Assembly (NCBI GenBank): GCA_963805625.1
Contig: CAWDVE010000010.1
Coordinates: 576,001 to 640,000, forward strand
Origin: an uncultured Candidatus Rokubacteria bacterium
Lineage (GTDB): Bacteria; Methylomirabilota; Methylomirabilia; Rokubacteriales; DASRDR01
Direction: 5' to 3'
DNA length: 64,000 bases
Positions 1 to 64,000 of this stretch are shown here, one piece after another; positions within the stretch are counted from its first letter, which is position 1, and each line of letters starts with the position of its first letter. Position numbers and translations under genes: made by a program. The notes below the pieces were generated by a model that was given only the letters and a program-made list of their open reading frames with translations, did not search any database and was not told the origin of the DNA.

Positions 1-1380
1 ATTGGAGTACTTCACCCGCTTCGGCACCGGGCCGGCACCGTAGAAGGCGTCCGCGAACGGATCCGGATCGAGAAAGTCCGGCGACCACGAGGCAAGCTGC
101 AGCTGGATCTTCCCGGCACGATACTCGGCGAACGCCACCGAGCGCTCCTTGGGATCGAGCGTGACCTTGATGCCAGCCTGCGCCAGATCGGCCTGGAGCT
201 TGGCCGCCAGGGGCTCGGGGGCGACACCCAGGAGCGGTGCGGTCCAGTAGGAGAGCTTGAGCTCGATGCCGTTCGGGTACCCGGCCTCGGTGAGGAGCTG
301 CTTGGCCTTGGCCACGTCGCGCTTGCGCGCCAGCGACTTGTCGCCGCCGAGGAGGCCCAGCGGGATCATGGTCGAGGGCTGCTCACCCGCGCCCCGCACG
401 ATCCCCTTGATGATCCCGTCGTAGTCGATCGCGTACGAGACGGCCTGCCGGACCCGTTTGTCGCTCAGCTCCTTGCTCATCTCGGCGCTGTTGGTGACCC
501 CTAGGTACACCTGATTCATCGAGAGCCCCTCGACGATCTTGATCTTGGGGCCCTGCGTGATCTTGGCCACGATGTCGACGTCGAAGTCGTGGGCGACGTC
601 GGCGTCGCCGCGCTCGACCATCTCGCGCTGTGTGGTTCCGCTGGGCACGTGCTTCACGATCACTTTCGCGAAGTAGGGCTTCTTGCCCCAGTACCCGGCG
701 TTCCGCTCGAGGACCGCCTCGACGTTCTTCGTGAACGAGGTGAGCTTGTACGGCCCCGACCCTTCCGACTGGTTGTTGAGCCACTCGGTGGCCTTGTCCT
801 TGTCCTTCGCGTCGTCCGCGTCCGTGCCGCCCTTCGCCATGACGACCTTCGAGTCTGCGATGCCGCAGGGTACGGCCGCCAGCGCGGCGAGGAAGGACGC
901 GTCGGGGCCCGCGAGGACGATCCGGACGGTCAGGTCATCCACGACCTGAATGTCCTTGACCGGCTCCATGAAGAAGGACGGGTTGTCCTTCAGGTTCTTG
1001 AGCCGCCGCAGCGAGAAACGCACATCGTTCGCGGTCAGTGGATTCCCGGACGTGAACTTCACGCCGGGGCGGATCTTGAAGGTGTAGGTCGTCCCATCCG
1101 GGGACACCGTCCACGAGGTGGCCAGGCGCGGCTGGATCTTGGTGAAGTCCGGCGCGTCCACCGTCACGAGGGTGTCGTAGGCGGCGGTGTCCAGGATGTT
1201 CGAGGTGTACTCGTAGGTCTTGTGGACATCGTTCGTGACGTAGTCGTCGATGTTACGGGCGATGATCAAGGTCTCCTGCCGGCTCTGCGCTTGCGCCGGC
1301 CCGCCCGCGGCGAGCAGGACGGCAGCGACGCTGAGCGTCGTGATGGCCAGGAGCCTCATGACGTTCCGTTTGACACGCAT
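1..1380 (-). CDS. ABC transporter substrate-binding protein, peptide/nickel family 5 (3' end runs off the window)
   Basis: Not in the ORF track (no stop in window). Manual translation from ATG 1380 with GGAGGAG RBS: MRVKRNVMRLLAITTLSVAAVLLAAGGPAQAQ signal peptide, then PRLATSWTVSPDGTTYTFKIRPGVKFTSGNPLTANDVRFS, the SBP_bac_5 signature. Confidence 0.9.
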   Translation of the reverse strand, partial: MRVKRNVMRLLAITTLSVAAVLLAAGGPAQAQSRQETLIIARNIDDYVTNDVHKTYEYTSNILDTAAYDTLVTVDAPDFTKIQPRLATSWTVSPDGTTYTFKIRPGVKFTSGNPLTANDVRFSLRRLKNLKDNPSFFMEPVKDIQVVDDLTVRIVLAGPDASFLAALAAVPCGIADSKVVMAKGGTDADDAKDKDKATEWLNNQSEGSGPYKLTSFTKNVEAVLERNAGYWGKKPYFAKVIVKHVPSGTTQREMVERGDADVAHDFDVDIVAKITQGPKIKIVEGLSMNQVYLGVTNSAEMSKELSDKRVRQAVSYAIDYDGIIKGIVRGAGEQPSTMIPLGLLGGDKSLARKRDVAKAKQLLTEAGYPNGIELKLSYWTAPLLGVAPEPLAAKLQADLAQAGIKVTLDPKERSVAFAEYRAGKIQLQLASWSPDFLDPDPFADAFYGAGPVPKRVKYSN

Positions 1381-1430
1381 GTGTGCGATCTCCTCCCGGT
1401 GAAGGTTGACGGCCAGGATGACGCTGGCGC

Positions 1431-1661
1431 TCACGAGTTCGGGCGTACCACCAAGGTCTCGGTGACCGTTACGCCGTCGATGGCCCGGATGCGGCCCACG
1501 ACCTCGGATGCCGCGTGCAGGTCCAGGGAGCGGATGAGCGCCACCATGTCGTAGCGGCCGAACAGCTGGTACACATAGGAAAGCCCCTCCAGCTTCCGGA
1601 GCGCGTCGAGCACCTCCGTCTCCTTCTGGGGCTGGCACCGGATCAGGACACCCGCGACCAT
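1431..1661 (-). CDS. Stand-alone Lrp/AsnC ligand-binding (RAM) domain protein
   Basis: 76 aa, VYQLFGRYDMVALI...IRAIDGVTVTETLVV pattern; AAGGAGG RBS; no HTH. Confidence 0.85.
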   Translation of the reverse strand: MVAGVLIRCQPQKETEVLDALRKLEGLSYVYQLFGRYDMVALIRSLDLHAASEVVGRIRAIDGVTVTETLVVRPNS

Positions 1662-1690
1662 CGGATCCTCCTTCGCGGCCCGAAGGGCCG

Positions 1691-2749
1691 CTACCGCTTC
1701 ATCGCGTCTGCGCGCGCTGCGCCCGCCGGCTCGCTCCCCGCCACGGCAAGGATGGCCTTGACGCCCTGGCGGGAGAGCACGAACTCGAAGGCCTCCTGGG
1801 CCTGGTCGAGCGGGAACACGTGGCGCGTGAGCGCCTCGACGTCAACCCGGCCCTCGGCCAGGAGGGCCAGGGCTCGCTGGTACTCCCGGTACGAGTAGCA
1901 GATCGCACCCACCAGGTGCAACTCGCCCCGGACGGCCGGCTCCAGGTCGACCTGGACCTGCTTGTGTACGGTCAGCATCACGACGGAGCCGCCCTTTCGG
2001 GCCATGGCGATGCCCTGGCCGAGCGCTTCGGCGCTTCCCGCCGCCTCGTAGACGAAGTCCGCCCCTCCGTCCGTCAGCTCCCGGACCGCCGCCACCGCGT
2101 CTCGGTCCCGCACGTTCACGACCTCGTCGGCCCCCATCTGGCGGGCGAGAGCCAGGCGGTCGTCGCGGGTCCCGATGACGACGACGCGGGCCCGCAGGAT
2201 ACGCTTGATCACCTGGGTCGCGAACAGCCCCATCTGACCCGGGCCCAGGACGGCCACCCACGATCCCGAGGTGACGGTGATCATCTCGAGACCCCGGATC
2301 ACGCACGCCAGGGGGTCCGCGAGCACGGCCACCTCGTATGAAAGGCCCGGCGGCATGACGTGGATGTTCCGAGCGGGGACCGCGACGAACTCGGTCATGC
2401 CCCCGTCGACGGTGACGCCAAGCTCCTCCAGCTTCTCGCAGAGGTTGACGCGACCGACCTTGCAGTGCCGGCAGATGCCGCAGCCGATGCAGATCTCCAC
2501 GGCGACGGATGCCCCCAGCGGCACCTCCGTCACGCGCTCGCCGACGGCGACGACCTCCCCCGCGATCTCGTGACCGACGATGAACCGGCGGCGGCGTGCC
2601 GGATAGATCTCATTGTAGATCCGCTGGTCGCTGCCGCAGATCCCTGCGACCCGCACGCGGACGAGAACCTCCCAGGGCCCCACCGTGGGGACCGGCACGT
2701 CCTCGAGGACGACACCGCGCTTGGCTGGATCCTTGACGACGGCGAGCAT
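1691..2749 (-). CDS. Zn-dependent alcohol dehydrogenase (threonine/sorbitol DH-like MDR)
   Basis: GICGSD, GHE, CxxCxxCx7C structural Zn, GPGQMG Rossmann motif. Confidence 0.9.
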   Translation of the reverse strand: MLAVVKDPAKRGVVLEDVPVPTVGPWEVLVRVRVAGICGSDQRIYNEIYPARRRRFIVGHEIAGEVVAVGERVTEVPLGASVAVEICIGCGICRHCKVGRVNLCEKLEELGVTVDGGMTEFVAVPARNIHVMPPGLSYEVAVLADPLACVIRGLEMITVTSGSWVAVLGPGQMGLFATQVIKRILRARVVVIGTRDDRLALARQMGADEVVNVRDRDAVAAVRELTDGGADFVYEAAGSAEALGQGIAMARKGGSVVMLTVHKQVQVDLEPAVRGELHLVGAICYSYREYQRALALLAEGRVDVEALTRHVFPLDQAQEAFEFVLSRQGVKAILAVAGSEPAGAARADAMKR

Positions 2750-2759
2750 GCGGGATCCG

Positions 2760-3755
2760 CTAGAGGGAGCTCGCGAACCGCTGGCGCTCCAGCAACCGCG
2801 CCGCCTCGCGGGCGAAGTACGTGATGATCAGGTCCGCGCCGGCGCGCCGGATCGCCGTGAGCGCCTCGAGCATGCAGCGCTCCTCGTCGAGCCAGCCGAG
2901 CCGTGCGGCGGCTTTGATCATGGCGTATTCCCCCGAGACCGAGTAGGCCGCCAGGGGCAGCCCGAACTCCTGGCGCACCCGGGCGATCACGTCCAGGTAC
3001 GGAAGGGCCGGCTTCACCATCACGATGTCCGCGCCCTCGTCGACGTCCAGCCCCACCTCGCGGAGCGCCTCGGCGGCATTCGCGGGATCCATCTGGTAGG
3101 AGCGGCGGTCACCGAACTGAGGCGCCGACTCCGCTGCTTCACGGAACGGCCCGTAGAACGCCGACGCATACTTCGCCGAGTACGCCATGATGGGCGTCTC
3201 AGTGTACCCCGCCTCGTCGAGCGCCTCCCGGATGGCTCCAACGCGGCCGTCCATCATGTCCGAAGGCGCGACGATGTCGGCTCCCGACTCCATGTGGGAC
3301 AGCGCGACGCGGGCCAGGAGCTCCACGCTCGCGTCGTTCTTGACGCGTCCGTCCTCGACGAGCCCGCAGTGCCCGTGGCTCGTGTACTGGCAGAGGCACA
3401 CGTCGGTGATCACCAGGAGGTCCGGGATCGTCTCCTTCACCGCGCGGGCCGCCTGCTGGACGATCCCGTCCTCGGCGTACGCCTCCGAGCCCCGCGGATC
3501 CTTCGACTGCGGCACGCCGAAGAGAAGGACCGCGGGGATGCCCATGCTAGCGGCATCCTTCGCCTCCTTCAGCAGCTCGTCGATGGAGAGCTTCGACACG
3601 CCCGGCATCGAACCGACCGGGTCCCGCACGCCCCGGCCGTGGACCGCGAACAGCGGCAGGATGAGATTCTCGACGCCCAGCCGGGTCTCCCGCACCATCC
3701 GTCGGAGGAGCGGGGACTCACGGAGCCGGCGCGGCCGGTACAAGGGGTGTGCCAT
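2760..3755 (-). CDS. hemB: Porphobilinogen synthase (ALA dehydratase)
   Basis: [14 protein letters not shown] Zn site, [29 protein letters not shown]. Confidence 0.98.
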
Positions 3756-3793
3756 GTGAGGATCCTCCTGCCCAGTTCCCGGTCAGTACCGGA

Positions 3794-4960
3794 TCAGCCC
3801 CGCAGTGCCGCCGGCGGGGACGTCGCGAAGTGACCGGCGATCGCGTCGGCGAGCGCCGGAACCGTGTATTCATCGGGCATCACGCTCACTCGGAGACCGT
3901 GCTCGACGGCCGTCTCCGCCGTGATCGGTCCGATGGCGGCGACGACGACTCCATCGAGGAGCCGGCGCGCGTCGGATGGCGCCAGGAGCGCGATGAAGCC
4001 GCGGACCGTCGACGAGCTGGTGAACGTCACGGCGTCGATCCGCCGGGACTCGAGGAGCCCGAGGATGTCACCCGCTCCCTCCCCGGCGAGTACCGTTCGG
4101 TACGCGGGGGCAATCGTCACCCGGACCCCGCGCGCCGCGAGCTCGCGAGGCAGGACGTCCCGTGCCTCGGCGGCGCGCACCAGCAGCACCGCGTCGCCGC
4201 GGTCGAGCCGGGTTCCGAGCGCGTCGACGAGTCCTTCGGCCCGGTACTCGGCCGGCACGAGGTCGGGTTCGATCCCTCCCCGGCGGAGGGCCTCGGCGGT
4301 CTCGGGGCCAATCGCGGCCACGCGACGGCCGCCAAGGCTCCGTGCATCGAGCCCCGCGAGTCCGAGCCGCTCGCGGAATGCGGCCACGCCGTTGACGCTG
4401 GTGAAGACAATCCACTGGAAGTCTGCCAGCGACCGGATCGCCTCGTCGAGGGGCGTCCAGTCCTCGGGAGGCCCGATCCGGATGGTGGGGAGCGTCACCG
4501 CCTCGGCTCCGTAGGCTTCGAGGAGCCCGGTCAGCCGGGCGGCCTGCGCGCGGGGTCGCGTCACGAGCACCCGCCGCCCGGACAGCGGCCGGCGCGCCAG
4601 CCAGGTCTCGACGGCGCCGGGCGCGACGCCGGGAACCACCTGGAAGCCCACGCCACAGGCATCGAGCGTCGCCGCCTCGTCCCGAAAGGCCTCCCCGTCT
4701 CCCCTGACCAGCCGGACGACGCGGCGCCCAGCGACCGCGTGGGCCCGCAGGAGGGCCGGGACGGCGTTCCGCGGGAGCCCGCGTCCGTCTTCGCTCACGC
4801 GGATGCGCTCGGCCCCCTCGAGCGCGCCCTCGACCACCGCGCACGCCACGTCCGCGTCGGCGACGACGACCTCGGCAGCCGCCAGGGCCTGCTGGGCTCG
4901 AACGGCCAGCAAGCCTGGATCTCCCGACCCGGCGCCGATGAACGTGACCAGCGCTCTCAC
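3794..4960 (-). CDS. hemD: Uroporphyrinogen-III synthase with truncated, degenerate N-terminal CobA/CysG methyltransferase-like domain
   Basis: GTG 4960 overlaps hemC TGA; N-term GAGSGDPGLL; C-term RVLVTRP, FTSVNGV, AIGPETA, FTSSSTV HemD motifs. Confidence 0.9.
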   Translation of the reverse strand: MRALVTFIGAGSGDPGLLAVRAQQALAAAEVVVADADVACAVVEGALEGAERIRVSEDGRGLPRNAVPALLRAHAVAGRRVVRLVRGDGEAFRDEAATLDACGVGFQVVPGVAPGAVETWLARRPLSGRRVLVTRPRAQAARLTGLLEAYGAEAVTLPTIRIGPPEDWTPLDEAIRSLADFQWIVFTSVNGVAAFRERLGLAGLDARSLGGRRVAAIGPETAEALRRGGIEPDLVPAEYRAEGLVDALGTRLDRGDAVLLVRAAEARDVLPRELAARGVRVTIAPAYRTVLAGEGAGDILGLLESRRIDAVTFTSSSTVRGFIALLAPSDARRLLDGVVVAAIGPITAETAVEHGLRVSVMPDEYTVPALADAIAGHFATSPPAALRG

Positions 4961-5883
4961 GCCACCCGCCCGATCTGGATGATGTCCGCGGCGCCCGCCG
5001 CGAGGAGTCGAGCCGCCAGGCGTCGGCCCAGCGATTCGGGAGCCCCCGGGCTCCCCACCTCTCCATCCCGCAGGGCGCGAGTCCCGTCGGGCGTCGCGAC
5101 GAAGGCATCGAGCCTGAGCCCGGCCTCGACACGGCGGGCATACGCCGCCAGCGGCGTCGTGCAGGTTCCCCCGACGGTCTCGAGGAACGCCCGCTCCGCG
5201 AGGGTCGCGGTCCGGGTCTCGACGTCGGTCAGCGCCTCGGCGAGCGCAAGGATCCCCGTGTCGCCCTCCCGCGCCTCCACGCCGAGGGTCCCCTGCCCGA
5301 CTGCCGGCAGCATCTCCTCCGGGTCGAGCGCCGTGGCCGTACCGTCGAGGAGGCCGAGCCGTTTGAGACCCGCGGCAGCGAGGACGAGCGCGTCGTACTC
5401 GCCTTGCCGGAGCTTCCGAAGACGCGTGTCGACGTTCCCCCGGATCGGCGAGGCCATGACATCCGGGCGTCGCGCCAGGAGCTGGACGCGCCGGCGGAGG
5501 CTCGATGTGCCCACCCGCGCCCCCCGCGGAAGGGAGCCGATTCCGGTCGCGGTCGCCGCCACGAGCACATCCCGCGGATCCTCGCGCCGCGGGAACGCGG
5601 CCAGGACCAGACCCTTGGGGCGCTCGGCGGGAAGATCCTTCAGGCTGTGGACGGCCAGATCCACTCGCCCCTCCCGGAGAGCGTCGTCGATCTCGTGCAC
5701 GAAGAGGCCCTTGCCCCCCACCTCGGCGAGGTGAGCCGTGGCGAGCCGATCTCCGGAGGTCCGGATCGGGACGAGCTCGACCTCGAGGCGAGGCCACGCG
5801 CGCCTGAGACCCGCCGCGATCTCCTCGGCCTGCCGGAGCGCCAGCTGGCTTCCGCGCGTGCCGATCCGGACACGGTCGCTCAC
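4957..5883 (-). CDS. hemC: Hydroxymethylbilane synthase (porphobilinogen deaminase)
   Basis: IGTRGSQLALRQ, GGKGLF, AVHSLKDLP, GTSSLRR, RGNVDTRL, GGTC; GTG 5883 overlaps ttcA stop. Confidence 0.97.
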   Translation of the reverse strand: MSDRVRIGTRGSQLALRQAEEIAAGLRRAWPRLEVELVPIRTSGDRLATAHLAEVGGKGLFVHEIDDALREGRVDLAVHSLKDLPAERPKGLVLAAFPRREDPRDVLVAATATGIGSLPRGARVGTSSLRRRVQLLARRPDVMASPIRGNVDTRLRKLRQGEYDALVLAAAGLKRLGLLDGTATALDPEEMLPAVGQGTLGVEAREGDTGILALAEALTDVETRTATLAERAFLETVGGTCTTPLAAYARRVEAGLRLDAFVATPDGTRALRDGEVGSPGAPESLGRRLAARLLAAGAADIIQIGRVA

Positions 5884-6722
5884 CCTGCCTCGTCCCCGCC
5901 CCCGAGCGCCCCGGCAAGCGCCACTCCCGCCGCGGCGGCGAGAACAGGGAGCCGGTCGCCCGGACGCGCCCCGCGCCGGGCCGGAATCGGTAGCGAGCCG
6001 AGGTCGACCCGTCCCAGCGCGCCGAGAAGGCTCCGCTTGAGCCCGGGGTGAGCCCGCTCCAGCTCCCGAAGCAGCCGCTTCATCCGGTGGCGCTGGAGCG
6101 TGGGGTCCTTGCAGCCGGGGCAGGCGCAGCACACGACCGGGTACGCCCGCGCCCGAACGTACTCGGCGATGTCGTCCTCCCACGCGTAGACGAGGGGCCG
6201 GATGACCGTGTGGCGACCGTTGGTCGCCCGGAGCCGGGCATGCATTCCCTTGATCTGGCCGTTGAAGAAGAGGTTCAGCAACAGGGTCTCGATGAAGTCG
6301 TCCGCGTGATGGCCAAGCGCGATCTTGTTGCAGCCCAGCTCGTCGGCGTACTTGTAGAGCGCTCCGCGGCGAAGCCGTGCGCAGAGCGAGCAGAACGTCT
6401 CGCCGGGCTGGATCTTCTCCTTGACCGTGAGGTTGATGCGCGCGCTCCGCATCTCGTAGGTATACCCCTCGCGCGCGAGCTGATCCTCGATGAGGTCGGC
6501 CCGGAATCCGGGGAAGCCCTGGTCGACGTTCAGCGCGAGCAGCTCGAATCGGACGGGGGCCCGGCGCTGGGTGAGTCGGAGCAGGTTCAGGAGCGCCCAG
6601 GAGTCCTTGCCGCCCGAGACCCCGACCAGGATCCGGTCCCCGGGCTCGATGAGCCCGAAGTCGCCGATCGCCTCGCCGAACCGGGCCAAGAGGCGCCGCT
6701 CGAGCCGCTGGTCTTCACTCAC
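5880..6722 (-). CDS. ttcA: tRNA 2-thiocytidine(32) synthetase
   Basis: SGGKDS PP-loop, CSLCARLRRG, IALGHHADD, VIRPL; GTG start with AGGAGG upstream. Confidence 0.92.
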   Translation of the reverse strand: MSEDQRLERRLLARFGEAIGDFGLIEPGDRILVGVSGGKDSWALLNLLRLTQRRAPVRFELLALNVDQGFPGFRADLIEDQLAREGYTYEMRSARINLTVKEKIQPGETFCSLCARLRRGALYKYADELGCNKIALGHHADDFIETLLLNLFFNGQIKGMHARLRATNGRHTVIRPLVYAWEDDIAEYVRARAYPVVCCACPGCKDPTLQRHRMKRLLRELERAHPGLKRSLLGALGRVDLGSLPIPARRGARPGDRLPVLAAAAGVALAGALGGGDEAG

Positions 6723-6754
6723 GCTGGTCGTCGCCCTCCTGGCGGGATCCTCGA

Positions 6755-6784
6755 ATTGTAGCGCCCCCCGTGAGGCCACTTCAA
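6755..6784 (-). promoter_or_regulatory. sigma70-type promoter of the ttcA-hem operon
   Basis: TTGAAG-18nt-TACAAT on minus strand. Confidence 0.55.
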
Positions 6785-6875
6785 CCGACCCGGCTTGCCG
6801 TCCTCGCCAGCTCGGCCCGTCGGCGTGCCGTGAAGGTCTTGCCCTGGGCGCCTGGCGGGAAGGCGGTTCGGTTGA
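6781..6875. repeat. 95-bp segment bounded by 22-bp imperfect inverted repeats
   Basis: TCAACCGACCCGGCTTGCCGTC (6781-6802) vs reverse complement of 6854-6875 TCAACCGAACCGCCTTCCCGCC, 18/22 identical. Confidence 0.6.
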
Positions 6876-6898
6876 CAGCGAGGCACGCCTCCACCTAA

Positions 6899-7672
6899 AT
6901 GGCTCGCATGGCTGACTCTCAGTTCCGGCTCGACGGCCGCGTCGCACTGGTCACGGGTGGCAGTCGGGGCATCGGCCGCGCGGTCGCCCTCGGCCTCGCC
7001 CAGGCGGGCGCCGATGTGGTGGTAGCAGCTCGCAAGGCACAGGACCTCGACCCGGTCGCCGACGAGATCCGAGCGCTCGGCCGCCGGGCCCTCGCGGTCC
7101 CGGCTCATCTCGGGCGCCGCCCGGAGATCGATCGGCTCTTCGAGGCGACCCTCGACGCCTTCGGTCGCCTCGACGTGCTGGTGAACAACGCCGCCACCAA
7201 TCCGGTCTTCGGTCCGCTGCTCGACATCGACGAGGACGCGTGGGACCGGATCATGGCCCTCAACGTGAAGGGTTACCTTCTCGCCGCTCAGCGAGCGGCC
7301 AGGGCGATGGCAGCCCTCGGGCGGGGGGCCATCGTCAACATCGCCTCGACGGCCGGGCTCCGCGCGAGCCCGGGTCTGGGCGCCTACTCCGTGTCGAAGG
7401 CCGCGGTGATCATGCTCACGCGAGTCCTCGGTCGTGAGCTCGCCCCGCTCGGGATCCGGGTCAACGGGGTCGCCCCGGCGCTGATCGAGACCCGCTTCAG
7501 CGAGGCCCTCTGGAAGAATCCGGAGATCCTGTCCGGGTACCTCAAGAGCACGCCGCTCGGCCGCGCCGGCCAGCCGGAGGAGGTCGCCGGAGCAGTCGTC
7601 TACCTCTCCTCGGACGCCTCGAGCTACGTCACCGGGCAGACGCTCCTGCTCGATGGCGGGCATCTGGCCTGA
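6899..7672 (+). CDS. Short-chain dehydrogenase/reductase (DHRS4-like)
   Basis: TGGSRGIG, NNAATNP, YSVSK catalytic motif; start may be 6908. Confidence 0.93.
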   Translation: MARMADSQFRLDGRVALVTGGSRGIGRAVALGLAQAGADVVVAARKAQDLDPVADEIRALGRRALAVPAHLGRRPEIDRLFEATLDAFGRLDVLVNNAATNPVFGPLLDIDEDAWDRIMALNVKGYLLAAQRAARAMAALGRGAIVNIASTAGLRASPGLGAYSVSKAAVIMLTRVLGRELAPLGIRVNGVAPALIETRFSEALWKNPEILSGYLKSTPLGRAGQPEEVAGAVVYLSSDASSYVTGQTLLLDGGHLA

Positions 7673-7694
7673 GCTGCGGCCCCCGGGCCGCGGC

Positions 7695-8453
7695 TCACTT
7701 CGTGTCCAGCGCCAGGTGCTCGCCTCCGGCGTACACGTTGAACGCGTCGTGGCGCAAGTAGCCCACCACCGTCACGCCCAGCTGCTCGGCGAGGCTGATC
7801 GCCATCTCGGTCGGTGAGGTGCGAGAGACGATGATCGGAGCCCCCATCCTCGCGCCCTTCAGGAGCATCTCCGAGGACACCCGCCCCGTGCTGAGGAGCA
7901 CCCGGTCTCGGGTGGCGACGCCGCGAAGCAGCGCCTCGCCACAGACCTTGTCCACCGCGTTGTGCCGGCCCACGTCCTCGGCCATGAACAGAAGCTGATC
8001 GGGATCGGCGAGCGCGGCCCCGTGGATCCCCCGGGAGGCGCGGTAGGCCACCGCCAGCTGGTAGAGCTCCTTCATGCGCTCGAAGAGCCGGGTCGGCTCC
8101 ACCCGAAGCGTGGACTCGACCCGCGGAATCACGCGCGGGTCGATGCGGAACGTGATGCCCCCTCCGCAGCCCGATGTGAGGATCCGCTCCGTAGGAAGCT
8201 CCACGTCTTGGACGAGGTCCACGTCCGCCCGGCCGTCGACCTCGGAGACCGCGAGCCGCTTGATCTCGTCGACCGAGCCGATGATCTTCTCCAGCCAGAG
8301 GTAGCCCACGACCAGGGCGTCGAGCTTCCGGGGCGTGCTGAGGAGCGTGATGAACTTCTGACCGTTGACGTAGACGGTCAAGGGCTGCTCACGAACGATC
8401 TGACCCTTGACCTCGCGGTACTCCCCGGCCTTCCAGCTATAGTACGTTCGCAT
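7695..8453 (-). CDS. fdhD: Formate dehydrogenase accessory sulfurtransferase FdhD
   Basis: TSGCG, GIHGAAL, EDVGRHNAVDK, STGRVSSEM; ATG 8453 inside the longer ORF. Confidence 0.93.
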   Translation of the reverse strand: MRTYYSWKAGEYREVKGQIVREQPLTVYVNGQKFITLLSTPRKLDALVVGYLWLEKIIGSVDEIKRLAVSEVDGRADVDLVQDVELPTERILTSGCGGGITFRIDPRVIPRVESTLRVEPTRLFERMKELYQLAVAYRASRGIHGAALADPDQLLFMAEDVGRHNAVDKVCGEALLRGVATRDRVLLSTGRVSSEMLLKGARMGAPIIVSRTSPTEMAISLAEQLGVTVVGYLRHDAFNVYAGGEHLALDTK

Positions 8454-8529
8454 GGCTCTCAGCTGCTCCGAGGCTAGTCTCCGGCTCGCCTTGCCGTCAA
8501 GCTTGGCGGCCCCTCGTCTTCGCGGCCCC

Positions 8530-10203
8530 TCAGGCGCCGCTGGTCCGTAGCGCCTGCCGCTCCGGACAGGTGGCGACGGTGAGTCGGATCGTACCGCCGG
8601 ACCCGACCCAGGTGATCTCGTGCGGCCCCGGGGGGAGAGCGAGCCACCCGGGCCGAGCCGGAGTCCCGTCGACCGACACCTCGATCCCGGGGCCGAAGGC
8701 CAGAAGATAGGGACCCGCCGCAAGGAGATTGACCACCGAACGCCCCCCGCCCTCGCCGGCCGCGATCTCCGCCCCGGCGACGAGGAGTCCCTCCGGACCC
8801 GGCACGTAATGCTGCCGAAGCAGATCCGCCACCGGCCCGATCATCCCGCGGATCCGAAAGTCGACGTGGGCCACCGGCGCCCGCGCCGCTCGCATGTCGT
8901 CGGCGATCGCTTCCTCCGGGATGACACCCCGGGCCACCCACTCCCGGACGCCGCGGATCAGCGCCCCATGGCGATACGCCGCGGGGCGGAACACGTATAG
9001 GGCCGTCCCGTCGAGAACCGCGTCCCCCGAGCACGCAAGCCGCAGCTCGCGGCGCATGAGCCGGAGGTCAGCCGCGTTCTGATTTCGAAGCGCGGAGATG
9101 ACGGTCTCTCCGGCAGGCACGACTACCGCCCATGCCGTCGCCGCGAGGGCAAGCCCCCTTCGCCAGCGTGTCGGATCCTGACGTGCCCACTCCGCCAGGG
9201 TGGCGAGGGTTAGCCCCGCATAGATGGCGGCCACCGGAAGGAGCGGCAGCCAGGCGTGCTGGTACACGGCGGGAGTCCGAGGTAGGAACAGGGCCAAGAC
9301 GCTGGTGAAGGTTGGCAGGAGCAGCACCCCGTGCACACGGTGTCCCAGGATGGCGAGGCCTCGCACGCGAAGGACGAGCGCGAGCCCGAGGGCCGCGGCC
9401 AGGAACACCCCCACCTCGCTGCCGAAGACCGGCCACGTCTTTCCGAAATCGACGAATCGCAGCGAGTCGAGCACCACGTCGCGGTAGAGACCCCGGATCG
9501 TCGCCACGCCCGTGAAGGCGGCAAGCCCGGCGATGAGGGCGCCCATCACCAGCGCCACGCCGCCCAGGAGCCTCGCGAGCGATCCCGCGCGGCTCGTTCG
9601 CGGGACCCCGTCAGGCTGCGGTCGGCCGGCGACGACCGCGCCTACCCCGGCGAGGGCAAAGACCGCCTTGATCGACAGGGCCAGGGCCACCCCCTGCCAG
9701 GCCCCGGCTATCCAGAGCCAGCCCGTTCGCCCGTTCTCGCGCCAGCGCACGAGCACCAGGAGGCTGGCCAGATGCGCCACGAGTGCGGGCACGTCGGGGC
9801 GGGTCTCCGTCGACGTCTCGGCGAACTGGGGAAGGAATAGGAGGACCACCGCCGCCCAGACGGCGCCATCGGCCGAGAGGCGCCGGGCGAGCCGCCAGGT
9901 CAGGACGACCGCCGACGCGGCCAGGAGGGCCATTGTCGACCGGGCCGCGAAGTATACCTCTGGCCGGTCCGTGAGCCACGCCGTGAGGGGCGCCATGGCG
10001 TAATGGAAGAACGGGAGGTGGTGCTCCCAGAAGTCACGGTATGGCACCTGACCCTCTGTGATGAGCCAGGCCACGTGGAGATGCTGGCTTTCGTCCGGGT
10101 CGATGCGCCGGTTGAGGACGACTCCGATTCGCAGGACCACGGCGAGCGCGACGAGCGCGGCAAGAACTCCCGGCGCGAGCCGACGCATGCCGAGGCGCAT
10201 CAT
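8530..10203 (-). CDS. Integral membrane glycosyltransferase (ArnT/PMT, GT-C-like)
   Basis: DPDESQHLH acidic loop, PYRDFWEHHLP, ETRPD, many TM helices; start uncertain. Confidence 0.7.
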   Translation of the reverse strand: MMRLGMRRLAPGVLAALVALAVVLRIGVVLNRRIDPDESQHLHVAWLITEGQVPYRDFWEHHLPFFHYAMAPLTAWLTDRPEVYFAARSTMALLAASAVVLTWRLARRLSADGAVWAAVVLLFLPQFAETSTETRPDVPALVAHLASLLVLVRWRENGRTGWLWIAGAWQGVALALSIKAVFALAGVGAVVAGRPQPDGVPRTSRAGSLARLLGGVALVMGALIAGLAAFTGVATIRGLYRDVVLDSLRFVDFGKTWPVFGSEVGVFLAAALGLALVLRVRGLAILGHRVHGVLLLPTFTSVLALFLPRTPAVYQHAWLPLLPVAAIYAGLTLATLAEWARQDPTRWRRGLALAATAWAVVVPAGETVISALRNQNAADLRLMRRELRLACSGDAVLDGTALYVFRPAAYRHGALIRGVREWVARGVIPEEAIADDMRAARAPVAHVDFRIRGMIGPVADLLRQHYVPGPEGLLVAGAEIAAGEGGGRSVVNLLAAGPYLLAFGPGIEVSVDGTPARPGWLALPPGPHEITWVGSGGTIRLTVATCPERQALRTSGA

Positions 10204-10238
10204 ACCGCGGTCCAGGCATCCTCCGTCGGGCCCCGGGT

Positions 10239-10268
10239 TTGACCCCTCCCCAGCGCCCTGGCTATACT
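10239..10268 (+). promoter_or_regulatory. sigma70-type promoter
   Basis: TTGACC-18nt-TATACT. Confidence 0.6.
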
Positions 10269-10295
10269 CCCGGTCGCTGGGGCCGACGGCAGGCC

Positions 10296-10811
10296 ATGCG
10301 GCCCGGACATACCATGAGTGGCGAGCACGCCTCCGACGACGCGCCGGCCAACTCCCCCTAGGGCTCTTCTGGGTGGGCGAGTCCGCCAAGGCGGCGCTCG
10401 ACCGGTCGGGCCGCCCCTGCCTCACCTGCTCGCGGTTCCCGGGCGAGGCCGTTCCCGTCTACTACGGGCCGTGGCTCCGCGACACCGAGGCCCTTCCGGA
10501 GGAAGAGTCGCTCAAGGCACGCGTGCTGTCGGCGCGCGGCACCGGGGTGGCCGGGCCACCTATGATCACCGTGGCGCCCGGCTGGAGTACCAGCCCGCCG
10601 ACCCTCTCAGCCCGGTGTTCTACCTGCGCCGAGCCCGCGCGAAGGCGGTCCACGCCTGGCGGCTGTTCCCTCACGACAGGAGGCGGTGCAGTACGCGACG
10701 GAGATGTTGAAGTCGACGAGGACGCAGGACGCCGCCCGCTGGGCGGAGACTTTCCCCCGCCCAGACTTCGACGACCTGGTGCGGCGGTTCGGCCTCAGCC
10801 CGGGGGCCTGA
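10296..10811 (+). pseudogene. Frameshifted hypothetical protein
   Basis: Protein-like segments in three frames: RTYHEWR...LGLFWVGE...VYYGPWLRD...; TYDHRGARLEYQPADPLSPVFYLRR...HAWRLF; QEAVQYATEML...ARWAETFPRPDFDDLVRRFGLSPGA*. Confidence 0.55.
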
Positions 10812-10938
10812 CCGCGCTCCCGCCTTTCCTATGCGTCTTGCAGCCAGGCCGTCGGCCGGGACGCTGCCCTGGATACCGCCCAGTTCTCCCGGCGGCTGAG
10901 TCGACGATCCGGGGACGTGCGCGCCTAGACCGCGCGCC

Positions 10939-11736
10939 TCAGGGCCGTTTGCCGGCGCCCCGGCTGCCGGGAAACAGGTTCCACGGGTACCGCACCCGCA
11001 GGAGATAGAGACCATGCGGGGGTGCGGTCGGCCCGGCGGCGCGACGGTCCCGCCCGGTCAGCACCTCGGCGACCCACCCCGGCGGGCGCCGGCCGAGCCC
11101 CACCTCGACCAGGCTTCCCACGACGTTCCGGACCATGTGGTGGAGGAAAGCGTCGGCGGATACGAAGACGCCGATCTGGCCGCGGCGCGCGACGACGCGC
11201 ACGGCCCGCACCGTGCACACCGGATCGCGCTCGCGCCCCGGTGCCGCGCAGAATGCGGAGAAGTCGTGTGTCCCGCGAAGCGGCGTCGCGGCGTAGGCCA
11301 TCGCGTCCGTATCGAGCGCGCGCCCCACGTGCCACGCGAACCCGCGGAGGAACGGTGACGGCACCCGGTCCGTGGACAGCAGATACCCGTATCGCTTGAG
11401 CCGGGCGGTGCGGCGGGCGTCGAACCCATCGGATACGGCCCGAGCAGCCAGCACCCGGATGTCCCGTGGGAGACGCGCATTGAGCGCGGCCATGACGACG
11501 GCCGGCGCCAGCGGCTCCCGGGTCGAGACGCTCGCTACCTGGCCGAACGCGTGGACCCCGGCATCGGTCCGGCTCGCCCCGACTACCCGGACCTCACCCT
11601 GGACCAGCGGGCGCAGCGCCTCGAGAACGTGCCCCTGGAGTGTCGGCGCCCCGGGCTGGACCTGCCAGCCGTGGTAGGCGCCGCCGTCGTAGGCGAGCAG
11701 GAGCGCCAGCCGCGCGGAGGGCGCCTCGGAATCGAT
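10939..11736 (-). CDS. truA: tRNA pseudouridine(38-40) synthase; no canonical start codon in frame
   Basis: Frame extends upstream of the listed ORF: LALLLAYDGGAYHGWQVQ, ASRTDAGVHAFGQV, then GTHDFSAF, FLHHMVRNVVG, AGPTAPPHGLYL. Confidence 0.92.
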   Translation of the reverse strand: MDSEAPSARLALLLAYDGGAYHGWQVQPGAPTLQGHVLEALRPLVQGEVRVVGASRTDAGVHAFGQVASVSTREPLAPAVVMAALNARLPRDIRVLAARAVSDGFDARRTARLKRYGYLLSTDRVPSPFLRGFAWHVGRALDTDAMAYAATPLRGTHDFSAFCAAPGRERDPVCTVRAVRVVARRGQIGVFVSADAFLHHMVRNVVGSLVEVGLGRRPPGWVAEVLTGRDRRAAGPTAPPHGLYLLRVRYPWNLFPGSRGAGKRP

Positions 11737-11741
11737 CGGAC

Positions 11742-12758
11742 CTACCGGCCGGGCGCCGCTCCGCCGATCAGCTCGGCGATCTGCACGGCGTTGGTCGCCG
11801 CCCCCTTGCGGAGCTGATCACCCACGACCCAGAAGTTGAGCCCTCGCTCGTGGGAGAGGTCTTCCCGGATCCGTCCGACGACGCAGTCGTCCTGCCCCTC
11901 CACCGTCAGTGGCATGGGATAACGCGCATGGTCAGGGTCGTCCACGACCCGGAGACCGGGGAAGCGTCCGAAGAGCTCCCGAGCGCGCTCGACCGTGACC
12001 TTCTCCTCGGTCTCAACCGTGACGGCGACGGAGTGCGCCGTGAACACGGGTACGCGGACGGTCGTCGGGGAGATGAGCATGGCCGGGGCCTCGAGGATCT
12101 TCCGGACCTCGTTCACGAGCTTCCACTCCTCGCCCGTGTACCCGCCCGCGCCGAACCTGTCGATGTGCGGGATCACGTTGAAGGCGATCTGGTGCGGGAA
12201 GAAGCTCGGGGTGATCGCCTCGCCGCGCGCCCACGCGAGGGTCTGCTGCCGGAGCTCCTCGACGCCCCGCACCCCGGCGCCCGAAACCGCCTGGTAGCTG
12301 GTCGCCACCACCCGGGTCACGCGCGCGACCCGGTGGAGCGGCGCCAGCGCCATGACCGTGACCACGGTCGTGCAGTTCGGGCTCGCCACGATACCCTGGT
12401 GCCCGCGGATGGCGTGGGGGTTGATCTCGGGCACGATCAACGGGACTGCCGGATCCATCCGGAACGCGTTCGATTTGTCCACCACCACGGCCCCCGCACG
12501 GACGGCCAGGGGGGCGTGCTCCTTCGACTGGGCGGTTCCGGCGGAGAAGAAGGCGATCTCGATGTCCCGGAACGCCTCTGGCGTGACCTTCTCGACCCGG
12601 ATCGACTCCCCCGCGAAGGTGACCGCCTTGCCCACGGAGCGCTCCGACGCGAACGCCCGGAGCTCGCGGACCGGGAATTTCCGCTCCTCCAGGATCCGGA
12701 GCGTCATCTCCCCTGCCGCGCCCGTTGCTCCCACGACCGCCACTCGATGCCCTGCCAT
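11742..12758 (-). CDS. asd: Aspartate-semialdehyde dehydrogenase
   Basis: GATGAAG, SPNCTT, SYQAVSGAG, DQLRKGAATNAVQIAE. Confidence 0.97.
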   Translation of the reverse strand: MAGHRVAVVGATGAAGEMTLRILEERKFPVRELRAFASERSVGKAVTFAGESIRVEKVTPEAFRDIEIAFFSAGTAQSKEHAPLAVRAGAVVVDKSNAFRMDPAVPLIVPEINPHAIRGHQGIVASPNCTTVVTVMALAPLHRVARVTRVVATSYQAVSGAGVRGVEELRQQTLAWARGEAITPSFFPHQIAFNVIPHIDRFGAGGYTGEEWKLVNEVRKILEAPAMLISPTTVRVPVFTAHSVAVTVETEEKVTVERARELFGRFPGLRVVDDPDHARYPMPLTVEGQDDCVVGRIREDLSHERGLNFWVVGDQLRKGAATNAVQIAELIGGAAPGR

Positions 12759-12817
12759 CGCGCCCTCCGGTCACGCCCCGCTCATGAACCGCGGGCCGGA
12801 CCCGTCGCCCTCCGCCC

Positions 12818-13918
12818 TCAGCGGTAGACTGCTTCCAGCTCCCGGATCACCCGATCGGCCATCGCCGTCGTCCCCACCAGGGTGGTCCCGGGTGTGTGAA
12901 TGTCCTTCGTCCGACACCCGGCAGCCAGGGTCCGTTCGACCGCCTGCTCCACACGCTCGGCGTCGGCCGGGCGATCCAGTGAGTATCGGAGCAGCATGCC
13001 GGCCGACAGGATGGCTGCCAGCGGGTTGGCGATACCTCGGCCCGCGATGTCCGGCGCCGTCCCGTGGATCGGCTCGTAGAGCCCTACTGGCCGGTCGCCC
13101 CGTTTCTCGCCGAGGCTCGCCGACGGGAGCATGCCCATCGACCCGGCGATGATCGCCGCCTCGTCCGAGAGGATGTCGCCGAACGTATTCTCGGTCACGA
13201 TCGTGTCGAACCGTCGGGGCTCGGCCACGAGCGCCATGGCGCAGTTGTCCACGAGGAGGTGGTCGAGCTGGACGTCCGGATAGCGGCGGCCCACGTCCGT
13301 GACGACCTCGCGCCAGAGCTGTGACACGACGAGGACGTTCGACTTGTCCACGGAGGTTAACCGGCGCCGCCGCCCTCGCGCGACGCGGAAGGCGAGGTCC
13401 GCGATCCGCTCGATCTCCCGCACCGTGTACACCATGGTGTTGAATCCGCGCCGAGCGTTCCCGCTGCCCTCGATGCCGCGTGGCTCGCCGAAGTAGAGAC
13501 CTCCCGTGAGTTCGCGGATGACCAGGAGGTCCGCTCCCTCCACGACCGACCGCTTGAGCGGCGAGCTGTCGACGAGCATGGGATAGAGCCGCGCCGGACG
13601 GAGGTTCGCGTAGAGATCGAGCTCCTTGCGAATGAGGAGGATGCCCCGCTCCGGGCGCTGCTCCGGCCGGAGGTGGTCCCAGCGTGGACCGCCCACCGCC
13701 CCGAACAGGATTGCGTCCGCGTCCCGGCAGATCCCCAGGGTCGCCGCCGGCAGCGGGGTGCCCTGCGCGTCGATGGCGGCGCCGCCGATCAGGCCCTCCT
13801 CGAACTCGAGTCCGAGGCCGCTCTCCTTGGCCACGACACCGAGGGCCCGCATCGCCTCGGCGGTAACCTCGGCACCGATGCCATCGCCCGGCAGGACCGC
13901 AATCCGGTAAGTTCCCAT
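12818..13918 (-). CDS. leuB: 3-isopropylmalate dehydrogenase
   Basis: LPGDGIG, IRELTGGLYFG, VDKSNVL, FGDILSDEA, EPIHGTAPDIAG. Confidence 0.97.
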   Translation of the reverse strand: MGTYRIAVLPGDGIGAEVTAEAMRALGVVAKESGLGLEFEEGLIGGAAIDAQGTPLPAATLGICRDADAILFGAVGGPRWDHLRPEQRPERGILLIRKELDLYANLRPARLYPMLVDSSPLKRSVVEGADLLVIRELTGGLYFGEPRGIEGSGNARRGFNTMVYTVREIERIADLAFRVARGRRRRLTSVDKSNVLVVSQLWREVVTDVGRRYPDVQLDHLLVDNCAMALVAEPRRFDTIVTENTFGDILSDEAAIIAGSMGMLPSASLGEKRGDRPVGLYEPIHGTAPDIAGRGIANPLAAILSAGMLLRYSLDRPADAERVEQAVERTLAAGCRTKDIHTPGTTLVGTTAMADRVIRELEAVYR

Positions 13919-13971
13919 CTACGGCCTCTCCTCGCCGGCTCGCCGCGCGACGGCGCGAGGCCCGAGCCCGG

Positions 13972-14781
13972 TCATCCCTCGCCCGGTCCGGAACCCCGGG
14001 CGGCCTCTCGCAGCACTATGGGCGGGGCGGGCTCACGCTGCCGGAGCAGGAGCCACCGCACGGGGCCCGACACCGCGTATGCGCAGAACAGAATGAAGAC
14101 GGAGGTATCCGGGTGCGCGAACACGATGAGGATCCCCAGTGCGGCCACCAGCAGCACCCCGAACGGGTGCCGCTTGGCGAAGTTCAGATCCTTGAATGAA
14201 TAGTACCGGATGTTCGAGATCATCAGGAAGGCGACCACATACGTGGCGCATGCGAGCGCGAACAACCCCGCGCGGCCGAAGTCCGGCTCGTCGAAGAACA
14301 GGATGGTCGACGCCACCACCCCGGCGGCGCCGGGGATCGGAAGGCCGATGAAGTACCGCCGATCGGTGATGCCGGTCAGGACGTTGAACCGTGCCAGGCG
14401 GAGGGCTCCGCAGATCACGTAGAGAAAGGCCGCGCCCGCGCCCACGCGCCCGAGCGGCTGGAGCGCCCACGAGTAGAGCAGGAGGCCGGGCGCGACTCCG
14501 AACGATACGACGTCGGCGAGCGAGTCGAACTCCACGCCGAACTGGGTGGTGGTTCGCGTCAGCCGCGCCACCTTCCCGTCGAGCATGTCGAGCACCATGC
14601 CGATGAAGAGCGCCAGTGCCGCCCACTGGTGCCGTCCGTCGAAGGTCAGCACGATCGCGTAGAACCCGCAGAGGAGATTCCCCGTCGTGAGTAGCCCGGG
14701 CAGGAGGAAGATCGTCTGCCGCCGCCGCTCGCGAAGCTCGGACCAGCGCCGCCGCCGAAGGGCTGACGGCCGGCGCCTCAC
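13972..14781 (-). CDS. pssA: CDP-diacylglycerol--serine O-phosphatidyltransferase
   Basis: DMLDGKVARLT...FGVEFDSLADVVSFGVAP, ALRLARFN; GTG overlaps psd stop. Confidence 0.93.
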   Translation of the reverse strand: MRRRPSALRRRRWSELRERRRQTIFLLPGLLTTGNLLCGFYAIVLTFDGRHQWAALALFIGMVLDMLDGKVARLTRTTTQFGVEFDSLADVVSFGVAPGLLLYSWALQPLGRVGAGAAFLYVICGALRLARFNVLTGITDRRYFIGLPIPGAAGVVASTILFFDEPDFGRAGLFALACATYVVAFLMISNIRYYSFKDLNFAKRHPFGVLLVAALGILIVFAHPDTSVFILFCAYAVSGPVRWLLLRQREPAPPIVLREAARGSGPGEG

Positions 14782-15416
14782 GGGAGCACCCCCATCACGG
14801 TCTCGCCCCCGCGCACGCGATCGCCCGCCTTGACCCGAAGCCGCACCGACGCCGGCACGATCAGATCCGTGCGCGAGCCGAACTTGATCAGGCCAAAGCG
14901 CTCCCCCGAGGCGAGCTTGTCGCCGGGGCGGACCCGGCACACGATCCGGCGCGCGAGCACTCCGGCGATCTGCCGGACGACGACGCGCACGGCCTCACCC
15001 TGAATCGCGATGATCGTGCGTTCGTTCTGCTCCGAGGCCTCGGGACGGTACGCCGCCAGCTTGGCCCCGGGACGATACTCCACGCCGACCACCAGCCCGG
15101 CGAGGGGCGAGCGGTTCACGTGGACGTCGAGCGGCGACAGGAAGATGGACACCGCCTGCGCGGCGCCCACGAACGGGTCGTCCACGGCCGTACGCACGTC
15201 CACCACCCGGCCATCCGCCGGGGCCAGGATCGCTCCCGGGGTCGCGGGCGCAACGCGGTCGGGGTCACGGAAGAAGAGGGTCATGAAGGCGGCGATCACG
15301 CCGAACAGGAGAGCCGCCTTCGTCCATCCGGTCCAAGCCAAGAGGGCCGCGAGCGCGAGCGGGACGAGGATGAACCCCCAGCCCTCCGCGGCGATCGGCA
15401 GCATCCGGTCCGACAT
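14778..15416 (-). CDS. psd: Phosphatidylserine decarboxylase proenzyme
   Basis: FFRDPDR, APADG, IFLSPLDVHVNRSP, GLIKFGSRTD. Confidence 0.95.
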   Translation of the reverse strand: MSDRMLPIAAEGWGFILVPLALAALLAWTGWTKAALLFGVIAAFMTLFFRDPDRVAPATPGAILAPADGRVVDVRTAVDDPFVGAAQAVSIFLSPLDVHVNRSPLAGLVVGVEYRPGAKLAAYRPEASEQNERTIIAIQGEAVRVVVRQIAGVLARRIVCRVRPGDKLASGERFGLIKFGSRTDLIVPASVRLRVKAGDRVRGGETVMGVLP

Positions 15417-15428
15417 CCGCGGCGGCCG

Positions 15429-16436
<1,008 letters not shown>

Positions 16437-16468
16437 CCGTATGGTCTCCTCGGACGTACCCCGTCCGG

Positions 16469-17077
16469 CTAGTCGGCGAACCCGGTCACCCGCGGGTCCT
16501 GGCTGCTCTCGGTGTCGCGACGGCGCCGCTGGGCGTCGGCGGACTTGCCGAGCGGCTCCTCCGGTCGGCGACGCGCCGTCTTGGAGCCCCGCGCGATGGC
16601 CACCTTTCCCGTCCGAACCAGCTCCTGAATGCCCATGGGCCTCAGGAGCTCCACGATCGCGTTCAGCTTGGACTCTTCCCCCGTAGCTTCGAGGGTGAAC
16701 GTGCTGGGTGTCACATCCACGACCTTCGCGCGGAAGATGTCGGCCACGCGGAGGATCTCCGCCCGGTGCTGAGGCTCGGCGTTCACGCGCACCAGCACCA
16801 GCTCGCGCTCGACGTGGTTCTCCTGGGTCAGGTCGGTCACCTTGATGACGTCGATCAGCTTGTGGAGCTGCTTGATCACCTGCTCGAGGACGAACTCGTC
16901 GCCCCGCACGACCAGCGTCATGCGGGAGACCGTGGGGTCGAGCGTCTCGCCGACCGAGAGGGACTCGATGTTGTACCCCCGCGCGCTGAAGAGCCCGGCC
17001 ACTCGCGAGAGGACGCCGAACTTGTTCTCGACGAGGACCGCGATGGTGTGCTTCCGGACGCCGTGACCGTTCTGCAC
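16469..17077 (-). CDS. ilvN: Acetolactate synthase small (regulatory) subunit
   Basis: [31 protein letters not shown]; GTG 17077 with AGGAGG RBS. Confidence 0.96.
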
Positions 17078-17085
17078 GGCGCCTC

Positions 17086-18843
17086 CTAGAAGCCCGTCTG
17101 GGACTTGGCGGCCTTGGCCTTCACGTCCTTGCTCGGGCGCTCGAGCAGCATGTCCTTGTTCGCCCCGCCCGCCGGCACCATCGGGAAGCAGAACTCGTCC
17201 TTGTCGACCATCACGTCCACCAGGACCGGCCCGGGAATCGCGAACGCCTTCTCGAGCGCCGGCACCACCTCGTTCGGCTTCGACGCGCGGATGCCCACCG
17301 CCCCGTACGCCTCGGCGAGCTTCACGAAGTCGGGGCTGGCCGACAGGTCGATGGAGTGGAAGCGGCCGCCGTAGATGATGTCCTGCCACTGACGGACCAT
17401 CCCGTGCCCGCCGTTGTTGATCACCACCATCTTGATCGGCAGCTGGTTCTCCACGATCGTCGCCAGCTCCTGGGAACTCATCACGAAGCTCCCGTCGCCG
17501 TCGACGAGGACGACCAGGCGGTCCGGCCGGCCGACCTGGGCGCCGATGGCCGCCGGGAGGCCGTAGCCCATGGTGCCGAGCCCGCCCGAGGTCAGCCAGT
17601 GCCGCGGGTGGCGAAAACGATAGTGCTGGGCGGCCCACATCTGGTGCTGCCCCACGCCGGTCACGATGACCGCCTCACCCTTCGTGAGGTTCGAGACCTC
17701 CTCCACCACGTACTGGGGCTTGATCAGCTCGTCGTCCCAGTCGTACCGGAACGGGTGCTTCTGCTGCCACTGGGCGAGCTGGCGGAGCCACTGCTCCCGC
17801 GCCTCCCGCACCAGCGAGGCCGCTTGGCCTGCGCCCTCCTGGCGCACCGCCTCGATCAGCTGCGCCAGGACGCGCCGCGCATCGCCCACGATGGGGACGT
17901 GCACCTTGATGTTCTTCGAGATCGAGGACGGATCAACGTCGATGTGGATGATCTCCGCTTGCGGTGCGAACTGGTCCACCTTCCCCGTGACGCGATCGTC
18001 GAACCGGGCGCCCACCGCGATGAGGCAGTCGGAGTTGTAGACCGCCATGTTGGGGGCGTAGCCCCCGTGCATGCCGAGCATGCCCAGCGACAGGGCATGG
18101 TCCGAGGGGAAGGCGCCCAGGCCCATGAGGGTCGTCGTCACCGGAATGCGCGTCAGCTCGGCAAGCGCCAGGAGCTCCTTCGATGCGTCCGCCCCGATGA
18201 CCCCGCCACCCACGTACAGGACCGCGCGGCGGGCGCGCATCAGGGCCTTCGCCGCCTTCTTCACCTGGCCGGGATGCCCCTCGTACGTCGGGTTGTACGA
18301 CCGGAGGTGGACGTTCTCCGGATACTCGAAATCGGCCTGCTTCATGAGGACGTCCTTCGGCAGGTCGATGTGCACTGGACCCGGACGTCCGGTCGCCGCG
18401 ATGTGGAAAGCCTCGCGGATCACCGGCGTGATGTCCCTGGTGTCCTTCACGAGATAGTTGTGCTTTGTGCAGGGCCGGGTGATTCCGACGTTGTCCGCCT
18501 CCTGGAACGCGTCGTTCCCGATGAGATGCGTCGGCACCTGTCCTGTTAGCGCGACGATCGGCATCGAGTCCATGTACGCGTCCTGGAGCGCCGTGACGAG
18601 GTTCGTGGCAGCGGGGCCCGAGGTGACCAGGCACACCCCGACCTTCCCAGTCACCCGCGCGTACCCCTCGGCCGCGTGGCCGGCGGCCGCTTCCTGGCGG
18701 ACGAGGACGTGGCGCAGCGGTCCCGGGAAGTCGTAGAGCGCGTCGTAGAGGGGCAGGACGGCACCACCAGGCAACCCGAAGACCACGTCCACGCCCTCAC
18801 GCTTGAGCGACTCCAACACGATGCGCGCCCCTGACATCTTCAT
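17086..18843 (-). CDS. ilvB: Acetolactate synthase large subunit
   Basis: [45 protein letters not shown]. Confidence 0.98.
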
Positions 18844-18853
18844 CGCCGGTCTC

Positions 18854-19093
18854 CTACTCCCCTGATACCCGGGTGATCAACTGCGTGCGTACCTGGCCAT
18901 CACAGCAGCGCTGCCGTCGCCAGGATCTCGCCTTCGGCGAGGAGCGGAAACTCGCCGTCTGCCCGAGGACGACGTAGCCGCTCAGGGGGTGCGCGTTCAG
19001 CCGGGGGAGGTTGGACGCCAGCCCATCGTGGGCCACGGCCCTGCCCCGGAAGGGAGTCAGCACGGGCGGATACACGCCCTGGAGTACTGTCAT
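18854..19093 (-). pseudogene. 5' remnant of a DapA/NAL-family aldolase
   Basis: MTVLQGVYPPVLTPF...LASNLPRLNAHPLSGYVVLG then frameshift to DGEFPLL (GxxGE motif); remaining ~230 codons absent. Confidence 0.8.
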
Positions 19094-19188
19094 CCCGCCC
19101 CCGCTAGGTCGCCCGCGAACGACCGGGCCGTGCTCACCCTCCCCATCCCTTCACCGCCACCATCGTCGATCAGACGCAGAGTCTTGAT

Positions 19189-19218
19189 AGGATAGCACCT
19201 AAACCCTGATCGGGTCAA
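19189..19218 (-). promoter_or_regulatory. sigma70-type promoter upstream of dapA remnant/ilv operon
   Basis: TTGACC-18nt-TATCCT with TGn extension. Confidence 0.55.
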
Positions 19219-19255
19219 CTGAAACGGGCCCGCTGAGGGCCCGGCGTCCCGGCGC

Positions 19256-20017
19256 TCAGCGTGATGGTTTGCGCGAGGCACGCTCCGGACGGTCGTCGAC
19301 GCGCCCCACGACGAGGCGTTCGACTCCCACCAGATGGGCCAGCATGGCCTTCTCGGCCCTCCGGGCGTCCTGGGCGATCACGGCCGCCAGGATGTGCCGG
19401 TGGTCGCCATGGGAGCGGACGGGCCGACCTGGCTGCGACAGGGATTCCTCGCGGCTCTGGGCCAACAGGTCCATCAAGGTGGTGACGATCCGTGTGATGG
19501 CGCGGTTGTGGGTCGAGTGCACGAGCGCCGTGTGGAACGCCGCGTCCTGGGCGAGGCCCGTCCGCCCGGCCGCCACCTCGGCGCTCTGCTCGTCGAGGAT
19601 CCGCGCCATGTCCGCCACCTCCTCCTGACTGGCCCGACGGGCGGCGAGCGCGGCGATGGGCGGCTCCAGGAGGCGGCGGGCCTCGTAGAGGTCCGCGATC
19701 GTCTCGCGCTGCGCCAGGATCACCAGCGCGAGCGGCTCGACCAGGGCCTCGACGGAGATCTCCCGGACGAAGGCACCCTCCCCGGGGCGGATCCCGATCA
19801 GGCCCCGGCTCTCGAGGGCCCGCATCGCTTCCCGGACGGACGTCCGGCTCACCCGGAACCGCTCCGCGAGGTCCCGTTCCGGAGGGAGCCGGTCCCCGGA
19901 CTTCAGGTGCCCGTCCGCGATCAGCAGCCGGATCTGCCGGACGATCTCCTCGTAGATCCGGGTGCTCCGCACCGGCTCCAGGCTCGGCCACTCGACGTCG
20001 GAGCGGCGGCGTGCCAC
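19256..20017 (-). CDS. FadR/GntR-family transcriptional regulator (LldR/GlcC/PdhR-like)
   Basis: GDRLPPERDLAERFRVSRTSVREA wHTH plus FCD domain (DAAFH, HRHIL); GTG 20017 with GGAGG RBS. Confidence 0.93.
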   Translation of the reverse strand: MARRRSDVEWPSLEPVRSTRIYEEIVRQIRLLIADGHLKSGDRLPPERDLAERFRVSRTSVREAMRALESRGLIGIRPGEGAFVREISVEALVEPLALVILAQRETIADLYEARRLLEPPIAALAARRASQEEVADMARILDEQSAEVAAGRTGLAQDAAFHTALVHSTHNRAITRIVTTLMDLLAQSREESLSQPGRPVRSHGDHRHILAAVIAQDARRAEKAMLAHLVGVERLVVGRVDDRPERASRKPSR

Positions 20018-20033
20018 TCGGTTCCTCCGCGCC

Positions 20034-20762
20034 TCAGTGGCCAGATCCGGCGCGGGCGGCGACGACGGCTCGCCCGCGGTGGCGCGCCCACGCGCGGCCG
20101 ATGACGATGACGATGACCGCGAGTGACACCTGGACGGCGCGCTGCACCACCGGGTTCGGATGGCCTCCGAGCCAACCCTGCGCGACACGATCCCCGAGGA
20201 TCATCTCGCCGGCTACCCACCCGAGGATGGCCGCGCCGACGTCGACGATCCACCAGAACCGGGCCATTAGCCGGGCCAAGAGGCCGCTCCCCCAGATCAC
20301 GAGCGGGATGGACAGTCCCACGCCGAAGACGACCAGCACCATGTCGCCGTGGGCCGCTCCCGAGATCGCCAGGACGTTGTCGAGGCTCATGATCACGTCG
20401 GCAAGGACGATGATCCAGATCGCCTCGAGGAGCGTCGTGCCCTGGCGGACCGTCTCATGCTCCTCCGCCCTGTGGCCTTCCTGCGACAGGAGCTTGACGG
20501 CGATCCACAGCAGGACCGCCCCGCCTGACGCCTGGAGGAGAGGGACTCGCAGCAGAACACTGATGATCGCGATGAAGACGATGCGCAGGCCGACGGCGCC
20601 GACCGTTCCCCACAGGCGTCCCTGCCACTGCTGCCTCGCGGGCAGCTTCCGCACGGCCAAGGCGATGACGAGCGCGTTGTCGCCGGCCAGGGTGAGGTCG
20701 AGGATGACGATCTGGATCCACCGGAACCAGAATTCGGCGGTCGCCACCTCCGTCCAGTTCAC
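20034..20762 (-). CDS. TerC/YjbE-family membrane protein
   Basis: DLTLAGDNALVIALA and ADVIMSLDNVLAI motifs. Confidence 0.9.
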   Translation of the reverse strand: MNWTEVATAEFWFRWIQIVILDLTLAGDNALVIALAVRKLPARQQWQGRLWGTVGAVGLRIVFIAIISVLLRVPLLQASGGAVLLWIAVKLLSQEGHRAEEHETVRQGTTLLEAIWIIVLADVIMSLDNVLAISGAAHGDMVLVVFGVGLSIPLVIWGSGLLARLMARFWWIVDVGAAILGWVAGEMILGDRVAQGWLGGHPNPVVQRAVQVSLAVIVIVIGRAWARHRGRAVVAARAGSGH

Positions 20763-21571
20763 CGGACCGGCCTCCGGAACACCTTGACCTCGCTGGACAC
20801 CTGGATCACGCCCGATGCCTCGCGAGCGACGGCGAGCGCCCCCTCGCGCTCGGCCTCCGATCCGACCACGCCCGCCAGACGCACGTGCCCCTCCGCCACC
20901 TGGATGTCCACATCCACCTGGGCCGTCGCCGCCGTCGCCTTCATGATCGCCCGAACGCGCGCCGCGAGGGCCCGGTCGGACAGCATCTGCCGCGAGGCCC
21001 GCGTGGGCTGAAACTCCGCCGAGGCCACCAGCCCGAGGACCTGCTCGACGGCCGTCATCACCCCGATGGTCTCCGTGTTGATGACGAGATCGTACAGGAG
21101 GGGGTCGGTCCAGTCGACATCGAACATCTGTCGCATGCGCGCCCGGACGCCGTCGTCGTACGCCGCGATCCGGTGCGTCGCCTCGGCATCGTCGATCCCG
21201 TGCCGCTCCATCACACGCCGCGCCCGGACCGCCGGCGGCGCGCAGACGCGCACGCGCGCCGCGTGCGAGATGCCGCGGAGGAAGAGCGTCGACCAGCGGC
21301 CGACGAGGACCACGCGATCCTGGAGAGCCGCCTCGAGCACGGCCGCCTCCAGGTAGGCGCGGTAGCGGACTCGCGGCCGGCGCAGGCGCTCGACCAGACC
21401 GGGAGCCTGCTCCACGATGCCGACGAGGCGCGACTCCCGAACCCGGTACTCTCTGGCCGCGTCCCGCAGGATGTCGTTCCGCAGGAACTGGTAACCGAGG
21501 CGACGCGCGACTTCGTGTGCGATGAGGGAGCCGAGGCTCCCCATCTCCCGCGTCATCGCGACCACCGGCAT
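20759..21571 (-). CDS. Cytidylate-kinase-like protein with C-terminal BON domain
   Basis: VVAMTREMGSLG, VLVGRWS, DPLLYDLVINT; C-term GHVRLAGVV...GVIQVSSEV. Confidence 0.85.
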   Translation of the reverse strand: MPVVAMTREMGSLGSLIAHEVARRLGYQFLRNDILRDAAREYRVRESRLVGIVEQAPGLVERLRRPRVRYRAYLEAAVLEAALQDRVVLVGRWSTLFLRGISHAARVRVCAPPAVRARRVMERHGIDDAEATHRIAAYDDGVRARMRQMFDVDWTDPLLYDLVINTETIGVMTAVEQVLGLVASAEFQPTRASRQMLSDRALAARVRAIMKATAATAQVDVDIQVAEGHVRLAGVVGSEAEREGALAVAREASGVIQVSSEVKVFRRPVR

Positions 21572-21587
21572 CCCGAGGCTCCTCCGC

Positions 21588-23102
21588 TCAGGTGCGGGTG
21601 GCCTCGGACGGTCTCAGCCGAGGACGCCGCATCAGCGGACCGAGAACGGGCAGCAGGAACAGCATGAGCGCCGCGGCGGTGATGACGGCGGCAATGGGGC
21701 GTGTCGCGAAGATGAGCACGGAGCCCTGCGACATGATCAAGCTCTGCCGGAGCGCGTTCTCCGCCATGTCGCCCAGCACCAAGGCGAGCACCAGGGGTGC
21801 CAGCGGATAGTCGAGCTTCTTGAAGACATACCCCAGGACCCCGAAACCCAGCATGTACCAGACGTCGAGCATGCTGTTGCTCACCGTGTAGGCGCCGATC
21901 GCGCAGACGAACACGATCAGCGGGACCAGGATGGCGAAGGGGATGCGGAGGATCGCCGCGAACGCCGGCACGCAGAAGAGCACCATGAGCACGCCGATGA
22001 CGTTCCCGGTGTACATGCTCGCGATCAGCCCCCACACGAACTCGGGCTTCTCGACGAACAGCATGGGCCCGGGCTGGAGGCCCCAGATGAGGAGCCCGCC
22101 GAGCATCACCGCCGCGGTCGGGGACCCGGGGATGCCCAGCGTGATCATGGGCAGCATCGCGGCGACTCCCGCCGCGTGAGCCGCCGTCTCCGGGGCCACG
22201 ACCCCTTCCAGCACGCCCGTGCCGAACTTCTCCGGGTGCCGCGAGAAGCGGCGGGCGAAGCCGTAGCTCATGAACGAAGCGGGGGTGGCGCCGCCCGGCT
22301 TGAACCCCATCCAGAAGCCGATCATCGAGCTCCGGAGGAACGTCCGCCAGTACCCGGCCAACTCGCGCCACGTCGCCACCATGTCCCGGAACCGCACCCG
22401 GGGCGTCACCCCGCGGAACCGGAGCCCTTCCTCCACGGTGAGGAAGATCTCCCCCAGCCCGAACAGGCCGATCACCGCGACGATGAACGACACGCCGCGC
22501 ATGAGCTCGATCGAGCCGAAGGTGAGCCGGAGCCGCCCGGTGACGACGTCGAGGCCGATGGCTCCCAGGATGAAGCCGAGCACGATCGACGCGAACGACT
22601 TGACCGGGCTGCCGCCTCCCAGTCCGATGAAGCTCGAGAAGGTCAGGAGCTGGATGGCGAAGAATTCCGGCGGTCCGAACTTGAGCGCGAGCTCTGCCAA
22701 GGGCTGGGCGAAGAAGGAGACGAGCACGATGGCGAACAGCGCGCCGACGAAGGACGACGTGAATGCCGCGGTCAGCGCCTGAGCGCCCTTCCCCTGCTTC
22801 GCGAGCGGGTATCCGTCGAGCGTCGTCGCCACCGACCAAGGCTCGCCGGGGATGTTGAACAGGATCGACGTGATCGCTCCACCGAAGAGCGCGCCCCAGT
22901 AGATGGAGGTGAGCAGGATAATCGCGGACGTCGGCGACATCGTGAACGTCAGCGGGAGCAGGATGGCCACGCCGTTCGCCCCGCCCAGCCCCGGCAGGAC
23001 GCCGATGATGGTGCCGAGTACGATCCCGATCACCGCCATGACGAGGTTGAACGGCATGATCGCGACCTGGAATCCGAGTAAGAGGTGCTCGATGCCTGCC
23101 AT
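21588..23102 (-). CDS. tctA: Tripartite tricarboxylate transporter large permease
   Basis: GVLPGLG, GGAITSILFNIPG, GVVAPETA, TLGIPGS; ATG 23102. Confidence 0.95.
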   Translation of the reverse strand: MAGIEHLLLGFQVAIMPFNLVMAVIGIVLGTIIGVLPGLGGANGVAILLPLTFTMSPTSAIILLTSIYWGALFGGAITSILFNIPGEPWSVATTLDGYPLAKQGKGAQALTAAFTSSFVGALFAIVLVSFFAQPLAELALKFGPPEFFAIQLLTFSSFIGLGGGSPVKSFASIVLGFILGAIGLDVVTGRLRLTFGSIELMRGVSFIVAVIGLFGLGEIFLTVEEGLRFRGVTPRVRFRDMVATWRELAGYWRTFLRSSMIGFWMGFKPGGATPASFMSYGFARRFSRHPEKFGTGVLEGVVAPETAAHAAGVAAMLPMITLGIPGSPTAAVMLGGLLIWGLQPGPMLFVEKPEFVWGLIASMYTGNVIGVLMVLFCVPAFAAILRIPFAILVPLIVFVCAIGAYTVSNSMLDVWYMLGFGVLGYVFKKLDYPLAPLVLALVLGDMAENALRQSLIMSQGSVLIFATRPIAAVITAAALMLFLLPVLGPLMRRPRLRPSEATRT

Positions 23103-23109
23103 CGCGCCC

Positions 23110-23574
23110 TCAGTAGCCGAGCCGGGCCTCGAGGGGCCCCTTCGGCAGAGGCACCAGGAACCAGACCTCGAAGATGAGGAAGGTCGCCACGGGGACCCCG
23201 ATCGCCACGAGGACAATCGTCACCCAGCGGTGTCGGCCGATCCACCGCATGTAGGCTGCCAGGTAGAGCGCGCCGCTCAAGTACAGCCCGAGGCCGTGCG
23301 TGAGGACTATCATCGCGACCGCAGGAAAGAAGACCGTCGCCACCGAGCGGAGCTGGCCGGGTCCCACGAACAGCGCGACGTCGTGAGTCCGTCGGACCGC
23401 ACCGGCGACGACGAGCACGGCCGACACGAGAAGGGCCACCCCCAGGTAAAACACGAAGAAGCCGGGCTGCGGGCCGTCGGTACTCCAACCGATGCCGAGC
23501 CGCAGGCCCTCGACGAGGACGACGATCGCGACGACCGCCAGGAAGACCCCACAGACGATGTCAGCCGTGCGCAC
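23110..23574 (-). CDS. tctB: Tripartite tricarboxylate transporter small permease
   Basis: GPQPGFF, TM helices, FLVPLPKG; position between tctC and tctA. Confidence 0.9.
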   Translation of the reverse strand: MRTADIVCGVFLAVVAIVVLVEGLRLGIGWSTDGPQPGFFVFYLGVALLVSAVLVVAGAVRRTHDVALFVGPGQLRSVATVFFPAVAMIVLTHGLGLYLSGALYLAAYMRWIGRHRWVTIVLVAIGVPVATFLIFEVWFLVPLPKGPLEARLGY

Positions 23575-23682
23575 GCGGTCTGTCTCCTCGATGGTCGTCC
23601 GGGTCGCGGACCGGGGTCGGCGTCGGCGCGCTGGCCGCTGCGCGGCACCTCCTCGACGGCCGGAGGCGCCGCGCCGGCGAGG

Positions 23683-24684
23683 CTACTTCAGCAGGCCGCC
23701 CTTGCTCATGAGGTCCTTGTGCAGCGACTCCGCGCTCTCCAGCCACTTGACGAACTCCGGTCCGGTCTGCCACGCAGGGTTCAGGGCGCCTTGCGCGAGA
23801 TACTCTTTGAACTCCGGCGTCTCGTAGACCTTCTGCAGCATCCCCTGGTAGTAGGCGACCGCCTCCGCCGGCATGCCCGGCGCCCCGAAGATGCCGCGCA
23901 GCATCAGGTAGCTGATGTCCGTCCCCAGGGCCTCCTTGATCGTCGGGATGTCTCCCCAGCCCGGCGCGGCCAGGCGCTTCGTGTCGAACACTCCCAGCGG
24001 GCGCACCCGGCCCGCCTTCAGATGCCCGACGCACTCGATCGGATTGTTCACCGTCGAATCCACATGGTTGCCGACCAGGTTGACACAGACTTCCCCACCG
24101 CCCTTGAACGGCACGTAGATGAACTTGATCCCCAGCGCCTGCTCGAGCTGAATCGTGATGATCTGGTCTTCCTGCGCGGTCCCGGTACCGCCCATCTTCA
24201 TCTTGCCGTCACCACCCGAGGCTTCCTTAACCGCAGTGATGTAATCCTTGGCGATCTTGAAGTCCTTCTTGTCGGGGCGGTCGGTGTTGACCCACAGGAT
24301 GAACTCGTCGAGCGCGAGCCGGGCGACGGGCGTCAGGTCCTTCCAGTTGAACGGCACCCCGGTGTGGAGAGGGGTGGTGAAGAGGTTCGACAGTGTGATG
24401 ATGATCGTGTGGGCGTCGCCGGACTTGGCCTTCACGTACGTGAAGCCCTCGGCACCGGCCCCGCCGGCCTTGTTCACCACGACGAGCGGCCGCGGCGACA
24501 GCTTGTACTTCTCCACGAGCGGGGCGATCAAGCGCGCCATCTGGTCGGCGCCGCCGCCCGTCCCTGCGGGAACGATGAATTCCACCGGTTTGGTCGGCTC
24601 CCACGCCTCCGCGGAGCCGGCAAGGCCTCCCAGTATGGTGAGTCCCAGGACCACGAGGGCGGCGGTCATCACTCGATGAGCCAT
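23683..24684 (-). CDS. tctC: Tripartite tricarboxylate transporter substrate-binding protein (Bug/TctC)
   Basis: Signal peptide; FIVPAGTGGGADQMAR, NKAGGAG, YVPFKGGGE. Confidence 0.93.
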   Translation of the reverse strand: MAHRVMTAALVVLGLTILGGLAGSAEAWEPTKPVEFIVPAGTGGGADQMARLIAPLVEKYKLSPRPLVVVNKAGGAGAEGFTYVKAKSGDAHTIIITLSNLFTTPLHTGVPFNWKDLTPVARLALDEFILWVNTDRPDKKDFKIAKDYITAVKEASGGDGKMKMGGTGTAQEDQIITIQLEQALGIKFIYVPFKGGGEVCVNLVGNHVDSTVNNPIECVGHLKAGRVRPLGVFDTKRLAAPGWGDIPTIKEALGTDISYLMLRGIFGAPGMPAEAVAYYQGMLQKVYETPEFKEYLAQGALNPAWQTGPEFVKWLESAESLHKDLMSKGGLLK

Positions 24685-24699
24685 GGAGCCTCCTTCTTT

Positions 24700-24734
24700 G
24701 GAGGTTCTTGGAAGTTCAAGGAGGTTCTTGGAAG
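24700..24734. repeat. Two 15-bp direct repeats in the tctC leader
   Basis: GGAGGTTCTTGGAAG at 24700-24714 and 24720-24734. Confidence 0.85.
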
Positions 24735-24760
24735 GTCTGGGGAGAAGCTGGCCAAGGCCC

Positions 24761-24808
24761 GAGATGCAAGAAGGGCCGCCAGCAGCCTGGCGGCCCTTCT
24801 TGCATCTC
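24761..24808. terminator. Perfect 22-bp stem, 4-nt loop hairpin after the oxidoreductase beta gene
   Basis: GAGATGCAAGAAGGGCCGCCAG-CAGC-CTGGCGGCCCTTCTTGCATCTC; terminator role inferred. Confidence 0.7.
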
Positions 24809-24847
24809 CGACGACGACGGCAGTGTCATCGCCTCCGCGTCACGCCG

Positions 24848-25873
24848 CTACGTTGGTAGCGGAATCTGCGAGGGCGCCTTGCGGAACGACACGACGCCCG
24901 GGATCTCCCAATTCTCCCACATCTCGTCGACCTTCGCCTGGAAGTACGCCAGGTCCCCCTCGGTGAAGTGCGCGAAGCGGCCCTGCTTGAGCAGGTACTC
25001 CCGGACGGGCTTCCGCTTCCGCCCTTCCACGATGGACTTGGTCTTACCGTAGTACTTCACGACCCCATCCTCGACCTCGTACAACGGAAAGATCCCGGTC
25101 TCCACCGCCAGCTCGCCGAGCTCGTGGGAAAGCATCGGGTCGTAGTCCCACCCCTTCGGGCACGGATCGAGCGAGTGGATGAACGTCGGCCCGCCGATGG
25201 TCAGCGCCCGGCGCACCTTGTTCATCATCTCCACGGCGTAGGAGGCGCACACGGTGGCCACGTAGCGGCACTCCGGATGACCGGCGGCCAGCATCCCGGC
25301 CATGTTCTTCTTCCAGCGGGTGTGGATGATCCGCTTGACGGCTCCGGGCGGGCTGAACGTCGTGTGAGCGCCGTACGGCGTCATCCCCGACAGCTGGATG
25401 TCGGTGTTGGCGTAGGACTCGTTGTCGTAGAGCAGGATCAGGGAGTTGTACTCCTTGTGGGTCAAGGTCGCGGAGATCGCGCCGAGCCCCATGTCCGCCC
25501 CACCCCCATCGCCGCAGAACGCGATGACGTTGATCGGCTCGGACTTCATCTTCCCCTTCTTCATGAGCGACTTGAGGCCTGCCGCCGTCCCGAGCGCCGC
25601 CGATCCCGACGAGCCGAGCTGCGTGTGCATCCATGGCACCACCCACGGCGTGGTGTAGTAGGTGGTGTTCGCGACGTACATGCACCCGGTCGAGCCCAGC
25701 ACGATCGTGCGCGGCCCGGACGCCTTCACCATCAGCTTCATCACGAGGGCCGACTCGCACCCCTGGCACGTCCGGTGGCCCGAGGTGAAGTACTCCTCGA
25801 TGGTGACCTTCTTGACGCCCTTGAAGGGCGACAGCATCTGCGTGTCGTTCGTGAACGTCGTGGTATCTGCCAT
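24848..25873 (-). CDS. 2-oxoacid oxidoreductase beta (TPP-binding) subunit, oxalate oxidoreductase-like
   Basis: GHRTCQGC, TGCMYVANT, GDGG, YDNESYANT, PCPKGW. Confidence 0.9.
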   Translation of the reverse strand: MADTTTFTNDTQMLSPFKGVKKVTIEEYFTSGHRTCQGCESALVMKLMVKASGPRTIVLGSTGCMYVANTTYYTTPWVVPWMHTQLGSSGSAALGTAAGLKSLMKKGKMKSEPINVIAFCGDGGGADMGLGAISATLTHKEYNSLILLYDNESYANTDIQLSGMTPYGAHTTFSPPGAVKRIIHTRWKKNMAGMLAAGHPECRYVATVCASYAVEMMNKVRRALTIGGPTFIHSLDPCPKGWDYDPMLSHELGELAVETGIFPLYEVEDGVVKYYGKTKSIVEGRKRKPVREYLLKQGRFAHFTEGDLAYFQAKVDEMWENWEIPGVVSFRKAPSQIPLPT

Positions 25874-25887
25874 GGTCTTCCTCCCCG

Positions 25888-27123
25888 TCACTCGCGCACA
25901 CCGAGCCAGTAGGTCGCCCGCTCCGTCCGGCCCGCGTTCGCCGCGGCGTAGCAGATGTCCACCGCCTTGTTCACGTCCTCGAGCGTGACCTCACGCCCGC
26001 CGAGGCCGCAGATGAAGCCGATCAGCGGGGGTCGATGTTCCGCGTTGTAGAGCGCCGCCCGGACCTCGTTGGCGACGACGCCGGAGCCGAACGGCGATCC
26101 GAACGAATAGTCCCGGTCGATGACCCCGATCGCCTTCGCGTGCCGGAGCGCCTTCGCCAGCTGCTCGTACGGGAATGGCCGGAACCACCGCAGCCGGATC
26201 AGGCCAACCTTCTTCCCTTGCTTGCGCAGGCTCCGGATCGCCACCTTGACCGGCAGCGATAGGGTCCCCATCCCCATCAAGATGATCTCGGCGTCCTCCG
26301 TCATGTACTCCTCGAACCAGGGGTTCTCCGGCCCGCGCCCGAATGTGTGACGGAAGTCGGCGTACACCTCCTCGATGACGCTGTACGCGCGCTTTATCGC
26401 CTCGTCGTTCTGGCGCCGGATCTCGATCACCCAGTCCTCGTTCACCTGCGGCGCCACCGTGATCGGGTTGTCCGGGTGGAGCAACAGGTCCCCCCGGTTG
26501 TACGCTGGCAGGAACCGCTGCACGCGCTCTTGCGGAGGCACCCGCGTGATCGTCTGGGAGTGCGTCAGGAAGGCGCCGTCGGCCGAGATCGCGATCGGCA
26601 GGAGGATCCGCCGATCCTCCGCCACGCGATATGCGATGAGCGTCGTGTCGAGGGCTTCCTGCGCCGTGTCGATCCATACGAGAAGCCACCCGAGATCACG
26701 TACGGACAGGGCGTCGTTGTGCTCCACCCCGAACGCGCCCGGATCGTCCAGCGCGCGGTTCCCAACGAGTGCCACCAAGGGAACGCGGAGGGCGGGGGTG
26801 ACAGTGATCGCCTCCATCGCGTACATCCAGCCCACGCCCGAGGACCCGCAGAAGACGCGCGCGCCCACGGTGGACGCGTGCTTGACGATCTCGAACTGGC
26901 TGTGCTCGCCCTCGGCGACGATGTACTCGGCGACGAGCTTGCCGTTGGCGATCTTCTTCGCGATCGCCTGCATCACCGTGTCGTAGGGCCGGATCGGATA
27001 GGCGGTGACGACGTCGATGTCGGCCAGCGTGAGGGCCTCGGCAACAGCCTCGCTGCCCGAGATCAGCATCTCCGTCTCGTCGAGGACCGCCGCACCCCCG
27101 GCGGGCTTGGTCGCGACTGCCAT
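25888..27123 (-). CDS. 2-oxoacid oxidoreductase alpha subunit, oxalate oxidoreductase-like
   Basis: YPIRPY, EGEH, GSSGVG, RALDDPG, RPFP, GLGG; ATG 27123 best spaced from GAGGAGG. Confidence 0.9.
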   Translation of the reverse strand: MAVATKPAGGAAVLDETEMLISGSEAVAEALTLADIDVVTAYPIRPYDTVMQAIAKKIANGKLVAEYIVAEGEHSQFEIVKHASTVGARVFCGSSGVGWMYAMEAITVTPALRVPLVALVGNRALDDPGAFGVEHNDALSVRDLGWLLVWIDTAQEALDTTLIAYRVAEDRRILLPIAISADGAFLTHSQTITRVPPQERVQRFLPAYNRGDLLLHPDNPITVAPQVNEDWVIEIRRQNDEAIKRAYSVIEEVYADFRHTFGRGPENPWFEEYMTEDAEIILMGMGTLSLPVKVAIRSLRKQGKKVGLIRLRWFRPFPYEQLAKALRHAKAIGVIDRDYSFGSPFGSGVVANEVRAALYNAEHRPPLIGFICGLGGREVTLEDVNKAVDICYAAANAGRTERATYWLGVRE

Positions 27124-27157
27124 GGACATCCTCCTCGTCTGTTGGCGTCCGTCGGGG

Positions 27158-28435
27158 TTAGGCGCCCGGCGCTTCGGGCACGCCGGTCACGATCGACGCC
27201 GTGTCGTGGATGTGTCGCTTCGGCTGGACACCCTTGCTCTTCGCGTTCTCGCCGGGAATCCCCTCGGGCACGGGCATCCCGCCCAGCTCGATCTCGCCCT
27301 GGGAGAGCTCCTCCTCGTACTGGCCCCGGTAGCGGAAGCCGTGCGAGCGCACGGTCGTGACCTTGTCGCGGATCTTCTCGGTGGACCAGACGCGGTAGGC
27401 GTCCTTGTCCTGGCGCCACATCTCCCACTGGCTCTGGTTGTCGTCGAAGGCGGCCTCGTTCACCATCGTGATGCAGTCCTTCACGGGGCAGACCGCCTCG
27501 CACACCCCGCACCCGCAGCACGCCTCCATGTTGGCGTCGTACAGCCCGTCCGGCGTTACGTCGAACACGCTGTCCGGGCACTGGATCCAGCAGAGCGTGC
27601 ACTTGACGCAGGTGTCGAAGTTCACGACCGGTCGCATCGTGCGGGTCGTGAACTTCTTGAAGTAGGGATTCCGCTCGGGCCGGTACCCCTTCCCGCCCTC
27701 GACCGGCTTGCCGACGGGAATGGCCGGGATGGTCACCCCTTCGCGCATCTCCCACCACTTCGGCATCTCGAAGGAGAACGGGACCTCGTCATTGCCTTCG
27801 TTCATCTGGATGCGCCGCCCGTCGACTCGCTCGTAGGCCTTGCGCGCGGACTCGGCCTTCAGCTCCGAGCCCCATTCGGCCTCCCGGATGGCCGCGCACA
27901 CCGCCTCGATGTCGAGGAACCCCGACGCGATCTTGGCCAGGGCTCCGAGGAGACGCGCCTCCGTGTGGTCTTCCTTGAAGACCCAGAGACCCGAGAACGA
28001 GGCTTTCGCAGGCAGGATCCAGAGGTGGTACGGCGAATCCTTCTTGTGGATGTCCCGGAGGAGCTCGCTCGGCGACCGCGTGGACGTCACGAGCAGATGC
28101 CCGCCCGAGAGGAGGAGACGGTTGATCGGCTGGAGCCCGTACCACGCCCACGACTCCACACCCTTGCAGAGGGTGTCATCCACGCAGATCGTGACGTGGA
28201 GCTCCTTCGGCTGGTAGCGAGCCATGTGCTGCTCGAGCTCCTCCTTGGTGTCCGCCACGATCGCGAAGTCCTTGGCCGGGATCCCGTTTCGCTGCGGGCT
28301 GTCGCCGTACCGTCCGAACGCGATCCCCCATCGCCCGGCCTTCCGGGACGAGAGCACGATCCCGCGGGTGATCCGCGCGGCGAGGTTCTTCTGGAAGATG
28401 CCCCGGTAGACCACCTCGACGGTGAGATGCGCCAT
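27158..28435 (-). CDS. 2-oxoacid oxidoreductase fused gamma/delta subunit (2x[4Fe-4S])
   Basis: YRGIFQK, YGDSPQRNGIP, CVKCTLCWIQCP and CCGCGVCEAVCP; ATG 28435 with AGGAGG. Confidence 0.88.
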   Translation of the reverse strand: MAHLTVEVVYRGIFQKNLAARITRGIVLSSRKAGRWGIAFGRYGDSPQRNGIPAKDFAIVADTKEELEQHMARYQPKELHVTICVDDTLCKGVESWAWYGLQPINRLLLSGGHLLVTSTRSPSELLRDIHKKDSPYHLWILPAKASFSGLWVFKEDHTEARLLGALAKIASGFLDIEAVCAAIREAEWGSELKAESARKAYERVDGRRIQMNEGNDEVPFSFEMPKWWEMREGVTIPAIPVGKPVEGGKGYRPERNPYFKKFTTRTMRPVVNFDTCVKCTLCWIQCPDSVFDVTPDGLYDANMEACCGCGVCEAVCPVKDCITMVNEAAFDDNQSQWEMWRQDKDAYRVWSTEKIRDKVTTVRSHGFRYRGQYEEELSQGEIELGGMPVPEGIPGENAKSKGVQPKRHIHDTASIVTGVPEAPGA

Positions 28436-28484
28436 GCACGGCCTCCTGCGGGCCCCGACGAGCACGGGACCCTGCTAGCGGTAT

Positions 28485-28535
28485 AGTGGTCCGACCTCTC
28501 AGCCAAAACCTACGGGAGAACACCACACCTGTCAA
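28485..28535 (-). promoter_or_regulatory. sigma70 promoter plus FadR/GntR-type operator
   Basis: TTGACA(28535-28530)-17nt-TAGGTT(28512-28507); pseudo-palindrome AGTGGTCCGACCTCT at 28485-28499. Confidence 0.7.
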
Positions 28536-28633
28536 CAGGCTTGGAACCGTGTTGGAACCGAGTCTCGCCGCCGCTCCGCGCTCGAGGTCCAGACGCCCCA
28601 AGGGAGCGGCAGGGGCCCGTGACGCCGGTCCGT

Positions 28634-29035
28634 CTAGCCCATGCCGCTGGCACGCACCGGCGCGATCTTGTAGATCACGCGGACCTCGCCGTGACGCCGG
28701 TGCGGGTACCGATCCTGGTCCAGGTACTTCTTGGCCAGGCTGTCGATGTGCGCGTCCCCTCCCTGCTCGGTGATCTCGACGACGTGGCCGAGCACCCCGA
28801 GATAGCGGTAGGGATTCCCGGGGTCGACGATCGACAGGGCCACGGCGGCGTTCCGCCGCATGTTGCGGTCCTTCACCCGCCCCTTGGCCGAGTTCACGCG
28901 AAAGAACTTCCCGTCGTAATCGAACCAGACCGGGGTGACCTGGGGCGCCCCGCTCGACATCACCGTCCCGAGATGAGCCAGCGCCTTGCTGTCGCCGCCC
29001 AGCAAGTCGCCGTACTTCTTCAGGTCCCCGCTCAT
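28634..29035 (-). CDS. PPOX-class (split beta-barrel) putative F420/flavin-dependent oxidoreductase
   Basis: GAPQVTPVWF, RVKDRNMRRN, IDSLAKKYL. Confidence 0.88.
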   Translation of the reverse strand: MSGDLKKYGDLLGGDSKALAHLGTVMSSGAPQVTPVWFDYDGKFFRVNSAKGRVKDRNMRRNAAVALSIVDPGNPYRYLGVLGHVVEITEQGGDAHIDSLAKKYLDQDRYPHRRHGEVRVIYKIAPVRASGMG

Positions 29036-29071
29036 GTCACGCTCCTTTCACCGCAGGCAGGTCATCGACGC

Positions 29072-30286
29072 TCAGGTCCCGGCCGCCCGCAGCGCCAAGT
29101 CCAGCGCTTCTTTGAGATCCTCGACGTCCTCGATCCCGACCGACAGCCGCACGAGACCCGGACCGATGCCGAGCTTGGACCGCTCGTCGTCGGAGAGCGG
29201 CCGGTGCGACGTCCGCGCCGGGTAGGTCCACGTCGTCGTGACGTCGCCGAAGCTCGGCGCAAAGGCGATCAGCGCCTCGCGCCCGGCGGCCGACCCTTCG
29301 GCCAGCCCGCCGAAGAGCCGATCGACCGCAGCGGCGCCCCCGACGAGATCGAAGGACAGCATGCCACCAAAGCCATCCGGAAGCAGCGTTCGCGCGAGCG
29401 CGTGCTGCGGATGGTCCGGCAACCCCGGATAGTGAACGCGCGCCACCTCGGTCCGCTTTCGGAGAAAACGTGCCAGCTCGAGGGCGTTGGCGGAGTGGCG
29501 CTCCATCCTCAGGGCGAGCGTTCGCACGCCGCGCAGCGTGAGCCACGCGTCGAAAGCCCCGAGGTTGAGCCCGATTCGCACGGCCTGGGACCGCGCTGCG
29601 TCCACGAGCGAGCGGGAGGCGACAAGGATGCCGGCGGTGACGTCACCGTGACCCGAGAGGTACTTGGTCGCACTGTGGTGCACAGCTGTGGCTCCGTGCT
29701 CCAGGGGCCGGAGGAGAGCGGGAGATGCGAAGGTGCTGTCCACCAGGAAGGCGATGCCCCGCCGCCGCGCGATCGACGCCAGGCCCGGAAGGTCGGCCAG
29801 CCGCAGCAGCGGGTTCGAGACCGCCTCGACGAAGATCGCCCGCGTCGCGTCCGTGAGAGCCGCCTCCACGGAGGCCGGCTCCGCTGCGTCCGCGAAGCTC
29901 ACGCCGATCCCCCAGCGCGCGGCCTGCTCCCGGAGGAGCGCGGTCGTCGCGCCGTAGAGATCTTGTCCCACCACGAGGTGCTCGCCTGCCCGGAGCCCGC
30001 CCAGCAGGAACGCGCTCAGCGCGGCCATCCCCGAGGCGACGACGAGCCCGGCTTCGCCACCCTCGAGAGCCGCCAGCGTGTCCTCGAGGATGGTGTGGTT
30101 CGGCGTCCCGAACCGCCCATAGACGTACCCTGCCTCGCGCCCCTCCCAGACGGCGTCGACCTGCGCGAGGTCCTCGAAGACGTACACGTTCGCCAGGTGG
30201 ATCCCGGGAACGAGCGGTCTCGACGCTGATTCCGGGGCTGGCGTCGCCCGAGCGGTCCTTGTCGCGAAGCGCAGCCGGGCCCTCAT
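29072..30286 (-). CDS. Cys/Met metabolism PLP-dependent enzyme (cystathionine gamma-synthase/lyase family)
   Basis: YGRFGTPN, SGMAAL, VDSTFASP, HSATKYLSGHGD, LVRLSVGIE. Confidence 0.92.
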   Translation of the reverse strand: MRARLRFATRTARATPAPESASRPLVPGIHLANVYVFEDLAQVDAVWEGREAGYVYGRFGTPNHTILEDTLAALEGGEAGLVVASGMAALSAFLLGGLRAGEHLVVGQDLYGATTALLREQAARWGIGVSFADAAEPASVEAALTDATRAIFVEAVSNPLLRLADLPGLASIARRRGIAFLVDSTFASPALLRPLEHGATAVHHSATKYLSGHGDVTAGILVASRSLVDAARSQAVRIGLNLGAFDAWLTLRGVRTLALRMERHSANALELARFLRKRTEVARVHYPGLPDHPQHALARTLLPDGFGGMLSFDLVGGAAAVDRLFGGLAEGSAAGREALIAFAPSFGDVTTTWTYPARTSHRPLSDDERSKLGIGPGLVRLSVGIEDVEDLKEALDLALRAAGT

Positions 30287-30381
30287 GGACGGATGCCGAC
30301 GCTGTCGAGGCGTCCATCCACGAGGCGCCGATACAGAACAAGTAGTTTTCGCCGGGACAGTCTATACTTGGCGCGCATCAT
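30283..30381 (-). CDS. Putative 32-aa upstream ORF/leader peptide
   Basis: MMRAKYRLSRRKLLVLYRRLVDGRLDSVGIRP*; GAGAGGGAG RBS; stop overlaps the next ATG (ATGA). Confidence 0.5.
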   Translation of the reverse strand: MMRAKYRLSRRKLLVLYRRLVDGRLDSVGIRP

Positions 30382-30582
30382 TGGAGACTCCCTCTCATCG
30401 CTCAGCGCCGATCGCGCGACGCGCACGTTGTCTCGCTCCGCTGTCACCGGCCCGATGAAAAACTTGGGCCCCCCCAGACACTAGCGTAGAGTAAGCCCGC
30501 TTCCGGGAACTTGCCCTCCGCTGGGGGCAGTGTTCACCGACGCGAGCGGTTCCCCGACTGACGAATCCGAGGCCCTGGCTCG

Positions 30583-31281
30583 ATGAGCATGATCGACGCG
30601 ATTCTCTTCGACATGGACGGCGTCCTCATGGACTCCGAGCCACTCCACCTCCGGGCGACCCAGTTCGCCCTCGGAGAGCAAGCCCGGTACACGGAGCGCG
30701 ACAACCAGTCGTTCTTCGGCGCAACCGATCCGGAGATGTTCCGGATCCTCCGGATCCTCTTCAACATCGACGCGTCAACTGATGAGCTGGTGCGCCGCAA
30801 GCACGAGCACCTGGTGTGCCTGATCCGGACCGAGGGCCGCGGGCTTCCCGGGGTGCCGGAGATCCCCCTCCGGTTCCGCGAAGCGGGACTCCGCCTCGGG
30901 CTGGTGTCCGCTTCGGCGCGGGCCGTGATCGACGCCATCCTCAAGGCCGTCGGGCTGAGCGGAGCGTTCGAGACGGTGGTCTCGGGCGACGAGGTGGCCC
31001 GCGGCAAGCCGGCTCCCGACGGGTACCTCATGGCCGCTCGCCGCCTCGCCATCGAGCCGGAGCGCTGCTTCGTCGTCGAGGACACCCGCAACGGAGTCCT
31101 CGCGGCCAAGGCGGCAGGGATGACCGTCGCCGCGGTGCCCGGGCCGGCGACGATCCACGAGGATTTCTCCCCTGCCGATCTCGTCCTCCCGAGCCTCGAG
31201 GCGCTCCCGAAGGTGCTGAACGGGAACGGAAACGGTCACGAACCACGAGGCATCACCCCGACACGGGAGCGATACGCATGA
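30583..31281 (+). CDS. HAD-superfamily phosphatase (beta-PGM/CbbY-like)
   Basis: FDMDGVL, GKPAPD, VVEDTRNG. Confidence 0.93.
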   Translation: MSMIDAILFDMDGVLMDSEPLHLRATQFALGEQARYTERDNQSFFGATDPEMFRILRILFNIDASTDELVRRKHEHLVCLIRTEGRGLPGVPEIPLRFREAGLRLGLVSASARAVIDAILKAVGLSGAFETVVSGDEVARGKPAPDGYLMAARRLAIEPERCFVVEDTRNGVLAAKAAGMTVAAVPGPATIHEDFSPADLVLPSLEALPKVLNGNGNGHEPRGITPTRERYA

Positions 31282-31478
31282 GTCTCGGAGAGCCGAACGT
31301 CAAGCGCGCCCTGGACTGGATCCTCGATCGCCTCACCGACGACCCACACGCCAAGCGAAGCGAGCTGATCGACGAGGCTTCCCGTCAGTTCGACCTCACG
31401 CCCCTCGAGGCGGACTTCCTGTACCGGCAGCTCAGCGAGACGCTGAAGCACAAGCCGTCGGCCCAGCCGCCTTCCTAG
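31278..31478 (+). CDS. Small hypothetical protein (66 aa)
   Basis: MSLGEPNVKRALDWI...IDEASRQFDLTPLEADFL; ATGA overlap with HAD gene, GGGAG RBS. Confidence 0.7.
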   Translation: MSLGEPNVKRALDWILDRLTDDPHAKRSELIDEASRQFDLTPLEADFLYRQLSETLKHKPSAQPPS

Positions 31479-31543
31479 CCGGACGCACTGCGGGTCGGAC
31501 CTCCCGGGAGCGGCCCGGGCCCTCACCGAGAGCTTCCTTCCCC

Positions 31544-31741
31544 CTACGAGCCCCGGTAGCGCTCCTTGAGCTCCCGCGGCGCGATGGCGATTCGCTTTCC
31601 CGAGACGTCGTCCAGGACGTAGACCTCGTCGGTCAGCGCGCCGCTCCCGAAGACCTCGAAGACGTCCAGGACCACCTCCAGCGTCGTCCCGTCGGGCTTA
31701 CCTGCCATCATCGCCTCTACCTCGGCGACCGCGAGTCGCAT
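31544..31741 (-). CDS. Small hypothetical protein (65 aa)
   Basis: GAGAGGAGG RBS, normal codon usage, follows membrane protein gene. Confidence 0.7.
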   Translation of the reverse strand: MRLAVAEVEAMMAGKPDGTTLEVVLDVFEVFGSGALTDEVYVLDDVSGKRIAIAPRELKERYRGS

Positions 31742-31756
31742 CCGGCCAGCCTCCTC

Positions 31757-33178
31757 TCATCCACCCTCGGCCCCGGTCGGGCGCGAGCGGCGCACCAGGA
31801 CGAGCGCGAGCGCAGCCAGCCCGGTAGCCACCACAACGGTAGCCGGGTTCGGCCGGTAGAGGTACCCCTGCATCCACGCGAAGGCCGGGTTCCGCAGGAG
31901 AAGGGTCCTCGGCACGAGCTCGAGCCGAAGCGGCCCGGTCTCCTCGCCGGCCGGCTCCCAGCTCTCGCCGTCCGGATCGGGCGTGATCGATCCGGGTTGG
32001 CTCGTGAAGTAGAGGGCGTACCGCGGCACCACGACCCGAGCCAAGCGAGGCGGTCGGAGCTGCACGGCGAGCGGTATCTCGATCCCCGCCCGTCCATCGA
32101 GAGCGACCGTGATCAGGACATCGTCGCCAGTCGCGGCCGGTCCGACCTCGAGCTGCTCGAACGCGAGCGGGCGGAAGGTCGCGTGGACCGGGCGTCGAGC
32201 CGCGACCTCGGCCCATGCTCGGAAAAGCGTCACGCTCCGCGGAGCCGGCTCGAGCTCGAGCGATGCCCCGGGTGGAACCGGGCGCGCGGCCTCGCCCCCC
32301 GCCGCGTAGGCGAGGCTGACGGGCGCGCCGGATGGCGCCGCGCCGCGAAATGCGCGCAGCTCGACGCGGAGCAGCCGGACCCCGGGCGCACCGGTCACCG
32401 CGTAGCGCACCTCCCGCCGAAGCTCCGTCCGGCTGTCGTCGTAGCGCGCGGTGGCGGTCGTGGCCGCCATCGGCACCCCGCCTCCCAGGACGCGTACCAG
32501 TGCTTCGACGGCGGCGCTGGCGGCCGCGAGATCCTCCCGTACGGGGCGGAGCGACACGTGGGCCATGGCGGCGGGATCGGCCGCCCGCAGGACGGAAGCC
32601 GCCTCGCTCCCGTCTCTGGCAGTCCCGAGCCGCCGGTCCAGCTCGACCAGGTAGGCCGAAACGGCCGCGCGCCGAGCCTCGAGGTCGCGGAATTCCGCGG
32701 CGGCCAGGGTGCGGGCCAGCCGCCGCGTAGCCGCCTCCACGGCCGCCGCCTCGCGCGGCGCGTCGCCGCGCAGCGGGTTGAGCCGCCGCGAGAGCGCGAT
32801 CATGGCTCCGGCGCGCTGCTCGAGCTCCGATCCGGTCAGGCGGAGCTCGTCCCGCGTGAGCTCGGCGAGCCGGGCTCGGGCGGCCAGCAGGTGTGGATCT
32901 CCCGTGACGGTCGAGAACGTCAGGCGCGGCTCACCCCATACCGGGACCCAGCCCCTCTCGTACGAGACGGGGATCGGGGGCGCGAACCACCCGAGCCGGC
33001 CACCCCAGACCAGCAGAGCCGCGCTCGCCAGGAGCACGAGTACCGCGGCCATGCGCAGCCGGCGCCGCAGGAGCAGCACGGCCACGAGCGCCACCACCCA
33101 GAGCACCCCAAGGGCCAGATCCAGGGCGCTCGCGGTCAGCACGAGGCCCAGGAGGGCCGCGACGGCGACCGTCCTCAC
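31757..33178 (-). CDS. Hypothetical membrane protein
   Basis: N-terminal TM helices, helical then beta-rich region, C-terminal TM; GTG overlaps Smr stop. Confidence 0.7.
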   Translation of the reverse strand: MRTVAVAALLGLVLTASALDLALGVLWVVALVAVLLLRRRLRMAAVLVLLASAALLVWGGRLGWFAPPIPVSYERGWVPVWGEPRLTFSTVTGDPHLLAARARLAELTRDELRLTGSELEQRAGAMIALSRRLNPLRGDAPREAAAVEAATRRLARTLAAAEFRDLEARRAAVSAYLVELDRRLGTARDGSEAASVLRAADPAAMAHVSLRPVREDLAAASAAVEALVRVLGGGVPMAATTATARYDDSRTELRREVRYAVTGAPGVRLLRVELRAFRGAAPSGAPVSLAYAAGGEAARPVPPGASLELEPAPRSVTLFRAWAEVAARRPVHATFRPLAFEQLEVGPAATGDDVLITVALDGRAGIEIPLAVQLRPPRLARVVVPRYALYFTSQPGSITPDPDGESWEPAGEETGPLRLELVPRTLLLRNPAFAWMQGYLYRPNPATVVVATGLAALALVLVRRSRPTGAEGG

Positions 33179-33792
33179 GCCGACGGTGCGTCCTCCGCTC
33201 GGCGGAGACGAACGACGGTCGCCCCCCACCCGCCCCGCGTTGGTGGTGCGTCGGCGAACCCCGCCACACCGGGGGCCTCGGCGAGGAGGCGCCGGATGAT
33301 CGCCCGCTGGACGCCCCGGCCCCGGCCGTGAACGATCCGCACCTCGCCGACGCCGGCCCGGCGGGCCTCGTCGAGATAGTCGCTCACCACCCTCGACGTC
33401 TCCTCCGGCCGGAAGGTGTGGAGATCGAGGACGTCCGTCAGCGGAAGAGCGACTGCCACGAGAGCGACGCCGTCCCCTGGCTCGACCGAGCCGGCTTCGA
33501 GCACATCGGCCGGGACGGCGCCGCTCGCACTGGCCTCCAGCAGCCCACCAGGCGTGCCCTCCGAAGAAACGCGTGGCTCACCCGCCGCGTCTGGCGCGAG
33601 CAGCTCGACGATCGCGGTCTCGCCAATTCGCAGCCGCGTTCCGACGGGCAGGTCCGCGATGGGCAGCCCGTCGATCACGATGAACCCCGCCAGCCGGCCA
33701 CGCTCGAGCCGATGGGCACCCGTGGTTTCGAGACCGCGCCCCCCGATCCTCACAGCGACGACGCGGCCGGCCGGCGGGGTCGCATCCAGCAC
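33175..33792 (-). CDS. Smr/MutS2-domain protein with N-terminal degenerate MOSC-like domain
   Basis: LDLHTF, VRIVHGRGRGVQR, GGWGATVVRL; N-term LPVGTRLRIGETAIVEL...VLEAGSVEPGD. Confidence 0.8.
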   Translation of the reverse strand: MLDATPPAGRVVAVRIGGRGLETTGAHRLERGRLAGFIVIDGLPIADLPVGTRLRIGETAIVELLAPDAAGEPRVSSEGTPGGLLEASASGAVPADVLEAGSVEPGDGVALVAVALPLTDVLDLHTFRPEETSRVVSDYLDEARRAGVGEVRIVHGRGRGVQRAIIRRLLAEAPGVAGFADAPPTRGGWGATVVRLRRAEDAPSA

Positions 33793-34269
33793 GGTCCTAC
33801 TATACCGTTCGCCTCGCCGGCCCTTCGCAGTCACGGCGATCGCCCCGTGTCGAGGTCCACCCCGCGATGACCTGCGCGACTTCCCTCTGCGCGCGCTCCC
33901 GAGCCACATCGCGGATGCGACGGGGTTACGGCGCGCTGTGGCGACGAACCCTCGGGCCCGAAGAGTTCCGACAGGCTGGGCGTGGCCCGCGCTCGTGTTC
34001 ACCAGACATCCCCGGTTCCCCTCCATTCCGACCCCCGTGCACTCGCCCGGGGACTGGCCGCGGGCCTGGAGACCAGCGCCCCGGCAAGCAAACCCCGTCG
34101 ATGACGACGGTGGTCGGCCTGTTCGTGGTCGGCCTCCTCCTCCCGCTCGCGCGGGACCTCGGGTCGCTTGCCGGTGAGAGAGAGCCGTGCCTCTTCCCGA
34201 CCCTACCAAGGTCGAGTCCCCGACACCAGCCGGGACGGGATTCCAACGACCTTGGTCTAGAATGGCGGC

Positions 34270-36123
34270 GTGGCCACCGTCTCCGTGACGTTTCTGCCGG
34301 TTCGCCGGACGGTCGCCGTCGAGCCCGGCACCGTCCTGCTCCGCGCGGCGCACGCCCAGGGAGTGGACGTCACGGCCACCTGCGGCGGGCGCGGCCGATG
34401 CACGTCCTGTCGGGTGAAGGTCGTCGAGGGCGTGGCCCCACCCGGCACGATCGGCGACCAGCTTCAGCTCGGCAACGACCTGGTGCGTGAGGGATACCGC
34501 CTCTCCTGCCAGCTGGTGCCGATGGAGCCGCTCGTCGTCCAGGTCGCGCCACCCCTCGACGAGCGCGCGTTCCAGATCCTGGGCGTCGAGCCGGGTGCGG
34601 TCGTCCGAGCGCAGGTGGCCATGGACGCCGGGATCCGCAAGAAGGTGGTCCGGGTCGAGCTGCCGCAGGAGGAGCACCACCAGACCTCGGATCTGGAGCA
34701 GCTCGCGCTGGCGGCCGGCCTCGCGCCCGAGGACGTCCCCCTCGACGTGATCCGCACGCTCCCGGCCACGCTCCGCGAGGGCAAGGGCGAGGTGACGGTC
34801 GTAACGTTCCTGGGCGCGCCCCTCGGCGTCGAGCGCGGCGACACGACCGCGATGGCGTTCGGGGTCGCGATCGACGTCGGCACGACGAGCGTGGTCACCA
34901 CGCTCCTCGAGCTCGCCTCGGGCGAGGTGATGGCCTCGGTCTCGAGCCTGAACCCCCAGGCGACGTTCGGTGGCGACCTGATGTCCCGGATCGCCTTCGC
35001 CCAGTGGAACCCGTCGAATCTGCGGAAGCTCCAGAGTCGCATCATCGGGCTCCTGAACCAGCAGGTCGACGAGCTCCTGGGACGCACCGGCGTGCTGCCC
35101 CAGTGGATCTACAAGGTGACCGTCGTCGGCAACACGTGCATGCATCACGTGCTGCTGGGCATCGATCCCACGTACGTGGGCCTGTCGCCCTATTCAGCCG
35201 TCGTCCGGCATCCGCTCGTGCTGCCGGCGCGGACCCTCCATCTCAAGGTGAACCCCGAGGCGCGCGTCTGCTTCCTGCCCATCGTGGCCGGATTCGTCGG
35301 CGCGGACGCCGTGGGCGCGGTCCTCGCCACCCGCCTCGACGAGAGCGTCAGCGTGCGTGCCGTTGTCGACATCGGGACCAACGGGGAGGTGGTGATGGGA
35401 ACGCGGGAGCGGCTGATGGCGTGCTCCGCCCCGGCAGGCCCGGCGCTCGAGGGCGCGCAGATCCGTCACGGGATGCGGGGAGCCGTCGGGGCCATCGACC
35501 GGGTCTGGGTCGAGGACGGGGACCTGCGCTTCCACGTGATCGGCGATGGTGCGCCCCAGGGCATCTGCGGCTCGGGGCTCATCGACGCGGTCGCGGCCGC
35601 GCTCGACATCGGTCTGGTCGACTGGACCGGGCTCATCCAGATCGAGCGGCGCGACCGTTTCCCCGCGGCGCTGGCGGCACGGCTCGCCGAGCGCGGCGAG
35701 GAGCGCCTTCTGATCCTCGCGCCCCCGGGGAAGGCCGCAGGCGGCGGGGAGATCGTCCTGACGCAGGACGACGTTCGACAGCTCCAGCTCGCCAAGGGCG
35801 CGATCGGCGGCGGGATCAGGATGCTCCAGCACGTCCTGGGGGCCCCGGACGAGGCCCTCACGGACCTGATGCTGGCGGGCGGGTTCGGCAACTACCTCTC
35901 GATCCGGAGCGCCGTGCGGATCGGACTGATTCCTCCGCTGGCGCTCGATCGCATCCGCTACGTGGGCAACGCCGCCGCGCTGGGGGCCCAGCTCGCGCTC
36001 GTTTCCGAGGTGGAGCGCGCCCGCGCGGGGCGGCTCGCCCGCTCGATCGAGCACCTGTCGCTCGCGACCCACCCCGACTTCCAGGACCTGTTCGTGGACG
36101 CCATGAACTTCCCGAAGGCGTGA
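34270..36123 (+). CDS. ASKHA-domain reductive activator of corrinoid proteins (DUF4445/RACE) with N-terminal [2Fe-2S]
   Basis: CGGRGRCTSC...RLSCQ, DVGTT, NPQATFGGDLMSRI, DIGTNGE, AGPALEG, GICGSG, QLAKGAI. Confidence 0.93.
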   Translation: MATVSVTFLPVRRTVAVEPGTVLLRAAHAQGVDVTATCGGRGRCTSCRVKVVEGVAPPGTIGDQLQLGNDLVREGYRLSCQLVPMEPLVVQVAPPLDERAFQILGVEPGAVVRAQVAMDAGIRKKVVRVELPQEEHHQTSDLEQLALAAGLAPEDVPLDVIRTLPATLREGKGEVTVVTFLGAPLGVERGDTTAMAFGVAIDVGTTSVVTTLLELASGEVMASVSSLNPQATFGGDLMSRIAFAQWNPSNLRKLQSRIIGLLNQQVDELLGRTGVLPQWIYKVTVVGNTCMHHVLLGIDPTYVGLSPYSAVVRHPLVLPARTLHLKVNPEARVCFLPIVAGFVGADAVGAVLATRLDESVSVRAVVDIGTNGEVVMGTRERLMACSAPAGPALEGAQIRHGMRGAVGAIDRVWVEDGDLRFHVIGDGAPQGICGSGLIDAVAAALDIGLVDWTGLIQIERRDRFPAALAARLAERGEERLLILAPPGKAAGGGEIVLTQDDVRQLQLAKGAIGGGIRMLQHVLGAPDEALTDLMLAGGFGNYLSIRSAVRIGLIPPLALDRIRYVGNAAALGAQLALVSEVERARAGRLARSIEHLSLATHPDFQDLFVDAMNFPKA

Positions 36124-36153
36124 GACCGCTCCGGCGCGCCAGCGGCACGCGGG

Positions 36154-37224
36154 TCAGCGGCCCACGTTGAAGCGGAAGTGGCAGACCTCGCCATCCTGGA
36201 CGGGATAGTCCTTGCCCTCGAGCCGGAGGAGGGCGCGCTTCCGGGCCTCGGCCAGTGATCCGACCTCGAGCAGCTCCGCCCACCCGATGACCTCCGCCCG
36301 GATGAAGCCGCGCGCGATGTCGGAGTGGATCGCCCCCGCGGCCTCGACGGCCGCCGCGCCGGCCGGAATCGTCCAGGCGCGTACCTCGTCCTCTCCCACC
36401 GTGAAGAAGCTGGCCAGGCCGAGGAGCGTGTAGGCGTCACGAATCACGCGGTGAAGCGCCGGCTCGGGCAGCCCCAGCGCGTCGAGGAAGCTCCGCTGCT
36501 CCTCGGGAGCGAGGGCGGCGACCTCGCCCTCGACCGCCGCCGAGACCCAGCCGACGAGAGTTCCGGGGCGCTTGCCCATCTCGTCCAGCTCGGACAGCGC
36601 CTTCGCGCGCCCGGCCACGCCGTCTTCGGCGAGGTTCAGGCAGTGGAGGATCGGCTTGAGCGACAGGAACTGAAACCCCCGGAGGAGCCGCCCTTCCTCC
36701 GCCGTCAGCTCCTGCGCGCGAAGTGGCACGCCCTCCTCGAGCGGTCGCTGCACCCGCACGAGGAGCGCGTGCTCGCGCTGCTCGGCATCGGTCGGCTTTC
36801 GCTTGAGCCCCGGGCCGAGCTTCTGGATCCGGCGCTCGACGACATCCAGGTCGGCGAGGATCAGCTCTTCTTCGAGCGCCTGGACCTCGCGCGCGGGCGA
36901 AGGCGCCGCGCCGAGTGCGGGCGACGGGAACGCTCTGACCACGTGCAGGAGCGCGTCGGCCTGCCGCAGCTCGCCCACGTCCAGGCTCGCGCGCTCCCCG
37001 CGATCGAAGCCCGCGAGATCCACCACCTCGACGCTCGCGTAGACCGTCTTTCGCGGCTGGAACAGCACCGCGAGCCGCGTCACGCGGTCGTCGGGGACGC
37101 GCACGACACCGACGTTGAGCCGCCCGCGGCCCGGCGGCAGGGCGACGCTCGCCTCCGCTCCGGTGAGGAGGTTGAACAGCGTGGTCTTTCCGCTGCCAGG
37201 GAATCCGATGATGCCGAGTCTCAC
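36154..37224 (-). CDS. ychF: Ribosome-binding ATPase YchF
   Basis: GFPGSGKTT, DLAG, FFTVGEDEVRAW, AGAIHSD, EGKDYPVQDG, FRFNV. Confidence 0.93.
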   Translation of the reverse strand: MRLGIIGFPGSGKTTLFNLLTGAEASVALPPGRGRLNVGVVRVPDDRVTRLAVLFQPRKTVYASVEVVDLAGFDRGERASLDVGELRQADALLHVVRAFPSPALGAAPSPAREVQALEEELILADLDVVERRIQKLGPGLKRKPTDAEQREHALLVRVQRPLEEGVPLRAQELTAEEGRLLRGFQFLSLKPILHCLNLAEDGVAGRAKALSELDEMGKRPGTLVGWVSAAVEGEVAALAPEEQRSFLDALGLPEPALHRVIRDAYTLLGLASFFTVGEDEVRAWTIPAGAAAVEAAGAIHSDIARGFIRAEVIGWAELLEVGSLAEARKRALLRLEGKDYPVQDGEVCHFRFNVGR

Positions 37225-37232
37225 GACGACCG

Positions 37233-37242
37233 AGTGTACACT
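37233..37242. promoter_or_regulatory. Palindromic bidirectional -10 element
   Basis: AGTGTACACT reads TACACT on both strands within a 28-bp divergent gap. Confidence 0.65.
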
Positions 37243-37252
37243 GCCTTGGCTC

Positions 37253-38212
37253 ATGGCGCCCCCGACCCAGGCCCCCCGGGATCTCGACGCCGGCGCCATC
37301 GCCCTGGTGCTGCTGCTCTCCGCGCTGTGGGGCGGGAACACCGTGGCGGTCAAGGTCGGCGTGGCGGACTCGCCGCCCCTCATGCTGGCGGCCCTCCGGT
37401 TCGCGATCGGCGGCGCGTGCGTCGTCGGCTGGGGTCTCTGGACGCGCGCGCCGTTCCGACTCCAGGCCGGTGAAGGCTGGCCGCTCCTCGGGCTGGGTCT
37501 CCTGTTCGCCATCCAGCTCGGCCTCCTGAACGTGGGCGTCTGGCTGTCGACGGCGGGGCACGCCTCCGTGCTCCTGAACGCATACCCGGTCTACATCGTC
37601 CTCTTGGCCCACTTCCTCGTCCCCGGCGACCGGCTGACAGTTGCGACGCTCGGAGGCGTCGTGCTCGGCTTCGCCGGAATCCTCGTGCTCTTCGCCGGCC
37701 AGCTCCTGGCGCCGCCGGAGCCCGGCTCCACGGTCCTCGCGGGGGACGTGGTCCTATCGGTGAGCGCGGTCCTCCTCTCGCTCCGCCAGGTCATCCTCAA
37801 TCGCCAGCTCCAGCGCATCCACCCGGTCAAGCCGCTCCTCGCGCAGGTCGTCGTGGGGACGCCGCTGTTCCTTCTCCTCTCGTGGGGGCTCGAATCCGCG
37901 CCCACGGTCCTCACCTGGCGGCTCGGCGCCTCGCTCCTCTATCAGGGTGTCGTGATCGCGGGATTCAACTTCATCGCGAACATGTCGCTCCTCAAGACGT
38001 ACCGGCCCAGCGGACTGGCGGCGTTCAACCTGACGACCCCGCTCTTCGGCGTTCTCGCCACGGCTCTGGTCATCGGCGAGCCCATCGGCTGGCGGCTCGC
38101 CGGCTCGGCGCTCCTCGTGGCCGGCGGGATTGCGTTCGCCACGCTCTTGCGAGACCGCGCGTTCACCGCGCGCAGCGGCGCCCCTCGCCCCATCCCGGGC
38201 AGAATCCGGTAA
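37253..38212 (+). CDS. DMT/EamA-family transporter
   Basis: LWGGN, AALRF, about 10 TM helices, two EamA repeats. Confidence 0.9.
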   Translation: MAPPTQAPRDLDAGAIALVLLLSALWGGNTVAVKVGVADSPPLMLAALRFAIGGACVVGWGLWTRAPFRLQAGEGWPLLGLGLLFAIQLGLLNVGVWLSTAGHASVLLNAYPVYIVLLAHFLVPGDRLTVATLGGVVLGFAGILVLFAGQLLAPPEPGSTVLAGDVVLSVSAVLLSLRQVILNRQLQRIHPVKPLLAQVVVGTPLFLLLSWGLESAPTVLTWRLGASLLYQGVVIAGFNFIANMSLLKTYRPSGLAAFNLTTPLFGVLATALVIGEPIGWRLAGSALLVAGGIAFATLLRDRAFTARSGAPRPIPGRIR

Positions 38213-38229
38213 GGGACGCGGGTAGACGC

Positions 38230-39525
38230 GTGTCGCCCTCACGGCGGTCGTCCCGATCGGCTGCGCGGCTCATTCTCCTCGGGATCCTCGCCGCCGCATC
38301 CATCGCCTCCGTCGCCTCCGGGCAGGCCCTCGTGCCGCCGGAGCTCAGGGCAGAGGCCGCGCGTCTCCTGAAGGACCTCGCGGCCCTCCGCGGACTGCCG
38401 CCTCCCGGCAGCCCCCCTCCGCTCGTCATCCAGACCAGCGAGCAGCGCCGCCGGTTTGTCGTCGCCGAGCTGGCCCGGAAACACTCCCCTGCGCGCCTGG
38501 ACGCGGAGCGGCGCGCGCTCGTCGCCTGGGGACTCGTCCCCGCCGACTTCGACCTACCCGCCTTCCTGGCGGACCTCCTCGCGGAGCAGGCTGCCGCGTA
38601 CTACGATCCCGGGGCGAAGCGGATGGTTCTCGCGAACTGGCTGACACCCGAGCTGCGGCGCGACGCGCTCACCCATGAACTGGTTCACGTTCTCCAGGAC
38701 CGGCTCGTCGATCTCGATCGGTTCCTGGGTGCCTCGCCCGGACGGAGCGACGAAAGCGTCGCCCGTCACGCGCTGGTCGAGGGCGAGGCCGTCGCCTTGT
38801 CGCACGAGCTGAGCCTCCGCCGGGAGGGGCGCGACTTCGCCGCGCTGCCGGACGTTGCCGACCTTCAGCGCGCCATCCGCACGTCGGCCACCGGCCCGGT
38901 CGTGGCGCGGGCGCCCGCCTACATCCGGACCATGCTCACGTTTCCGTACGCGGCGGGTGTGGCCTTCGTTCACGCTTTCCGGCAGCGCCACCCGTGGGCG
39001 CAGCTGTCGGCGCTCTATCCGGATCCACCCCGATCCTCTTCGCAGATCCTCCACCCCGAGCGCTATCTCGACCGGCGAGAGGACCCGGTGCCGCTCCCCC
39101 TCCCCGACCTCGCCACCGTCCTCCCGAGCGGTTCACGGTTGGCGTTCGAGGACGAGCTGGGCGAGATCGGTCTGGCGGAGGTCCTCCGCCGATTCCTGGG
39201 TGAGTCGGCCCAAGCCGTCGGCTGGCGAGGCGACCGCCATGCCCTGTGGGACCTCCCGACGGGCGCCTCCGTCCTCGTCGCGCTCACGGCGTGGGACACG
39301 GAGGACCTCGCTCTGGCCTTCGCGCGCGACTACGCGCGGGTGATGGCCCTCAAGCACGGTCTCGCGCCGCTCTCCCCGGACGCCCCGCTCCTCGCGTGGT
39401 CCAGCGGACCCGCGGCCTTCGCGATCGAGCGCCGCCATCGCACCGTCGTTCTCCTCGAGTGGGCGCCGACGTCCACACTCGATGCCCTCCGGGCGGCCAT
39501 CTGGGCGAAGCCGATGCTATACTGA
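38230..39525 (+). CDS. Secreted putative zinc metallopeptidase
   Basis: Signal peptide; AAYYDP, HELVH plus downstream EGEA, SSSQILHPERY. Confidence 0.7.
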   Translation: MSPSRRSSRSAARLILLGILAAASIASVASGQALVPPELRAEAARLLKDLAALRGLPPPGSPPPLVIQTSEQRRRFVVAELARKHSPARLDAERRALVAWGLVPADFDLPAFLADLLAEQAAAYYDPGAKRMVLANWLTPELRRDALTHELVHVLQDRLVDLDRFLGASPGRSDESVARHALVEGEAVALSHELSLRREGRDFAALPDVADLQRAIRTSATGPVVARAPAYIRTMLTFPYAAGVAFVHAFRQRHPWAQLSALYPDPPRSSSQILHPERYLDRREDPVPLPLPDLATVLPSGSRLAFEDELGEIGLAEVLRRFLGESAQAVGWRGDRHALWDLPTGASVLVALTAWDTEDLALAFARDYARVMALKHGLAPLSPDAPLLAWSSGPAAFAIERRHRTVVLLEWAPTSTLDALRAAIWAKPMLY

Positions 39526-39535
39526 CGGCCGCGCG

Positions 39536-39985
39536 ATGCCGAGCGCTCCATCGAAGGCTCTCCAGCGGGTTCCCAATCCCCACGTCGACCGGGACTACGA
39601 GGTGGACCACGTGGTCTCCGAGTTCACGTGCATATGCCCGATGACCGGCCAGCCCGATTTCGCCACCATCCGGATCCGGTACGTCCCCGACCGCTGGCTG
39701 GTCGAGCTGAAATCCTTGAAGCTCTACATGTGGGCCTACCGGAACGAGGGCACGTTCCACGAGGACGTAACCAACCGCATCCTCGTCGACCTCGTGCGGA
39801 CGCTCGCGCCCCGCCGGATGGAGGTCATCGGCGACTGGAACGTCCGGGGCGGGATCAAGACCGTCGTCACGGTGCGGTACGAGAGTCCATCGCGGCCCGG
39901 AGCCGGCCACCTTGATCGGGAAGGACCGCCCTCAACCGCCCGGCGCCGGCAGCCCGCGCGGGCGCCTCTCCGAAAAGCGCGCTGA
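39536..39985 (+). CDS. queF: 7-cyano-7-deazaguanine reductase (type I)
   Basis: EFTCICPMTGQPDFA, VELKSLKLY, FHE, VRGGI. Confidence 0.95.
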   Translation: MPSAPSKALQRVPNPHVDRDYEVDHVVSEFTCICPMTGQPDFATIRIRYVPDRWLVELKSLKLYMWAYRNEGTFHEDVTNRILVDLVRTLAPRRMEVIGDWNVRGGIKTVVTVRYESPSRPGAGHLDREGPPSTARRRQPARAPLRKAR

Positions 39986-40017
39986 CGCCAGGCGGGCGGC
40001 AGCGGCTCGCCTGCCCT

Positions 40018-40359
40018 CTACGACTCGGCGACCGTCACCCGGAGGCCGATCTCCGCGAGGACGCGACCGACCCGCTCGCACTCCGTCTTCGCACCCACCC
40101 GCACGACCGCCTTGCCGTCGTTGTGCACCCGGCCGGCGATCGCCATCCCATCGTCGTAGGAGCAGGCGATCGCCTTCATGAGCTGTCGCGCGACCTGCTC
40201 GAACGTGTGACAGTCGCAGTTCCAAAGGATGGTGATCCACGGCGGCTCGAGCGTCGTGGCATTCTCCGTCTCCTGCTCGACAACCGGGCGACTTTCCGAG
40301 ATCGCCGTGAGGCGTACGGAGGATTCGTAGCCAGGTGCCGGTTGACCCCGAGGGCTCAT
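40018..40359 (-). CDS. clpS: ClpS-like N-degron adaptor
   Basis: ILWNCDCHTFEQV...VHNDGKAVV; ATGA overlap with upstream ADH. Confidence 0.82.
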   Translation of the reverse strand: MSPRGQPAPGYESSVRLTAISESRPVVEQETENATTLEPPWITILWNCDCHTFEQVARQLMKAIACSYDDGMAIAGRVHNDGKAVVRVGAKTECERVGRVLAEIGLRVTVAES

Positions 40360-41384
40360 CCGGCCGAGCCATCCGGGAAGACTGCGACCTTGATGGACGC
40401 CGGATCCCGATGCGCCGCCAGAGCCGCGTCGATCGCCGCCAGCGGGAAGCGGTGGGTCAGGAGCGCTTCCACACGAATCTGGTCCGCGGCGAGGAGCGCC
40501 ACCGCCTCCCCGAACTCCTCGCGATAGATCATGGAGCCGCGAACGTCGATCTCGCGTCGGACGACCCAGAAGAACTCGACCCGAGAGGGGCCGTGCGGGA
40601 GCCCCGTCAGGACCACGCGACCTCCCGGCCGGACGAAACCGACCTGACCCACCGACAGCTCGACGGCCTCGACGGTCCCCGCCGTCTCGACGACGAGGTC
40701 GACGCCGTCTCGCCCGGCGAGGCGCCGCGCCGCGTCCGCGACCCTCTCCCCTGACCCGACCACCGTGGAATCCGCGCCCAGATCGCGAGCAATACCCAGC
40801 CGCCGATCCGTGCGCCCGACGACCAGTACCCGGCAGCCTCGCGCGCGCAGGAGCTGGAGGGCAAGCAGCCCGAGCGTCCCCGCCCCGACGACGGCCGCGG
40901 CCTCCCCTGGCCGCGGCGCCGCCCGGCCCACCGCGCGCGCCACCACCGCGAGCGGCTCGGCGAAGAGGAGCACGTCCGAGGCCAGTCCGACCGGCGCCGG
41001 CCAGCATGCTCCTTCCGGCAGGACCGCTAGCTCGGCGAAGCCGCCGTCCCGGTCGATGCCGACCGCCGTCCGCGCCAGGCAGAGGTTCCCGCTGCCCTCG
41101 CGGCAGAGGTCGCACGCGCCGCATCCCCAGTTCGGCTCGACCGCCACTCGGTCCCCGGGCGCGACGCGCGTGACGCCCGGCCCCACGGCCACGACGTCAC
41201 CGATGAACTCGTGTCCGGGGATCAGCGGGTACCGGACACGGCGCTCTCCCGTCCAGATCCGGTAGTCAGTGCCGCAGATCCCCGCCGCCCCGACCCGGAC
41301 GAGCGCCTCACCCACGCCAACGGTCGGATCCTGTACCGTCTCGAGACGGAAGGCGCGAGGTCCCGTGAGAACGGCTGCCTTCAT
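40356..41384 (-). CDS. Zn-dependent alcohol dehydrogenase (MDR)
   Basis: GICGTD, GHE, CGACDLC...C, GAGTLG. Confidence 0.9.
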   Translation of the reverse strand: MKAAVLTGPRAFRLETVQDPTVGVGEALVRVGAAGICGTDYRIWTGERRVRYPLIPGHEFIGDVVAVGPGVTRVAPGDRVAVEPNWGCGACDLCREGSGNLCLARTAVGIDRDGGFAELAVLPEGACWPAPVGLASDVLLFAEPLAVVARAVGRAAPRPGEAAAVVGAGTLGLLALQLLRARGCRVLVVGRTDRRLGIARDLGADSTVVGSGERVADAARRLAGRDGVDLVVETAGTVEAVELSVGQVGFVRPGGRVVLTGLPHGPSRVEFFWVVRREIDVRGSMIYREEFGEAVALLAADQIRVEALLTHRFPLAAIDAALAAHRDPASIKVAVFPDGSAG

Positions 41385-41391
41385 GACGTCC

Positions 41392-42159
41392 TCACCCCGC
41401 GCTGAAGCCGCCGTCCACGAAGACGACCTCCCCCGTCACGTAGTCCGACGCCGCCGACGCGAGATAGACGACGAGAGGGCCCAGCTCTTCCGGGCGCCCC
41501 GTCCGGCGCGCCGGCACGTCTCGCAGCAGGCGCTCGCGGATCTGCGCGTCCGCGAAGGCCTCCTCGTTCATCGAGGTCACGAACCAGCCGGGGGCGACGG
41601 CGTTGACCTGCACGTTGTGGCGCGCCCACTCGACGGCGAGCGCCCGCGTCAACGCCAGGAGCCCGCCCTTCGACGCGCTGTAAGCCGCGTAGCCCGCGAG
41701 CCCCCGCGCGCCGAGCACCGAGGCCACGTTCACGACCTTGCCCCGCCGCCGGGCGATCATCCCCGGGCCGACGGCCCGGCAGCAGTTGAATGCGCCGGTG
41801 AGGTTCGTCTCCAGGATCCGGTGCCATTCGGCGGGCGTCGTCTCCACGAGCGGCTTCACGACGGCCACGCCCGAGTTGTTCACCAGGACATCGACGGCGC
41901 CGTACGCCTCGATCGTGCGCTCCACCGCCGCCTGGACCTCGGCCTCCACGACCACGTCCGCCGGGAGGGTCAGCGCCCGCCGGCCAAGGGCGGTCACCGC
42001 CGCCGCCGTGTCACGAAGACCGTCCCGGGAGCGCGCAACGAGCGCGACATCCGCTCCGGCCTCGGCGAGCGCGACCGCCATAGCCCGGCCGAGACCACGG
42101 CTCGCCCCGGTGACGAGGGCGACGCGCCCATCCAGACGGAGCTGGTCCAGCACCGCCAC
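41392..42159 (-). CDS. Short-chain dehydrogenase/reductase (KduD/gluconate 5-DH-like)
   Basis: TGASRGLG, NNSG, YSASK. Confidence 0.92.
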   Translation of the reverse strand: MAVLDQLRLDGRVALVTGASRGLGRAMAVALAEAGADVALVARSRDGLRDTAAAVTALGRRALTLPADVVVEAEVQAAVERTIEAYGAVDVLVNNSGVAVVKPLVETTPAEWHRILETNLTGAFNCCRAVGPGMIARRRGKVVNVASVLGARGLAGYAAYSASKGGLLALTRALAVEWARHNVQVNAVAPGWFVTSMNEEAFADAQIRERLLRDVPARRTGRPEELGPLVVYLASAASDYVTGEVVFVDGGFSAG

Positions 42160-42164
42160 CAGGT

Positions 42165-43976
42165 CTAGCTCCGGTACAGCGACTCGAGGAGATCGGCGTA
42201 CTTCGCGCGCACATCGCGCCGCTTGACCTTCAGGGTCGGGGTCAGCTCGCCGCCGTCCTGCGTGAAGTCGTCAGGGAGCACCGCGAACCGCTTGACCTGC
42301 GCGTAGGACGCGAGGTGTGCGTTGACGCCGTCCACGGTGCGTCGCACTCGCTCCATGACCGCCGGGTGACGAACCAACTCGGCGCGCGGCGTGTCCTCGA
42401 GACCCCGCTCCCGGGCGAGCTTGGCAAGCTCGTCCGGGTTGAGCGTGATCAGGGCCACGGGGTATGGCCGCCGGTCACCCTCGACCAGCGCCTGGCTCAC
42501 GAACGGGTCACCCTTGAGCAGGTTCTCGATGTGCTGAGGGGCGACGTAGCTCCCGCCCGAGGTCTTGATCAGATCCTTCTTGCGGTCGGTGATCCGGAGG
42601 AACCCATCTCGGTCGATCTCCCCGACATCTCCCGTGCGGAACCAGCCTTCCGGTCCGAACACCGCGGCCGTCTCCTCCCGCTTCCGGTAGTACCCCTGCG
42701 CGATGTTCGGCCCCCGGACGACGATCTCGCCGTCCTCGGCGATCTTCATCTCTATTCCCTGGAACGGCCGGCCCACGGTCCCGAACTTGAAGGCATCCGG
42801 ATGGTTGCTGGCCAGGATCGGGCACGTCTCGGTCAGCCCGTATCCCTCCAGGATGAGAATCCCAGCCGCGTGGAAGAACTCCGCGATCTCGAGCGCGAGC
42901 GGCGCGCTCCCCGACACGCAGAACCGGAGTCGGCCGCCGAGGGCCGCCCGGAGCTTCGCAAACACCAGCCGATCCGCCAGCGCCTTCTGCACGCGGAGGC
43001 CGGCCGGGAGGGCCCGGCCTTCCAGCTCGAGGCGGCTGGCACGGCGTCCGACCGACAGCGCCCAGTGGAAGATGCGCTGGCGAACCGGCGGTGCCGCCGC
43101 CACTCCGGAGAGGATCTTCGCGTACACCTTCTCAAACACTCGAGGCACGCTGCAGAGGAAGTCCGGCGAGACCTCCCGCAGGTTCTCTGGAAGCCGCTCG
43201 ATGCTCTCGGCGAACGCGGTGGTCAGGCCGAGACGGACCCCGAGGAAGCTCTCCATCCGGGCGAACGAGTGCGCGAGGGGGAGGAAGAGGAGATGGACGT
43301 CGCCCTCCCGTACCCCGGAGGTTCGCGCGATCATGTCGAGCGCGGCCAGGTGGTTCGCGTGCGTCTGCACGACGCCCTTCGGGGAACCCGTGGTCCCGGA
43401 GGTGTACACAATCGTCGCGATGTCCCCGGGTTTCACGAGCTCGAGGCGCGGCTCCAGCGCACCGGTGAGATGCGCCCCCCGACCCAGCGCCCGGAGCGCC
43501 TCCCAGTCGAGCACGCGAAGACGGGGGTTGCCCGCAGCATCCTGAGCGGCCGCCTCCGAAGACCCGTGCATCAGCACGACGGTCTCGAGACTCGGCATCT
43601 CCGCCAAGGCCGCAAAGGCCTTCCGAAGCTGTTGCTCGTCCTCCACGAACAGCGTGCGCGTCTCCGAGTCCCGGGCGATGTAGGCGAGGGTCTCCGGCGG
43701 GTACGTGGGATACACCGGGATGGTGACGCCGCCCAACGACAGGATCGCGAAATCCGCTCGGACCCACTCCCCCCGAGTCTGAGAGAGGACCCCCACCGCG
43801 TCTCCCGGCTGACGCCCCAGAGCGATCAGGCCGAGCGCGACCTCCTGCACCTCCTCGCCAAGCGCCCGCCACGACACGTCGCGCCAGGCTCCGTCGATCT
43901 TGACACGCTGCGCTGCCCGTTCCCCGGATCGGGATACCCTGTCCCAGAAAAGTTGTCCCAGGGACTCTGGGCTCAT
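42165..43976 (-). CDS. Long-chain fatty acid--CoA ligase
   Basis: YTSGTTGSPKG, EGYGLTE, RTGDVG, DRKKDLI, ELTPTLKVKR. Confidence 0.93.
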   Translation of the reverse strand: MSPESLGQLFWDRVSRSGERAAQRVKIDGAWRDVSWRALGEEVQEVALGLIALGRQPGDAVGVLSQTRGEWVRADFAILSLGGVTIPVYPTYPPETLAYIARDSETRTLFVEDEQQLRKAFAALAEMPSLETVVLMHGSSEAAAQDAAGNPRLRVLDWEALRALGRGAHLTGALEPRLELVKPGDIATIVYTSGTTGSPKGVVQTHANHLAALDMIARTSGVREGDVHLLFLPLAHSFARMESFLGVRLGLTTAFAESIERLPENLREVSPDFLCSVPRVFEKVYAKILSGVAAAPPVRQRIFHWALSVGRRASRLELEGRALPAGLRVQKALADRLVFAKLRAALGGRLRFCVSGSAPLALEIAEFFHAAGILILEGYGLTETCPILASNHPDAFKFGTVGRPFQGIEMKIAEDGEIVVRGPNIAQGYYRKREETAAVFGPEGWFRTGDVGEIDRDGFLRITDRKKDLIKTSGGSYVAPQHIENLLKGDPFVSQALVEGDRRPYPVALITLNPDELAKLARERGLEDTPRAELVRHPAVMERVRRTVDGVNAHLASYAQVKRFAVLPDDFTQDGGELTPTLKVKRRDVRAKYADLLESLYRS

Positions 43977-44099
43977 GGCTGGCTACCTCCCTCGTCTGTG
44001 ATGCCATTCATACACCGATAACTGAGTGAATTACCTCGTATAATCGACTCTTCCACGACGACGACAGCCGCCAGGGGAGCCCACGACGCATATCCTTCC

Positions 44100-44141
44100 T
44101 TGACTCGATGCGTTAGGTACTGCTATAGATATTACGCATCG
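44100..44141 (+). promoter_or_regulatory. Phasin promoter with overlapping inverted-repeat operator
   Basis: TTGACT 44100-44105, TGC-TATAGA 44121-44129; CGATGCGT(44106-44113)...ACGCATCG(44134-44141). Confidence 0.6.
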
Positions 44142-44206
44142 CGTTATCCCGAGCTATTCTTCGTGTCCGTCGGGCCCACGTGTCCGGCGTGAGGAGGCAG
44201 GAGACG

Positions 44207-44653
44207 ATGAACGTACAGCAGCCGCAGCTCTCCCCCGAGTTTTTCGCCGAGATGCAGGGCAAGGCCCTCGAGGCCTTCTCCGTCCTGGCCGACATGAATC
44301 ACCGGGTCCTCCAGGGGCTGGTGGGCTTCTCGGCGTCTACCGCCAAGGAGGGCCTCCGCACCTACGCCGAGCTCCAGTCGGCGACCGTGGAGGCCGTTCG
44401 GACTCCCCAGGCGCCCGTGGGGCCGGAAGCCTTCGAATCGCTCCGTTATAACCCGTTCGCGTGGTACCAGAAGGGTCTGCTGGGCCTCGTCGAGGGCACC
44501 CAGAAGTCCTTCCGCCTCGTGGAGGCCAACGCCCAGGTCGTCACCCGCACTGCCGAGCGCGTCCAGGCCTCGGCCGAGCAGACCGGCCAGGAGATCCAGG
44601 AGACGATGACGACGTCCGTGAACCGGCTCAAGGAAATCTACGCGCACGCCTGA
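44207..44653 (+). CDS. Phasin-like PHA granule protein
   Basis: Helical Ala/Gln/Glu-rich 148 aa, AGGAG RBS, adjacent to phaR. Confidence 0.7.
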   Translation: MNVQQPQLSPEFFAEMQGKALEAFSVLADMNHRVLQGLVGFSASTAKEGLRTYAELQSATVEAVRTPQAPVGPEAFESLRYNPFAWYQKGLLGLVEGTQKSFRLVEANAQVVTRTAERVQASAEQTGQEIQETMTTSVNRLKEIYAHA

Positions 44654-44689
44654 GCCGATGGCCCAGGCCTGACGCTCGGGCCGGCGGCC

Positions 44690-44733
44690 CGGATGAGCCA
44701 GGGGGAGGTCTCACCCCTCCCCTGGCTCATCCG
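44690..44733. terminator. 15-bp perfect stem hairpin between convergent phasin and phaR
   Basis: CGGATGAGCCAGGGG-14nt-CCCCTGGCTCATCCG. Confidence 0.65.
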
Positions 44734-45221
44734 CCGAGCCGCGACTCGAGATCCTTCAGCTTCTCCTTCAACGCGGCGACCTCCGCCTTGAGCCCGGCGG
44801 CATCCGACGAGTCTGCGTTCGGGGCCGGTCGCCCGCCCTCGTGATCCGACGGCCACCAGCCTGCTCGTGCCCCCCAGTCCCGGAGAGCCCGCTCGGTCTC
44901 CCTCTGGCTCGCGGCGAGTCCCGCAAGGCTCGACTGGAGCGATTCCTGAACGAAGGTCTGCCAAGCCGTGCCGTGCTGGATCAGCTGGTGCAGGAATGCG
45001 ACTGGTAGCGCCGACCGGCCGCCCCGGGCCGTATCCAGGATGATCTGAGCCAGGGTCTGGCTCGTCAGATCCTCCCCCGAGACCGCGTCGACGACCCGGA
45101 TCTCGCGCCCTTGCCGGATGAGCTCCTCCAACTCCTCGAGCGTGACGTAGCGACTCCGGCTCTGGTCGTAGAGCTTGCGGTTGGCGTAGCGCTTGATCAG
45201 GATGGGCTCGTCGCTGGCCAT
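44727..45221 (-). CDS. phaR: PHA synthesis regulator PhaR
   Basis: IKRYANRKLYDQSRSRYVTL...GEDLTSQTLAQII. Confidence 0.92.
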   Translation of the reverse strand: MASDEPILIKRYANRKLYDQSRSRYVTLEELEELIRQGREIRVVDAVSGEDLTSQTLAQIILDTARGGRSALPVAFLHQLIQHGTAWQTFVQESLQSSLAGLAASQRETERALRDWGARAGWWPSDHEGGRPAPNADSSDAAGLKAEVAALKEKLKDLESRLGG

Positions 45222-45390
45222 GCCCGGACCCTCGGCGCAGACAGTCTAACACCGCGCGTCAACGTGACAAGGGCAACCTGCCTCGGGCGGCGATGGTTTC
45301 CCCCGGCCCGTTGATCCGCCGGAACCGGCGTGTTACCCCTGGAATGGCGCCGAGCCTCTTCGGCGCACGATCCGACGAGGAGGAGCCGGC

Positions 45391-46137
45391 ATGAAGCTCG
45401 AGGGACGGAAGGCGGTCGTGACGGGGGCTTCCCGCGGGATCGGCCGGGCGATCGCGATCGGGCTGGCCGAGGAGGGCGCCGATGTCGCCGTCAACTACGT
45501 GTCGAGCGAGGCGGCGGCCCAGGCAGTCGTGCGCGAGATCGAGAAGCGAGGCCGCCGCGGCCTCGCCGTACGGGCGGACGTGAGCGACTTCCCCGACACC
45601 TTCCGCATGGCGCAGGATGTCCTCGGCGCCTTCGGGCACGTCGACATCCTCGTCAACAATGCGGGGATCAACAGCGACAAGACCTTCGTCAAGATGGACC
45701 ACGCGGCCTGGAGGAAAGTCCTCGCCATCAACCTGGACGGGGTCTTCAACTGCACCAAGGTCTTCATCGACGACATGCTGAAGCGAGGCTTCGGCCGGAT
45801 CGTCAACATCACGTCCGTCATCGGCCAGATCGGCAACTTCGGCCAGGCCAACTACGCGGCATCGAAGGCCGGCGTGACCGCGATGACCAAGTCCCTCGCC
45901 CGGGAATTGGCGTCCAAGGGGATCACGGTGAACGCGCTCGCGCCCGGGTTCGTCGAGACGGAGATGGTGGACTCCATTCCCGAGAAAGTCCGTCAGCGTC
46001 TGCTCGACCAGATCCCGCTCAAGCGGTTCGGGAAGACCGAGGAGGTGGCGCGCGCCGTCATCTACCTCGTCTCGTCGGATGGCAACTACATCACCGGCGA
46101 GGAGCTCTCCCTCAATGGCGGGCTCCTGATGCGCTAG
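45391..46137 (+). CDS. phaB: Acetoacetyl-CoA reductase (PhaB/FabG family)
   Basis: TGASRGIG, GQIGNFGQANYAASK, LSLNGGL; PHA gene context. Confidence 0.8.
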   Translation: MKLEGRKAVVTGASRGIGRAIAIGLAEEGADVAVNYVSSEAAAQAVVREIEKRGRRGLAVRADVSDFPDTFRMAQDVLGAFGHVDILVNNAGINSDKTFVKMDHAAWRKVLAINLDGVFNCTKVFIDDMLKRGFGRIVNITSVIGQIGNFGQANYAASKAGVTAMTKSLARELASKGITVNALAPGFVETEMVDSIPEKVRQRLLDQIPLKRFGKTEEVARAVIYLVSSDGNYITGEELSLNGGLLMR

Positions 46138-46181
46138 GCCAGCCGCCCGTGCGGTCGCGAGCCTTCGGAATCTGGGACCGG

Positions 46182-46847
46182 ATGCGGCCGCGCCTGCAAG
46201 CGCGGCTCCCCAAAGTCCTCGATACGGTCCGCGCCGTCGGGGCGCGCGGGGTGGTGACCGAGATGCCCCGCTGGCTCGTCCGGCGCGAGTTCATCGTGCT
46301 CGCCGTCAGGCTGCGCGACGCAAGACCGGCCCCCCGGAGCCCTCCCGGCGATCTTCGGCTCGCGACCCTGACCGACATCGACGTGCCCTCCCTCACGCAG
46401 CTCCATCCTGCAATGTCTGAGTCCGAGGTACGACGCCGCTGGGCGGAGGGGCAGGAGTGCATCGTGGGATGGATCGGCATGGCGCCGGCATACTACCGCT
46501 GGGACTCCGGTCGCCCGGCGTACCTCGACTACTTGCGCAAGACGTTCTGCCCGCCCCCGCTCACGCTCCTCACACTGGACGTCCGGACGCATCCGCGCTT
46601 CCAGGGACAGCGTATCGGGGCGTTCGGGGCCGCCTTCGCGAACCGGCGAGGCGTCGAGCGAGGCCAGCTCCAGCGGGTGGGACTCATCGCGCGGTGGAAC
46701 CGTCACGTCATGCGATACAACTTGGCGATCGGGGCCTCGGGGCGTGGGATCGTCGGGTACTGGCACACCGGCGTGCGCCGCCTTTACTTCGCGACAGGGG
46801 ACGTCCGTGTCGAGGGCAACACGATCGCCCTCGATCCCCACCCGTGA
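46182..46847 (+). CDS. GNAT-like hypothetical protein
   Basis: THPRFQGQRIG acyl-CoA-binding-like motif; start uncertain (46149 or 46182). Confidence 0.6.
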   Translation: MRPRLQARLPKVLDTVRAVGARGVVTEMPRWLVRREFIVLAVRLRDARPAPRSPPGDLRLATLTDIDVPSLTQLHPAMSESEVRRRWAEGQECIVGWIGMAPAYYRWDSGRPAYLDYLRKTFCPPPLTLLTLDVRTHPRFQGQRIGAFGAAFANRRGVERGQLQRVGLIARWNRHVMRYNLAIGASGRGIVGYWHTGVRRLYFATGDVRVEGNTIALDPHP

Positions 46848-46886
46848 TGGTTCCGGAGCGCCGAGCTGCGTCGAGTCGGCGTCCGA

Positions 46887-47516
46887 CTAGGGTCGGACGG
46901 GGTCGGGCTCCGTCACTGCTGATCTGTCGGCGCCAGCGCCGAGGACGGGAGCTGGAGGCACCAGCCGGAGCGCCTGGGTCGCCAGCGCCAGGCCGCTCGA
47001 CATCCAGATCGACATCATCTCGACCGCCAGCGCCGCCGGCAGGAAGGCGACCGCCGTCGGCCGGCGGCGGACCGGCCTCGACGCCGCGTACTCGATCCGG
47101 GTCGGCGACGGTAGCACCCAGGCCTCGCCCTCCAGGAGGAGCTCCCCATCCTGGTTGACGCAGGTCGTGCCCAGCCGAAGCCGGTTCCGCTCCGCAACGC
47201 GCTCCGCGACTTCGACCCGCGCCGTCACCCGGTCTCCGATGTACACCGGGCGCATGAAGCGGAAGCTCTGCGAGAGGTAGATCGTGCCCGGACCAGGCAG
47301 GCGGGTCCCGATCACGCTCGAGACGAAGCTCCCCGTCAGCATGCCCGGCGCGATGATGCGGCCGAACCGGGTCCCGGCCGCGAACGCCGCGTCCGAATGG
47401 ATGGGGTTGTCGTCGCCGCTCGCCGTCACGAACTCGCGGATTGTCTCCCTGGTGACCGTGTAGGTGACCTCTGCCACGTCGCCGACAGCCACGTCGTTCA
47501 TCGTGAGTCCGGTCAT
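46887..47516 (-). CDS. phaJ: (R)-specific enoyl-CoA hydratase (MaoC) with C-terminal extension
   Basis: SGDDNPIHSD, IIAPGML, LPGPGTIYLSQ, PVYIGD. Confidence 0.85.
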   Translation of the reverse strand: MTGLTMNDVAVGDVAEVTYTVTRETIREFVTASGDDNPIHSDAAFAAGTRFGRIIAPGMLTGSFVSSVIGTRLPGPGTIYLSQSFRFMRPVYIGDRVTARVEVAERVAERNRLRLGTTCVNQDGELLLEGEAWVLPSPTRIEYAASRPVRRRPTAVAFLPAALAVEMMSIWMSSGLALATQALRLVPPAPVLGAGADRSAVTEPDPVRP

Positions 47517-47524
47517 CGGGCCTC

Positions 47525-48175
47525 CTAGGAGCGGCTTGGCGGCCGGGTTGGCGCGCTCGCCGAGGGTCGGGTTCCCGAGCCCCCTGCCGAGCGTGCTGGC
47601 CGGCGGGTCCCGGTGGCGGGGCGGTCACCGGCCTCCGCAGGTCGATCGACTCTCGAGCTCCCCTCACGCAGGAGCCGCCTGATCTCGTCCAGCCGATCCT
47701 CCAGGCCCTCGATCCGCTCTTCCAGGGCGACCAGCTGGGACGCGACGCCGACGACCTGGTTGCGGGACGGTAACCCGAGAGTGCGGAGAGCCTGGTCCGC
47801 GTACTGCTCCATGCCCTTCTTGAGGGGTCCTTGCGCGGTGATGGTCTGATCGAGGTACCGGCCGAGCGCCTGGGCGAACCCTTCGGTTCCCATCACCTGG
47901 CCGAGAGCCTTCGACCAGACCTCGATCCACTGGTCCAGGAACGCCTTCCACTGCTGGGCGAACTCCGGACTCACACCGCCCTGCGCGGCCGCCTTCTGCC
48001 AGATCTCCATTCCCTGGCCGAGAATAGGGCGCCAGAACTGACTGAAATCGGGAGCCCCGGCGGGCGCCTGGGGTGTGGGAGTCTGGCCGAGAGCCCGCAC
48101 CCACGCCTGGGTGCCTTCCTCCAGGGCCTTCTTCCAGATCTCGAACGCGTCCTGGGCCGGGTTCTGCGTGGTCAT
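47525..48175 (-). CDS. phaE: Class III PHA synthase subunit PhaE-like
   Basis: Trp-rich helical N-term, LGLPSR...LEERIEGLE coiled coil; directly downstream of phaC. Confidence 0.78.
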   Translation of the reverse strand: MTTQNPAQDAFEIWKKALEEGTQAWVRALGQTPTPQAPAGAPDFSQFWRPILGQGMEIWQKAAAQGGVSPEFAQQWKAFLDQWIEVWSKALGQVMGTEGFAQALGRYLDQTITAQGPLKKGMEQYADQALRTLGLPSRNQVVGVASQLVALEERIEGLEDRLDEIRRLLREGSSRVDRPAEAGDRPATGTRRPARSAGGSGTRPSASAPTRPPSRS

Positions 48176-48187
48176 GTCGGCGTCCCC

Positions 48188-48226
48188 AGTATGCCACGTT
48201 GCGTCATGGCCTGGAAGCGTTGCGTC
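48188..48226 (-). promoter_or_regulatory. Internal phaE promoter with two 9-bp direct repeats
   Basis: GACGCAACG at 48226-48218 and 48205-48197, then TGG-CATACT -10. Confidence 0.5.
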
Positions 48227-48241
48227 GTCCGCCCCCTGTGG

Positions 48242-49315
48242 CTATCCCAGCCGAGCGGCGAGCCAGTCGGACACCCGCGGCCAGCAGTGGAGGGACGCGG
48301 ACCGCCCGGCGATCAGCGAGATGTGCCCACCGGGCAGCTCGAAGTAGGTCTTGTCCGTGCTTCCGGCGTGGTCGATCAGCGCCCGGACGCATCCAGGGGG
48401 GGCAATGTAGTCCTCCTTCGCGCCGACCACGAGGAGCGGGCAGCGCACCTGCCCGAGATCGACGGCTTCCCCCCCGAGCCGGAGCGTCCCCTGGACGAGA
48501 CGATTGTCCTGGTAGAAGTCCTTGACCCACTGGCGGAAGAACTCCGCCGGGAACGGCACGTAGTCGTTCGCCCACCGCGAGAGCGCCCGATAGCCCTCGA
48601 CGTAGCGAGGGTTGTCCAGGTTCCACCAGAGGTTCAGCGCCGTCGTCACGTCCATCGTCGGGCGGAGGAGCTTGAAGCCGACCTTGACCCAGTCAGCCGG
48701 GATCGCCCCCACGGTGTCGACGACCCGGTCCACGTCGTAGAAGCGCTTGTCGAGCCACTGCGCGAAGAGCCCGGCCTTGGCGAAATCGATGGGTCCGGCC
48801 ATGTTGACGTACGCCCGAACCGGCACGTCGGGGTGCTGGGCGACGAACGACACTGAGAGCGGCGCGCCCATGCAGTAGCCGATCACCGCGAGCCCCTCCG
48901 CGCCGGACGTCTCCAGCACCTTGCGGACGACGCGCGGGAGGAGCCGGGTCACGCACTCGTCCACCGTCAGCCCGTTGTCCTCCTCGCCGTAGACGCCCCA
49001 GTCGAGGAGGTAGAAGTCGTACCCGAGCCGGCACATGTGCTCGACGAAGGAGGAGCCCGGCTGGAGGTCGAAGATCGAGGGCCGGCTGATGCCGAGATTC
49101 GGCACGAACAGCACCGGGACCGGCCGTGTGCGCGGGGACTCGTAGCGGTACAGCCGGGCCTTGTTCCGGCGATAGACGACCTGCTTCGGCGTGAGCCCGA
49201 TCTCGGGCTCCGGCGCGGTGGCCAGATCGAGCGCCCGCACGGCCCGTGTCAGCGTTCGCGACCACTCGGCGGCGAGGCTCTGCACCAAGTCCCCCGCCTG
49301 CTTCGTCTCCGGCAT
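48242..49315 (-). CDS. phaC: Class III poly(hydroxyalkanoate) synthase PhaC
   Basis: 357 aa; TPKQVVY, DLQPGSS, LDWG, lipase box GYCMG, DYIAP, GGHISL. Confidence 0.88.
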   Translation of the reverse strand: MPETKQAGDLVQSLAAEWSRTLTRAVRALDLATAPEPEIGLTPKQVVYRRNKARLYRYESPRTRPVPVLFVPNLGISRPSIFDLQPGSSFVEHMCRLGYDFYLLDWGVYGEEDNGLTVDECVTRLLPRVVRKVLETSGAEGLAVIGYCMGAPLSVSFVAQHPDVPVRAYVNMAGPIDFAKAGLFAQWLDKRFYDVDRVVDTVGAIPADWVKVGFKLLRPTMDVTTALNLWWNLDNPRYVEGYRALSRWANDYVPFPAEFFRQWVKDFYQDNRLVQGTLRLGGEAVDLGQVRCPLLVVGAKEDYIAPPGCVRALIDHAGSTDKTYFELPGGHISLIAGRSASLHCWPRVSDWLAARLG

Positions 49316-49331
49316 GCCTGGCTCCTCCCGG

Positions 49332-50171
49332 CTAGATGATACCGCGAGCTCTCAGCTCGGCCAGCCGAGTCGGCCCGAGCCCGAGGTGTCGCGCGTAGAC
49401 GTGGCCGGTGTGAAATCCGACCGGCCGGCCCGGGACCTTCAGTCGAGCGCGCGGACGAGCCCCTCGCACTGGGCCATCTCGACGAACTGGCCTTCCCCGG
49501 TGCGGTCCCGCCAGCGGAGCGCGGCCAAGACGCCCATGGCCGAGAGGCAGGCGCCGAACCAGTCCCCCGAGGTAGTTGCCCGACCTGATCGGCAGCGCCC
49601 CCTCGAACCCGGAGATCGCCGACAGCCCGGACACGGCCTGCGCGAGGCCATCGTAGGACGCCCGACCCTCGGCGAAGGGCCCCCACTGACCGAAGCCGGT
49701 GTTCGCGACGTAGATCAGCCCGGGGTTGATCTCCCGCAGCTGGCGGTACCCGAGGCCCCACTTCGCCTCGGTCGTACCGGGCTTGAAGTTCTCGACAAGC
49801 ACGTCCGCGCGGGCGACGAGCTTCCGGATGAGGGCTTGGCCCTCGGCGTGGTGCATGTCCACGCCGACGTGATACTTGCCGTGGTTCTGGGGAAAAAACG
49901 CCACGGACACGTTCTTCCAGAAACAGCCCCCGTGGCCGAGGATGCGGGTGACGTCGCCCTGTCCCGGCATCTCGACCTTGATCACCTCGGCGCCGAGCTC
50001 CCCGAGGAAGTCCGCGGTGGCGGGACCGAAGATGATGACGGACAGGTCGAGGACGCGGATCCCCTGAAGCGCCTCCGGCTTGGCGTGGCGCCCGGACGGG
50101 TCGAAGAGGCGCACCGCCCACTCGGTGTACGGCTCGCCGGTCGATTCCGGCCGGGCGCTCACCTCACCCAC
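49332..50171 (-). pseudogene. CaiB/BaiF CoA-transferase with frameshift and internal deletion
   Basis: IRVLDLS...ADVLVENFKPG...YDGLAQA intact; extra G in GGGGG (49564-49568) puts DWFGACLSAMG...ALD* out of frame; then jump to C-terminal GRPVGFH...RARGII. Confidence 0.8.
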
Positions 50172-50207
50172 CCATCGCGACGAGGGACGCCCGCCGGAGC
50201 CGTGGAC

Positions 50208-50525
50208 TCAGATCCCGAAGAGCCCTGGCAGCCGCATGAGGAGGCTCATGTCCCCCTTGTGCTTGAGCTTCCCGGACATGAAGGCGACCTGGCCGGAGAG
50301 CTTTCCCCCCAGCATGTCGAGCCAGTCCTGAGCGCTCATCGTCAGCGTCAGGTTGGGCTGCGCGGCGCCGCCCTCGCGGATGGCACACTGACCCTCTGTG
50401 ATGTCGACGTGGTACGTGCAGCCCTCCGGTCCTGTGATGTCGTACTGGATGACCGCCTTCAAGCCCTGGGCGCGCTCCGCTCTGAAGCGGCCCGACATCG
50501 CCTCGAACGTGTCCTTGACCGTCAT
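50208..50525 (-). CDS. SCP2 sterol/lipid-binding domain protein
   Basis: AVIQYDITG, GQVAFMSGKLKHKGDM; GAGGAGG RBS. Confidence 0.9.
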   Translation of the reverse strand: MTVKDTFEAMSGRFRAERAQGLKAVIQYDITGPEGCTYHVDITEGQCAIREGGAAQPNLTLTMSAQDWLDMLGGKLSGQVAFMSGKLKHKGDMSLLMRLPGLFGI

Positions 50526-50592
50526 GTCCACCTCCTCAGTCACTGGCACCCCCCGTCGGGGAGCACCGACACACTTATCCTCGCGGGCGCTC

Positions 50593-51372
50593 CTAGCGCC
50601 CCTTGAACTCGGCTGGACGCTTCTGGAAGAAGGCCTGGATGCCTTCCGCCGCGTCCTCGGTCCGGAGGGTCTCCATGAACGCCCGCACCTCCGCGTCGAT
50701 GCCCGCCTCGAGCGGCCCGTCAAGCCCTCGGTCCACACACTCGATGATCAGCCGCGTCGCGATCGGGGCGCGCCGGGCGATGGCGGCCGCCAGCGTCCGG
50801 GCCTCGGCGAGCGTCTCCCCTTCCTTCGTGAGCCGATTGACGAGCCCGAGTACGAGGGCCTCCGGCGCTGTGATCTGCGTGCCGAGGATGAGCAGCTCGA
50901 GCGCCTTGGTACGTCCGATCAGGCGCGGCAGCCGCTGCGTGCCCCCGAAGCCCGGGATGATGCCGAGATTCGACTCTGTCTGCCCGATCCGCGCCGTCTC
51001 CTTCATCACGCGGAGGTGGCAGGCCATCGCGATCTCGCAGCCGCCGCCCGTGGCGTGCCCCTGGATCGCCGCGATCACGGGCTTGGAAAGCCGCTCGATC
51101 CGCCGGAGCAGTGTCTGGCCCCGTCGCAGGAAGGCCTCCAGCTCGTCCGCCCCACCGCCGAACGCACCCGATAGATCCGCCCCACCGCAGAAGATGCGGT
51201 CGCCAGCTCCGGTGAGGACCATCGCTCGCACGCCGTCATCCCGGGCAAGCTCGTCCACCGCCGCCTCGAGCTCGAGGACCAGCTGGGTCGAGATCGTGTT
51301 CGCCGGCGGGCGGTTCAGCGTCACCACCGCGTACCCGTCGCCGCGCTCGAGGATCAAGGTCTCGAAGGCCAT
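50593..51372 (-). CDS. Enoyl-CoA hydratase/isomerase
   Basis: FCGGADL, GGGCE, PGFGGTQRLPRLIG, FFQKRPAEFKGR. Confidence 0.93.
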   Translation of the reverse strand: MAFETLILERGDGYAVVTLNRPPANTISTQLVLELEAAVDELARDDGVRAMVLTGAGDRIFCGGADLSGAFGGGADELEAFLRRGQTLLRRIERLSKPVIAAIQGHATGGGCEIAMACHLRVMKETARIGQTESNLGIIPGFGGTQRLPRLIGRTKALELLILGTQITAPEALVLGLVNRLTKEGETLAEARTLAAAIARRAPIATRLIIECVDRGLDGPLEAGIDAEVRAFMETLRTEDAAEGIQAFFQKRPAEFKGR

Positions 51373-51389
51373 GGTCTCGTGTCCTCGTC

Positions 51390-52601
51390 TCAGGCCGCGA
51401 TCGGCACGCCGAGCGCCCCGGACGCGCGAAGATCGGCGATCGCCGCCGTGGAGAGCCCGAGCACGTCCCGCAGCACCTCGTCCGTGTGTTGACCGAGGTT
51501 CGGCGGCGGCCCCTGAACGGCAGCCGGCGTGCCGCCGAACTTCACCGGGATCCCCGGCAGGCGGACCCGCCCCGCGGTCGGATGATCCACCTCCACCGCC
51601 ATGTCCCGGTGCCGCACCTGCGGATCCTCGAAGACCTGCCCGATGTCGTTGATCGGCCCCGCGGGAAGCCCTGCCTCCGCGAACCGGTCGACCCACTCGT
51701 CACGGTCCTTCGCTTGAAGCCGCGCCTCGATCTCCCGTACCAGCTCCGTCCGGCACGCCACTCGTCGGGCGTTCGATCCGTAGCGAGGGTCGTCCGCCCA
51801 CTCCGGCACCCCGAGGACCTCGCAGAACGCCTTCCACAGGCGCTCGTTTCCGGCGCCGACCATGAGGTAGCCGTCCCGGGCGCGGAAGGCCTGGTACGGG
51901 ACGAGCGACGGGTGCGCGCTCCCCCATCGCCCCTGCACCTCCCCGCCCACGAGGTACGCCGTCGCCGCGTTGATCAGAGCGGCAATACCGCACTCCATGA
52001 GCGAGAGCTCGAGGTACTGGCCCTGCCCGGTCCGTTCCCGGTGCCGCAGCGCGGCGAGGATCGCGCCATGGGCGTAGAGCGCCGTGATCACGTCGATCAG
52101 CGCGACGCCGACCTTGACCGGAGCGCCGTCGTTCTCTCCGGTGATCGACATGAGCCCAGTGAAACCTTGCATGATGGCGTCATACCCCGCTCGCTCGCGA
52201 TACGGCCCGGTCGCTCCGAAACCGGAGATCGCACAGTAGATCAACCGTGGGTTGGCGCTGCGCAGCGTCTCCCAGCCGAGCCCGAGGTCGTCCATAGTCC
52301 CGGGCTTGAAGTTCTCGATCAGCACGTCCCCCCGGCGCACGAGGTCGAGGAGCAGCGCCTTGCCTCGTGCGTGCTTGAGATCGAGCGTGATGCTTCGCTT
52401 CCCCCGGTTGACGGCAAAGAAGTAGGATGCCTGGCCGTCGGACGCGCGGGGCGGGGCCCACTGACGGCTGTCGTCCCCGCCCTGCGGGTGCTCGACCTTG
52501 ATCACCTCAGCACCGTAGTCCCCCAGAATCTGGGTCGCCAGCGGCCCCGCGACGATGCGCGAGAGGTCGACGATCCGAAGGTCTTCGAGCGGCCCGGACA
52601 T
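51390..52601 (-). CDS. CaiB/BaiF (family III) CoA-transferase
   Basis: IVDLSRIVAGP, NRGKRS, ENFKPG, YDAIMQ, catalytic D in ALIDV. Confidence 0.93.
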   Translation of the reverse strand: MSGPLEDLRIVDLSRIVAGPLATQILGDYGAEVIKVEHPQGGDDSRQWAPPRASDGQASYFFAVNRGKRSITLDLKHARGKALLLDLVRRGDVLIENFKPGTMDDLGLGWETLRSANPRLIYCAISGFGATGPYRERAGYDAIMQGFTGLMSITGENDGAPVKVGVALIDVITALYAHGAILAALRHRERTGQGQYLELSLMECGIAALINAATAYLVGGEVQGRWGSAHPSLVPYQAFRARDGYLMVGAGNERLWKAFCEVLGVPEWADDPRYGSNARRVACRTELVREIEARLQAKDRDEWVDRFAEAGLPAGPINDIGQVFEDPQVRHRDMAVEVDHPTAGRVRLPGIPVKFGGTPAAVQGPPPNLGQHTDEVLRDVLGLSTAAIADLRASGALGVPIAA

Positions 52602-52719
52602 GCGTCCTCCTCGAGGTTGGCGCTGCCACTATACCCGGCGCTGGACGCGCCTTCAACGCGGCGCGAGGGATCGACGGCCGCCGGGATCGCGCCGCCCGGC
52701 GTGCGCCCGCCTCGCCTGC

Positions 52720-53055
52720 GCGTGGCGGCGCCCAGCTGCTGGACATCTACCAGACGCAGAACTGCCTCTACCGCGCCGTCGACGAACGCTACGTTGTCGT
52801 GGGCCACGGACGGCACTACGACGACGTGCCGCCCAACAGAAGGATCTTCCGTGGCAATGCCCGCGAGTCGCTGCGCGCCGAGGTCCTCACGCACCCGTCC
52901 GCGCCCAAGGCCATCGCGGCGCTCCACGAGGAGGTGGAGCACATGACCTGCCGGTCTTCCAGGAGATCCCGGCTCGGACTCACGACTGGACCGGCGCCGT
53001 CGCCGAGGACGCGGTCGCCCAGCAGCAGCAGCAACAACAGCGGCAGGCGGGCTGA
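52720..53055 (+). pseudogene. 3' remnant of an unidentified gene ending in poly-Gln
   Basis: QLLDIYQTQNCLYRAVDERYVVVGHGRHYDDVPPNRRIFRG... then frameshift to HDLPVFQEIPARTHDW...AQQQQQQQRQAG*; no start/RBS. Confidence 0.45.
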
Positions 53056-53082
53056 CGGGGCGTATACTCGGCCTGCCGGACC

Positions 53083-54033
53083 ATGCGCCAAGGTCTCGTC
53101 CGCCTCGCGGTCACCGTCCTCTCGCTCGCGGGCTGCGGCGTCGTGTCGATCGATCTGACGCCGCGCGTCCGCCCCCTCGAGGAGAGCACCGTCGAGGGTA
53201 GCGGCACCGACAAGGTGTTGCTCATCGACCTCGCCGGGGTCCTCGCAGAAGAGCCCGTCTTCACCCTCGAGAGCCGGCCGCAGGTCCCGCTTCTCGCGCG
53301 CGTCCGCGAGGAGCTCGAGAAGGCCGAGGAGGACGATCGGGTGCGCGCGGTCGTCCTCCGGATCAACAGCCCGGGAGGCACGGTCACCGCCTCGGACATA
53401 CTCTTCCACGAGGTCATGCGCTTCAAGGAGCGTCGCAAGGTACCCGTGGTGGCATCCATCCTCGACGTCGGAGCCTCGGGCGGCTACTACGTGGCGCTCG
53501 CCGCCGACAGGATCCTCGCTCACCCCACGACGGTGACCGGCTCCATCGGGGTCCTGATGCTGACGGTCAACGCGAGCGGACTCCTCGAGAAGATCGGCGT
53601 CAGTGCAACCTACGTGAAGTCCGGTGACTTCAAGGATATGGGAAGCCCCTTTCGGAGCATCCGGCCGGAGGAGCGAGCGCTCTTCCAGGATCTGATCGAC
53701 CGGTTCTACGGGCGGTTCGTCGAGCTGGTCGCCCGCTCGCGCAAGCTCGACGAGGCCCGGGTGCGCGCGCTGGCCGACGGCCGCATCTACACCGCCGGCG
53801 AGGCGCTGTCGCTCGGCCTCATCGACCAGATCGGCTACCTCGAGGACGCGATCGCTTCCGCGAAGAGCGCTGCGGGGCTCAAGGAAGCAAAGGTGGTGAC
53901 CTATCACCGCCCTCGCCAGTACCGGGCGACGATCTACTCCTCGACGGATCCGCCGGCGCCCGCGGCCACCCTCCCGGACCTGGCGCGCGTGGTCCTCTCG
54001 GGGCCCCGCTTCCTCTACCTCTGGTGGCCATGA
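53083..54033 (+). CDS. sppA: Signal peptide peptidase SppA (S49), lipoprotein
   Basis: Lipobox LAGC, RINSPGG, ASGGYY, GSIGV, KSGDFKD. Confidence 0.93.
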   Translation: MRQGLVRLAVTVLSLAGCGVVSIDLTPRVRPLEESTVEGSGTDKVLLIDLAGVLAEEPVFTLESRPQVPLLARVREELEKAEEDDRVRAVVLRINSPGGTVTASDILFHEVMRFKERRKVPVVASILDVGASGGYYVALAADRILAHPTTVTGSIGVLMLTVNASGLLEKIGVSATYVKSGDFKDMGSPFRSIRPEERALFQDLIDRFYGRFVELVARSRKLDEARVRALADGRIYTAGEALSLGLIDQIGYLEDAIASAKSAAGLKEAKVVTYHRPRQYRATIYSSTDPPAPAATLPDLARVVLSGPRFLYLWWP

Positions 54034-54287
54034 GCCCCCACGCGGCGGGATGACGGTCGGCTCTCTCCCCGTCGCCCCCGATCCCGTTCCCGCCCCTTCC
54101 CCCACCAACGACCTGCGCCGGCGCCGGGGCCTGCCGCCGATCGAGTGGAAGGGGAAACGGGCATGATCGACGGCGCCGTAAGGGCCGTCAGCATCACCGC
54201 CGACCGGGTCCCGCTTTCCCGAGCCCATCACCGAGTGGCCCGGTGTGGCGCCCGACGACCCCCGCTGAGGGCGGCGCGCCGCTCCGC

Positions 54288-54470
54288 TCAACCCGGGTCG
54301 GCGACGAGCGGCGCGTACTCGGTCGTTCGCAAGGCCCAGTGGATCTCGTCTAGGTTGGCGACCAGATCGTCGAGCCGGGTGGTCGCCGGCGCCCGCTCGA
54401 CACCCGAGTAGTCGAGGACGCGGTCGAGGATCATCTGATGGCGCTCCGGGCTGAGGAGGTCGTCCTCGCG
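54288..54470 (-). pseudogene. C-terminal remnant resembling Stf0-type sulfotransferases
   Basis: EDDLLSPERHQMILDRVLDYSGVERAP...LDDLVANLDEIHWALRTTEY*; no 5' part. Confidence 0.5.
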
Positions 54471-54473
54471 CGG

Positions 54474-55256
54474 CTACCGCCCCTGCCAGCGGGGCGGACG
54501 CCTCTCCAGGAACGCCGCGATCCCTTCCTGGGCGTCTTCCGACCGCGCCACGATCGTCAGGAGGTCTCGCAGGTGCGCCAGCGCCTGCGAGTACGGGAGC
54601 TCGAGCGCCCGGTAGAAGGCCTCCTTGCCGAGCGCCAAGGTCGCCGGAGACAGGCCGGCGAGCGTCCGCCCGGTCTCGCCCACGGTCTGGTCGAGCTGGG
54701 CACGCGCCACCACGTGCGTCACGAGCCCGATCTCGAGCGCCTCGCGTGCCGGCAGCTCCCGCCCGGTCAGAACCAGCTCGAGGACACGCCGCGGCGACGC
54801 GGTGCGCAGGATGGGCGCCAAGACCATCAGTGGCAGAAGCCCCAGCTTGATCTCCGGCAGCCCGAAGACCGCGTCGTCGGCAGCGATCACGACATCGCAG
54901 GCTGTCGCCAGCCCACAGCCCCCGGCCAGGGCGTAGCCGTGGACCTGGGCGATCACCGGCGTCCGCATCCGGGGGATCGCTTCGAGCACCTGGGCCAGGC
55001 CCGCGTACTGGTCCCGCGCGTCGAGGATCGGCCCGGTCCGGAACATGCCCTTGAGATCGGCCCCGGCGCAGAAGGCCCGCTCGCCCGCTCCCCGGATGAC
55101 GACGACCCGCGCCTCCGGGTCCCCATCCAGGCGGGCCAGCGCGGCGCCAAGCTCCCGGATCACCGTCTGGTTGAGCGCGTTTCGCGCCTCCGGCCGATTG
55201 AGCGTGAGGGTGGCCACGCCGTCCCGGACGTCGACGAGCAGCGTCTCGTAGCTCAC
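54474..55256 (-). CDS. Enoyl-CoA hydratase/isomerase family protein
   Basis: LNRPEARNAL, FCAGADL, ALAGGCGL, FGLPEIKLG. Confidence 0.92.
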   Translation of the reverse strand: MSYETLLVDVRDGVATLTLNRPEARNALNQTVIRELGAALARLDGDPEARVVVIRGAGERAFCAGADLKGMFRTGPILDARDQYAGLAQVLEAIPRMRTPVIAQVHGYALAGGCGLATACDVVIAADDAVFGLPEIKLGLLPLMVLAPILRTASPRRVLELVLTGRELPAREALEIGLVTHVVARAQLDQTVGETGRTLAGLSPATLALGKEAFYRALELPYSQALAHLRDLLTIVARSEDAQEGIAAFLERRPPRWQGR

Positions 55257-55312
55257 CGGGGCTACCCTTGCTCCGCCTTGAAACTTATCGGAACGGCCTT
55301 CGGCCTGTGGGC

Positions 55313-55930
55313 TCATCCAGCCCCTCGGACCGCCGGTGCCTCCGGAAAGATCGCGCCGAGGAGCTCGGAGAGAATGCGCCCCGTGGTGCCCCAGACCACG
55401 TCGTCGCCGTAGTTCACGAAGACGACGGGCCGCTGCACGCCCTCGCGCTCCCACTGCTCCACGCGAAACGCGTCCGGCTGGAGGAGATGGGCGAGCGGGA
55501 TCTCGATCACGCGCTCGATCTCGCGGCCGTCGGGGTGGAAAACCGGCTCGCCGCGGGCTAATCCCAGGACGGGTGTGATCACGAAGTTCGTCACGGTCGT
55601 GCGCATGTCGTCGAAGAGACCCAGAACCTCGACGGCGCTCTGCTCGAGCCCGATCTCCTCTCGGGCCTCGCGAAGCGCGGTCTCGACCACGGAGCCGTCC
55701 GAGCGCTGGACGACGCCGCCCGGGAACGAGAACTGGCCCTTGTGGTGGGGGACGTCCTCCGTCTTCTTGCCGAAGACCAGGGCGGGCACCCCGTCACGGT
55801 AGACGAACAGCACCAGCACGGCGGCGCGGATCCTGTCCCCGGGCGCGAGGGCCTTGCGCTCGCGGCCGAGCACCGCCGTGATGCGGATGCGGAGGGCACC
55901 GACGGACAGGTCCGCAGCAGGCCCCACCAC
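55313..55930 (-). CDS. Nudix CoA pyrophosphatase (NudL/NUDT7-like)
   Basis: HKGQFSFPGG...ALREAREEIGL, VWGTTG. Confidence 0.9.
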   Translation of the reverse strand: MVGPAADLSVGALRIRITAVLGRERKALAPGDRIRAAVLVLFVYRDGVPALVFGKKTEDVPHHKGQFSFPGGVVQRSDGSVVETALREAREEIGLEQSAVEVLGLFDDMRTTVTNFVITPVLGLARGEPVFHPDGREIERVIEIPLAHLLQPDAFRVEQWEREGVQRPVVFVNYGDDVVWGTTGRILSELLGAIFPEAPAVRGAG

Positions 55931-55931
55931 G

Positions 55932-56714
55932 CTACCGCGCTCTGAACTGGGGCTTCCGCTTCTCAGCGAACGCCTTCGGCCCCTCCGCCGCGTCCTCGGT
56001 TCCCCGCAGGGTCCCCGAGAGGAACGCCTCGAGACGCAACCCGTCGGCGAGCGGGAGCGAGAGCCCCCGCACGATCGCCTCCTTGGCGGCCCGGACCGCC
56101 AGCGGTCCCCGCTCGCAGAGGGTCTGAGCCCACCGGCGCGCGGTCGGCAGGACCTCCAGCGCCGGCACCACCGCGTTCACGAGCCCGATCCGGTGCGCCT
56201 CCTGGGCGGAGCAGGTTTCGCCCATCAGGATCATCTCCATCGCCTTGGCGAGGGGCACGGCTCTCGGCAGACGCTGCGTCCCCCCGGCGCCGGGCATGAT
56301 GGCCCAACGGACCTCGGTGAGCCCGAAGACCGCGTGTTCCGCCGCCACGCGGATGTCGCAGCAGAGCATCAGCTCGAGACCCCCGGCGAGCGCGTAGCCG
56401 TTCACGGCGGCGATGATCGGCTTCCATATCTCGAGCCCGCGGGTGAGCCCCCCGAGCCCTAGGTCGTTGTGGCTCCGCCCCGCCCCCGGGCTCCCGAACG
56501 CCTGCGGGACCAGCTTCTTCAGGTCCGCCCCGGCGGAGAACGCCTTCTCGCCGGCTCCGGTCAGGATCGCCACCCAGGCCTCGGGATCGTCGCGGAACCG
56601 GATCCACGCGTCGATCAGATCCCGGTGCATCTCGGGGTCGACCGCGTTCATGGCCTCGGGCCGGTCGAGCGTGATCGTGACGACACGGTCCTGCTGCTCG
56701 TAGCGGAGTCCCAT
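55932..56714 (-). CDS. Enoyl-CoA hydratase/isomerase
   Basis: AFSAGADL, ALAGGLE, TEVRW, GAGGTQRLPR; ATG 56714. Confidence 0.92.
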   Translation of the reverse strand: MGLRYEQQDRVVTITLDRPEAMNAVDPEMHRDLIDAWIRFRDDPEAWVAILTGAGEKAFSAGADLKKLVPQAFGSPGAGRSHNDLGLGGLTRGLEIWKPIIAAVNGYALAGGLELMLCCDIRVAAEHAVFGLTEVRWAIMPGAGGTQRLPRAVPLAKAMEMILMGETCSAQEAHRIGLVNAVVPALEVLPTARRWAQTLCERGPLAVRAAKEAIVRGLSLPLADGLRLEAFLSGTLRGTEDAAEGPKAFAEKRKPQFRAR

Positions 56715-56862
56715 GGTTCCCCTCGCGAATGGCAAGAGCGTCAGTGTCCGACGCGACCGGTACCGATCAACCGGCCCGTCCTCTCGCCGCGGACGCCCAC
56801 GGCAGCGCCAGGGTAGCACACGACCCTCCAAGGCTCTGGCCGACGCCCTCCGGATGACTCGA

Positions 56863-57393
56863 CTAGCTCCCTCCGAGCCGCCAGAGCGCCTTGTCGAGGG
56901 TCCGGAGCGACACGCGATGCCGGGTCGCGAGCTCCCGGAGGACGGCGGCGTACGACGCCCATCCGGACGCGGTCGGAGGAAACCGCTGCCGCACACCCAT
57001 CCGCCGGAGGGCCGCCCGCACGCGCACGTCGTAGATGGGGTAGCGACCTGGATCGGCGAAGTGGAGCACGACCGAGGCGACGCCTGTGCCGACGCCGCGA
57101 AGACCCAGGAGCACGCAGAGCCGCATCCCGTCGCTCCCTGCCAGGAACGCCGCCGCGGTCAGCCCCCGGACACCCGCTTCGGTATTCCGCGCGATCTGGG
57201 GCCGGATCCGCGGGCTCTTCCACTCGCCGAGCCAGCGCAGCTCCCCTCGCGTGAGGTAGAAGGCCCCGCGCGCGCGACGCCGGGCCAGCCGGGCCTTCAG
57301 ACGCCGCTCGCCCCGCGTCCACGGGCTCGCCGCCTCGGCTCGATCGAAGCCGCGAGCCAGCGTCCGGATCCGACCCCGGGTGAGAACGATCAT
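56863..57393 (-). CDS. Hypothetical protein with helix-hairpin-helix glycosylase-like motif
   Basis: EWKS, LRGVGTGVASVVL, YPIYDVR, LRTLDKALW. Confidence 0.65.
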   Translation of the reverse strand: MIVLTRGRIRTLARGFDRAEAASPWTRGERRLKARLARRRARGAFYLTRGELRWLGEWKSPRIRPQIARNTEAGVRGLTAAAFLAGSDGMRLCVLLGLRGVGTGVASVVLHFADPGRYPIYDVRVRAALRRMGVRQRFPPTASGWASYAAVLRELATRHRVSLRTLDKALWRLGGS

Positions 57394-57437
57394 CGGCCGC
57401 TTGACTCACCCGGGGCGAGGACCCGACGATGGACCAC

Positions 57438-57920
57438 GTGGATCCCCACGCGATCGTGATCGAGCCCGCGCGCGCGGCGGACGCGCCCGCGGTCATCGCG
57501 CTCATCGGCCGCGTCTTTGCCGAGTATGACTTCAGCTGGAACCCCTCGGTGGAGGTGCCCGATCTCTTCGACCTGGAACGCCACTACGGCGGAGAGGCCG
57601 GCGCGTTCTGGGTGGCGCGCCTGGACGGTCGAGTGGTCGGGTCCGTCGGGGTCGGGCGGCTGCCGGACGGCCGCGCGGAGCTTCATCGTTTGTATCTCGA
57701 CGCCACGCTCCGCGGTCGCGGCGTGGGCCGCGCCCTCGTGCAGGCCGTTCTCGGCTGGTGCCGCACCGCCGGGGTCGCTCGCCTCACCCTCTGGTCGGAC
57801 ATTCGGTTCCACCGCGCACACCGCCTCTACGAGGGGATGGGCTTCACGAAGACCGGCGAGCGCGAGCTCCCCGACGACCCCAACGACACGCGCGAGTTCG
57901 GGTACGAGCGTCCGGTCTAG
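57438..57920 (+). CDS. GNAT acetyltransferase
   Basis: ELHRLYL...RGRGVG, AHRLYEGMGF; start 57429 or 57438. Confidence 0.9.
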   Translation: MDPHAIVIEPARAADAPAVIALIGRVFAEYDFSWNPSVEVPDLFDLERHYGGEAGAFWVARLDGRVVGSVGVGRLPDGRAELHRLYLDATLRGRGVGRALVQAVLGWCRTAGVARLTLWSDIRFHRAHRLYEGMGFTKTGERELPDDPNDTREFGYERPV

Positions 57921-57948
57921 GGCGCTCCGGCCGGGACGCGGGGCGACG

Positions 57949-58455
57949 TTACACCCGAGGCAGCACCGGCTGGGCCGGCGCTGCGCCCTTGGCCGGCGGC
58001 TGGCCCTTGGTCACGGGAATCGGCTTGCCGACCGTCGCATGATGGGCCGACGGCTCGTGTTTCACCGCGGTCACGTGCTTGGTCTTCTGAGGCCCGGCGG
58101 CCTTCGCGACGTGCTTCGCCGGTGATGTCTTCTTGACGGTCGTCTTGGCCACCGGCTTCTGCACGGCCTTCACGGTCTTCGTCGAGTGAGGTGCCGGGCG
58201 GGTGGCGGTCGACGCCGGCCGCCGGCCAGGCGTGCCCTTGTGGGCCGCTTCCGGGCTCACCACCTCTCCCTGCCCCGCCGCCGGGACCACCTCTGGCTTC
58301 TTGGGCTCGGGGAGGGCCGGCACCGTCGACGGCCCCGTGACGGGAATGATGCCCCGCGATGACGGCTCCACGGAGGGTCCCGCCGTCTGAGCCATGGCCG
58401 CTCCCGCGATCATGAGGACACCCGCCACGATCACGCCTGCCATCCTCTTCCGCAC
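57949..58455 (-). CDS. Secreted low-complexity Lys/Pro/Ala/His-rich protein
   Basis: AGGAGG RBS, signal peptide ending AMAQ, KHV-type repeats. Confidence 0.7.
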   Translation of the reverse strand: MRKRMAGVIVAGVLMIAGAAMAQTAGPSVEPSSRGIIPVTGPSTVPALPEPKKPEVVPAAGQGEVVSPEAAHKGTPGRRPASTATRPAPHSTKTVKAVQKPVAKTTVKKTSPAKHVAKAAGPQKTKHVTAVKHEPSAHHATVGKPIPVTKGQPPAKGAAPAQPVLPRV

Positions 58456-58511
58456 GGCTCCGCTCCTCCTCGCCGACCGGGCAGTGCCCGGCGGGCTCCC
58501 GAGCCCCCGTC

Positions 58512-59303
58512 TCAGCGGACGGCCCGGGCCTCGACCCGTTCGACCAGTCCGGCCAGCATCGCTGTGGCCGACCCGGCCAGCACCACGTCGGCGACGTGAT
58601 CCAGCCGAGTCGGTGTGAGATTGACCACCACCAGACGAGCGCCCGCCTCCTTCGCGTAGCTCGGCATGTACGCGGCCGGGTAGACGGCGAGCGACGAGCC
58701 GACGACCAGGAAGCACCCGGCTGCCCGGGCCCGCGCCTCGGCCCGCTCCACCGCGGCGCCGGGCATCGGCTCGCCGAACAGGACGGTCAGCGGCTTGAGA
58801 ATCCCGCCGCACGCCCCGCAGACCGGCACGGATTCCCCCGCCACGAGGCGCTCCTGGATCGTGTCACGCGAATACCGGCTGTCGCAGCCGAGGCACCGGA
58901 CGCGGGTGGCGTTCCCGTGCAGCTCGATCACCTTCTCGGGATCCGTTCCCGCTCGCTGGTGGAGGTCGTCCACGTTCTGCGTGATCACGCAGTCGAGGAG
59001 ACCCAGCCGCTCCAGCGCGACGAGCGCCCGGTGGGCTGAGTTCGGCTGCGCCGAGCGGATCGCGGCGTAGAGCTCGCGGCCGACGGTCCAGTACCGCCGC
59101 CGGGCGTCCTCGGAGCGCATGAAGTTCGGGAAGGAGAAATCGTCGGGATCGTATCGCGCCCAGAGGCCCGTCGGACCCCGGAAGTCCGGGATTCCCGACT
59201 CCGTCGAGACGCCAGCCCCGGTGAACGCCACCACTCGCCCGGTCGAGGCGATCAACTCGGCCGCCCGGTCGAGCCGGGCGCCCATTTCCACCGTGCCCTG
59301 CAT
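58512..59303 (-). CDS. cobB: Sir2-family NAD-dependent protein deacylase
   Basis: TGAGVSTESGIPDFR, ITQNVDDLH, ELHG, two CxxC, GSSLAVYPAA. Confidence 0.93.
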   Translation of the reverse strand: MQGTVEMGARLDRAAELIASTGRVVAFTGAGVSTESGIPDFRGPTGLWARYDPDDFSFPNFMRSEDARRRYWTVGRELYAAIRSAQPNSAHRALVALERLGLLDCVITQNVDDLHQRAGTDPEKVIELHGNATRVRCLGCDSRYSRDTIQERLVAGESVPVCGACGGILKPLTVLFGEPMPGAAVERAEARARAAGCFLVVGSSLAVYPAAYMPSYAKEAGARLVVVNLTPTRLDHVADVVLAGSATAMLAGLVERVEARAVR

Positions 59304-59407
59304 CCCGGGAACGAGCGTAGCAGAGGGGCGAGCCGGGCCGCAAAAGGATTCGGCCTCGGACGCGCCGAGACTGCCAGACGCGATGCCGCCGGCCCGCGCC
59401 TTCTCCC

Positions 59408-60355
59408 TCAGCTCGAGTAGCCGAGCGCCTCGATGCACCGCCGCCCGTCGACCCGGCCGAGGTCGACCAGCGGCCCGAGTCTCGCGCCGTCGAAGTCGAG
59501 GGGACGCACCCGGAGCGGCGTCGACGGCGTCAGCAACCGCACATCGATACTGGGATGACGGAGCCGGGCCAGCTCGACGTCGCGCTCGATCCCCAGCATG
59601 AGCGCGAGCTCCACCACTCGCTCGACCACGGACTGGGTGGTCGCCTCCCGGGGCGGGTCGCTTCTGTAGGCGGCAACGACCAAGACCCGGTCGACCGGAT
59701 GGGCCGCGAGGAGCTCCAGGATCGGGGCTCGCTGGATCGCACCGCCGTCGACGAGCAGGCGGTCGTCAATGGCGACAGGCGGCAACAGCCCCGGCACGGT
59801 GGCGCTCGCGACCAGGGCGTCGAGGGTGAGGGTCGCGTTGTCGAAGCGCTGGACGCTTCCCGAGAGGAGGTCGGTCGCGGCCACCAGAACAGGAACCCGC
59901 GCCGAGCGGAGTCGATCCAGGTCCACGTGACGCGCCAGGGTGGCGCGAAGCGGGGCGGGATCCAGCAAACCTCGAGCCCGGATGAGCAGCGGGAAGCTGA
60001 GCAAGCCCGGCAGGAGCCCGCCCAGCACGGCCGGCGCCCGGTAGGCGATGACGTCCTCGCGACGGATCGTTCGCCACAGGTCGGCCAGCCGCTCGGCCTC
60101 TCCCGTCGCGAGGAACACGGCGTTGATCGCGCCCGCGGACGTGCCGGCAATCGCGGCGGGAACGATCCCCCGCTCGTGGAGGGCGAGCCCGAGGCCCGCC
60201 TCGTAGGCGGCCTTGGCGCCGCCGCCGGCGAAAACCACGCCGAGCCTCTCCCGTGGAGGGCCACGGTCGCCCCGCGCCTCGCACGCCGCACCCGAAGTGG
60301 GCGCTCCGAGCGTCAGCGCCAGGCCGAGCAGAAGCACGCGGCTCCGGGCCCGCAC
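59408..60355 (-). CDS. Patatin-like phospholipase/esterase with N-terminal signal
   Basis: GGGAKA, GTSAG, DGG motifs. Confidence 0.85.
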   Translation of the reverse strand: MRARSRVLLLGLALTLGAPTSGAACEARGDRGPPRERLGVVFAGGGAKAAYEAGLGLALHERGIVPAAIAGTSAGAINAVFLATGEAERLADLWRTIRREDVIAYRAPAVLGGLLPGLLSFPLLIRARGLLDPAPLRATLARHVDLDRLRSARVPVLVAATDLLSGSVQRFDNATLTLDALVASATVPGLLPPVAIDDRLLVDGGAIQRAPILELLAAHPVDRVLVVAAYRSDPPREATTQSVVERVVELALMLGIERDVELARLRHPSIDVRLLTPSTPLRVRPLDFDGARLGPLVDLGRVDGRRCIEALGYSS

Positions 60356-60356
60356 C

Positions 60357-60649
60357 TCAGGGCTGACGGAGAACGGCAACGCACGACACGGCGCCAGGCC
60401 CGCCGAGCGTGTGCGCCAGACCCGTGCGGGCCCGGGGCACCTGCATCCGCCCGGCACGGCCCAGCAGCTGGTCCGCAACGTTGTTGATCATCCGCAGCCC
60501 GGAGGCGCCCACAGGATGCCCGCAGGACTTGAGCCCACCAGAGGTGTTGACCGGCAGCTCGCGACCATGTCGGTGTAGGACTGGTGGAAGTTCTCCCCGA
60601 AGCGGATGGTTCCCGTCCCGATGATCGCGACCTGGTTCGCGAGTGCCAT
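60357..60649 (-). pseudogene. SCP2-type thiolase with large internal deletion
   Basis: MALANQVAIIGTGTIRFGE...DMV joined out of frame to ELPVNTSGGLKSCGHPVGASGLRM...HTLGG...*. Confidence 0.88.
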
Positions 60650-60785
60650 GCGTCCTCCCGGCTCCAGCCCGACATTCTCACGCGCGCCTCGCGTCGCGGC
60701 GCCGTCAGGCCGGTCCGGCCCATACTGCGCCGCCGGGACCGGCCGTGTCCAGCACGACGGCACCCGGACGGTGAGTGGCCGTAGA

Positions 60786-61439
60786 ATGAGCGCAGGAACG
60801 GCCGGCGTGACCCCGGACATCGCCCTCACGGACGACGAGATCCACGCGCTCGACGAGCGAGGATGGTTTCTCCGCGATGGCGTGCTGGGGCGCCCGGCGT
60901 CGACGGGCGTCCACGACGCCGTCGAGGTCCTCGCGGCGACTGGCCGGCTCCGTCCGGCGGGACTCAGCCGGGGCGCCGCGTATCGCGTCGACACGACTGT
61001 CCGGGGAGACGCGATCGCCTGGATCGAGCCGGACGGCGTGCCCCCGGAGTTCGCCGCGCTCTGGACCCTATTTCTCGCCCTGCGCGACGCGCTGAATCGC
61101 GAGGCCTATCTGGGGCTCGGTCGGGTGGAGGTCCAGGTCGCCCGCTACCCTGGCAGCGGCACCGCCTACGACCGCCATCGGGACGCGTTCCCGGCGCGAC
61201 CTGGCGGCCGCCCGAACCGCCGTGTGACGGCGATCTACTATGCCAACCCCGCCTGGCGTCCAGAGGACGGCGGCGCCCTTCGCCTCCACGGCGATGAAGG
61301 CCCGACCGACGTGGCGCCCGTGCTCGATCGCCTGCTCGTCTTCCTGAGCGAGCGCGTCGAGCACGAGGTTCTCCCCGCCCGGGTGCCGCGCCGCGCCGTC
61401 ACCGCCTGGTTCCGGGCGCGGGATCCCCTCGGCGGCTGA
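60786..61439 (+). CDS. 2OG-Fe(II) oxygenase, PHD/EGLN prolyl-hydroxylase-like
   Basis: RGDAIAW, HRD, RRVTAIYYAN, GGALRL, HEVLP, RRAVTAWF; start 60786 or 60807. Confidence 0.88.
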   Translation: MSAGTAGVTPDIALTDDEIHALDERGWFLRDGVLGRPASTGVHDAVEVLAATGRLRPAGLSRGAAYRVDTTVRGDAIAWIEPDGVPPEFAALWTLFLALRDALNREAYLGLGRVEVQVARYPGSGTAYDRHRDAFPARPGGRPNRRVTAIYYANPAWRPEDGGALRLHGDEGPTDVAPVLDRLLVFLSERVEHEVLPARVPRRAVTAWFRARDPLGG

Positions 61440-63354
61440 CCGCGCCGCTTTCCGCTCGTCGACTCTCGTCACGCGTCTGCTTTAGAAACTCGTACACCGC
61501 GGGCGCGACGATCTCACTCCCGTATGGCGTGAGGTGGCACTGGTCGAAGAACATCGGCCGACCCCCCCGATTGTTCTTCTCGTACTGCGCGCGGAGGACC
61601 GGCAGAAGATCGAGGAGAGGCACGTCGAGAGCGCGGCTGATCTCACTGAGGCGCCGCTGCGGAAAGTCAAACAGCGGGCTGGGCTCGACCTGCTGGCGAA
61701 CCGGAAAGGCTATGATGACGAACTGGAACCTGTGCTCCCGCGCGAGCCTGGCGAACTCCGTCAGCAGACGCTCGAGCTTTCCCCAAACATGAGGACTGAA
61801 GGCCCCACCCCAGTCCTCGAAGTGGCGGACCACGTCCTCGTTGAGAGTGACGGCCGCCCCGTCAGCGAGTTGATTCCTCGGCAGCACCGTCGAGTGCGTC
61901 CGAAACTCCTCCCGCCAGGCGTCGATGTCGTCGGGAGGCTTCAGCAGCGGCGGCGAATCGAGGGGTTCTCGCTCCGACGACGACAGGTAGAGGTAGCGGG
62001 ATGCGAAGTTCACGAGCTGATGAGCCAGCACGCTCCGATCGAGCGGCTCCGGCAGCGTAGTTAGGTAGATGCCCGGGGACTCGAGAAAATCATTCAGGTA
62101 GAACCCGAGCACCACGACGTCCGGCGAGAGGGAGAGCCCGCTCTCGTTCAGCACGGCCAACTCGCCGTTCGTCCCCAGTCCGTTCACGCCTGCGTTGATG
62201 GTCTCCCAGCCGAGACCATCGCCCCGGGCCAGATCCTCCACCCGCCGCACGAACGTGTCCGGCTCGTTCAGGGCCAGTCCGAGCGTGATGGAATCGCCCA
62301 GGAAGAGGAACCTCTCACCTTGCTTGGGGCCGATCTCCCGGTTTCGATATCCGAGGGAGTTTGTCCGGTAGAGCGTCGGGGTCTCCCGAGCCGCAGGGTG
62401 GACAACGACAACCTCACTGTTGGGGCTGTGTCGAAATCCCCGCTCGGTCGGAATCATGAAGACGTTTCGTTCCCCGTCAGCGGTAGGCTTGGTTGAGGTC
62501 GTCTTGAAGGTCACTCTCGCGGGGGCGGGCAGGACGAATCGGCTGCCGATCTCGCCGATGACGGCCCCGGCCAGCACGCCGGTAGCGATCAACCCTCCGT
62601 TGAGGGCGGCCTGCTTCACGGTTCTCGCCGGCCAGGACGCGGCGGCCATGACGGCGAGGATGACGAGAATGGCCCAGAAGACCGATCCGCGGACCCACGC
62701 AGCTCCCCCCTCGATCGCCCGCCAGAAATACGGCAGATATCGCTGGTTCAGCGGGCGCAGGTCCTCGGGAGGAACAGGGACGAGCGCCGCTTCCCCGGGG
62801 ACCTGGACCTCCAGATTGAACCAGCCAAACCCTGGGCCATTGCGCAGATGGACCACCAGCAGATGGGGCCCTAGACCAAGAGGAACCGCGGCCCGTCCGA
62901 CGTTGTTGGCCGAGCGGCCAAGCAGACCGATCACCCTGTGCCCGTCGACGAAGACGGCCCCGCGCTCGTCGCACCGGAAGACGAGGGTATAGATCCCAGC
63001 CTTTCGAATGTTCCAGATCCCAAATGCATCGAGCGATGTGTTCGGACGGTCCAGCCCCGCAGAGGCCCCCGGAGTGAAGTGGCGCCACCCCTTGCCGGAG
63101 GGCTCGAGATGCGGATAGACAGACAGCCTCATCCCGCCCGGGGCCACCGACGTGCGCGACAAGGCGAGGGCGGCTCCGCGGAACAGCACGGGATAGGGTC
63201 CAAGCAGGAGCAGGGCGAGCAAGAGATGAAGGCCGAGGAGCACACCGACGAGCCACTTGAGGAGTCTCAAGACGCCCTGCTGGCAGCGCACGACCAGTCG
63301 GCCCGACGACCCATCCTGATCCAGTTCATCGGAATCAGAAATCCATCGGGACAC
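61399..63354 (-). CDS. Membrane-anchored SGNH/GDSL hydrolase with PA14-like domain
   Basis: GIYTLVFRCDERGAVFVDG (PA14-like); FLGDSIT, INAGVNG, FYLND, DQCH; start uncertain. Confidence 0.75.
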   Translation of the reverse strand: MSRWISDSDELDQDGSSGRLVVRCQQGVLRLLKWLVGVLLGLHLLLALLLLGPYPVLFRGAALALSRTSVAPGGMRLSVYPHLEPSGKGWRHFTPGASAGLDRPNTSLDAFGIWNIRKAGIYTLVFRCDERGAVFVDGHRVIGLLGRSANNVGRAAVPLGLGPHLLVVHLRNGPGFGWFNLEVQVPGEAALVPVPPEDLRPLNQRYLPYFWRAIEGGAAWVRGSVFWAILVILAVMAAASWPARTVKQAALNGGLIATGVLAGAVIGEIGSRFVLPAPARVTFKTTSTKPTADGERNVFMIPTERGFRHSPNSEVVVVHPAARETPTLYRTNSLGYRNREIGPKQGERFLFLGDSITLGLALNEPDTFVRRVEDLARGDGLGWETINAGVNGLGTNGELAVLNESGLSLSPDVVVLGFYLNDFLESPGIYLTTLPEPLDRSVLAHQLVNFASRYLYLSSSEREPLDSPPLLKPPDDIDAWREEFRTHSTVLPRNQLADGAAVTLNEDVVRHFEDWGGAFSPHVWGKLERLLTEFARLAREHRFQFVIIAFPVRQQVEPSPLFDFPQRRLSEISRALDVPLLDLLPVLRAQYEKNNRGGRPMFFDQCHLTPYGSEIVAPAVYEFLKQTRDESRRAESGAVSRRGDPAPGTRR

Positions 63355-63514
63355 GCGCTCCGAGATCTGTCCCCCGCATCATGTCATCATAGTACGAGAG
63401 CCACAGCGAAGACCGCCCGCCACGGTCGAGCCACGCGGCTCCCCTTACGACAAACGCTCACTGCTTTGGCTCCTGCTGCGCAGTCGCCGACAATCGACCG
63501 CTCCCCGCCGGGAA

Positions 63515-64000
63515 TCAGACGACACACTCGCGTCGCAGCGTCTCCAGCTCGGCGGGACCGTAGCCGAGCCCGCCCAGGACTTCCGCCGTGTGCGCGCCGA
63601 GCTTCGGTGCCACGCTTCTCACCGCGACCATACTCCGCGACAGGCGCACCGGCGTCCGCACGTGGGGCACTCGCCCGAGCTCCGGGTCGTCGGCGTGCGC
63701 CACAATCCCGAGGTGGCGCACCTGGGGGTCGGCGAAGAGCTGCGCGTACGAGTTGACGGGTCCGGACGGCACGCCGGCCGCGTCGAAGGCAGCGACCCAG
63801 TGGGCGGTCGGTCGCGTCGCGAGCACGTGTTCGATCTCCTTCTCGAGGACCTCGCGGTGCCGGAGGCGGTCGGTGTTCCGCCGGAAGCGCGGGTCGTCGA
63901 TCCACTCGCTCCGTCCGAGCGCCCGGGCACAGCGCTCCCAGAGCTCCTGGGTTGCTGCCCCGATCATCATGTAGCCGTCCTGGGTGGCGAAGCGCTGGTA
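63515..64000 (-). CDS. CaiB/BaiF CoA-transferase, C-terminal part (5' end off window)
   Basis: YQRFATQDGYMMIGA, DDPRF, DPQVRH, APKLGAHTAEVL. Confidence 0.9.
   Translation of the reverse strand, partial: YQRFATQDGYMMIGAATQELWERCARALGRSEWIDDPRFRRNTDRLRHREVLEKEIEHVLATRPTAHWVAAFDAAGVPSGPVNSYAQLFADPQVRHLGIVAHADDPELGRVPHVRTPVRLSRSMVAVRSVAPKLGAHTAEVLGGLGYGPAELETLRRECVV

Follow-up and report, generated by a model that had tools for sequence, protein, structure and literature searches.

Introduction

To our knowledge, oxalate oxidoreductase (OOR) has been characterised from a single acetogen. In published work, OOR is described as an enzyme of anaerobes (PMC12654022), Arg31 of the YPIRP motif is given as a feature of the Moorella OOR alpha subunit and Asp116 as a residue important for its mechanism (PMC5020499), and Arg109 of alpha and Asn143 of beta are likewise listed as features of the Moorella enzyme (PMC5020499, PMC12654022). 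Here we describe an operon for a related enzyme in the window, which is the whole 64,000-nucleotide stretch of DNA that was analysed, from an uncultured Candidatus Rokubacteria bacterium. We propose, with a probability of about 0.78, that this operon imports oxalate through a TctCBA transporter and oxidises it to two CO2 without CoA, by means of a TPP- and Fe-S-dependent enzyme that is a sister of OOR, under the control of a predicted FadR repressor. A literature search did not find this enzyme clade described; the supplements of the primary OOR papers may list homologues.

Organisation and predicted expression of the operon

A sequence-only reading of this DNA had claimed nine co-oriented genes, and nine intact open reading frames are indeed present, all on the minus strand, with Pfam and NCBIfam agreeing on the gene families that it had named. 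The genes and the accompanying signals are as follows.

27158-28435, minus strand: gamma/delta, a fused chain of domain III and a domain with two [4Fe-4S] clusters
25888-27129, minus strand: alpha, with the YPIRP motif and a score below the NF045791 cut-off
24848-25873, minus strand: beta, with the TPP motif GDG..N and the proximal [4Fe-4S] cysteines
23683-24684, minus strand: tctC, periplasmic binding protein (PF03401)
23110-23574, minus strand: tctB, small membrane subunit (PF07331)
21588-23102, minus strand: tctA, large membrane subunit (PF01970, 499 bits)
20759-21571, minus strand: cmk-like/BON gene (PF13189 and PF04972)
20034-20762, minus strand: terC, TerC/YjbE-family metal-transport membrane protein (TIGR03717, 215 bits, above the cut-off of 135)
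19256-20017, minus strand: fadR (PF00392 and PF07729), GTG start with a GGAGG site upstream
28507-28535, minus strand: putative sigma70-type promoter, TTGACA (28535-28530), 17 nt, TAGGTT (28512-28507), with a perfect -35 and a weak -10 box
28480-28497, minus strand: candidate FadR-type operator, AGGTCGGACCA(CTA)TACC, just 3' of the -10 box
24761-24808, minus strand: perfect 22-bp hairpin in the gap that separates beta from tctC (z = -5.9)
19225-19243, minus strand: intrinsic-terminator-like site at the operon end (four such sites in the region against 2.9 expected by chance; weak alone)

From the short gaps between the genes and the terminator after fadR we infer a single transcript for all nine. 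RNA contigs from four soil or rhizosphere runs (1488-2644 per run) are spread over all nine genes at a likeness of at least 85%; they come from relatives, and the counts have no silent-stretch control. The one promoter attributed to the operon is there to the letter as TTGACA-17-TAGGTT, but its -10 box agrees with the consensus at only three of six positions and a promoter scanner run on the region did not call it. The FadR-type operator claimed beside it fared better. Its core, GGTCNGACC, is conserved upstream of the relatives' operons: when the window and its relatives are pooled, 39 of 62 upstream regions have it, against 61 of 6337 background windows (about 1%), and the consensus reads (A/T)GGTCNGACCA-N3-(G/T)ACC. 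TTGAC precedes the core in all ten aligned promoters, which were picked by hand, and the same operator is found at three Moorella-type OOR loci (L111, L112 and L122).

The fadR product is a FadR-subfamily GntR protein (HTH and FCD domains) with a palindromic candidate operator. Its gene is kept in 56 of the 59 loci that have at least 6.5 kb of downstream DNA, and outside Rokubacteria it heads the operon. The genome has another operator-like match at C4:183897, which is found before a gene for an ABC binding protein in the opposite sense. The beta-tctC hairpin occurs only once in this genome; 35 of 62 beta-tctC gaps contain a stem of at least 12 bp, compared with 7 of 200 control windows, and the hairpin likely steps down or stabilises the mRNA. 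Among 80 loci, a set that is mostly Rokubacterial and whose members are not independent, terC is optional (30 loci), as is cmk-BON, an optional partner of the transporter (9 loci). The sequence-only reading had noted neither this optional status nor the hairpin nor the exchange of alpha Asp116 for alanine. No dedicated electron acceptor is encoded within the nine-gene operon; a free-standing 88-residue ferredoxin is found elsewhere in the genome (G000:C4:189397-189663).

The enzyme and its clade

The TPP-binding motif and three [4Fe-4S] sites were located across the three subunits, and the YPIRP, GCMYVANT and YDNESYANT motifs reported earlier were all found in the translations. In alpha, Arg47 of YPIRP, Glu75 and Arg125 correspond to Arg31, Glu59 and Arg109 of Moorella, and alignment to 5c4i places beta Asn156 at Asn143. 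YPIRP is present in all 67 readable alphas of the clade. The position of Asp116 is occupied by Ala132, with alanine in 72 of 72 readable alphas, and the switch loop reads RALDDPGAFG where Moorella has RTLDPPGDFG. Aspartates new and specific to the clade stand at alpha Asp50, alpha Asp129 and beta Asp158 (Gly145 in Moorella).

In canonical PFOR/VOR/OGOR, the CoA-binding loop motif of domain III is GxGGQG or GxGxDG. The glycine-rich loop (GxGGQG) was found in domain III of none of 66 gamma/delta chains, that of the window having RGIFQK; domain III binds CoA according to PMC13768988. Glu155 of gamma/delta, which is Glu or Asp in 60 of 60 readable proteins, aligns with Moorella Glu154 in a low-confidence stretch (pLDDT <50). 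The chain ends in an extension of about 45 residues that is conserved in the clade and absent from the Moorella chain, and an ESM Atlas search with this tail returned nothing above 0.80.

Compared by sequence with PDB entries, each of the three subunits matches Moorella OOR best (5c4i_B for gamma/delta). Foldseek placed the alpha model at TM 0.90 to 5c4i_A, and the top eight matches of the low-confidence gamma/delta model were OOR chains. The AlphaFold models leave the switch loop of alpha unplaced (pLDDT <50 at 126-137), and likewise the apo ferredoxin domain and tail of gamma/delta (mean pLDDT 60). Each of the three subunits falls short of its NCBIfam OOR cut-off (NF045790, 79 bits against 230; NF045791, 378 against 500; NF045792, 344 against 590); a locus of the Asp116 clade, L107, passes these with 261, 623 and 593 bits.

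The quick tree of alpha holds no Moorella or other named sequence, and its OOR clade was recognised by motif and NCBIfam score. In this tree a branch with SH-aLRT 100 sets the YPIRP proteins apart from 43 rows of the YPITP/YPISP type, and the enzyme falls outside the PFOR/VOR sequences of the YPITP type, in line with the sequence-only reading. The window clade is also separate from the Moorella-type OOR clade, with support of 100. The earlier match to Moorella OOR rather than to ordinary PFOR is therefore upheld by YPIRP, the tree and the PDB matches, but not by Asp116, which is lost, nor by the equivalog. Because alanine replaces Asp116 and the three subunits score below the OOR cut-offs, the enzyme is judged OOR-like and not a member of OOR; on its sequence, it is a variant sister clade of Moorella OOR outside the OOR equivalog.

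The enzyme and transporter genes, which form the core of the operon, are found in most genomes of this large uncultured soil order (Rokubacteria), with beta in 122 and tctC in 111 of 145 genomes; oxc above cut-off is found in one of the 145. A search of a plasmid collection with beta gave no match.

Transporter and gene context

In 76 loci with enough downstream DNA, the enzyme genes are followed by tct (62 loci), by an MFS gene (9) or by neither (5). Each of the five MFS proteins that were scanned exceeds the cut-off for the oxalate/formate antiporter (TIGR04259), and three of the five also exceed that of the L-lactate transporter (NF049980) at lower scores. The expected co-conservation of the tct genes was borne out, tctCBA and fadR being kept beside the enzyme across several phyla. 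Moorella-type OOR genes above the NCBIfam cut-offs have the same tctC directly 3' of beta in 9 of 10 loci, and in 3 of 3 more.

The TctC subfamily and the TctCs of oxc/frc clusters form one clade (support 96), the search that turned up the oxc-linked members having used an Azospirillum homologue as its query (56% to the window TctC) and not the window TctC itself. Among subfamily loci of at least 6 kb, 21 of 31 contain oxc, frc or oxlT, and the window TctC is 58% identical to that of the oxc-frc cluster L171. At the TctC loci of Azospirillum and Skermanella there are terC, CBS-BON and GntR genes, with neither oxc nor frc within 10 kb. In the window's own genome, no oxc, frc or oxlT was found above cut-off. 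Based on this gene context, oxalate is the likely substrate; the earlier suggestion of oxalate or a related acid (oxamate, mesoxalate, glyoxylate) is thereby narrowed towards oxalate.

Slot analysis showed that TerC, whose metal-transport role is predicted by its family, is one of four cation-transport genes that can take each other's place next to this transporter. Such a gene occurs at 42 of the 56 loci that have tct and at none of the 12 that lack it, which suggests metal-oxalate uptake. Ca2+ and Mn2+ promote the binding of citrate by TctC (PMC5812351). The plasmid neighbours of TerC were mostly uninformative, L126 lying in a TRAP cluster, and the clustered plasmid loci L127-L129 contained no recurring oxalate-gene cluster. 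The cmk-like domain scores below the cytidylate kinase cut-off (TIGR02173, 46 bits against 102) and has no Walker A lysine, its N-terminus (MTREMGSLGS) being free of GK[ST]; a cmk-BON homologue, 38% identical, lies after tctA in an frc cluster.

Alternative explanations

Might the enzyme carry out the same CoA-independent chemistry on some small acid akin to oxalate (oxamate, mesoxalate, glyoxylate or an oxalate monoester), the rebuilt active-site loop marking a changed substrate? We consider this unlikely. The exchange of Asp116 for alanine together with three new conserved aspartates would fit such a change, and a third YPIRP clade in the alpha tree (P0132, DDPGNFA) indicates that the family diversifies. 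Both clades, with Asp116 and with alanine, also occur in 5 of 5 genomes tested (a single genus, four genomes being chosen for two hits), and their coexistence may reflect different substrates. On the other hand, two unrelated oxalate-linked transporter types alternate at one position, and the window TctC shares a subclade with the TctCs linked to OOR and oxc. At L069/L071, moreover, genes for an acyl-CoA ligase and a panE2-like protein lie 3' of the enzyme, with similar pairs beside TctC at L177/L201; we take these to resemble the oxalate-assimilation genes of Methylobacterium.

It is very improbable that, with Asp116 gone, the enzyme converts oxalate non-oxidatively into formate and CO2 to feed formate dehydrogenase and an antiporter. 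The antiporter-family genes 3' of beta in 9 loci and a formate dehydrogenase above cut-off in the host genome would suit this chemistry, but all 15 aligned proteins retain the eight cysteines of the two delta clusters, those of the beta cluster are present, and the genes that recur around the 80 loci were seen to include no fdh gene cluster. Least credible of all is an ordinary CoA-dependent pyruvate or 2-oxoacid oxidoreductase within a pyruvate module of transporter and regulator, which would agree with the JGI and NCBI names ('pyruvate ferredoxin oxidoreductase'), a PorA_Arch score of 343 bits for alpha against 378 for the OOR alpha profile, PPDK and ilvB downstream in Rokubacteria (36 and 35 of 59 loci) and an operator that we take to resemble PdhR-type sites, but which is opposed by YPIRP in place of YPITP, the missing CoA P-loop, the separate tree position, non-Rokubacterial loci at which neither PPDK nor ilvB was found, and a host that already has PDH (two E1 alpha genes) and two other OFORs.

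Proposed mechanism and its implications

In the CoA-free oxidation of oxalate that we favour, oxalate or a product of it would lift FadR off the operator adjoining the -10 box. TctC would bind oxalate, probably as its Ca2+ or Mn2+ complex, TctAB would carry oxalate in, and TerC would export the freed metal. Oxalate would then add to TPP and lose CO2, with the role of Asp116 taken over by one of alpha Asp50, alpha Asp129 and beta Asp158. Two electrons would travel along the three clusters to ferredoxin, for which the 88-residue protein is a candidate, and on to respiration; heme-copper oxidases are encoded in the genome. The weakest step concerns cmk-BON, which is probably a nucleotide-sensing regulator of the transporter.

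Somewhat short of even odds, we would extend this to soil O2-respirers of several uncultured phyla. These would possess a second, mechanistically different OOR (no Asp116, a relocated acid residue and an extra C-terminal arm that may protect the clusters against O2) and the first oxalate-specific binding-protein transporter for Ca/Mn oxalate, coupled to a metal exporter. This would make Rokubacteria major degraders of oxalate in the oxalate-carbonate pathway of soils, overlooked until now.

If the proposed function holds, an OOR variant is near-core in an abundant soil order lacking canonical oxc, and oxalate surveys based on frc/oxc would consequently miss these bacteria. The 'pyruvate ferredoxin oxidoreductase' entries for the clade would be mislabelled, the enzyme would be a possibly oxygen-tolerant source of low-potential electrons, and an orphan TTT subfamily widespread in Proteobacteria would gain a testable ligand. 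The clade also offers a natural test of the need for Asp116 in oxalate chemistry that depends on TPP.

Comparison with known systems

The four-subunit PFOR/VOR enzymes (PorABCD, e.g. Methanosarcina 9BT4) have the same domains and fold (TM 0.88), but they carry YPITP, depend on CoA, have separate gamma and delta chains and score lower than OOR. The transporter has the tctC-tctB-tctA layout of known TTT systems (Salmonella and Corynebacterium TctCBA, SlcHFG, TphC, AdpC and Bug proteins). Its TctC belongs to a separate subfamily with a variant of the pincer motif, PAGTGGGAD, and no close solved structure (best PDB match 4x9t, E 2e-29); oxalate has zero occurrences in the 2018 TTT review and the TphC paper. 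With the Oxc/Frc clusters of Proteobacteria (TIGR03254, TIGR03253, TIGR04259) the operon shares the TctCBA subfamily, TerC, cmk-BON and sometimes an antiporter. That route, however, is CoA-dependent and yields formate, and the window genome lacks its genes above cut-off.

Closest is the OOR of Moorella thermoacetica (EC 1.2.7.10; PDB 5C4I/5EXD/5EXE; NF045790-NF045792), which has the same three subunits with fused gamma/delta, TPP along with three clusters of the [4Fe-4S] type. Its alpha is 41% identical to the window alpha (TM 0.90), and the enzyme shares Arg31, Arg109, Phe117, Gln211 and Asn143, and likewise has no CoA loop. Moorella-type OOR genes in this phylum have tctCBA, terC, cmk-BON, fadR and the operator in common with the window operon. 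Moorella OOR differs in keeping Asp116 and in lacking the aspartates at positions 50 and 129 of alpha and 158 of beta as well as the gamma/delta C-terminal extension. The Moorella-type loci here carry a CDC48-like ATPase gene that the window operon lacks, and the window host, unlike the Moorella OOR system, has heme-copper oxidases and PDH.

Gene organisation and regulation

The nine co-oriented genes recognised in the sequence-only reading form an intact minus-strand run, whose families were assigned by Pfam/NCBIfam. The operon and its surroundings in the window comprise:

28435 to 19256, minus strand: nine intact genes in one run, namely the enzyme genes gamma/delta, alpha and beta (Fer4; POR_N/PFOR_II; TPP_enzyme_C), the transporter genes tctC, tctB and tctA (TctC, TctB, TctA), then cmk-like/BON (Cytidylate_kin2+BON), terC (TerC; YjbE, TIGR03717 above cut-off) and fadR (GntR+FCD)
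18854-19093, minus strand: truncated DapA-like gene remnant (MTVLQGVYPP...), stop after 79 codons
31757-33178, minus strand: 473-aa membrane protein, no Pfam match, conserved upstream in close relatives
34270-36123, plus strand: RACo-type (ASKHA/2Fe-2S) activator gene

The DapA-like gene is intact (294 aa) at the same place in close relatives (L002), and PPDK also follows fadR in other Rokubacteria.

Gaps within the operon are at most 30 nt, except for beta-tctC (163 nt) and tctC-tctB (108 nt). The first of these contains a perfect 22-bp hairpin (z = -5.9), and stems of at least 12 bp occur in 35/62 beta-tctC gaps versus 7/200 control windows. The proposed TTGACA-17-TAGGTT promoter is present upstream of the operon, with a weak -10 box, and was not called by the promoter scanner. 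The core of the suggested FadR-type operator, GGTCNGACC, lies in 39/62 upstream regions versus 61/6337 background windows and is preceded by TTGAC in 10/10 promoters chosen by hand. Contigs of four RNA runs span the operon in relatives, which, lacking a silent control, does not in itself demonstrate transcription.

Enzyme structure and phylogeny

The best solved relative of all three subunits is the Moorella thermoacetica oxalate oxidoreductase (OOR; PDB 5C4I; E 1e-98, 6e-87 and 3e-14), and a model of alpha (pLDDT 86) gave a TM of 0.90 against 5c4i_A. Alignments to 5C4I indicate that alpha Arg31, Glu59, Arg109, Phe117 and Gln211 and beta Asn143 are retained, as is an acidic residue at the Glu154 position of gamma; Glu59, Phe117 and Gln211 of Moorella alpha are presumably active-site residues. 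The glycine-rich CoA loop was absent in 66/66 gamma/delta calls. The Asp116 position is Ala in 72/72 readable alphas of this clade, and the switch loop there is unresolved in the alpha model. In the bait-and-switch mechanism of OOR, Asp116 and Arg31 are described as important residues (PMC5020499). Clade-specific Asp residues occupy alpha 50 (YPIRPYD, 67/67), alpha 129 (72/72) and beta 158 (ANTDIQ, 81/82).

The phylogeny proposed as a check, run as a quick ML tree on 87 alpha sequences (no named reference among them), placed the window enzyme with the YPIRP alphas, apart from 43 YPITP/YPISP-type rows (SH-aLRT 100). YPIRP alphas fall into three groups: the Asp116 type and this clade, each with a support of 100, and a small group marked by DDPGNFA. 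P0132 and P0271 represent this third group, whose loop reads DDPGNFAMEW and which is sister to the window clade (support 96).

Transporter and neighbouring genes

Conservation of the neighbourhood, another proposed check and the source of the evidence on the substrate, was surveyed in the best 80 genome loci of about 1300 estimated matching stretches, 76 of them with enough downstream DNA. The enzyme genes are followed by tct genes in 62 of the 76, an MFS gene in nine and neither in five. All five MFS proteins scanned, of the nine, pass TIGR04259 (oxalate/formate antiporter), and the L-lactate MFS cut-off is exceeded by three of them as well, with lower scores. The loci are labelled Methylomirabilota, Armatimonadota/Sysuimicrobiota, Myxococcota and Acidobacteriota, the majority being Rokubacteria. 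Context tallies take in genomes marked unpublished (G061, G173, G174).

A metagenome scan with an Azospirillum TctC homologue (56% to the window TctC) yielded 80 loci. Among the 31 TctC loci of at least 6 kb, 21 carry oxc, frc or oxlT, and 26 carry these or related formate/oxalyl-CoA genes; representatives were verified for oxc (9/11 full-length TPP enzymes), frc (4/4) and oxlT (1/1). Oxc/frc-linked, OOR-linked and window TctCs group together in a single clade (support 96) that excludes 11 other TctCs. Two uncharacterised proteins recur beside oxc/frc in these clusters (L138, L141, L164, L166), one a cNMP-binding protein of 202 aa and the other formyltransferase-like (310 aa). On plasmids of the cultured bacteria Azospirillum and Skermanella (L123, L124), tctCBA-terC-CBS/BON-GntR of this subfamily stands as a module of its own; these bacteria could serve as practical hosts for genetics.

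Across 145 genomes of the order (at least 80% complete), beta matches occur in 122 (some fragments), tctC matches in 111 and oxc above cut-off in one, with weaker oxc-like matches in 24 more. Oxc-like TPP enzymes at L219, L220 and in 22 more genomes score ~510-537 bits against TIGR03254 (cut-off 739).

In the same best 80 of about 1300, terC (30/80) and cmk-BON (9/80) track the transporter, not the enzyme. A cation-transport gene lies near tctA in 42/56 loci versus 0/12 loci without tct (TerC 31; NhaD/ArsB/CitMHS-like 6; type IIA Ca-ATPase-like 5; Ca/Na antiporter-like 2), and in 14/31 TctC loci of the metagenome set. Ca2+ models score best for the ATPases and antiporters, but below cut-off; four unrelated families occupy this slot, though kin loci are not independent. 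Ca2+, Mn2+ or Mg2+ enhances citrate binding or uptake by TctCBA (PMC5812351), and Bacillus TerC proteins are described as Mn exporters (PMC10550928). We infer that the transporter may take up a metal-oxalate complex, the metal then being exported. Cmk-BON is without the Walker A lysine, and a similar slot in Azospirillum holds a CBS-BON gene; our guess is a nucleotide-sensing role.

Nearest named relatives are Methylomirabilota/Rokubacteria (90-98% identity). The host genome encodes heme-copper oxidases, formate dehydrogenase, two other OFORs and two PDH E1 alpha genes above cut-off; oxc, frc and oxlT gave nothing above cut-off there. On its contig C4 lie a stand-alone ferredoxin of 88 aa that may accept the electrons (G000:C4:189397-189663) and another operator-like site, which precedes an ABC binding protein in opposite sense (G000:C4:183897).

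Proposed function and relation to known oxalate oxidoreductases

From genes, motifs and neighbourhoods we propose, with a probability of roughly 0.78 for the whole scheme, that FadR would be released, TctCBA would import oxalate, and oxalate would be oxidised on TPP to two CO2 with no need for CoA. Electrons would pass three clusters to reach a ferredoxin, the operon itself encoding no electron acceptor, and TerC would remove metal. Against this scheme stand the lost Asp116, the switch loop left unplaced by the model and the retention of both clades in 5/5 genomes tested, all of one genus. The parts of the literature searched, outside the primary OOR papers, yielded no description of the window clade or of an oxalate-binding tripartite tricarboxylate transporter; those papers may mention the clade. 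Nor did the excerpts covered describe the interchangeable slot for cation exporters, or an accessory module common in its entirety to Moorella-type OOR and Oxc/Frc clusters.

The phylum also contains a second gene set that scores above the OOR cut-offs and still has Asp116. Its beta is immediately followed by this same tctC in 9/10 loci and in 3/3 more; terC, cmk-BON, fadR and the operator seen here are often present too, and nearly all of these loci come from one genus. In these Moorella-type operons of Methylomirabilota (L105-L112, L121, L122, L233-L235) gamma and delta are split, a CDC48-like AAA ATPase separates fadR from gamma, and the transporter is followed by an NAD-dependent epimerase-like gene.

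The window gamma/delta has a conserved extension C-terminal to the ferredoxin domain; speculatively, it could be protective, by analogy with domain VII of D. africanus PFOR, for which such a role is described (PMC13768988). The likeness to OOR first proposed holds for the closest solved relative, the YPIRP motif and the missing CoA loop, but not for Asp116 or family cut-offs: OOR models are top-scoring in NCBIfam for all subunits, yet every cut-off is missed. The enzyme appears to work like OOR while falling outside OOR membership.
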